Part shown: piece by piece, positions 1 to 13,680 of the stretch | Numbering within the stretch: position 1 is the first letter of the stretch | Layout of the letters: every line of letters starts with the position of its first letter | Program-made: the position numbers and the translations under genes | Origin: a virus | Lineage: Duplodnaviria; Heunggongvirae; Uroviricota; Caudoviricetes | DNA: 13,680 nt | Virus record (IMG/VR): IMGVR_UViG_2706794665_000009 | Strand: one strand, 5' to 3' | Notes under the pieces: model-generated | What the model saw: the letters and a program-made list of their open reading frames with translations, nothing else | What the model was told of the DNA's origin: nothing | Database searches by the model: none

Positions 1-1
1 G

Positions 2-178
2 GCGGAAGGCATTAATTTTAATCAGAACAATCACGTGGTGATTCAGAACGACGGCCCCAACGGGCGGGCAGGGCCGCAGCTGATGAAAGCGGTGTATGAG
101 ATGGCCCGCAAGGGGGCACAGGATGAACTCCGGCTGCAGTTGCGTGATGGCGGTATGTTATCAGGGAGCGGTGGATGA
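2..178 (+). CDS. H: Tail tape measure protein H, C-terminal fragment (5' end lies outside the window)
   Basis: Open frame from the window edge ending ...LQLRDGGMLSGSGG with TGA at 176-178, overlapping the M start in an ATGA junction as in lambda H/M. Identity rests on position and this junction; the fragment is short. Confidence 0.75.
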   Translation, partial: AEGINFNQNNHVVIQNDGPNGRAGPQLMKAVYEMARKGAQDELRLQLRDGGMLSGSGG

Positions 179-504
179 AAACCTTTCGCTGGAAAGTGAA
201 GCCGGATATGGAGGTGAACTCGCAGCCATCGGTGCGTGAAGTGCGTTTTGGTGACGGGTACTCACAGCGTATGGCGGCAGGGCTGAATGCTGACCTGAAA
301 ACATACAGGGTGACGCTTTCCGTGACCCGGGAGGAGGCCCGGCATCTGGAAGCGTTCCTGGCAGAGCACGGTGGCTGGAAGGCATTTTTGTGGAAGCCAC
401 CCTATGCATACCGGCAGATAAAGGTGACCTGTGCCGGGTGGTCTGCGCGGGTCGGGATGTTGCGCGTTGAGTTCAGCGCGGAGTTTAAGCAGGTGGTGAA
501 CTGA
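175..504 (+). CDS. M: Tail tip assembly protein M
   Basis: 109-aa ORF (MKTFRWKVKP...SAEFKQVVN) matching lambda gpM in length and sequence as recalled; start overlaps the H stop and stop overlaps the L start (TGATG). Confidence 0.93.
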   Translation: MKTFRWKVKPDMEVNSQPSVREVRFGDGYSQRMAAGLNADLKTYRVTLSVTREEARHLEAFLAEHGGWKAFLWKPPYAYRQIKVTCAGWSARVGMLRVEFSAEFKQVVN

Positions 505-1202
505 TGCAGGATATTCGCGAAGAAAGTCTGAACGAGTCGGTTAAGTCAGAGCAGTCACCGCGGGTGGTACTCTGGGAAATCGACCTGACGGTACAGGGTG
601 GTGAGCGGTATTTTTTCTGTAATGAGCTGAATGAAAAAGGGGAGCCGGTCACCTGGCAGGGGCGTAAGTATGAGGCATACCCGATTGACGGCAGCGGCTT
701 TGAGATGAACGGCCGGGGCAGCAGTGCCAGACCGTCGCTGACGGTGTCCAATCTGTTCGGTCTGGTCACCGGGATGGCGGAAGACCTGCAGAGTCTGGTG
801 GGGGCCACGGTGGTCCGCCGCCGGGTGTATGCCCGTTTTCTGGATGCGGTGAATTTCGTTGCGGGCAATCCGGCGGCGGACCCGGAGCAGGAGCTGAGTG
901 ACCGCTGGGTGGTGGAGCAGATGTCGCAGCTGACAGCCATGACGGCCTCGTTTGTGCTGGCTACACCGACCGAGACGGACGGGGCGCTGTTTCCCGGTCG
1001 CATCATGCTGGCGAACACCTGTATGTGGGATTACCGGGGAGATGAATGCGGGTATAACGGTCCTGCGGTGGCGGATGAGTTCGACAACCCCACCACGGAT
1101 ATCCGTAAGGACAGATGCAGCAAGTGCATGCGCGGGTGTGAACTGCGCAGGAATGTCGGCAATTTTGGCGGTTTCCTTTCCATTAATAAACTTTCGCAGT
1201 AA
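504..1202 (+). CDS. L: Tail tip protein L
   Basis: 232-aa ORF (MQDIREESLNE...GGFLSINKLSQ) with the same length and near-identical termini to lambda gpL as recalled, including the Cys-rich C-terminal region (CMWDYRGDECGY...CSKCMRGC). Confidence 0.93.
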   Translation: MQDIREESLNESVKSEQSPRVVLWEIDLTVQGGERYFFCNELNEKGEPVTWQGRKYEAYPIDGSGFEMNGRGSSARPSLTVSNLFGLVTGMAEDLQSLVGATVVRRRVYARFLDAVNFVAGNPAADPEQELSDRWVVEQMSQLTAMTASFVLATPTETDGALFPGRIMLANTCMWDYRGDECGYNGPAVADEFDNPTTDIRKDRCSKCMRGCELRRNVGNFGGFLSINKLSQ

Positions 1203-1212
1203 ATCCCGGTTT

Positions 1213-1806
1213 ATGACACAGACTGAATCAGCGATTCTGGCACATGCCCGGCGGTGTGCGCCTGCGGAGTCGTGCGGCTTCGTGATAAGCACGCCGGAGG
1301 GGGAGCGGTATATCCCTTGTGTGAATATTTCCGCAGAGCCGGAGGCGTATTTTCGTATCGCACCGGAAGACTGGCTGCGGGCAGAGATGCAGGGGGAGAT
1401 TGTGGCACTGGTCCACAGTCATCCCGGTGGGCTGCCCTGGCTGAGCGAGGCTGACCGGCGGCTGCAGATAAAAAGCGCACTGCCCTGGTGGTTGGTCTGC
1501 CGGGGTGACATTCACAAATTCCGCTGTGTGCCACATCTGACAGGACGGCGCTTTGAGCACGGGGTGACGGACTGTTACACGCTGTTCCGGGATGCTTATC
1601 ATCTGGCGGGGACTGAAATGCCGGATTTTCATCGCGAGGATGACTGGTGGCGCAACGGTCAGAACCTTTACCTGGACAATATGGCGGTCACCGGCTTTTA
1701 CCGGGTGCCCCTGTCCTCTGCACAGGCGGGCGATATTCTGCTGTGCTGCTTTGGTGCTTCGGTACCGAACCATGCCGCCATTTACTGCGGCAACGGTGAG
1801 CTGCTT
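1213..1806 (+). CDS. K: Tail tip assembly protein K (JAMM/MPN plus NlpC/P60-like domains); 3' end lost in the N-run
   Basis: ATG at 1213 inside the longer track ORF 952..2058; product starts MTQTESAILAHARRC. Contains the JAMM motif HSHPGG and NlpC/P60-type Cys (GVTDCYTLF) and His (NHAAIY). 198 codons are readable before the gap at 1807. Confidence 0.9.
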
Positions 1807-2055
1807 NNNNNNNNNNNNNNNNNNNNNNNNNNNNNNNNNNNNNNNNNNNNNNNNNNNNNNNNNNNNNNNNNNNNNNNNNNNNNNNNNNNNNNNNNNNNNN
1901 NNNNNNNNNNNNNNNNNNNNNNNNNNNNNNNNNNNNNNNNNNNNNNNNNNNNNNNNNNNNNNNNNNNNNNNNNNNNNNNNNNNNNNNNNNNNNNNNNNNN
2001 NNNNNNNNNNNNNNNNNNNNNNNNNNNNNNNNNNNNNNNNNNNNNNNNNNNNNNN
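1807..2055. other. Unresolved sequence (249 N); should hold the K 3' end and the I 5' end
   Basis: Run of N in the given sequence. Confidence 1.
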
Positions 2056-2536
2056 TGACACGGCACCGGAGGCGGTGTACGCCCGTCTTCACGAACAGCT
2101 GGGTGAGGGAACGGTCATCCACATTGTGCCGCGACTGGCCGGGGCCGGAAAGGGTGGACTGCAGATTGTGCTGGGGGCGGCAGCCATCGTGGGCTCTTTC
2201 TTCACTGCCGGGGCATCAATGGCGTTATGGGGTTCAGCCCTGGCAGCCGGTGGTTTTTCTGCCACCACGATGCTGTTTTCACTTGGAGCCAGCATGATTC
2301 TGGGCGGTGTGGCCCAGATGCTGGCCCCGAAGGCAAAAACACCGGATTACCGCGCAACGGATAACGGCAGACAGAACACGTACTTTTCCTCACTGGATAA
2401 CATGATTGCCCAGGGGAACCCGATGCCGGTGCCTTACGGGGAAATGCTGGTTGGCTCCCGCCGTATATCCCAGGACATCAGCACCCGTGATGAAGGCGGG
2501 GGCGGAAAGGTCGTGGTTATCGGGCGGCAGGGGTAA
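2056..2536 (+). CDS. I: Tail assembly protein I, C-terminal ~160 codons (5' end in the N-run)
   Basis: Frame emerging from the gap reads DTAPEAVYARLHEQLGEGTVIHIVPRLAGAGKGG...VVVIGRQG with stop at 2534-2536; Gly/Ala-rich hydrophobic segment as in lambda gpI. Confidence 0.88.
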
Positions 2537-2540
2537 AAAG

Positions 2541-2582
2541 AATAAAAAAATCCCGCAGTGATCGCGGACAGGAACTGCGGGA
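2541..2582 (-). terminator. Candidate intrinsic terminator on the - strand (9-bp stem, then U7 on the - strand)
   Basis: Arms tcccgcagt (2551-2559) and actgcggga (2574-2582) are exact reverse complements; on the - strand the stem is followed by TTTTTTTATT (complement of 2541-2550). Confidence 0.45.
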
Positions 2583-2640
2583 GAGTTACGAAGATTAAGT
2601 GTAAGGAATTATTCTTATATCACGACAAAAAAATTAACGC
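2545..2640 (-). ncRNA. Candidate small non-coding RNA (~95 nt) in the I-J intergenic insert
   Basis: Bounded by a -10/-35 pair upstream and the hairpin plus U-run downstream on the - strand; no ATG-initiated ORF lies within the predicted transcript. Confidence 0.3.
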
Positions 2641-2646
2641 AGAGAA

Positions 2647-2674
2647 ATTATACGCGCCACAGTCAGTTTGTGAA
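2647..2674 (-). promoter_or_regulatory. Sigma70-like promoter on the - strand (TTCACA, 16-bp spacer, TATAAT)
   Basis: Reverse complement of 2647-2652 is TATAAT, a perfect -10; reverse complement of 2669-2674 is TTCACA, 5/6 to the -35 consensus; spacer 16 bp. Confidence 0.4.
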
Positions 2675-2746
2675 AATGTGAAGATATTCAGAATTTTTAT
2701 GCCATTACCGGTTTTAACCAACAGGATTATCGGTGGGCATGAAAGA

Positions 2747-2776
2747 AAACCCCGGTATCTGCTGATACCGGGGTTT
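2747..2776. repeat. Perfect 13-bp inverted repeat with 4-nt loop (strong hairpin, possible bidirectional terminator or insulator)
   Basis: aaaccccggtatc (2747-2759), loop tgct, gataccggggttt (2764-2776); followed on the + strand by the T-rich ctcttt. Confidence 0.55.
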
Positions 2777-2879
2777 CTCTTTAGCATGGCAGAAATGTGT
2801 TTCATGCTTTTCGGGCGAAGGATATCCGACTTCTGTACGGAATGGCAAGTGGCGGTTAATTTATTCAGGGGAAGGCTGT

Positions 2880-5800
2880 ATGGGAAAAGGTGGCGGTAAG
2901 GCACACACGCCTCGTGAGGCGAAGGATAATCTCAAATCCACGCAGATGATGAGCGTGATTGATGCGATTGGTGAGGGACCGATAGAAGGTCCGGTGAAGG
3001 GACTGCAGAGTATCCTGGTGAACAAAACCCCGCTGACGGACACGGACGGTAATCCCGTGATACACGGTGTGACGGCGGTCTGGCGCGCCGGGGAGCAGGA
3101 GCAGACACCACCGGAAGGCTTTGAGTCCTCCGGTGCTGAAACCGGACTGGGCGTGGAAGTGACGAAGGCAAAACCGGTGACGCGCACCATTACGTCCGCG
3201 AACATTGACCGCCTGCGGGTTACCTTCGGGGTGCAGTCACTGGTGCAGACCACGTCAAAGGGTGACCGAAACCCGACATCCGTCCGCCTGCTGATTCAGT
3301 TACAGCGTAACGGTAACTGGGTGACAGAAAAGGATGTCACCATTAACGGCAAGACCACCTCGCAGTTTCTGGCGTCGGTGATTCTGGATAATCTGCCTCC
3401 CCGTCCTTTTAACATCCGGATGGTCCGGGAGACAGCGGACAGCACCACGGACCAGCTGCAGAATAAGACGCTGTGGTCGTCATACACCGAAATCATCGAT
3501 GTGAAACAGTGCTACCCGAACACGGCCATTGTGGGGCTGTAGGTGGATGCGGAGCAGTTCGGCGGCCAGCAGATGACGGTGAACTACCATATCCGCGGTC
3601 GCATCATCCAGGTGCCGTCAAACTATGACCCGGAAAAACGCACGTACAGTGGTATCTGGGACGGCAGTCTGAAACCGGCATACAGCAACAACCCGGCCTG
3701 GTGCCTGTGGGACATGCTGACTCACCCGCGCTACGGCATGGGAAAACGTCTGGGGGCGGCGGATGTGGACAAGTGGGCGCTGTATGCCATCGGGCAGTAC
3801 TGCGACCAGACGGTCCCGGATGGTTTCGGGGGGACCGAGCCGCGGATGACCTTTAATGCGTACCTGGCACAACAGCGTAAGGCGTGGGACGTTCTCAGTG
3901 ATTTCTGCTCTGCGATGCGCTGTATGCCGGTATGGAACGGTCAGACGCTGACGTTCGTTCAGGACCGCCCGTCGGATGTGGTGTGGCCGTACACCAACAG
4001 CGATGTGGTGGTGGATGATAACGGCGTGGGATTCCGCTACAGCTTCAGTGCCCTGAAGGACCGGCACACGGCGGTGGAGGTGAATTACACCGACCCGCAG
4101 AACGGCTGGCAGACCTCCACGGAACTGGTGGAAGACCCGGAAGCCATACTGCGCTACGGACGCAACCTGCTGAAGATGGACGCGTTCGGCTGTACCAGCC
4201 GCGGTCAGGCCCACCGTGCCGGACTGTGGGTGATAAAGACCGAACTGCTGGAAACGCAGACGGTGGATTTCACGCTCGGGTCTCAGGGGCTGCGGCACAC
4301 ACCCGGTGACATCATTGAAATCTGTGATAACGACTATGCCGGGACCCTGACCGGCGGACGTGTCCTGTCCATTGATGCTGCCACCCGCACCCTGACGCTG
4401 GATCGTGAAGTGACACTTCCGGAGACCGGTGCCGCCACGGTGAACCTGATTAACGGCAGCGGTAAGCCGGTGAGTGTGGACATCACCGAACACCCCGCGC
4501 CGGACCGGATACAGGTCAGTACCCTGCCTGATGGTGTGGAGACATACGGGGTGTGGGGACTCTCCCTGCCGTCACTGCGCCGTCGCCTGTTCCGCTGTGT
4601 CTCCGTCCGGGAAAACACGGACGGCACCTTTGCCATCACGGCGGTGCAGCACGTACCGGAAAAAGAAGCCATCGTGGATAACGGTGCCCGCTTTGAGCCG
4701 CAGTCAGGTTCCCTGAACAGCGTCATCCCACCGGCAGTGCAGCACCTGACGGTGGAGGTGAGCGCAGCTGACGGACAGTATCTGGCGCAGGCGAAATGGG
4801 ACACGCCGCGGGTGGTGAAGGGTGTGCGCTTCAGTCTGCGCCTGACCAGTGGTAAGGGAACGGATGCCAGACTGGTGACCACCGCCATCACCGCAGACAC
4901 GGAGCACCGTTTCAGCGGCCTGCCGCTCGGGGAATACACCCTGACGGTGCGGGCGATAAACAGCTATGGCCAGCAGGGTGAACCTGCCACCACCACATTC
5001 CGGATTGCCGCACCGGCAGCACCGTCGCGGATTGAGCTGACGCCGGGCTATTTTCAGATAACGGCGGTCCCGCGTCTTGCGGTGTATGACCCGACGGTAC
5101 AGTTTGAGTTCTGGTTCTCGGAAAAGCGGATTACCGATATCAGGCAGGTTGAAACCACAGCACGCTATCTTGGCACGGCGCTGTACTGGATAGCCGCCAG
5201 TATCAATATCAAACCGGGCCATGATTATTACTTTTATATCCGCAGTGTGAACACCGTTGGCAAATCGGCATTCGTGGAGGCTGTTGGTCAGCCGAGTGAT
5301 GATGCATCCGGTTATCTGGATTTTTTCAAAGGCGAGATAGGGAAAACCCATCTGGCTCAGGAGCTGTGGACGCAGATTGATAACGGTCAGCTTGCGCCTG
5401 ACCTGGCTGAAATCAGGACGTCCATTACGGATGTCAGCAATGAAATCACGCAGACCGTCAATAAAAAACTGGAAAATCAGAGTGCGGCAATCCAGCAGAT
5501 ACAGAAGGTTCAGGTTGATACAAATAATAATCTGAACAGCATGTGGGCTGTGAAGCTGCAGCAGATGCAGGACGGACGCCTTTATATCGCGGGTATTGGT
5601 GCCGGTATTGAGAACACCCCTGACGGCATGCAGAGTCAGGTGCTGCTGGCGGCAGACAGGATTGCGATGATTAATCCTGCGAATGGCAACACAAAGCCGA
5701 TGTTTGTTGGTCAGGGCGATCAGATATTCATGAACGACGTGTTCCTGAAACGCCTGACGGCTCCCACCATTACCAGCGGCGGTAATCCTCCGGCATTTTC

Positions 5801-6353
5801 CCTGACACCGGACGGAAAACTGACCGCTAAAAATGCAGATATCAGTGGCAGTGTGAATGCGAACGCCGGGACGCTCAACAATGTCACAATTAATGAGAAC
5901 TGTCAGATTAAGGGGAAACTGTCAGCCAACCAGATTGAAGGCGATATAGTCAAAACAGTGGGTAAGGCTTTTCCGCGGGACTCCCGGGCACCGGAGCGGT
6001 GGCCATCAGGGACCATTACCGTCAGGATTTATGACGATCAGCCTTTTGACAGGCAAATTGTTATTCCGGCGGTGGCATTCAGCGGCGCTAAACATGAGCG
6101 GGAGAATAACGATATTTATTCGTCATGCCGCCTGATAGTACGGAAAAACGGTGCTGAAATTTATAACCGTACCGCGCTGGATAATACGCTGATTTACAGT
6201 GGTGTTATTGATATGCCAGCTGGTCGCGGCCACATGACGCTGGAGTTTTCGGTGTCAGCATGGCTGGTGAATAACTGGTATCCCACAGCAAGTATCAGCG
6301 ATTTGCTGGTTGTGGTGATGAAGAAAGCCACCGCAGGCATCAGTATCAGCTGA
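2880..6353 (+). pseudogene. J: Host specificity protein J (central tail fibre / tail tip), full length but interrupted by an in-frame TAG at 3540-3542
   Basis: Track ORFs 2880..3542 (220 aa) and 3543..6353 (936 aa) are in the same frame, separated only by TAG. The combined 1157-codon product matches lambda gpJ end to end as recalled (MGKGGGKAHTPREAKDNLKST... through ...[23 protein letters not shown]... to the C-terminus). SD-like AGGGGAAGG precedes the ATG at 2880. Confidence 0.9.
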
Positions 6354-6370
6354 ATTTTATAACCCATATA

Positions 6371-6397
6371 CGGGCGCCAGAAATGGCGCCTTTTTTA
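6371..6397 (+). terminator. Intrinsic terminator downstream of J
   Basis: GGCGCCA (6372-6378), loop GAAA, TGGCGCC (6383-6389), then TTTTTTATT. Confidence 0.7.
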
Positions 6398-6420
6398 TTG
6401 CAGAAAAGCGAGAGGTAATT

Positions 6421-7020
6421 ATGCGTAAAGTTTGTGCAGCCATTTTGTCCGCAGCCATCTGTCTGTCCGTATCCGGTGCGCCTGCATGGGCGTCTGAACA
6501 TCAGTCCACACTGAGCGCGGGGTATCTTCATGCCCGTACGAACGCTCCCGGCAGCGATAATCTGAACGGGATTAACGTGAAATACCGTTATGAGTTTACG
6601 GACGCGCTGGGGCTGATTACGTCCTTCAGTTATGCCAATGCTGAGGATGAGCAAAAAACGCACTACAGCGATACCCGCTGGCATGAAGATTCTGTGCGTA
6701 ACCGCTGGTTCAGCGTGATGGCGGGGCCGTCTGTACGCGTGAATGAATGGTTCAGCGCGTATGCGATGGTGGGTGTGGCTTACAGCCGTGTGTCGACTTT
6801 CTCCGGGGATTATCTCCGCGTAACTGACAACAAGGGGAAAACGCACGATGTGCTGACCGGAAGTGATGACGGTCGCCACAGCAACACGTCTCTGGCGTGG
6901 GGGGCTGGCGTGCAGTTTAACCCGACCGAATCCGTAACCATTGACCTTGCTTATGAAGGTTCCGGTAGTGGCGACTGGCGAACGGATGCATTTATTGTTG
7001 GTATCGGATACCGTTTCTGA
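6421..7020 (+). CDS. lom: Lom outer-membrane beta-barrel protein (Ail/Lom/PagC/OmpX family), prophage moron
   Basis: 199-aa ORF with a signal-peptide-like N-terminus (MRKVCAAILSAAICLSVSGAPAWA) and a C-terminus ...AYEGSGSGDWRTDAFIVGIGYRF matching lambda Lom as recalled; same position as lambda lom between J and stf; GAGAGG SD upstream. Confidence 0.92.
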   Translation: MRKVCAAILSAAICLSVSGAPAWASEHQSTLSAGYLHARTNAPGSDNLNGINVKYRYEFTDALGLITSFSYANAEDEQKTHYSDTRWHEDSVRNRWFSVMAGPSVRVNEWFSAYAMVGVAYSRVSTFSGDYLRVTDNKGKTHDVLTGSDDGRHSNTSLAWGAGVQFNPTESVTIDLAYEGSGSGDWRTDAFIVGIGYRF

Positions 7021-7123
7021 CAACAGACGCCGATTTATCTTCTGTAAATATTGTTATGATACGCAGGTTCATCCACCTTATGGGGTGAACTGCGTTTGAG
7101 GAAACGTAAAGTTACACTGTCCT

Positions 7124-7158
7124 GAAGCCCGTGGCGTCACTGCTGCGGGCTTTTTTTA
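7124..7158 (+). terminator. Intrinsic terminator downstream of lom
   Basis: agcccg ... cgggct stem followed by TTTTTTTATT (7151-7160). Confidence 0.6.
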
Positions 7159-7171
7159 TTGGTGGAAAAGT

Positions 7172-10100
7172 ATGACAGTAAAAATTTCTGGCGTGCTTAA
7201 AGATGGCACAGGAAAACCAGTACAGAACTGCACCATTGTGCTGAAGGCCAGACGAACCAGCAGCACGGTGGTGGTGAACACGGTGGCCTCTGAAAATCCG
7301 GATGAAGCCGGACGTTACAGCATGGATGTTGAGCATGGTCAGTACAGCGTCACCCTGCTGGTTGAAGGTTTTCCGCCTTCACATGCCGGGACCATTACCG
7401 TCTATGAAGGTTCCAGATCAGGTACGCTGAATGATTTTCTCGGTGCCATGACGGAGGATGATGTCCGACCGGAGGCACTGCGCCGCTTTGAGCAGATGGT
7501 GGAAGAGGTGTCACGTAACGCCTCCGCGGTTGCACAGAATACGGCAGCCGCGAAAAAATCAGCCAGCGATGCCAGTGCATCAGCCAGCGAGGCGGCAACT
7601 CATGCAACCGATGCTGCAGCCTCAGCACGTGCCGCCAGCACGTCAGCCGGACAGGCCGCGTCGTCGGCTCAGTCAGCGTCTTCCAGCGCAGGAACGGCAT
7701 CGACAAAGACCCGTGAAGCAGCAAAAAGTGCTGCTGCTGCAGAGTCATCAAAAAGCGCGGCAGCTACCAGCGCCAGTGCCGCGAAAACGTCAGAAACGAA
7801 TGCCGCAGCATCACAAAAATCGGCAGCCACTTCTGCATCCACAGCGACCACGAAGGCGTCAGAAGCTGCCACCTCGGCACGGGGTGCGGCGGCCTCAAAA
7901 GAGGCAGCGAAATCTTCAGAAACGAATGCATCATCAAGTGCCAGTAGTGCAGCTTCCTCGGCAACGGCGGCAGGAAATTCCGCGAAGGCGGCAAAAACGT
8001 CCGAGACGAACNNNNNNNNNNNNNNNNNNNNNNNNNNNNNNNNNNNNNNNNNNNNNNNNNNNNNNNNNNNNNNNNNNNNNNNNNNNNNNNNNNNNNNNNN
8101 NNNNNNNNNNNNNNNNNNNNNNNNNNNNNNNNNNNNNNNNNNNNNNNNNNNNNNNNNNNNNNNNNNNNNNNNNNNNNNNNNNNNNNNNNNNNNNNNNNNN
8201 NNNNNNNNNNNNNNNNNNNNNNNNNNNNNNNNNNNNNNNNNNNNNNNNNNNNNNNNNNNNNNNNNNNNNNNNNNNNNNNNNNNNNNNNNNNNNNNNNNNN
8301 NNNNNNNNNNNNNNNNNNNNNNNNNNNNNNNNNNNNNNNTGCTTCAAAAGATGAGGCGACCAGACAAGCGTCAGCAGCGAAAGGTAGTGCCACGACAGCA
8401 ACAACGAAAGCATCAGAGGCGGCAGGCAGTGCGACGGCTGCATCTCAGAGCAAAGTTGCTGCTGAATCCGCGGCAACGCGCGCCGAGACAGCAGCAAAAC
8501 GGGCAGAGGATATTGCATCCGCCGTGGCGCTGGAGGATGCGAGCACGACGAAAAAGGGGATAGTACAGCTCAGCAGTGCAACAAACAGCACCAGTGAAAA
8601 GCTGGCGGCAACGCCAAAGGCAGTTAAAACTGTTAAAGATAGTTCAGTTCAAAAAACTGGCGACACAATGGGAGGGCAGTTAAAAATCAGCACGATAAAT
8701 GCTCTTCGAATATTCAACCAAGCCTTTGGCCTTATTTTTAGGCGTTCCGAAGATCATCTTCATCTTATTCCGACTAATGAAGGGGAGGGGGAAAATGGAG
8801 ACATCGGTTCATTAAGACCATTCTCTATAAACTTAAGATCAGGGTTGGTGTCCATCGGTAATGGACTAAAAGTTGGTGGTAGTGTTACTGGTAATTTGAC
8901 CGGAAACGCAGATACTGCGACCAAGATCAAGACAGCACGTAAGATTGGGGGCGTGGCATTTGATGGATCGGCAGATATCAACTTGCCTGGAGTCAACGCT
9001 ACCGGTAATCAAAACACTACAGGTAATGCTGCGACCGCCACGAAACTTCAGGCAGCCAGAACGATTAACGGTGTGTCATTTGATGGTAGTGCAAATATCA
9101 CATTGACCCCTTCAAATATTGGGGCATTGGCATTAACTGGAGGGACTCTTTCAGGTGGTTTAACTGCTGCTGGTGAGGTTATTTCAAGGTCAGCAAATGG
9201 TCTGCGTATTGCCTATGGCAACTATGGATTCTTTATCCGAAATGATGGATCAAACACATATTTTATGTTGACAGATTCGGGTAACAGTCTTGGTACGCAC
9301 AATAGCTTAAGGCCGTTTATAATTAGTAACCATACTGGCAATGTTACAATTGCAACTAAATTAAACGCGAGTGGTGGTATCACTGGATCTTTATCGGGTA
9401 ATGCAAGCACAGCAACCAAATTGCAAACTGCAAGGACAATTAACGGCGTAAAATTTGACGGCTCGGCAAATATTGAAGCGTTTCCGCCAGGTGTTCCGCT
9501 GCCGTGGCCATCAGATACACCACCTGCAGGTTATGCAATCATGCAGGGGCAGACGTTTGATAAGGCAGCATATCCGAAACTGGCTATTGCCTATCCTTCA
9601 GGTGTTATTCCAGATATGCGCGGCTGGACAATCAAGGGCAAACCCGCCAGTGGCCGGGCCGTATTGTCTCAGGAACAGGACGGCATAAAATCGCACACCC
9701 ACAGCGCCAGCGCATCCAGTACGGATTTGGGGACGAAAACCACATCGTCGTTTGATTACGGCACTAAATCCACGAATAACACCGGGGCGCATACGCACAG
9801 TCTGAGTGGCTCTACGGGGTCTGCCGGTGTTCATACTCATGGTAATGGTATTCGTTGGCCAGGAGGCGGCGGTTCTGCGTTAGCATTTTATGATGGCGGT
9901 GGGTTCACTTATGTCCAGAATTCACAGTATCAAGTAAGCCCGGAGACTTCTTCCTATAGATCGTATTATCAACGTATTCAGACACAGTCAGCAGGTGCTC
10001 ATACCCACTCGCTGTCTGGTACTGCAGCAAGTTCTGGCGCACATGCACATACTGTAGGTATTGGTGCGCATACGCACTCCGTTGCGATTGGTTCACATGG

Positions 10101-10185
10101 ACACACCATCACCGTTAACGCTGCGGGTAACGCGGAAAACACCGTCAAAAACATCGCATTTAACTATATTGTGAGGCTTGCATAA
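7172..10185 (+). CDS. stf: Side tail fibre protein Stf; interrupted by an N-run (8012-8339) with a reading-frame change across it
   Basis: N-terminus [28 protein letters not shown]... and the Ala/Ser/Thr-rich repetitive region match lambda Stf as recalled. After the gap the product continues in a different frame (codons from 8341; track ORF 8524..10185) with ...[42 protein letters not shown]..., three tail-fibre repeats (TATKLxxARxIxGVxFDGSAxI) and a His-x-His-rich tip ending ...[22 protein letters not shown]. Confidence 0.88.
8012..8339. other. Unresolved sequence (328 N) inside the repetitive part of stf
   Basis: Run of N; length is not a multiple of 3, and the stf frame differs on either side. 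Confidence 1.
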
Positions 10186-10769
10186 TGGCATTCAGAATGA
10201 GTGAACAAGCACGGACCATAAAAATTTATAATCTGCTGGCCGGAACTAATGAATTTATTGGTGAAGGTGACGCATATATTCCGCCTCATACAGGTCTGCC
10301 AGCAAACAGTACCGATATTGCACCACCAGATATTCCTGCTGGCTTTGTGGCTGTTTTCAACAGTGATGAGGCATCGTGGCATCTCGTTGAAGACCATCGG
10401 GGGAAAACGGTTTATGACGTAGCGTCAGGGGACGAGTTATTTATTTCTGAACTCGGTCCGTTACCGGAAAATGTTACCTGGTTATCGCCGGAAGGGGAGT
10501 TTCAGAAGTGGAACGGCACAGCCTGGGTGAAGGATACGGAAGCAGAAAAACTGTTCCGGATCCGGGAGGCGGAAGAAACAAAAAACAACCTGATGCAGGT
10601 AGCCAGTGAGCATATTGCGCCGCTTCAGGATGCTGCAGATCTGGAAATTGCAACGGAGGAAGAAACCTCATTGCTGGAAGCCTGGAAAAAGTATCGGGTG
10701 TTGCTGAACCGTGTTGATACATCAACTGCACCTGATATTGAGTGGCCTACGAACCCTGTCAGGGAGTAA
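10185..10769 (+). CDS. tfa: Tail fibre assembly protein Tfa
   Basis: 194-aa ORF ([44 protein letters not shown]...) near-identical to lambda Tfa as recalled; start overlaps the stf stop (TAATG). Confidence 0.93.
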
Positions 10770-10818
10770 TCATTGGGATTATGCCGCAGCACGTCTTAAG
10801 CAAGAACGTGCTGCGGTT
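10608..10818 (+). repeat. Direct repeat copy A (~211 bp): tfa 3' end plus ~50 bp downstream including a hairpin
   Basis: Aligns without gaps across the coding part to 11657-11868 at roughly 85-90% identity by eye, with scattered substitutions. Confidence 0.85.
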
Positions 10819-10832
10819 GGATGCTATTTTTT
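10783..10832 (+). terminator. Intrinsic terminator downstream of tfa (11-bp stem plus T-run), convergent with the methyltransferase 3' end
   Basis: ccgcagcacgt (10784-10794), loop cttaagcaaga, acgtgctgcgg (10806-10816), then tggatgcTATTTTTT. Confidence 0.55.
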
Positions 10833-11492
10833 CCCTGAAGCGGAAAACATTACTACAGTACCTTGAACCTTGGTTTTAACATTCTCGAAATGCTCTGAGA
10901 GTATATGTGTTAAGCCTTCTTCGGAATCTTTTGTGTTTGAAAAGATGCCTTTCTGATTGTAAATGCGCATCAGTTTTTGACCGAAGCTATTGTGCACAAC
11001 TCCATCGCCAAGAATTGTGGCTCCGTATAGAGTTCCATCGTCAGTTAAGGCCTGCGCCGCATTGCGTATTACACAGCTTTTTGTAGATATATTTCCAGGC
11101 AGGCAGTGAAGAAGGTAAAACATGGAAATGGAATCAAATTGACCATGTAACGCCGCGGGATAAGGTTCAAAAACATCATGGCTAATTTTATGTTTAATTT
11201 TTGATTCCCCAGCCCTTGTAGATGCCGCGTTCAGGCTAGCTTCGTTCAAATCCATTAAAGATATCAGACTACTCTCAGGTACGTGAGTAAGGTAAAACCC
11301 AGTTCCAACACCAATATCCAGATGGTTGTTACCTAAATGTTCCAGAAAGTGTGGAAGAAGGTGTTCCTTTGTAGGACATCCCCATGCAAGCCGATTTGAT
11401 ACTCCCAAAACCCACCAGTCATAAAGCTTTAGGGTAAGTGGTGTGTAAATTTTAGCCCCATCATCTGTGTTTTTTTTCATTGATTTCACCAT
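10824..11492 (-). CDS. Class I (Rossmann-fold) SAM-dependent methyltransferase, substrate unknown; AT-rich moron
   Basis: 222-aa ORF on the - strand with motif I (HLDIGVGTGFY), a downstream acidic motif (LISLMDLNEA) and motif II-like FDSISMFYLLHCLP. No DPPY/NPPY or PCQ motif, so not an obvious DNA methyltransferase. Visibly more AT-rich than the flanking tail genes. A second ATG at 11480 (MKKNTDDG...) has a better SD-like GGTGA and may be the true start. Confidence 0.8.
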   Translation of the reverse strand: MVKSMKKNTDDGAKIYTPLTLKLYDWWVLGVSNRLAWGCPTKEHLLPHFLEHLGNNHLDIGVGTGFYLTHVPESSLISLMDLNEASLNAASTRAGESKIKHKISHDVFEPYPAALHGQFDSISMFYLLHCLPGNISTKSCVIRNAAQALTDDGTLYGATILGDGVVHNSFGQKLMRIYNQKGIFSNTKDSEEGLTHILSEHFENVKTKVQGTVVMFSASGKK

Positions 11493-11548
11493 GTTATAGT
11501 TTTATTTGTGAATTAAATCAATTATGGCGATGAATTACAAGGGGTTAA

Positions 11549-11818
11549 ATGCTGCCGCAGCATAGCGATATTGAAATAGCCTGGTATGCTTCGATACAGC
11601 AGGAGCCGAATGGCTGGAAGACCGTCACCACACAGTTCTACATCCAGGAATTCAGTGAGTATATTGCGCCACTGCAGGATGCAGTAGATCTGGAAATCGC
11701 AACGGAGGAAGAAAGATCGTTGCTGGAGGCATGGAATAAATATCGGGTATTGTTGAATCGTGTTGATACATCAACTGCACCTGATATTGAGTGGCCTGCA
11801 AATCCTGTCAGGGAGTAA
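11549..11818 (+). CDS. Tfa-like C-terminal domain ORF (89 aa), probably a remnant of a second tfa allele
   Basis: C-terminal 55 aa (...[53 protein letters not shown]) are homologous to the Tfa C-terminus at 10605-10769; the N-terminal 34 aa are unrelated to the Tfa N-terminus. Confidence 0.5.
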
Positions 11819-11868
11819 TCATTGGGATTATGCCGCAGATACGTCGTATGCAGGAACGTGCTGCGGTT
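11657..11868 (+). repeat. Direct repeat copy B (~212 bp), partner of 10608-10818
   Basis: Same as copy A; homology ends at ...gaacgtgctgcggtt in both copies. Confidence 0.85.
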
Positions 11869-11932
11869 AGTTTGTGAGCTTTCGATAGTGGTTGTTATTT
11901 TTGCCCTTATTTGTTCCGGAGGCCATGGTTCA

Positions 11933-12103
11933 ATGGTCCGTCTGCCCCCTGTGGTGATGTCAGCAAAATCAGCCACTGCGCGAACCACAATAGCCCGGGA
12001 AGATGCTGAAGATCACCAGGTAAAGCTGTCAGCGCAGAAACTGGAAGAACTGCTCGCATCAATGGTTAAGGATGAGGTTGATCGCAATGATGGGATTTAT
12101 TGA
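11933..12103 (+). CDS. Hypothetical small protein (56 aa), low confidence
   Basis: ATG at 11933 (MVRLPPVVMSAKSATARTTIAREDAEDHQVKLSAQKLEELLASMVKDEVDRNDGIY) with GGAGG 10 nt upstream; the same frame stays open for 29 more codons after the TGA at 12101-12103, ending at TAA 12191-12193. No recognisable family. Confidence 0.2.
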   Translation: MVRLPPVVMSAKSATARTTIAREDAEDHQVKLSAQKLEELLASMVKDEVDRNDGIY

Positions 12104-12229
12104 CGTCAGCGAGAGCAGAAGGAAGAACTGAATAACCTGAATGATTTACGCTCAATCAGAGCGATGGCGATTAGCGGCAATCACGCTCGATAAAATTAAC
12201 CTCGGTGATCATCCGGGGTTTTGCATTCA

Positions 12230-12459
12230 TTAAAACCGCATCAACCTTTCCACCAATTGTTCTTTACGGGCAACGATCCACCCATGTTGCTCCAGATAAA
12301 ATTTAAACCGTTCCAGAGTGCATACCATCGCATCGGCGGGGACTTTTTCTGTGAACTCGACCTGACCGTGTTTATCGAAGTGGATCAGTAATGCGCATCC
12401 ATTATTTGGGGCGGGGGAGTTTTGTGCTGCAGGAGGACGTTTGTGGAGTTCTTCTTCCA
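12230..12459 (-). CDS. C-terminal ORF fragment on the - strand emerging from the N-run; possibly the 3' part of the Rha-like gene
   Basis: Open frame ...IHFDKHGQVEFTEKVPADAMVCTLERFKFYLEQHGWIVARKEQLVERLMRF with stop (complement of 12230-12232). It is in a different frame from the Rha-like 5' part if the gap is exactly 270 nt. Confidence 0.3.
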
Positions 12460-12729
12460 NNNNNNNNNNNNNNNNNNNNNNNNNNNNNNNNNNNNNNNNN
12501 NNNNNNNNNNNNNNNNNNNNNNNNNNNNNNNNNNNNNNNNNNNNNNNNNNNNNNNNNNNNNNNNNNNNNNNNNNNNNNNNNNNNNNNNNNNNNNNNNNNN
12601 NNNNNNNNNNNNNNNNNNNNNNNNNNNNNNNNNNNNNNNNNNNNNNNNNNNNNNNNNNNNNNNNNNNNNNNNNNNNNNNNNNNNNNNNNNNNNNNNNNNN
12701 NNNNNNNNNNNNNNNNNNNNNNNNNNNNN
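12460..12729. other. Unresolved sequence (270 N) inside the Rha-like gene region
   Basis: Run of N. Confidence 1.
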
Positions 12730-13007
12730 CCAGTAAATCCCATTACGAGGAACATGAAGCCGTCTTTTGTGATCAGGTAGCATCGTGATTCACGTTCTGC
12801 GCCGTTGCCAATTTCGACAGTCTGAACATCGGCCGAAAAGTTGGCTGATGTAAATTCGGGAGAGCAGTCGAGTGTGTCAATCTTAGCTAAAACGTGTTTA
12901 TGTTGTTTATCGAAGTAGTCGGCAACAGCTTGAGAGGTGGTAACCAGGCGACCATCTTTGAAAAAGACTTTTGGTGACTCGTTAGAAAAAGTTATAGCTG
13001 TATTCAT
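12730..13007 (-). CDS. Phage regulatory protein, Rha family (antirepressor-like), N-terminal part; 3' end in the N-run
   Basis: ATG at 13007 (- strand) preceded by GGAG with 9-nt spacing; product MNTAITFSNESPKVFFKDGRLVTTSQAVADYFDKQHKHVLAKIDTL...CYLITKDGFMFLVMGFT resembles the Rha/pRha N-terminal domain as I remember it. Confidence 0.6.
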
Positions 13008-13032
13008 ATGTGATGACTCCAATTAATTGGAT

Positions 13033-13066
13033 GATCACCACCTCTGACGCCAATCAGGGAGGTGGT
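13033..13066. repeat. 10-bp perfect inverted repeat with 14-nt spacer, 26 bp upstream of the Rha-like start (candidate operator or 5' UTR hairpin)
   Basis: tcaccacctc (13033-13042) and gaggtggtga (13057-13066) are exact reverse complements. Confidence 0.45.
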
Positions 13067-13582
13067 GAGACGTACAGGGTTGGCGTAACCGGTCATCACA
13101 AAACCCGGCGCGGATTTCTCCGCCCCTGCACGCCCCACCATAATGCGAATGTGGCAATGCTTAACGCAAAAAAAACCGCAAACGCGGCTATGCGTTGTGA
13201 TGTTATCCGAGACGCCAATCCCGACAACCGATTTTGCGGTTGTGTGAGGAATATAGCCCCGGAGAACAAAAACTGTCAACGGGCAAAAAAATTTCCGTTA
13301 TCAGGAATGTATAAAATTAAAGCGATCGAGCAAAAAATCCTTTCTGCAAAACTAAAAAAGATTTCAATAAAATCAGGCAGTTAAAAACACGGAAAACGGT
13401 ATAAAAAAGCGCCTCAAAATCCTGTTTTTTCTTTCAGATACAATGTCTTATTGCATTTTTTAAAACATGTCAGTGTGGTACATGGATATCGATACCATCG
13501 CCAATTATAAACTGGGCGGTGCACAGCAACATGATAGCGTACGCCTCGATCCGTGGGTGTTTATGTTCTCAGCAGGATATCG

Positions 13583-13680
13583 GGTAATGACTCCAACTTA
13601 TTGATAGTGTTTTATGTTCAGATAATGCCCGATGACTTTGTCATGCAGCTCCACCGATTTTGAGAACGACAGCGACTTCC
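13583..13680 (-). mobile_element. IS1 insertion sequence, terminal 98 bp (right end, inverted orientation); remainder lies beyond the window
   Basis: From 13583 the + strand reads GGTAATGACTCCAACTTATTGATAGTGTTTTATG..., the reverse complement of the IS1 right terminal inverted repeat as recalled; the - strand encodes the InsB C-terminus. Confidence 0.9.
13598..13680 (-). CDS. insB: IS1 transposase InsB, C-terminal fragment (5' part outside the window)
   Basis: - strand translation ...KSLSFSKSVELHDKVIGHYLNIKHYQ with stop (complement of 13598-13600), matching the InsB C-terminus as recalled. Confidence 0.85.
   Translation of the reverse strand, partial: KSLSFSKSVELHDKVIGHYLNIKHYQ

Follow-up and report, generated by a model that had tools for sequence, protein, structure and literature searches.

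The minus strand of positions 2674-2544 in the window, a stretch of 13,680 nucleotides that comes from a lambdoid E. coli prophage and represents its tail region, probably carries a self-contained small RNA (sRNA) gene of the pasB / EcOnc22-24 family. Judged from its sequence, it would be a non-coding 'moron' between the tail genes I and J, expressed from the prophage, driven by sigma-70, dependent on Hfq and acting in trans. We refer to the form found here as allele W. Expression, size and Hfq dependence have been shown in homologues from strains E2348/69 and Sakai, and many RNA partners in that of E2348/69; we infer the same for allele W by homology. The coordinates of all features are collected in Table 1.

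The sRNA family is already established, and the window adds no new principle. What is new is that allele W is common, also in ATCC 25922, yet unannotated, not in Rfam and of a kind that escapes the published search criteria. Further, PasB of enteropathogenic E. coli (EPEC) and EcOnc22/23 of enterohaemorrhagic E. coli (EHEC) are found to belong to the same gene family, so that the data on them can be pooled. Finally, the invariant three AAN repeats and UUAAUCUU provide a concrete hypothesis for the seed and the Hfq site.

Table 1. Features of the spacer between I and J and of the flanking genes, in window positions.
Feature	Position	Strand	Remark
I (tail assembly gene), 3' part	2056..2536	+	5' part masked by Ns; stop TAA 2534-2536
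J (tail tip gene)	2880..6353	+	ATG at 2880; Pfam GpJ domains; in-frame TAG 3540-3542
pasB-family sRNA, allele W, predicted	2544..2640	-	homology to E2348/69 PasB, identical terminator, no ATG
-35 hexamer TTCACA	2669..2674	-	kept in all compared alleles, including allele F and the Sakai Sp15/Sp14 allele
-10 hexamer TATAAT	2647..2652	-	16 bp from the -35; identical in E2348/69, ASU11 and PhiR5_1
AT-rich block directly upstream of the -35, AUAAAAAUUCUGAAUAUC...	2675..2710	-	edge of the pasB module
Internal U7 run near the RNA 5' end	2627..2633	-	U-run conserved in 22/22 aligned alleles
AAG-AAU-AAU, three A-A-N repeats	2608..2616	-	candidate ARN-type motif for the Hfq distal face
UUAAUCUUC with family-invariant core AUCUU (2591-2595)	2590..2598	-	unpaired stretch; candidate seed
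Intrinsic terminator	2544..2582	-	9-bp stem, 2582-2574 with 2559-2551, then U7 2550-2544
'Long module' between pasB promoter and J start	2711..2879	.	exchangeable filler; no credible ORF, no Rfam family
Perfect 13-bp hairpin, 4-nt loop	2747..2776	.	U-rich tails on both strands

The spacer between the I stop and the J start is 343 bp long with 41.7% G+C, compared with 60.7% in the part of I that can be read and 56.7% in J. This agrees with the first-pass annotation, which had described an AT-rich insert of about 340 bp between two genes given as adjacent in lambda; the lambda spacer is indeed only 60 bp. The spacer thus combines the marks by which a moron is recognized: extra DNA relative to lambda, an atypical composition, and a promoter and terminator of its own. 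No credible coding frame was found on either strand of it. A 601-bp stretch around the spacer is 100% identical in many complete E. coli genomes, including ATCC 25922, where the flanking genes in the identical DNA are annotated as 'tail assembly protein' and 'gpJ'. We take the identity of gene I from this RefSeq annotation; a Pfam search with the unmasked C-terminal part of I gave no match. Three masked runs of N are present in the window (1807-2055, 8012-8339 and 12460-12729), and the first of them covers the K/I boundary together with the 5' part of I. The in-frame stop in J (GGG CTG TAG GTG) divides the gene into 220 + 936 codons, while the annotation of ATCC 25922 has the homologous J as intact. 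The TAG may be a sequencing error, or else the prophage may be defective in its tail.

On the minus strand, TTCACA-16-TATAAT (2674-2647) agrees with the sigma-70 consensus at 11 of 12 positions. The spacer region contains three promoter-like sites, while shuffled sequences contain 0.7 +/- 0.7. In allele F and in the Sakai Sp15/Sp14 allele the -10 regions differ, although the -35 hexamer is kept. The AT-rich block upstream of the -35 is conserved despite lying outside the pattern used in the search, and it may be an UP element or a site for a regulator; in phages with the short module described below, homology to the window stops near 2700. From the predicted +1 at G2640 to the end of the U7 run the transcript measures 97 nt, or 84 nt if its 5' end corresponds to the published 5' end of PasB (window 2627), which coincides with the 3' edge of the internal U7 run. 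The terminator has a folding energy of -15.5 kcal/mol (z = -4.1), and its 3' end is 8 nt from the stop codon of I. There is no ATG in the RNA, and GTG and TTG open just two frames of 2 codons each. The near-consensus sigma70 promoter, the 9-bp GC-rich stem followed by U7, the length of about 95 nt and the lack of an ATG-initiated frame had all been noted in the first-pass annotation, and each was recovered at its place. A unit of promoter and terminator is present at the same I-J junction in more than 1,700 complete E. coli genomes, and because of this recurrence we do not regard it as a chance occurrence.

A comparison with Rfam 15, one of the checks proposed in the first-pass annotation, returned no family covering 2537-2879, either at the gathering threshold or with E up to 10. 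The sub-threshold matches in the spacer are largely located in the hairpin regions, and the best of them reaches 19.6 bits against a gathering score of 60. None of the genome or phage sequences that match the spacer has an annotation there of relevance to RNA. The literature was also searched for the literal sequences of allele W, of allele B and of the terminator, with no match. Elsewhere in the window three Rfam matches reach the gathering threshold: IS009 at 10528-10726 (+, 225 bits), a C4 antisense RNA at 13058-13145 (-, 76 bits) and isrK at 13169-13243 (-, 72 bits). The first of these is a likeness to the surroundings of PasB, as IS009 matches are frequent neighbours of PasB within 10 kb (bioRxiv 10.64898/2026.05.13.724894).

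The closest described relative is PasB, an Hfq-dependent sRNA from prophage PP6 of EPEC O127:H6 E2348/69 that was confirmed by Northern blot and RIL-seq (PMC8550237). It is placed on the minus strand of NC_011601.1 at 1466343..1466261, 83 nt, and its Northern probe is AATCCCGCAGTGATCGCGGAGCT (Table S6, PMC8550237). The Northern band and its Hfq-dependent stability are accompanied by 37 RIL-seq interactions, and log2 fold changes of -6.8 and -2.4 are given in Table S2 (PMC8550237). PasB does not occur in the motif table S7 of the same study (Pearl Mizrahi et al. 2021, PMC8550237). In the E2348/69 genome we find PasB between a 'tail assembly protein' that ends at 1466255 and gpJ, which starts at 1466496, and on the opposite strand. 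Allele W and PasB therefore lie at the same junction, between the I stop and the J start, and both are antisense to the tail genes.

When the window is aligned with E2348/69, ASU11 and PhiR5_1, the promoter block is nearly identical from about -60 to +8 and the terminator is identical, while the body of the RNA can be aligned throughout but is divergent. From the predicted +1, allele W and PasB agree in 77 of 104 aligned columns; against the published 83-nt PasB the agreement is 65 of 89 columns, with the 25-nt terminator and U-tail, identical in the two, as the longest common word. The AAN repeats and the AUCUU core are present in both. The body is thus ~74% identical overall and ~62% outside the terminator, and the PasB probe matches window positions 2548-2567 at 20 of 23 positions. 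The upstream modules differ, with 199 nt in the window and 97 nt in E2348/69. The 5' end published for PasB is based on read coverage; relative to the +1 predicted from the promoter it is displaced downstream by 13-15 nt, and this offset suggests either processing of the RNA or an imprecise mapping or estimate. Variants of PasB that have been published differ by few nucleotides (bioRxiv 10.64898/2026.05.13.724894); the PasB-2 variant (C27A) of that 2026 survey corresponds to our ASU11-type allele.

A second set of relatives comes from EHEC O157:H7 Sakai, where EcOnc22 (Sp15), EcOnc23 (Sp14) and EcOnc24 (Sp11) were reported as related Hfq-CRAC sRNAs (Tree et al. 2014, PMC4104026). On Northern blots they measure ~85 nt, and they are 'destabilised' without Hfq (PMC4104026). 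We checked the placement at Sp15 and Sp14. The old and the new Sakai record presumably differ by 128 bp in length, and this was allowed for when placing the coordinates. With this shift EcOnc22 and EcOnc23 map between I and J of Sp15 and Sp14, respectively, and run antisense to the tail genes. Further, the first 23 nt of the EcOnc22/23/24 probe, GGGAGAGAACGATGAAGATTAAC, are the exact complement of the RNA at the Sp15/Sp14 junction; the remainder of the probe differs at few positions in the stored text.

The Sakai RNA (1334-1427 in the Sp15 locus extract and 1266-1358 in that of Sp14) carries GUUAAUCUUCAU, AAA-AAU-AAC and CCCGCAG...CUGCGGG-U7, that is, the architecture of PasB. With allele W it shares GUUAAUCUUC, the AAN repeats, the CCCGCAG...CUGCGGG-U7 terminator and the antisense position between I and J, and the UUAAUCUUC element is found in the Sp15 allele too. 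The Sp15 allele and allele W agree in 77 of 106 columns (73% identical). They differ in the -10 region and at the 5' end, which read GCUGCAUUAC in the Sakai allele and GCGUUAAU in allele W. A connection between PasB and EcOnc22-24 is absent from Table S6 of the EPEC paper (PMC8550237) and from the main text of the 2026 preprint. A review lists the target of EcOnc22 as 'unknown'. One more pasB-like allele is present in Sakai Sp9 (extract 9540-9660); it has a shorter terminator, CCCCGCA-ACUC-UGCGGGG, and the DNA next to it has lost K and I through a deletion. A search for an EcOnc entry at this copy (17944xx-17947xx) found none.

These homologues, which lie at the same junction and in the same orientation and have been detected experimentally as Hfq-dependent sRNAs (PasB and EcOnc22/23), support the original reading of the unit as a small regulatory RNA. 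The first-pass annotation also did not recognise it as a described lambda element. It is indeed absent from lambda; however, it had already been described in other lambdoid prophages.

To see how the family varies we sampled IMG/VR contigs in two ways, by the exact promoter pattern and by anchoring on the N-terminus of J, where the second avoids the bias of a single promoter. At least eight allele classes were obtained, to which the Sakai Sp9 and Sp15/Sp14 alleles can be added, and 22 distinct allele RNAs were aligned (alignment A2). The 5' GCGUUA, the U-run, AUCUU and the U-tail are invariant or nearly so in these 22 alleles. Within the AAN repeats, A23, A26, A29 and A32 are invariant and A25, A28 and A31 are at least 90% conserved, while the N positions vary between alleles. 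The core A46 U47 C48 U49 U50 does not vary, and the terminator stem CCCGCAG/CUGCGGG is intact in 20 of the 22 alleles, with a single mismatch in the remaining two. Three elements stay constant across the at least eight classes: the set of three AAN repeats, the UUAAUCUU core, and the CCCGCAG/CUGCGGG stem with the U7 run after it. Allele W has the family's traits of position and sequence: the location between I and J, the antisense strand, end-to-end homology, and the AAN repeats, AUCUU and stem with U-tail.

The first-pass annotation had also proposed a covariance and fold analysis. In the RNAalifold consensus of the 22 alleles the terminator stem is the sole shared structure, the body is open, and both the AAN repeats and AUCUU are unpaired; no covarying pair was found in this fold, as the stem is almost unvarying. 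Hence the proposed analysis recovered a common stem but no covariation: it is the conservation that supports function, while the structure gains no covariation support.

In E. coli the distal face of Hfq binds (A-R-N)n sequences and the proximal face binds U-rich 3' ends. The conserved positions form a candidate for the pattern that selection for Hfq loading and for a single-stranded seed would leave. Allele W further shows the sequence features of a class II-type sRNA, with a U-tail of at least six residues (U7) and an unpaired (ARN)n motif. The seed of PasB was placed just 5' of the terminator by Zhu, Shabalina and Storz 2026 (bioRxiv 10.64898/2026.05.13.724894). The conserved pattern agrees with this placement and with the strong Hfq dependence of PasB and EcOnc22.

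From these elements a mechanism can be proposed. In a lysogen, host sigma-70 RNA polymerase would start at about G2640 from the near-consensus promoter, and transcription would stop at the stem and U7 terminator just before the I stop, giving an RNA of ~97 nt that is possibly trimmed to ~84 nt. The U-tail and the three AAN repeats would load this RNA onto Hfq, and its unstructured middle, centred on the invariant UUAAUCUU, would pair with mRNAs in trans, so that their translation or stability is altered. As allele W differs from the studied alleles around the core, its set of targets may differ as well.

The position of the gene also raises the question of action in cis, where the RNA, or head-on transcription, would target the spacer between I and J in the late tail transcript, or else the matching transcript of a related phage that superinfects the cell, trimming the expression of J or hindering a competitor. 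By its position the RNA is the perfect complement of ~97 nt of spacer in the late operon, beginning 8 nt past the I stop; the promoter points head-on into the late operon; and the gene sits at this single junction in every locus examined. Moreover, the terminator and promoter blocks are common to the alleles, which makes partial cross-pairing between phages possible. However, the homologous sRNA is abundant in uninduced cultures, in which the late operon is expected to be silent, and the ribosome-binding site of J lies 240-340 nt from the paired region. The combination of AAN repeats and an invariant core with variable flanks also fits an Hfq-dependent sRNA acting in trans better. Published data point to targets in trans, and because of the trans interactome and the expression in uninduced cells we consider action in cis as secondary and unlikely.

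We found the body of allele W in 800 of the 5,426 complete E. coli genomes searched (~15%), with an identity of at least 99% in 634 records. The published E2348/69-type body is found in 956 of the 5,426 genomes. At none of these places is either body annotated. When one genome per species was scanned with the exact promoter, Escherichia albertii was the only species found, so that at this stringency the family seems to be confined to Escherichia.

That such a frequent allele went unnoticed can be related to how the family has been searched for. The 2026 survey used BLAST with a word size of 28 and required a coverage of more than 75% (bioRxiv 10.64898/2026.05.13.724894). With the 83-nt PasB as query, a word size of 28 finds nothing in the window, and a word size of 11 covers only 30% of the query. 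Allele W would thus lie outside what that survey could see, and the reported distribution of PasB probably undercounts the family.

Another reading is that the gene in this prophage is an inert passenger, a decaying or neutral copy of the moron whose RNA, if it is made at all, regulates nothing. The prophage does look defective because of the in-frame TAG in J, no target or phenotype is on record for PasB or EcOnc22-24, and in prophages that carry sodC the pasB body persists without its promoter. Against this, the promoter has kept its near-consensus form and the terminator is intact, the same allele recurs almost unchanged in the hundreds of records counted above, and the invariant positions are those expected for Hfq binding and seed pairing rather than a random subset. 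On this evidence we find an inert copy very unlikely, and a functional sRNA gene remains our preferred reading.

How the alleles relate to each other is a separate matter. It is possible, although we would lean against it, that pasB, EcOnc22-24 and allele W are forms of one highly polymorphic sRNA cassette fixed at the lambdoid I-J junction, where recombination preserves four parts (the promoter-proximal block, the AAN repeats, the core UUAAUCUU and the terminator) and swaps the nucleotides that flank the core. If so, different prophages would deliver different target specificities, or all of them would use the invariant core to reach a single mRNA, of host or phage, that they have in common. 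Allele W would then be an unrecognised major allele, in about 15% of complete E. coli genomes, with a target set of its own.

The right half of the spacer behaves as a unit separate from the sRNA gene. In 1,442 E. coli records the stretch 2701-2870 recurs with an identity of at least 99%, and always at the I-J junction. This long module occurs together with each of the pasB alleles W, B and C; its alternative is a short module of 97 nt, not homologous to it, that carries a hairpin of its own. The perfect 13-bp hairpin that the first-pass annotation had placed just upstream of the promoter exists as described; however, it belongs to this exchangeable module and not to the sRNA unit. On either strand it folds at -29 to -32 kcal/mol (z about -6), and its form suggests a bidirectional terminator. 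At 2848-2819 the minus strand also has a weak promoter-like site. The region 2701-2879 could be a second small transcription unit or small RNA, an insulator for the pasB promoter, or a remnant.

Other sequences occupy the junction in some phages. Six of 80 J-anchored viral contigs carry a minus-strand Cu,Zn-SOD (sodC-like) moron with its own terminator between J and the pasB body (660-1400 in one contig). There it replaces the pasB promoter, so the sRNA would be either without a promoter or derived from the sodC 3' UTR. In one contig, unrelated sequence, possibly an insertion element, follows the long module and replaces both the promoter and the body of pasB. The I-J spacer of lambda contains, at 15459-15499, the hairpin AAACCGCC-TGCG-GGCGGTTT, which on the plus strand is followed by a U-rich tail. 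In short-module phages a plus-strand hairpin without homology to it occupies the corresponding position. The late operon may therefore have a hairpin directly before J as a general feature.

This suggests one more explanation, namely that the hairpins in the spacer serve the late operon, for instance by setting the I:J ratio through termination between the cistrons or through RNA processing, and that the minus-strand promoter is incidental. The terminator-like plus-strand hairpins of lambda and the short-module phages fit this, and so does the U-rich plus-strand tail of the 13-bp hairpin. In contrast, the hairpin of the pasB terminator has no U-tail on the plus strand, and RNAs of minus-strand polarity have been detected experimentally in the homologues. 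Such a role could suit the 13-bp hairpin but not the sRNA unit, for which we regard it as highly improbable. The unit at 2674-2544 is best read as an sRNA gene that acts in trans.

A number of other prophage RNAs were considered and rejected as the identity of the unit. The gene svsR is located at the 3' end of cI; for HnrS, a text search gave no tail-region or antisense context; and PasA, PasC and PasD adjoin lysis and esterase genes. The anti-sRNAs AgvB and AsxR (RF02702/RF02703; EcOnc01-03) gave no Rfam match at the gathering threshold or with E up to 10. In EHEC lambdoid prophages their place is downstream of PR', the late promoter; they measure 51-60 nt and are unrelated in sequence. In general terms they nevertheless resemble the pasB family, as short Hfq-binding RNAs of prophages with conserved 3' parts, variable target-pairing parts and fixed moron sites.

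With the protein-coding morons of lambdoid late operons (sodC, lom, bor) the unit shares the organization as an AT-rich insert with its own promoter and terminator, and the sodC-like moron even occupies the same I-J junction in some contigs; the difference is that the unit in the window encodes no protein. Finally, Schu et al. are said to have described in 2015 the class II Hfq-dependent sRNAs of E. coli, of the ChiX, MgrR and CyaR type. There is no sequence relationship between these and the pasB family, but the two have in common an ARN-type motif, a U-rich terminator tail, a largely unstructured body and, in the homologues of allele W, a strong dependence on Hfq for stability.

Follow-up and report, generated by a model that had tools for sequence, protein, structure and literature searches.

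The closest described counterparts of the locus studied here are the J gene of phage lambda and its laboratory amber mutants. In lambda, tail-tip assembly depends on J from its very first step, and lysates of J amber mutants on sup0 (non-suppressing) hosts lack tails. The lambda sus mutants, including the Jam alleles, are reportedly due to Campbell, and the lambda tail assembly pathway is said to have been worked out by Katsura. The Jam (sus) mutants carry a single nonsense codon in J without a frameshift, make a truncated product, and came from mutagenesis followed by selection on a suppressor host. A second point of reference is the defective prophages of Shigella and E. coli, in which inactivating point mutations and small indels occur in late genes. 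The architecture of lambda gpJ itself has been described: the FNIII-A domain (residues 72–215) sits between strand β4 and strand β13 (residues 216–223) of the HDII-insertion domain, which is common to lambda gpL and gpJ, and hub domains are distributed differently among phages (PMC10721106).

This study focused on a lambda-like prophage of Shigella sonnei in a stretch of 13,680 nucleotides, analysed in full and here called the window (IMG/VR record IMGVR_UViG_2706794665_000009), which is contig CWSW01000109.1 of the draft assembly GCA_001252695.1. Two further S. sonnei contigs were found to encode the same truncated, 220-aa J product and to carry the same TAG codon, UIQA01000050.1 of GCA_900487305.1 (L005), which is free of gaps, and CABWEN010000078.1 of GCA_902504195.1 (L007). 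The prophage is integrated at ompW and adjoins the ompW 3' remnant and yciE, as in E. coli relatives. The features of the window that bear on the J gene and its neighbours are listed below.

175–504, + strand: gene M (from gene calls and the annotation of relatives)
504–1202, + strand: gene L (from gene calls and the annotation of relatives)
from 1213, + strand: gene K, broken only by the N gap at 1807–2055; 247 aa and intact in L005
1807–2055: run of N, 249 nt; the real length in L005 is 247 nt
ending at 2536, + strand: gene I, broken only by the N gap at 1807–2055; 193 aa and intact in L005
2880–6353, + strand: gene J, tip attachment / host-specificity protein of a lambda-like prophage; 1157 codons plus TGA, with one in-frame TAG
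2880–3542, + strand: ORF of the N-terminal J fragment, 220 aa, deposited as CSE47391.1 / SVI48018.1, 'host specificity protein [Shigella sonnei]'
3540–3542, + strand: amber codon TAG replacing the ancestral CAG (Gln221); the mutated base is the T at 3540
3543–6353, + strand: remainder of J, 936 codons, still open, with hub domains, FNIII-1/2, central fibre and receptor-binding domain
6421–7020, + strand: lom, intact in gap-free L005
7172–10185, + strand: stf, side tail fibre, with an N gap at 8012–8339; intact in gap-free L005
8012–8339: run of N, 328 nt; the real length in L005 is 341 nt
10185–10769, + strand: tfa, intact in gap-free L005
12460–12729: run of N, 270 nt; the real length in L005 is 50 nt

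The three runs of N are taken to be scaffold gaps of estimated size, because their lengths differ from those in L005, and they cause the splits of K and I, of stf and of rha that appear among the open reading frames of the window; these splits were accordingly ruled out as lesions. In L005, the 19 other genes are all open and the TAG in J is the only in-frame TAG in 20 genes, with no lesion in any other tail gene.

Read codon by codon, positions 3528–3557 of the window are ATT GTG GGG CTG TAG GTG GAT GCG GAG CAG. An ORF of 220 codons runs from the ATG at 2880 to the TAG, beyond which the J frame stays open for a further 936 codons to the TGA at 6351–6353, so that translation of 2880–6353 meets a single internal stop. 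Intact gpJ genes of 3474 nt are held by E. coli relatives, and the window J has no indel relative to intact J genes. An earlier note, made from the letters alone, had described an amber codon splitting an otherwise full-length J gene, and its coordinates, frame, peptide context and fragment length of 220 aa all proved right when set against the sequence, the ORFs and the translation.

With the stop read as Gln, a phmmer search against PDB aligned residues 1–834 of the window J with residues 1–836 of 8iyk chain J (E = 0), and residues 865–1156, the C-terminal fibre and receptor-binding part, also matched this chain (E = 1.6e-97). The window J is colinear with the structures of lambda gpJ (PDB 8iyk, 8iyl, 8k35, 8xcg and 8xci) across the hub and the C-terminal fibre and receptor-binding region, and both share the same series of Pfam domains. 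In the window these are FNIII-A_GpJ (PF24801, residues 86–207) in the 220-aa piece, and Phage-tail_3, Ig_J, Ig_J_second, Phage_Tail_Tip and Ig_GpJ_C (PF13550, PF24421, PF24489, PF09327 and PF12421) in the 936-aa piece, all matches exceeding the curated cut-offs. The window J differs from lambda gpJ in that the central fibre (around residues 835–864) and the receptor-binding part diverge, as is usual for mosaic J genes, and in that the allele is truncated at residue 220. The alignment with 8iyk chain J is free of gaps around residue 221, where lambda has Q in the context NTALVGVQVDSEQFG, and the statement in the earlier note that lambda has a sense codon here was therefore sound. Colinear similarity, the domain series and the gene order M-L-K-I-J-lom-stf-tfa all place the gene with gpJ, while an uninterrupted full-length frame is lacking in the window because of the in-frame TAG at 3540–3542. 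Judged by its sequence, the window J is a nonsense allele of what is, by descent, a gpJ gene, and the TAG is evidently one stop inside a strongly supported gene of 1157 codons and no chance ORF boundary.

Residue 221 falls inside strand β13, since that strand comprises residues 216–223 (PMC10721106). The 220-aa fragment keeps the first strands of the HDII-insertion domain, FNIII-A and most of β13, and is without HDII, HDIII, HDIV, FNIII-1/2, the central fibre and the receptor-binding domain.

The ancestral codon is CAG: over 121 nt around the site, the T in place of C is all that separates the window from E. coli ATCC 25922 and from phage CP-1639, both of which read CAG at this codon. With a longer query of 601 nt, the T was the single mismatch to ATCC 25922 and to about 20 other complete genomes, and E. 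coli UID2309220041 (L003) also has CAG at codon 221. Among 135 J homologues sampled from IMG/VR by their match to a codon-degenerate version of the site context, CAG occurs in 134 and CTG in the remaining one, with no stop in any of them. The closest comparison is provided by S. sonnei itself. The J protein of L005, if given Gln at residue 221, is exactly the 'host specificity protein J [Shigella sonnei]' of 1157 aa (P0017; EAA2016261.1 and others), which was found on 30 contigs, and five of these intact loci were compared at the nucleotide level. The intact P0017 prophage has the same gene order and integration site as the amber prophage, and its J protein is identical to that of L005 except at residue 221 (CAG, Gln). 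Over about 18 kb, L005 and the intact loci L145 and L147 differ by only 2 nt, one of which is the amber T; at the stop, L005 thus departs from the intact allele of the same prophage by a single base without a frameshift. These comparisons upheld both the CAG that the earlier note had guessed and the first of its explanations, a recent CAG-to-TAG change without a frameshift. The other difference lies in stf, at L005 position 15266, within the N gap of the window at 8012–8339, where L005 has A and L145 and L147 have G, as does L143; the A may be another marker for the amber sublineage.

The TAG allele recurs in the three separately deposited S. sonnei assemblies, which may be re-assemblies of the same or related reads. 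L007 matches L005 without a difference over 12.3 kb, and likewise matches the window wherever the two overlap, and the 18 differences between L005 and the window are clustered and all lie outside the amber region. Elsewhere the allele is rare. A 41-nt megablast query centred on the T, which seeds on the TAG allele only, gave no hit in 5,426 complete E. coli genomes containing about 15,000 copies of the J segment, and the lack of a 100% match among complete E. coli genomes can be put down to the origin of the window in S. sonnei. Degenerate-codon pattern scans likewise found no TAG at codon 221 in GTDB species representatives, IMG/VR or JGI metagenomes, and the control pattern with CAG gave at least 120 matches in IMG/VR, showing that the scan works. 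With 30 contigs carrying CAG to only three carrying TAG, and 2 nt of difference in about 18 kb, the amber allele is a derived, minor variant of an otherwise clonal S. sonnei prophage. The TAG is therefore not a sequencing error confined to one assembly, nor is it conserved or programmed.

Taken together, these observations very probably reflect a real, recent and lineage-restricted change from CAG to TAG at codon 221 of J that has left a newly defective prophage in S. sonnei. A C-to-T transition would have turned the Gln codon into an amber codon in the prophage at ompW. In a host without an amber suppressor, translation would stop after 220 residues, inside β13 of the HDII-insertion hub domain, and the sole product expected would be a dead-end fragment of this length. 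After induction, such a prophage would be predicted to yield DNA-filled heads but no functional tails, because lambda cannot begin tail-tip assembly without gpJ, which also binds the receptor. Inferred from lambda genetics, the prophage is most likely unable to form infectious particles, and it would be on the way from a newly defective prophage to a pseudogene-bearing remnant. The resemblance to lambda Jam mutants is close, with the differences that the S. sonnei allele is a spontaneous one of wild isolates, whereas the Jam alleles were obtained by mutagenesis and suppressor-host selection, and that the phage is a relative of lambda and not lambda itself.

It could be argued that the mutation is real but that J function is rescued, whether by an amber-suppressor tRNA of the host, by basal readthrough of UAG, or by a co-resident lambdoid prophage from which J is supplied or repaired. 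A suppressor of the supE/glnV44 type inserts Gln, which is also the ancestral residue, and a Gln-inserting suppressor would restore the native protein exactly, as with a lambda Jam mutant. Readthrough of UAG in enterobacteria inserts mainly Gln, and three J chains suffice per virion; for these two reasons the amber allele could be leaky, and a little full-length J might be made at the low natural rate of readthrough. The rest of J and all neighbouring tail genes are intact, and J homologues usually occur in several copies per genome (the J segment has a median of 2 copies per genome among E. coli genomes carrying it), so that co-resident lambdoid prophages could supply J in trans. However, an intact downstream ORF is expected just as much of any very recent mutation, with only 2 nt of difference in 18 kb. 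There is no tRNA gene on the prophage contigs (window, L005 and L007), amber suppressors are laboratory alleles that are rare in wild isolates, and the rarity of the allele, with three contigs against 30 intact ones, gives no sign of its maintenance. Rescue of any of these kinds is accordingly considered unlikely. Were it to occur, the S. sonnei allele would be a 'sus' allele of natural origin, comparable to the lambda Jam mutants made in the laboratory. Reassignment of TAG to Gln, or a phage-encoded suppressor tRNA, is excluded because no tRNAs are present on these contigs, the in-frame TAG is the only one in 20 genes, and TAG is a genuine stop elsewhere, ending the methyltransferase gene. 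Programmed readthrough was also rejected, the stop not being conserved among orthologues, of which 134 of 135 sampled in IMG/VR have CAG.

The window is a draft short-read scaffold, and some suspicion of its base calls is natural. Its three runs of N are all off in length (249 vs. 247, 328 vs. 341 and 270 vs. 50 nt), such genomes contain J segments in several copies, and there is an odd patch within J itself. At 5231–5627 (J codons around 784–916), the window has 13 clustered substitutions relative to every other S. sonnei copy, whether amber or intact, two of them non-synonymous (V787I and A915D). The remainder of J in L005 is identical to the intact S. sonnei allele, and the L007 contig stops at a point corresponding to window position 5212, just upstream of the cluster. 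The best match to the patch among E. coli genomes was 98.8%, leaving its source unmatched there. It looks like either a consensus mixed with a paralogous copy of J or a gene-conversion tract, and is probably chimeric. The base-level quality of the window is consequently open to some doubt, given the draft scaffold, the three N gaps and this patch.

If the true base at 3540 were C, J would be intact and the TAG an artefact of sequencing or assembly. Against this, the same T is present in two further deposited assemblies, one with a different 3' part of J and the other broken into contigs differently, and this recurrence in three assemblies makes a sequencing error, which the earlier note had offered as an option, an improbable account. 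The 600 nt around 3540 otherwise match intact alleles, so no mixing with a paralogue is visible near the site. Nor was any TAG-bearing paralogue that might act as a contaminant found in E. coli complete genomes, GTDB representatives, IMG/VR or JGI metagenomes. An error at this base is therefore regarded as very unlikely.

That the gene is functionally split, with translation restarting at the GTG at 3543 or the ATG at 3573 and the pieces of 220 and about 930 aa co-assembling into a working tail tip, is scarcely credible. In favour of such a split, the hub protein pb3 of T5 offers a precedent, its counterpart in lambda being naturally spread over gpL, gpI and gpJ; a GTG that might serve as a start follows the stop immediately; and hub domains, including the HDII-insertion domain of gpL and gpJ, are spread over different proteins in different phages (PMC10721106). 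Against it, no orthologue with the same split was found in E. coli genomes, GTDB representatives, IMG/VR or JGI metagenomes; the earlier note had named orthologues that stop at this point and are followed by a gene with its own start as the finding that would overturn its interpretation, and none turned up in any collection scanned. No ribosome-binding site above background was detected by anti-SD pairing at 3543 or 3573, where the values of -4.7 kcal/mol (GTG 3543) and -5.0 kcal/mol (ATG 3573) are within the background of in-frame J positions (-3.4 +/- 2.3, with 37% at or below -4). Rather than falling at a domain boundary, the break cuts through a β-strand (PMC10721106), and nothing has evolved to support a restart, since the flanking sequence is as in intact alleles. 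The start of the downstream piece has been annotated both at GTG 3543 (936 aa, CSE47397.1, in GCA_001252695.1) and at ATG 3573 (926 aa, SVI48017.1, in GCA_900487305.1), a conflict that is to be expected where there is no genuine start signal. An independently initiated downstream cistron was rejected on the combined grounds of no split orthologue, no SD signal and a break within β13 (216–223). There remains only a slim chance that the prophage persists either as a leaky phage releasing rare infectious particles or, through a restart at the GTG, as one with a two-piece working hub; if either were true, this would be a natural case of a prophage attenuated through one recodable stop codon.

With a recent nonsense mutation as the preferred reading, the phenomenon is ordinary prophage decay in a clonal, pseudogene-rich pathogen, which is of a kind already known and involves no new mechanism. 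Compared with typical decayed prophages, however, the amber prophage is at the very first step, with a single lesion and its other tail genes intact. An independent lesion was seen in another S. sonnei copy, L146 (GCA_018488885.1), in which a 7-bp tandem duplication, CCTCTGA CCTCTGA, at about 4505–4518 frameshifts the tail gene T and J is intact. This fits with relaxed selection on the late genes of the prophage, and suggests that they are drifting without selection in S. sonnei. The J amber codon and the gene T duplication of L146 together give a small, dated view of how prophage inactivation begins in a clonal pathogen. For annotation, the consequence is that CSE47391.1 and CSE47397.1 are halves of one nonsense-mutated J and should be a single annotated pseudogene. 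Beyond this the allele has little significance and opens no new mechanistic question, although the amber SNP could be used as a lineage marker. The C-to-T change at 3540 also abolishes a PstI site at 3537–3542 (CTGCAG to CTGTAG), and this loss would provide a simple PCR-RFLP assay for the allele. The mutated C lies in CTGCAGG, preceded by G, and not in CCAGG, and a deamination hotspot at a Dcm site (CCWGG) was rejected on that basis.

Two further features were noticed downstream of the tail-fibre genes. A direct repeat of about 89% identity links window positions 10604–10818 and 11653–11868, the former being the 3' part of tfa and the latter a second, truncated tfa copy. The two copies flank a gene on the opposite strand for a class I SAM-dependent methyltransferase (10824–11492), and in annotated relatives the repeat is followed by a DUF4376 remnant; the repeat may be left over from an alternative tail-fibre cassette. 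Between the end of the tail-fibre genes and the ompW 3' remnant lie a rha-family regulator (about 12230–13279, - strand) and ash (about 13465–13590). S. sonnei shares this region with E. coli strain 729 (L004), but E. coli UID2309220041 lacks it; it gives the impression of a small independent element, or of a remnant, at the attachment site in ompW.

Follow-up and report, generated by a model that had tools for sequence, protein, structure and literature searches.

The side tail fibre gene (stf) of a lambdoid prophage is very probably a mosaic, in which a central cassette of 283 codons, made of fibre-shaft blocks, was exchanged in frame and acts as a spacer. This cassette comprises two putative beta-prism knobs of the T4 gp34 and Mu S type together with three copies of a 40-aa TATK repeat. 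Sequence similarity to other alleles is lost and regained sharply at its borders, the same flanks enclose different interiors in other phages, and its recognizable homologues are shaft elements of other fibres. An earlier note on this DNA had proposed that modules were exchanged by recombination inside the fibre gene. The exchange is borne out by shared, sharp breakpoints, by the restricted distribution of the module and by a phage in which the same tip is paired with another centre.

Prophage context and layout of stf

The window (the whole stretch of DNA that was analysed, 13,680 nt) contains the tail end of a lambdoid prophage, minor tail genes included. A near-identical prophage is present in E. 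coli VR50, where it is flanked by an ompW remnant and then by yciE/F/G and trp genes. Based on gene order, the fibre gene is a lambdoid stf: it lies downstream of J and lom and is directly followed by tfa (Table 1), after which comes a minus-strand gene for a SAM-dependent methyltransferase. A Pfam search placed PF08400, the prophage tail fibre N-terminal domain, across Stf aa 1-134 (E = 5.6e-70), and the other end of the protein carries a collar (PF07484) and a His-rich tip (PF03335), as in the related tips of lambda Stf and T4 gp37. Nucleotide identity to lambda in the tip and tfa is 76-94% over 9478-9834 and 10048-10769. The RefSeq label for this allele is only generic ('prophage tail fiber N-terminal domain-containing protein', WP_000216487.1). 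An NCBIfam scan returned no family for the full Stf, and Rfam returned no RNA family within 8640-9480.

Three runs of N are present in the window, and one of them, a masked run at 8012-8339, interrupts stf inside the Ala/Ser-rich shaft. The two halves of the gene lie in apparently different frames because this run has 328 nt against 341 nt in VR50, and the frameshift between them is not interpretable as real. Residue numbering for Stf was taken from the VR50 copy, which is intact at 1008 aa. An assembly artefact as the source of the central module is ruled out, since hundreds of complete genomes carry an identical copy of it. Elsewhere in the window, J contains a TAG codon, and a second tfa remnant is present in direct, not inverted, orientation.

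Table 1 Coordinates of stf, its neighbours and its parts within the window
Feature	Position	Strand	Remarks
J	2880-6353		Upstream of lom and stf
lom	6421-7020		Between J and stf
stf, side tail fibre gene	7172..10185	+	Assigned from Pfam PF08400 N-terminal domain and gene order
Left junction motif, Pfam PF03406 Phage_fiber_2	8542..8652	+	P0002 residues 7-43, E = 2e-17
Central module, very probably exchanged, aa 491-773 (283 aa)	8629..9477	+	GC ~0.43-0.44, GC3 0.34; in the place of lambda Stf aa 386-528
Knob A (GDTMGGQL...SLRPFSINL...LKVGG), aa 501-574	8659..8880	+	Diverged paralogue of knob B
Repeat R1 core, aa 586-607	8914..8979	+	
Repeat R2 core, aa 626-647	9034..9099	+	40 aa after R1
Knob B, aa 670-743	9166..9387	+	Homologue of Mu S 268-341; aligns to the P4 beta-prism part of T4 gp34
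Repeat R3 core, aa 751-772	9409..9474	+	With the collar, common to the H gene of P2_4A7b (91.6% nt identity)
Tail collar domain PF07484, start of conserved tip	9490..9633	+	
His-rich (HxH) distal tip with PF03335 repeats	9634..10185	+	Nucleotide similarity to lambda absent over 9834-10006
tfa, tail fibre assembly gene	10185..10769	+	Travels with module and tip

Breakpoints and base composition of the central module

Using blastn, we compared the VR50 stf-tfa region with lambda 4W, mEp332, phage 204576, P2_4A7b and Cyrano. Similarity to all five phages ends at 8627/8628, and the last shared codon is K490 (8626-8628) of the motif ...AATPKAVK, which is common to all compared alleles. It resumes at 9409 in P2_4A7b, at 9478 in lambda and at 9502 in mEp332 and phage 204576. 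The limits of 8640 and 9480 given in the earlier note were thus nearly right, about 10-20 nt away from the natural borders at 8628/8629 and 9409-9502. In lambda numbering the joints correspond to K385 and S528|A529. Loss and regain of nucleotide similarity are therefore abrupt and fall at shared positions in several alleles, as expected of a mosaic gene.

Ur-lambda Stf (P03764) and the lambdoid Stf alleles have the PF08400 domain and the Ala/Ser shaft in common with this protein, as well as its ATPKAVK junction, collar and HxH tip; their genes are likewise followed by tfa, and lambda has the same J-lom-stf-tfa gene order. The earlier note took the central region of lambda Stf to be different, and it is: no similarity to lambda was found between 8628 and 9478. 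The lambda interior of 143 aa (PLDSPALTGTPTAPTA...GAGENS) has no knob, no TATK repeat and a GC content of 0.527; its place is taken here by 283 aa of unrelated sequence that include two knobs and three TATK repeats. A patch of the distal tip also differs from lambda (Table 1). We found no relevant literature on the junction peptides MDETNR and GAGENS.

The interiors of the remaining alleles differ as well, so the module is not a common property of lambda-family stf genes. Those of mEp332 and 204576 are 420 aa long, with one knob and one TATK repeat each (GC 0.473 in 204576, the copy measured). Phage 204576 is 96.9% identical over the tip and tfa and has a different central module, indicating that centre and tip assorted independently at some time. 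In the H gene of P2_4A7b, the junction motif and R3 plus collar are shared at 90-92% nucleotide identity and the interior is again different. The same flanks are thus found around different interiors. With modules of 143, 283 and 420 aa, a change in fibre length, as suggested in the earlier note, is a reasonable consequence.

The joints can also be set beside engineered fibres. Functional chimeric STFs were made by fusion at lambda R393 and S528 (Brodel et al. 2024, PMC11338833), and the natural joints at K385 and S528|A529 lie at or adjoining these points. The two cases differ in what is exchanged: everything distal to the fusion is replaced in the engineered chimeras, whereas the natural allele differs from lambda in the interior between the joints only.

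The central segment of stf is AT-richer than its surroundings, which was the observation that drew attention to it. GC content is 0.432 at 8640-9480, compared to 0.601 and 0.557 for the shaft, 0.515 for the tip and 0.523 for the whole window; between the natural borders (8629-9477), it is 0.43-0.44, with the Ala/Ser shaft at 0.59 and the tip at 0.51. By codon position (GC1/2/3), the module (aa 491-782) has values of 0.455/0.510/0.342 and an overall GC of 0.436, compared to 0.537/0.778/0.444 for the shaft and 0.522/0.566/0.447 for the tip, which places module GC3 about 10 points below both. Much of the difference in GC between module and shaft is due to amino-acid content, because the Ala/Ser-rich shaft has a high GC2.

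The AT-richness might accordingly be a mere by-product of residue usage (Asn, Ile, Lys, Gly and Thr versus Ala and Ser) and silent on origin. GC2 is 0.778 for the shaft and only 0.510 for the module, a fall that explains much of the 15-point drop in GC, and pockets of low GC3 are present elsewhere in stf, at aa 326-400 and 901-975, where it reaches 0.32-0.36. We nonetheless regard this explanation as unlikely: GC3 is 0.342 in the module versus 0.465 in the rest of stf (Fisher p = 3.5e-4; p = 5.6e-3 versus 150 flanking codons on each side), and the compositional shift coincides with the breakpoints. In addition, the distal part of Cyrano S, which is made of like units, resembles the module in GC (0.447) and GC3 (0.353), and the Ala-rich shaft common to stf and Cyrano S has a GC of ~0.57-0.59. 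GC is therefore not uniform across stf, both GC and GC3 being lower in the module. The signal is real yet moderate, since GC3 is just as low in some further short stretches of stf, and composition by itself is no proof of foreign origin.

TATK repeats and knob domains

The module contains three copies of a 22-aa core, TATK(L/I)xxAR(T/K)I(N/G)GVxFDGSA(N/D)I, and these occur exactly where the earlier note had placed three tail-fibre repeats. What had been described as a motif of ~25 aa is indeed repeated, but its true core has 22 aa and lies inside a longer unit. R1 and R2 are arranged in tandem at a spacing of exactly 40 aa, and the same period recurs in Cyrano S, whose tandem array has copies at aa 701, 741 and 781, and in the database homologues, as judged from their consensus; because of this recurrence, we assign the core to a 40-aa unit. 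Of the Gly/Asn/Thr-rich linkers that were said to separate the copies, only the one between R1 and R2 holds up, as the gap between R2 and R3 is 103 aa long and contains a putative beta-prism knob. Another knob precedes R1.

Within the protein, the best 22-mer self-identity is 20/22 (R2 versus R3), compared to maxima of 12/22 in 200 shuffles of the whole protein and 11/22 in 500 shuffles of the module. At the DNA level, the cores have nucleotide identities of 0.67-0.68 and third-position identities of 0.32-0.50, and a DNA-level repeat search picks up no repeat at any of the three. Because third codon positions are close to random, the TATK repeats are old and have been maintained by selection at the protein level, not produced by recent duplication. 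Homologues are found in prophage-like loci of Bacteroidota, Firmicutes, Proteobacteria and bacteria of the candidate phyla radiation (for example, Saccharibacteria), and in >20 PHROG families, most of which are annotated as tail or tail fibre.

These data make it scarcely credible that the three copies stem from slippage or a recent duplication within the gene and that the region is an expanding repeat array. The tandem arrangement of R1 and R2 with a 40-aa period and the agreement of R2 and R3 at 20 of 22 residues would fit such an origin. It is contradicted by the low third-position and core nucleotide identities, by the lack of hits in the DNA repeat search and by the occurrence of the same repeat in fibres of many phyla; moreover, R3 is nearer to the P2_4A7b copy than to R1 or R2.

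The three repeats do not correspond to the Pfam phage tail fibre repeat under which the earlier note had suggested looking for them: PF03335 matches the HxH tip (Stf aa 873-886), and PF03406 matches the left junction. A fragment spanning R1 and R2 had no relevant Pfam match at E ≤ 10 and, with phmmer against the PDB, only a marginal match to Dec (E = 0.17). A profile built from 25 TATK units was more sensitive, matching the C-terminus of phage L Dec (6e3c) and the tail fibre protein gp47 (8vbx) with E-values of 8e-5 and 1e-4. Both share the motif NAxTAxKLxTARTI...FDGSAN(I/V)T; unlike the repeats in stf, theirs is a longer variant with a 7-residue insertion, and Dec is a capsid protein. For the C-terminal spike of Dec, the authors of that structure proposed a triple beta-helix modelled on gp34 (PMC6449081). 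The TATK repeat would most likely form turns of a triple beta-helix.

The two knobs, which the earlier note had overlooked, are paralogous (local alignment score of 98 for A versus B). The Pfam family PF21446 (Gp34_trimer) matches the module in two stretches at 94-99 bits, compared to a gathering cut-off of 27. One spans 9016-9324, covering R2 and knob B (E = 1e-26 to 4e-28); the other probably corresponds to knob A. Knob B has ~80% protein identity to Mu S residues 268-341 (PDB 5yvq, E = 1.9e-32). Together with R2 it aligns to T4 gp34 residues 997-1121 (4uxe, 5nxf and 9x3r; E of ~1e-16 to 1e-17 for 4uxe and 5nxf). In the crystal structure of T4 gp34, triple beta-helix segments at 1014-1047 and 1105-1128 bracket the P4 beta-prism, a domain with a five-stranded antiparallel sheet that is ~3.8 nm wide (PMC5537660).

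Based on these alignments, we would expect the same architecture in Stf as in T4 gp34 (4uxe, 5nxf, 5nxh and 9x3r; PF21446), namely a beta-prism stacked within a triple beta-helix. Unlike gp34, stf comes from a siphovirus-type prophage and has the domain twice, and the canonical TATK sequence is missing from the part of gp34 that aligns to R2. The fibres of Mu (S; 5yvq, 9ki1) and of P1, P7, D108 and P2 (S and H) are alike in having knob B, with 74.9% nucleotide identity to Mu, P1, D108 and P2, and Mu S also has the ATPKAVK junction motif. They differ in that their N-terminus and receptor-binding end are unrelated to Stf here, and in that these phages are myoviruses, some with invertible segments.

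An AlphaFold2 monomer model of aa 470-799, computed from a 66-sequence alignment, had a pLDDT of 65 and a pTM of 0.36, too weak for claims on the fold beyond local strands. At this level it contained a small beta-hairpin for each repeat and runs of beta-strand in both knobs, with a local pLDDT of 74-85 for the strands of knob A. Foldseek ranked 5yvq and 4uxg (Mu S and gp34) first for the predicted model, at a TM-score of only ~0.15.

Distribution of the cassette and its probable assembly and role

The module is present at full length and ≥99% identity in 423 of 5,426 complete E. coli genomes (~8%), compared to 4,265 of these genomes matched by a wider query reaching from the shaft end to the tip (8340-10185). 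No deposited phage genome holds ≥80% of the module. Its pieces match fibre genes of P1, P7, Mu, P2, D108 and Cyrano at 70-76% nucleotide identity, and fibres of cyanophages and roseophages also match over the repeats. Where the module occurs in complete E. coli genomes, the same tip almost invariably accompanies it (427 records versus 426). Between VR50 and strain 203740, identity is 100% from ~8509 to ~10600 and upstream drops to 94% for the shaft and 86% for the N-terminus. This pattern indicates that the recently transferred unit consisted of module, tip and tfa, and recent crossovers, as judged from such comparisons, appear to have fallen in the repetitive shaft, not at the module borders.

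The cassette probably derives from a pool of modules common to P1, P7, Mu, P2 and T4-type fibres, a pool that tends towards lower GC. On its left it is flanked by the PF03406 motif ...AATPKAVK and on its right by R3 with the PWPSD collar, two motifs that are conserved at the nucleotide level among many otherwise unrelated fibre genes. Homologous recombination within these short conserved stretches would swap the interior in frame.

It is highly improbable that an invertase of the Cin/Gin/Pin type made the exchange at crossover sites, the way such enzymes act on invertible fibre segments in P1, Mu, P7 and e14. Such exchange was proposed for stf genes (PMC3945230), and parts of the module resemble variable and constant regions of the S genes of P1, P7 and Mu. 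P1/Mu-type inversion at stf was rejected on the grounds that no inverted repeats of ≥18 nt were found in 7000-13680 and that the part of the VR50 prophage covered here carries no annotated invertase gene; the direct orientation of the second tfa remnant also speaks against it.

Swapped in by homologous recombination, as we favour, the cassette would fold into a trimeric shaft, with two beta-prisms interrupting the turns of a triple beta-helix. A rigid trimeric spacer of this kind would set the length and stiffness of the shaft. It would connect the N-terminal anchor and the Ala/Ser-rich shaft with the HxH tip, which binds the receptor and whose folding would depend on Tfa. Receptor choice should then fall to the collar, the HxH tip and Tfa. 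On the present analysis, a structural role as shaft or spacer is the likeliest one for the module.

The earlier note had instead suggested that the module changes secondary-receptor recognition, a proposal for which we found no support. Under it, the module would be a second receptor-binding site, with knobs that bind surface glycans along the shaft, and its exchange would alter host range. Carbohydrate binding by beta-prism and beta-helix domains is known from other phage proteins, and it was speculated for the Dec C-terminus (PMC6449081). Against this, the homologous domains belong to the proximal half-fibre in T4 gp34 (PMC5537660) and lie upstream of the distal end in Mu S, the canonical binding parts (collar, HxH tip and Tfa) exist downstream, and no binding-site motif was found in the module. 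We consider a second site of this kind improbable. Because its homologous domains are shaft elements in gp34 and lie upstream of the distal end in Mu S, receptor binding by the module itself is, in our analysis, unlikely.

Two bolder ideas go beyond the spacer role, and we give them little credence. The pan-phylum 40-aa TATK unit, for which our searches gave no Pfam match, could serve as a universal linker for in-frame recombination of fibre cassettes, or the knobs or the TATK turns could form a lateral, low-affinity glycan site, so that exchange of the central module by itself would retune host range without a change of tip.

That lambda, P2, P1, Mu and the T-even phages trade fibre segments horizontally has long been documented (cited in PMC3945230). 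The stf module is an additional, well-resolved example of this ordinary tail-fibre mosaicism, and the current picture of tail-fibre evolution is unchanged by it. Its natural joints coincide with or adjoin sites that engineers already use for functional STF chimeras, and the 283-aa cassette could be a natural spacer variant for fibre engineering. For the lambdoid phages, it provides a worked example of side-fibre genes assembled from interchangeable cassettes.

Probable recombination in the stf shaft

We compared the window with the near-identical prophage of Escherichia coli VR50, in which the side tail fibre gene stf is intact (1008 aa). Identity rose from 98.6% over positions 2056–8011 to 99.95% over 8340–12166, with the change falling across the masked shaft, and similarity to VR50 ended beyond ~12166. 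A comparable pattern was found between VR50 and another strain, 203740, with 86–94% identity upstream followed by 100% from ~8509 to ~10600. The repetitive, Ala/Ser-rich shaft therefore appears to be a site of recent crossovers. It also contains six copies of a degenerate 33-nt repeat, spaced by multiples of 3 nt, an array that fits a shaft liable to unequal recombination.

Three runs of N mask parts of the window (Table). Because the run within stf measures 328 nt, compared to 341 nt in VR50, the two halves of the gene seemingly lie in different frames.

Table. Features of the window by position
Feature	Position	Strand	Remark
N-run	1807–2055
In-frame TAG	3540–3542		within J
33-nt repeat array	7547–7936		stf shaft
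N-run	8012–8339		within stf
TATK unit	8914–9099		stf central module
TATK unit	9409–9474		stf central module
Unmatched patch	9834–10006		His-rich tip of stf
IS009	10528–10726	+	Rfam, 225 bits; within tfa
Direct repeat, first copy	10593–10818		tfa 3' end and adjoining downstream sequence
SAM-dependent methyltransferase gene	10824–11492	−	bracketed by the direct repeats
Direct repeat, second copy	11642–11868
N-run	12460–12729
C4 antisense RNA	13058–13145	−	Rfam
isrK Hfq-binding sRNA	13169–13243	−	Rfam

J, tfa and RNA families

The TAG codon, at which VR50 has CAG (Gln221), breaks J (2880–6353) into two ORFs and may reflect a defective prophage or else a sequencing error. Downstream of stf, the end of the tail fibre assembly gene tfa is duplicated as a direct repeat of 88–89% identity. 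The enclosed methyltransferase region looks like a cassette inserted beside the remnant of a second tfa. An Rfam search returned three matches exceeding the gathering score, none of which falls in the stf central module.

The TATK unit and the His-rich tip

Besides its positions in the window, the 40-aa TATK unit was located at loci L009–L086 and at L008 (S of phage Cyrano). It occurs at 60–83% protein identity in fibre-like genes of many bacterial phyla, and even cyanophage P-TIM68 and a roseophage share it, at ~70% nucleotide identity. The capsid decoration protein Dec of phage L carries a longer, related form. No model was matched in a Pfam scan with the 40-aa unit.

One patch within the His-rich tip (Table) resembles none of lambda, mEp332 and P2_4A7b at the nucleotide level. 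This patch is likely to be the hypervariable, receptor-contacting end of the fibre and a second mosaic patch of stf.

Follow-up and report, generated by a model that had tools for sequence, protein, structure and literature searches.

In the 13,680-nt stretch of prophage DNA analyzed here (the window), we identified the intact counterpart of the tfaD'–ybcY'–tfaX' locus of the Escherichia coli K-12 prophage DLP12, a locus that is already known and annotated, including in the K-12 reference. We consider it likely that the segment is an intact ybcY/tfaX cargo cassette (a "moron") of lambdoid E. coli prophages, which sits between diverged 3' ends of the tail-fiber assembly gene tfa and is moved by homology within that gene. 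The arrangement as such is ordinary prophage mosaicism, and the cargo is among the commonest in E. coli prophages. New here are the mapping of nearly all junctions to a single 39-nt block of tfa and the identification of natural empty sites.

The region is the tail segment of a lambda-like prophage, in which J, lom, stf, and tfa are followed by the cargo (Table 1). The prophage occupies the ompW site and, in the closest genome, that of E. coli LR-58-2, adjoins yciE and trpA. The start of the upstream tfa shares one base with the stf stop codon; the gene has 94% DNA identity to lambda tfa (orf-194), and its product covers positions 1–130 of the 131 in the Caudo_TAP profile. On the right, the flank is formed by a DUF4376 remnant in cassette-bearing and empty-site prophages alike, and an overlapping ORF (11822–12103) matched phrog_1141, annotated as "tail fiber protein" (E = 7e-10).

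Table 1. Positions of the features of the tfa–methyltransferase–tfaX locus in the window and the evidence on which each rests
Feature	Positions	Strand	Evidence
tfa, tail-fiber assembly, intact, 194 aa	10185–10769	+	Caudo_TAP PF02413 (E = 1.9e-44); phrog_105 (E = 9e-101)
Repeat copy A: last 55 tfa codons and 49 nt downstream	10603–10818	+	Repeat search, blastn, in-register count
39-nt identical block, instance in copy A	10710–10748	+	Longest identical run
Portable cassette core (hairpin, methyltransferase, spacer, tfaX head)	10778–11773		blastn, 98.6–99.0% in unrelated lambdoid phages and prophages
Strong hairpin between convergent tfa and methyltransferase	10783–10817		MFE, conservation
Class I SAM-dependent methyltransferase, intact K-12 ybcY ortholog, 222 aa	10824–11492	−	Pfam, phrog_2132, AlphaFold, RefSeq
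Divergent spacer, 56 nt, 27% GC, promoter-like sites	11493–11548		GC content, consensus scan, sequence
tfaX-type ORF, 89 aa	11549–11818	+	Caudo_TAP positions 75–130 only; phrog_2341 over full length
Repeat copy B	11652–11868	+	Repeat search, blastn, SNP table
39-nt identical block, instance in copy B	11759–11797	+	In-register comparison
DUF4376/tail-fiber-related remnant	11915–12193	+	RefSeq pseudogene: internal stop, N terminus absent

Counterparts in K-12, lambda, and other phages

A K-12 derivative aligned with window positions 10331–11795 at 96.9% identity over 1,465 nt. The order in K-12 is a terminase fragment, a tfa fragment, a frameshifted methyltransferase, a tfa fragment with an internal stop, appY, and ompT, and we take the K-12 fragments to be the DLP12 genes tfaD, ybcY, and tfaX. 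DLP12 and the window agree in gene order, orientation, hairpin, spacer, and the presence of a truncated tfa. In DLP12, however, all three genes are pseudogenes, tfa having lost its 5' end, the methyltransferase carrying a frameshift, and tfaX an internal stop, and the homology stops at 11795. The window, whose host element is a lambda-like prophage at ompW, has intact tfa and methyltransferase genes and a tfaX with a complete tail. The names ybcY and tfaX have been applied to this spot of K-12 in papers (e.g., PMC3946193).

With lambda, the similarity covers stf–tfa (orf-314 and orf-194), which have 94% identity to window positions 10087–10818, that is, from the 3' end of stf to the hairpin behind the tfa stop codon. 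Lambda has one tfa and no methyltransferase, and its b region (ea47) follows the hairpin. Among complete E. coli genomes, the methyltransferase gene was present in 3,799 of 5,426 (at 95% identity or more), with up to four copies per genome, and the full tfa–methyltransferase–tfa' arrangement in 763. The gene is also carried by the plaque-forming phages PhiR26_1, PhiR30_1, PhiR29_1/2, 2G7b, and ev243 and by a further isolated phage, 204576.

Lambdoid "morons" were reportedly described by Juhala et al. in 2000, and lom and bor of lambda are examples of them. Like these, the cassette places an extra gene between neighbors that are adjacent in relatives, has a lower GC content, is transcribed opposite to the late operon, and comes with a promoter-like region and a hairpin of its own. 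Unlike them, it is flanked by diverged repeats of the neighboring structural gene, and these repeats offer ready homology for both transfer and loss of the cassette.

Repeats, junctions, and empty sites

The direct repeat is genuine and well above chance. Compared in register, copies A and B are identical at 192 of 216 positions and differ in length by a single 1-nt indel at 10789/10790. The repeat search returned two stretches, one pairing 10593–10789 with 11642–11838 (197 nt, 88%) and the other pairing 10791–10818 with 11841–11868 (28 nt, 89%), and blastn aligned 10604–10818 with 11653–11868 over 216 nt at 88.9–89.8% identity. The homology begins within the tfa coding sequence, 55 codons upstream of the stop, and extends 49 nt beyond the stop through the hairpin. 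The initial annotation had placed the repeats at 10608–10818 and 11657–11868, which is correct to within 5 nt, and had rightly described them as the C-terminal coding region of tfa with ~50 bp of downstream sequence. The longest identical run codes for 13 residues in the part of the Tfa C-terminal region that is alignable across P2, P1, Mu, and lambda; a second long block shared by the copies measures 35 nt (10755–10789).

The segment between the repeats recurs nearly unchanged in other surroundings. Positions 10778–11773 matched an O157:H7 prophage (TB21-1) at 99.0% identity and positions 10649–11773 matched 2G7b at 99.0% and ev243 at 98.6%, the latter two having no intact tfa ahead of the cassette and tail-fiber genes of another type. 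Across the O157, 2G7b, and ev243 contexts the methyltransferase genes vary by only 1–2 nt, whereas 24 of 216 positions separate the two tfa copies of the window; a near-identical core set against tfa copies that are 11% diverged fits a recent horizontal spread of the cassette. To search for empty sites, we built the predicted deletion product and used it as the query. NMBU-W13E19 and EC15 matched it without interruption; in both, the same prophage occupies the ompW site, its genes run J, lom, stf, one tfa, the DUF4376 remnant, Rha, ash, and the methyltransferase is missing. The single-tfa relatives that the initial annotation had suggested looking for thus exist. A second probe, of 617 nt, for which 80% coverage can be reached only if no cassette interrupts the match, identified 20 genomes in which a lone tfa at this ompW site leads straight to the DUF4376 flank. 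The cassette is present in ~360 genomes with the same flank context.

For mapping the junctions, we scored seven empty-site alleles at the 27 sites where copies A and B can be told apart. In each of the seven, the sequence as far as 10709 is A-like or generic and that from 10749 onward is B-type, and their tfa heads, of which there are at least seven different ones, range from 356/418 to 417/418 identical positions with the window. Where the cassette is present, the A-type tail is found without exception in the left copies (2G7b, ev243, and K-12), and the B-specific head likewise in the right copies. In the window, the tail of copy A from 10749 is of the A-type that accompanies the methyltransferase in other phages, the SNPs in the head of copy B (11652–11758) are invariably linked to the cassette, and the tail of copy B from 11798, together with its flank, is of the type that immediately follows tfa in prophages with an empty site. 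On the right, the cassette ends at 11773 in O157, 2G7b, and ev243; in K-12 it ends at 11795, and the homology of the O157 tfa to the window ends at 10748. Left edges at 10649 (2G7b and ev243), 10778 (O157), and 10331 (K-12) fall outside the 39-nt block and mark separate truncations. Nearly all observed junctions lie in the block or at its edge, making it a recurrent mosaic junction. Given this pattern, the head of copy A and the tail of copy B in the window appear to be the two parts of a single resident tfa, separated by an insert that consists of the A tail, the B head, and between them the methyltransferase.

The empty sites, the near-identical core, and the junctions in the 39-nt block support gain and loss of the cassette by homologous recombination within tfa, as the initial annotation had proposed when it called the methyltransferase cargo that was inserted or exchanged in this way. 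In the explanation that we favor, the conserved 3' end of tfa would act as homology arms. Lambdoid phages resident in one host would acquire the cassette from each other by homologous exchange, by way of host RecA or of phage functions of the Red/RecET type, and recombination between copies A and B would remove it, with a functional tfa preserved in either direction.

It is possible, if the less probable course, that only loss took place in this lineage and that the arrangement in the window is ancestral for the ompW prophage, the 20 single-tfa prophages being deletion derivatives of a crossover between A and B. The alleles of NMBU-W13E19 and 190693 agree with this, as exact chimeras of an A head (417/418 identical to the tfa head of the window) and a B tail that switch in the longest identity block, and so do the ratio of ~360 cassette-bearing to 20 empty loci in this flank context and the complete tfa tail of tfaX in the window, DLP12-type copies being truncated at the 3' end. 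Yet the many tfa heads among the empty alleles all share the same B-type tail and flank, no crossover was seen in the 35-nt block, and the near-identical core in unrelated phages means that some gains by transfer must have happened; on the first two of these grounds, gain appears somewhat favored over loss in this lineage, and NMBU-W13E19 and 190693 could equally be revertants. That the 3' end of tfa was duplicated in place and the methyltransferase inserted separately, with no exchange between phages, is very unlikely: the repeats are direct and in the same reading frame, as a tandem duplication would have it, but the copies differ at more than a tenth of their positions, the A-type tail and the B-type head accompany the methyltransferase in 2G7b and ev243 where intact tfa is absent, and the B-type tail occurs alone in empty sites. 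The duplicated tfa downstream of stf also resembles the alternative tfa genes of invertible segments, in that the Mu G, P1 C, and e14/Rac Pin segments likewise place two or more sequences derived from tfa behind the side tail fiber gene. A site-specific tail-fiber switch of the invertase type (Mu Gin, P1 Cin, e14 Pin) can nevertheless be set aside with near certainty, as the repeats run in direct orientation, 9000–13680 contains no inverted ones, no crossover site of the gix/cix kind was found within 3 mismatches, and no invertase is annotated between J and ompW'.

The methyltransferase, its expression signals, and tfaX

The initial annotation had assigned the minus-strand 222-aa product of 10824–11492 to the class I SAM-dependent methyltransferases and had recommended an HMM search and structure prediction with a fold search, which recovered both the domain and the fold. 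Four Pfam families scored above their gathering cutoffs, namely Methyltransf_12 (37.6 bits, cutoff 30), Methyltransf_23 (28.8, cutoff 27), Methyltransf_25 (27.7, cutoff 27), and Methyltransf_11 (24.6, cutoff 21.2). The AlphaFold model, with a pLDDT of 90.7, has the alternating beta/alpha order and a seven-stranded sheet. Residues 5–222 matched positions 1–218 of phrog_2132 ("unknown function") at E = 8e-157, and because nearly all homologs as well as this profile begin at Met5, the true start is probably Met5 at 11480, giving a protein of 218 aa. In an alignment of 32 homologs at 56–90% identity, 58 columns are invariant, among them motif I (D59-I-G-V-G-T-G65) and the acidic D81 at the end of strand 2. 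Estimates of dN/dS for the gene range from 0.14 to 0.28 but come from too few substitutions to decide on selection.

The best Foldseek matches of the model were PmtA (8ys9), JHAMT (7ec0), PfPMT, and SgvM, and a profile search against the PDB gave JHAMT (1.3e-5) and UbiG (7e-4). Identity to JHAMT 7ec0, UbiG 4kdr, PmtA 8ys9, and phosphoethanolamine methyltransferase 3uj7 was 13–21% at a TM score of ~0.6, no single family being prominent among the small-molecule and lipid methyltransferases and family-specific catalytic residues not being matchable; in NCBIfam, only sub-threshold matches to CpaM and RquA appeared (17 bits against cutoffs of 175–180). The 222-aa sequence contains none of the DNA-methyltransferase motifs ((D/N/S)PP(Y/F/W), PCQ together with ENV), in agreement with the initial annotation, and no DNA-methylase Pfam family matched at E ≤ 0.01. 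Sequence and fold predict an enzyme that resembles small-molecule and lipid methyltransferases rather than those acting on DNA, and in the explanation that we favor it would methylate a small molecule or a lipid. A nucleic-acid target (tRNA, rRNA, or DNA), with a role in, e.g., anti-restriction or translation tuning, seems unlikely given the lack of DNA-methyltransferase families and of amino- or C5-methyltransferase motifs, the bare 218-aa catalytic domain with no target-recognition domain, the fact that JHAMT and UbiG are the only sequence-level relatives with solved structures, and the location of chromosomal homologs away from translation and restriction-modification genes.

In Enterobacterales, the homologs occur singly, as orphans within mobile or chromosomal islets, and no partner gene is conserved beside them. 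As for membership in a defense system, PADLOC gave only a marginal match to mad2 (E = 0.003, 14.4 bits), and we rejected this candidate. An alpha/beta-hydrolase or carboxylesterase lies near the gene in Erwinia, Enterobacter, 2G7b, ev243, and O157 prophages; the idea of an esterase partner was dropped and the proximity attributed to coincidence, because the neighboring hydrolases are unrelated to one another (BLASTP E = 0.87 and 0.005). In the literature searched, we found no functional study of ybcY/tfaX or of the DLP12 methyltransferase. Deletion of ybcY had no effect in a Hha-toxicity screen (PMC2408971).

The GC content is 41% in the methyltransferase gene and 27% in the spacer, compared with 48% in tfa and 52% in the window, and the term "AT-rich" used in the initial annotation holds only to a moderate degree. 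On the minus strand, the spacer contains two promoter-like sites, TTAACC-16-CATAAT and TTGATT-17-TATAAC, which are predictions rather than mapped transcription starts, and promoter-like sites showed no enrichment over shuffled sequence in the scan. The second is the hexamer pair given for ybcY by a genomic SELEX study, in which the K-12 spacer between the divergent ybcY and tfaX bound RpoD holoenzyme and H-NS (PMC3946193). We propose that a sigma-70 promoter of its own may drive the methyltransferase in the direction opposite to the late operon, with transcription probably taking place in the lysogen under the influence of H-NS.

At the other end of the gene, the hairpin has a minimum free energy of −29.9 kcal/mol on the plus strand (z = −3.3) and −27.2 kcal/mol on the minus strand (z = −4.6); its equivalent in copy B lies at 11832–11867. 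It is kept after lambda tfa, with a compensatory change of an A–U to a C–G pair. The O157 version, read on the methyltransferase strand, leads into a U-tract, UUUAAUUUUU. In the window no U-tract adjoins the hairpin, and the terminator scan did not call the copy-A hairpin a canonical terminator and found only a short partial stem in copy B. The hairpin is probably a two-way terminator or an RNA-end stabilizer for both convergent transcripts.

The tfaX-type ORF fuses ~30 unrelated N-terminal codons to the last ~56–60 residues of Tfa. Its first ~30 residues have no counterpart in phage Tfa proteins outside the cassette, and other Tfa proteins align from residue 27–39 on. The earlier description of copy B as a truncated tfa-like ORF is borne out by the Caudo_TAP match, which is confined to the C-terminal part of the 131-position profile. 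RefSeq treats tfaX as a pseudogene that lacks its N terminus, the K-12 copy is interrupted by an internal stop and the 2G7b copy by a 7-nt deletion, and the ORF is most likely a remnant. One might see in the 89-aa ORF a working gene, a short Tfa-type chaperone or modulator of fiber assembly that is selected together with the methyltransferase as a divergent pair: the phrog_2341 match spans it entirely, the exact 89-aa sequence occurs on at least 1,000 contigs, the K-12 spacer is bound by RpoD holoenzyme (PMC3946193), and in a macroarray tfaX was 2.55-fold up in mixed biofilm (PMC3646849). Such a role is improbable in view of the disrupted copies and the foreign N terminus, of the 3' ends, which differ in O157, 2G7b, and ev243, of LF82, where the ORF is truncated and the first ~30 nt alone are retained, and of the many cluster members that are fragments of 37–52 aa.

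Implications for E. coli and its prophages

In 70% of E. coli genomes the methyltransferase gene is found at a DNA identity of 95% or more, and of at least 99% in most records; it is intact even in the prophage stump of LF82 (int'–tfa'–MTase–ompT). A lysogenic-conversion role, if true, would explain why an intact gene is so widespread, stumps included. On this more speculative and rather doubtful account, the YbcY-family enzyme, self-sufficient on its own, would be selectively maintained for methylating a ubiquitous enterobacterial envelope lipid or metabolite, in the manner of PmtA, JHAMT, or UbiG, and would alter surface or stress properties of the host, while the tfa-derived arms would make the cassette mobile between lambdoid phages by short-homology recombination.

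The locus is a clean natural example of a conserved motif in a structural gene serving as a recurrent recombination joint, in which the 39-nt block lets cargo come and go without harm to the tail-fiber chaperone. The cargo itself, an uncharacterized methyltransferase, has an intact gene in ~70% of the complete genomes of E. coli; if its substrate were identified, an annotation gap that is small but occurs very widely would be filled.

Reading frame and genomic contexts of the cassette

The annotated start of the minus-strand methyltransferase is at 11492; homologs and the PHROG profile start at Met5 (11480), and this codon is preceded by GGTGA. Judged from the sequence, the annotated start is probably four codons too early and Met5 the likelier one. 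The 45-aa ORF overlapping the end of the gene, which in K-12-type genomes is named 'nucleocapsid protein' by RefSeq, looks like a spurious call.

In the prophage of E. coli O157:H7 TB21-1 (locus L004, 1337-3550), tfa is separated from the hairpin-methyltransferase unit by a second cargo block, with genes for a general stress protein, a manganese catalase and two ferritin-like proteins. Its tfa breaks off at the equivalent of window position 10748, on the edge of the 39-nt block identical in both tfa copies. In E. coli LF82 (locus L005, 3393-6283), all that is left of the DLP12-type prophage is fragments of the integrase and tfa genes together with the intact methyltransferase and ompT; according to one paper, the ompT-ybcY context is common to several uropathogenic strains (bioRxiv 10.1101/594564).

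Differences from LR-58-2 across masked runs

Identity to LR-58-2, the closest E. coli genome, is 95.7% over 4113-8011 and 99.8% over 8340-12459; the rise coincides with the masked run in stf, which suggests that the side tail fibre gene holds a further mosaic joint. The third masked run is 270 nt long, at a place where LR-58-2 has only 50 nt, and the Rha-family regulator gene therefore probably differs between the two by about 220 nt, unreadable under the mask.

Features in the window
Feature	Position	Remarks	Basis
45-aa ORF	10742-10879	spans hairpin and methyltransferase 3' end	RefSeq 'hypothetical protein'
Masked N runs (three)	1807-2055, 8012-8339, 12460-12729
IS1 element end	13584-13680		100% match to IS1 in >5,000 plasmids

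Variation at the prophage right end

Homology between the window and the near-identical strain LR-58-2 ends at 13582, within the remnant of ompW' that closes the prophage on the right. In the window's genome, IS1 is therefore inserted at this point. Where the Rha-family and ash genes meet, the 20-nt sequence GTGATGACTCCAATTAATTG (13010-13029) shows 85% similarity to the terminal repeat of IS1 (13584-13603); it may be the relic of an IS1 end, or the similarity may be due to chance.

The Rha and ash genes are also absent from several single-tfa prophages lacking the cassette (190693, PigCaeca_2, strain 10 and ECE228; L021-L024), in which the DUF4376 remnant is followed almost directly by ompW'. 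Beyond the cassette, genes at the right end of the prophage also vary in presence and absence.

Follow-up and report, generated by a model that had tools for sequence, protein, structure and literature searches.

The final part of the window (by which we mean the whole 13,680-nucleotide stretch of phage DNA that was analyzed) is the attR of a known lambda-like prophage of the PPompW type, integrated within the host gene ompW, with an RNA switch on one side and an IS1 element on the other. We are highly confident that the interval consists of four known elements placed end to end: an IsrK/C4 RNA switch, the P arm of the attachment site, the core with the 3' end of ompW, and IS1. All of these components belong to described families (the PPompW attR, the IsrK/C4 leader, the ompW remnant, and IS1), and nothing in the interval is new. 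Their identities, boundaries, and homologies are established, as is a deletion next to IS1.

Public genomes already contain annotated sequence that is nearly identical. When 13010–13680 was compared by megablast with 5,426 complete E. coli genomes, 101 genomes matched 13010–13582 at about 99% identity, and the matches ended exactly at the IS1 boundary. At the matched loci, RefSeq annotates an "ash family protein" and an "OmpW family outer membrane protein, missing N-terminus," followed by yciE, yciF, yciG, and trpA. The assignment of the attachment site rests on relatives that are 99.5% identical over 13010–13582; the window itself contains neither attL nor int.

An earlier note on this DNA, made without database searches, had suggested a prophage end and expected attR here. 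This was correct: 13464–13582 is host ompW, and everything to the left of 13464 is prophage. A prophage edge that had been described as non-coding and rich in A-tracts resolves into a recombination arm and a small-RNA switch, and a short ORF that abuts an insertion sequence can be the tail of a host gene that was split by phage integration. Beyond correct annotation, the importance of these results is small.

The ompW remnant and the att core

These features lie between the phage arm and IS1:
13464–13582, plus strand: displaced native 3' remnant of ompW (K-12 codons ~172–211, the last 40), without the last 7 nt (the break falls between ..CG and TTTTTAA)
13464–13501, no strand: att identity segment, 38 bp common to attB, attL, and attR (three-way comparison)
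13471–13497, no strand: invariant minimal core CAGTGTGGTACATGGATATCGATACCA, 27 bp (five-sequence alignment with distant relatives)
13475–13480 and 13493–13498: imperfect inverted repeat GTGGTA / TACCAT (TACCAC in relatives), candidate core-type Int sites

Across 13464–13582, 116 of the 119 nucleotides are identical to the 3' end of K-12 ompW. The encoded peptide (a search of 39 amino acids against protein databases had been proposed) matches the Pfam model OmpW (PF03922) with E = 2.2e-13 at model positions 155–194 of 195. Since the K-12 gene ends with ...GGATATCG followed by TTTTTAA, IS1 removed just 7 nt of ompW. Full-length OmpW is an eight-stranded barrel of about 212 amino acids; the window holds a remnant of it, which also lacks the terminal Phe codon. 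Because the match is to the C-terminus of OmpW, because 7 nt are missing, and because there is an in-frame TAA directly upstream (13461–13463), we conclude that the ORF is the 3' remnant of a gene and not a 5' end.

The short plus-strand ORF that the earlier note placed at 13482 (MDIDTIANYK...) is real and does run into IS1, although an upstream ATG at 13467 shares its frame. The resulting fusion ORF (13467–13604, 45 amino acids) ends in ...SAGYRVMTPTY, as compared to ...SAGYRF for the native protein, and its stop codon is a TGA inside IS1 (ending at 13604), 19 nt past the boundary.

To define the att identity segment, we compared attB from K-12, the attL of a relative (the 14EC017 prophage), and attR from a relative and from the window. 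The 38 bp recur at the attL of 14EC017, so a core that is repeated at the other prophage end, which the earlier note had proposed to look for, does exist in a relative. In 14EC017 (NZ_CP024134.1), attL joins int (with an Arm DNA-binding domain) and an excisionase gene to a full-length, 217-amino-acid ompW. This ompW is native through ...DIDTTA and then has a divergent, phage-supplied 3' end that finishes with ...DPWVFMFSAGYRF. From the ompW junction, the order of the 14EC017 prophage is tail, head, lysis, and immunity genes, then xis and int. In the relatives, int and xis are at the opposite end of the prophage, beside the P' arm, and these genes fall outside of our window. Lambda-like prophages at ompW (PPompW) were described previously, and their attP was verified by PCR after excision (Nakamura et al. 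2021, PMC8112680).

Int exchanged strands within 13464–13501, inside ompW, and the native 3' end (13464–13582) stayed behind at attR. In the relatives, a replacement 3' end that the phage brings to attL keeps ompW open.

The P arm

To the left of the core is an AT-rich block with these features:
About 13344–13463, no strand: P arm of the attachment site, kept in attR and conserved among phages with unrelated cargo
13343–13352, plus strand: candidate arm-type Int site TCTGCAAAAC, invariant in five diverged P arms
13371–13383, plus strand: candidate IHF site AATCAGGCAGTTA, with one mismatch to WATCAANNNNTTR and an A-rich tract before it
13383–13430: phased A runs within the P arm, with a predicted bend near 13415

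Positions 13280–13463 are 69.6% A+T and contain 12 A/T runs of at least 4 nt in 184 bp, versus 2.05 expected from the window average (about sixfold more); this is the densest such stretch in the window. The periodicity of AA/TT at about 10.75–11.5 bp exceeds that of shuffled sequences (p ~ 0.001 for 13344–13463 and p ~ 0.02 for 13280–13463), but these were mononucleotide shuffles and the segment was picked after inspection; the support for phasing is modest. With that qualification on the statistics, both the density and the roughly 11-bp phasing bear out the earlier report of A5–8 tracts at helical spacing at about 13290–13470. The curvature prediction that had been proposed gives a local peak of 33 degrees at 13415, above the 99th percentile for the window (under a wedge model).

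The earlier note considered such tracts typical of attachment sites, IHF sites, or promoters. From comparison with other phages, we conclude that the A-tract block from about 13344 to 13463 serves as the P arm in attR. The window has 80–88% identity to PPompW records, P-EibA, and Escherichia phage 204576, and this similarity is confined to the part from 13344 rightward (from about 13325 for phage 204576). Upstream of the arm, their cargo differs: PPompW has nleG, P-EibA has eaaA/eibA, and phage 204576 does not have the isrK-rha cassette. In a five-way alignment, homology starts exactly at CTGCAAAAC, at window position 13344, and the 13280–13343 part is specific to the isrK-rha cargo type.

The candidate arm-type Int site also ties the block to the attachment site. 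The only exact copy of the 10-mer TCTGCAAAAC in the window is the one at 13343–13352, and the same motif is present three times in tandem in the P' arm, between the stop codon of the replacement ompW and the stop codon of int (in 14EC017 and in phage 204576). Arm-type repeats are therefore common to P (one copy) and P' (three copies), as expected for an attachment site. In CP025907.1 (phage 204576), attP is intact, with the P arm, the core, a phage-borne ompW end, the three TCTGCAAAAC repeats, int (376 amino acids), and xis (82 amino acids). Within the P arm, a search for a second arm-type site gave just weak GCAAAA-like matches, and we do not claim one.

For IHF, we can point to a candidate site. 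A scan of the window found no exact match to the IHF consensus in the P arm. The consensus is perfect in two of the five aligned arms, PPompW_132418 and TUM1881 (AATCAATCAGTTA, AATCAAGCAGTTA); the P-EibA arm also has AATCAATCAGTTA, but preceded by C. The flanking sequence CAGTTAAAAACA is invariant across the five aligned arms. Near-consensus matches are common (13 in the window versus 9.25 expected), so the candidate site taken by itself is not above chance. We infer that Int, IHF, and Xis bind this arm; for this strain, protein binding and bending are predictions. The single arm-type Int site, the candidate IHF site, and the phased A-tracts would help to wrap an excisive intasome.

A minus-strand RNA switch next to the arm

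The earlier note described about 500 bp without a convincing ORF. This is wrong for 13004–13279, where the minus strand has isrK, a C4 RNA, a promoter, and two ORFs; the earlier note did not include this RNA module. The features, with rha, are as follows:
13250–13279, minus strand: PisrK, a sigma-70 promoter (TTGACA, 18 nt, TATATT; 11/12 consensus) that ends 7 nt before the start of isrK
13169–13243, minus strand: IsrK-type sRNA (Rfam RF01394, 72.2 bits; gathering threshold 50); the third of its three hairpins is an intrinsic terminator with a U-run
13204–13256, minus strand: match to the c4-a1b1 target model RF03163 (43.8 bits, just under the gathering threshold of 46.7)
13220–13211, minus strand: b1 box GAUUGGCGUC within isrK, which carries a1/b1 target boxes for C4
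13058–13145, minus strand: C4 antisense RNA with a long outer stem and two inner hairpins (Rfam RF01695, 75.9 bits; gathering threshold 45)
13086–13077, minus strand: b' box ACGCCAACCC in C4, complementary to b1/b2
13055–13046, minus strand: b2 box GAUUGGCGUC, the second target box, within orf45
13004–13141, minus strand: orf45 homologue of 45 codons (MVGRAGAEKS...), with its ATG at 13141 inside the C4 stem and a stop codon that overlaps the start of rha (ATGA)
13004–13279, minus strand: ORF of 91 codons for an "ash family protein" (RefSeq WP_001296031.1; Pfam Phage_ASH, 2.9e-14)
12730–13007, minus strand: 5' part of rha (antirepressor-like; Pfam Phage_pRha, 3.8e-16; RefSeq "Rha family transcriptional regulator")

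IsrK scores above the gathering threshold, has its own promoter, folds into three hairpins, and ends with a terminator hairpin and a U-run. The promoter sequence TTGAC...CGGGGCTATATT is conserved with Gifsy-1 and with four other phages. For C4, the minimum free energy fold reproduces the expected structure (z = -4.8). Together with the b1, b2, and b' boxes and an orf45 that is coupled by ATGA to rha, this structure places the locus among the C4 systems (Rfam clan CL00128), with the regulation being predicted. The rest of rha is interrupted by a run of N at 12460–12729.

Across the promoter, IsrK, the C4-like element, and orf45, the nucleotide identity to the isrK-orf45-anrP locus of Salmonella Gifsy-1 is 74%. 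The promoter, the hairpins (with compensatory changes in hairpin 1), the b1/b'/b2 boxes, and the ATGA overlap are all conserved. Furthermore, isrK and C4 lie in tandem before an Ant/Rha/Bro-type gene in 10 of the 10 homologous phage loci that we fetched. Duplex energies for the whole sequences of IsrK and C4 were barely better than those of shuffles (p ~ 0.03–0.08). Because these energies are marginal, the argument for pairing between IsrK and C4 rests on the conserved b1/b2/b' boxes.

The 91-codon "ash" ORF is probably an over-extension of orf45 and is unlikely to be a real product. The TTG at which it starts (13277–13279) forms the first half of the -35 hexamer of PisrK, and neither Gifsy-1 nor most of the homologues have this frame open across isrK. 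We rejected the 91-amino-acid product on these grounds despite the match to Pfam Phage_ASH, which may partly reflect translation of conserved RNA sequence. The RefSeq call of an "ash family protein" at this locus probably begins in the -35 box of a promoter and overlies two RNA genes.

When transcription in Gifsy-1 passes the IsrK terminator, the resulting mRNA is translationally silent, and short IsrK activates it in trans; translation of orf45 and its coupling to the antirepressor-like gene were shown experimentally (Hershko-Shalev et al. 2016, PMC4825925). We infer, for this strain, that the same logic operates. Transcription from the sigma-70 promoter would stop at the IsrK terminator to give the sRNA, and read-through transcripts would continue through the C4-type RNA and orf45, which is coupled by ATGA to rha. 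By homology with Gifsy-1, the long transcript would stay translationally silent until it is paired with short IsrK, and the b' box of C4 may pair with the b1 and b2 boxes.

A variant arrangement is found in two other phages, Stx2a_JNE112618 (1024–1806 of the fetched locus) and PhiR55_1 (997–1683), in which the ORF that starts in C4 is fused in frame to the Rha-domain protein and there is no ATGA overlap.

IS1 and the flanking deletion

The last element is IS1:
13583–13680, minus strand: right end (IRR side) of IS1, 98 bp, with the terminus GGTAATGACTCCAAC; the transposase reads toward ompW

The terminal repeat GGTAATGACTCC begins at 13583, which is where the earlier note had placed the IS1 end. 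Thousands of E. coli records have annotated IS1 transposase loci that match this end at 99% or higher. The window, and probably the contig as well, ends inside IS1; a Shigella-type draft assembly is its probable source. We took the orientation from the CDS annotation in two E. coli loci with an ompW-adjacent IS1. The only exact match to the IHF consensus in the window, TATCAATAAGTTG, is inside the IS1 end (13594–13606, minus strand). IHF binds the termini of IS1, and the exact match agrees with this.

The exact junction between the ompW remnant and IS1 has no matches in the GTDB representative genomes and occurs in none of the complete E. coli genomes. Looking up the 45-amino-acid fusion ORF gave 18 contigs, including two complete chromosomes (CP022457.1 and CP022459.1). 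CP022457.1 is from Shigella sonnei 2015C-3566 (PMC6456863). It is 100% identical to the window over 12730–13680, and its IS1 is complete (768 bp, with both canonical ends, at 6117–6884 of the fetched locus). On its far side, this IS1 abuts the yciG-trpA spacer. Compared with K-12, 1661 bp are gone: the last 7 nt of ompW along with yciE, yciF, and yciG. There is no 9-bp target duplication, which had been proposed as a check, around the IS1 of CP022457.1 (whose flanks are AGGATATCG on the left and GGTAAGCGA on the right).

Because the other flank of IS1 is the yciG-trpA spacer, the absence of yciE, yciF, and yciG points to an IS1-adjacent deletion, and the S. sonnei junction has the signature of one. 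Deletions of this kind, when promoted by IS1, classically leave one flank at the insertion point and displace the other. The S. sonnei copy is like the known cases, being 768 bp long with one flank displaced by 1661 bp, and there is nothing unusual about it. IS1 went in 7 nt short of the end of the ompW remnant, and in the S. sonnei genomes the adjacent deletion removed yciE, yciF, and yciG. The earlier note had also proposed to look for a continuation of the ORF beyond IS1. There is none in S. sonnei, and the cause is this 1661-bp deletion rather than an ORF that is not real. The junction can be documented as a marker of a Shigella/E. coli lineage that lost yciE, yciF, and yciG.

In two E. 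coli strains, which come nearest to this junction among the complete genomes, independent copies of IS1 lie 15 and 57 nt past the stop codon of ompW in the same orientation. With the window, this makes three independent IS1 insertions within about 65 bp of the ompW stop codon, all in the same orientation (fetched loci 2590–2625 and 2590–2660; window 13583). Loss of yciE-yciF-yciG accompanies two of the three insertions (S. sonnei and E. coli L73). Some draft contigs that share this junction also encode an LRR_TTSS (IpaH-type) domain, in a gene (1–823, minus strand) that adjoins the methyltransferase gene of the prophage; this fits a Shigella origin.

Alternative explanations

The earlier note read the ORF from 13482 as the 5' end of a gene that was cut by IS1, with the remainder beyond the element. 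It is true that the ORF extends into IS1, which changes its end, yet this reading has practically no chance of being right, and we consider it refuted. The peptide aligns to the C-terminal 40 positions of Pfam OmpW and the DNA to the 3' end of K-12 ompW with 7 nt missing; an in-frame stop codon precedes the ORF; and in the S. sonnei genomes, what lies beyond IS1 is the yciG-trpA spacer. The ORF is the last 40 codons of ompW, a gene that was split by phage integration and from which IS1 took 7 nt. A second alternative concerns the A-tract block, which could be AT-rich upstream DNA of the isrK-rha cassette (an UP-element, an H-NS target, or other regulatory DNA) instead of an arm. Curved, AT-rich DNA typically occurs upstream of promoters and in H-NS targets, the block is directly upstream of PisrK, and its leftmost 64 positions go with the isrK-rha cargo. 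We nevertheless consider this explanation very unlikely. From 13344, the block is conserved in phages that have nleG or eaaA/eibA in place of isrK-rha; in phage 204576, the core, the P' arm, and int follow it directly; and it has the TCTGCAAAAC motif in common with the P' arm.

Given that the block is a P arm, attR might still be the inert relic of a defective prophage in an IS-ridden (probably Shigella) lineage, with the arm kept because of recent descent. The Shigella-type genomes with the same junction do have rearranged tail-fibre regions, the adjacent IS1, and the 1661-bp deletion, and the window is a gapped draft with int outside of it. On the other hand, both the core and the P arm are intact, with 99.5% identity to their counterparts in E. 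coli prophages that carry int and xis, and 81 bp separate the right edge of the identity segment from IS1, which is more than a B' arm needs. We regard the relic explanation as plausible but somewhat improbable, and it concerns the present activity of the site, not the identity of the sequence as attR.

Comparison to related systems

The PPompW prophages of STEC and EPEC (LC567822 and others) share the integration site in ompW and the core, and their arm is 87.6% identical to the window from 13344 to the end of ompW. The PPompW records annotate a 121-bp "duplication due to insertion" at att. They differ from the window in the cargo beside attR (nleG, versus isrK-orf45-rha here) and just to the left of the core (ATCTAC, versus a host-type AACATGT here), and in that the ompW remnant here is truncated by IS1. 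The window also lacks the 21-bp attB-in-prophage sequence of PPompW.

The layout also resembles lambda attP and attR, with an AT-rich arm of about 120–150 bp at the tail-fibre end of the prophage. There is one copy of the arm-type motif in P and a tandem set of three in P' beside int, like the P'1-P'2-P'3 layout of lambda, and the Int proteins of the relatives have an arm-binding domain (RefSeq). However, the sequences are unrelated to those of lambda, the core is inside a gene, and the relatives carry a substitute 3' end of about 100 bp between the core and P'. Also, the P arm of lambda, which carries IHF, Xis, and Fis sites as well, has two arm-type sites, as compared to one clear candidate here.

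As for the RNA switch, orf45 has the same length in Gifsy-1 (MVGRMGEPKG..., versus MVGRAGAEKS... here) and the same ATGA overlap. In contrast, the downstream protein here is of the Rha family and resembles AnrP only in the C-terminal ~65 residues (32% identity). Unlike in Gifsy-1, Rfam scans found no isrJ downstream of the Rha-family gene. The cassette is at the right end of the prophage here but next to the Q antiterminator in Gifsy-1. The immI region of P1/P7 has a similar order: target boxes, C4 RNA, target boxes, a small coupled ORF (icd), and the antirepressor (ant). In P1, c4 represses ant, while the work on Gifsy-1 describes activation by an upstream sRNA.

Phage-supplied ends of ompW

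The phage versions of the ompW 3' end differ mainly between the last two predicted strands: the native gene encodes LGGAQQHD, 14EC017 encodes SDGRKLAKGSYSDN, and phage 204576 encodes SGVTTVKD. The terminal ...DPWVFMFSAGYRF is kept in all of the ompW ends that we compared (14EC017, 48122–48775, minus strand, and phage 204576, 1640–1766, plus strand, in the fetched loci). Given the topology of the eight-strand barrel plan, the variable segment would be the last extracellular loop. OmpW is the receptor for colicin S4. By replacing the last ~35 codons of ompW, the phages might carry out a lysogenic conversion that re-tips a surface receptor and that is effectively irreversible in the IS1 lineage; we view this idea as doubtful. 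If it is true, then loss of the prophage in the IS1 lineage would leave a defective ompW, with the native end lacking its terminal Phe codon and its downstream flank.

Other observations in the window

The window contains three runs of N (1807–2055, 8012–8339, and 12460–12729). Their lengths differ from those of the corresponding sequence in relatives (328 N versus 341 bp, and 270 N versus 50 bp), and they look like scaffold gaps of estimated size. We considered a frameshift in the tail-fibre gene (7172–8563 / 8524–10185) and rejected it as an artefact of the length of an N run. The odd boundaries of the rha ORF are also an N-run artefact.

Rfam model IS009 matches 10528–10726 (plus strand; 225 bits, gathering threshold 117), inside the tail-fibre-assembly gene (10185–10769). 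A tail-fibre-assembly segment of about 215 bp (10604–10818) is repeated with about 89% identity at 11653–11868, downstream of the methyltransferase gene, and RefSeq annotates this second copy as a partial tfa pseudogene.
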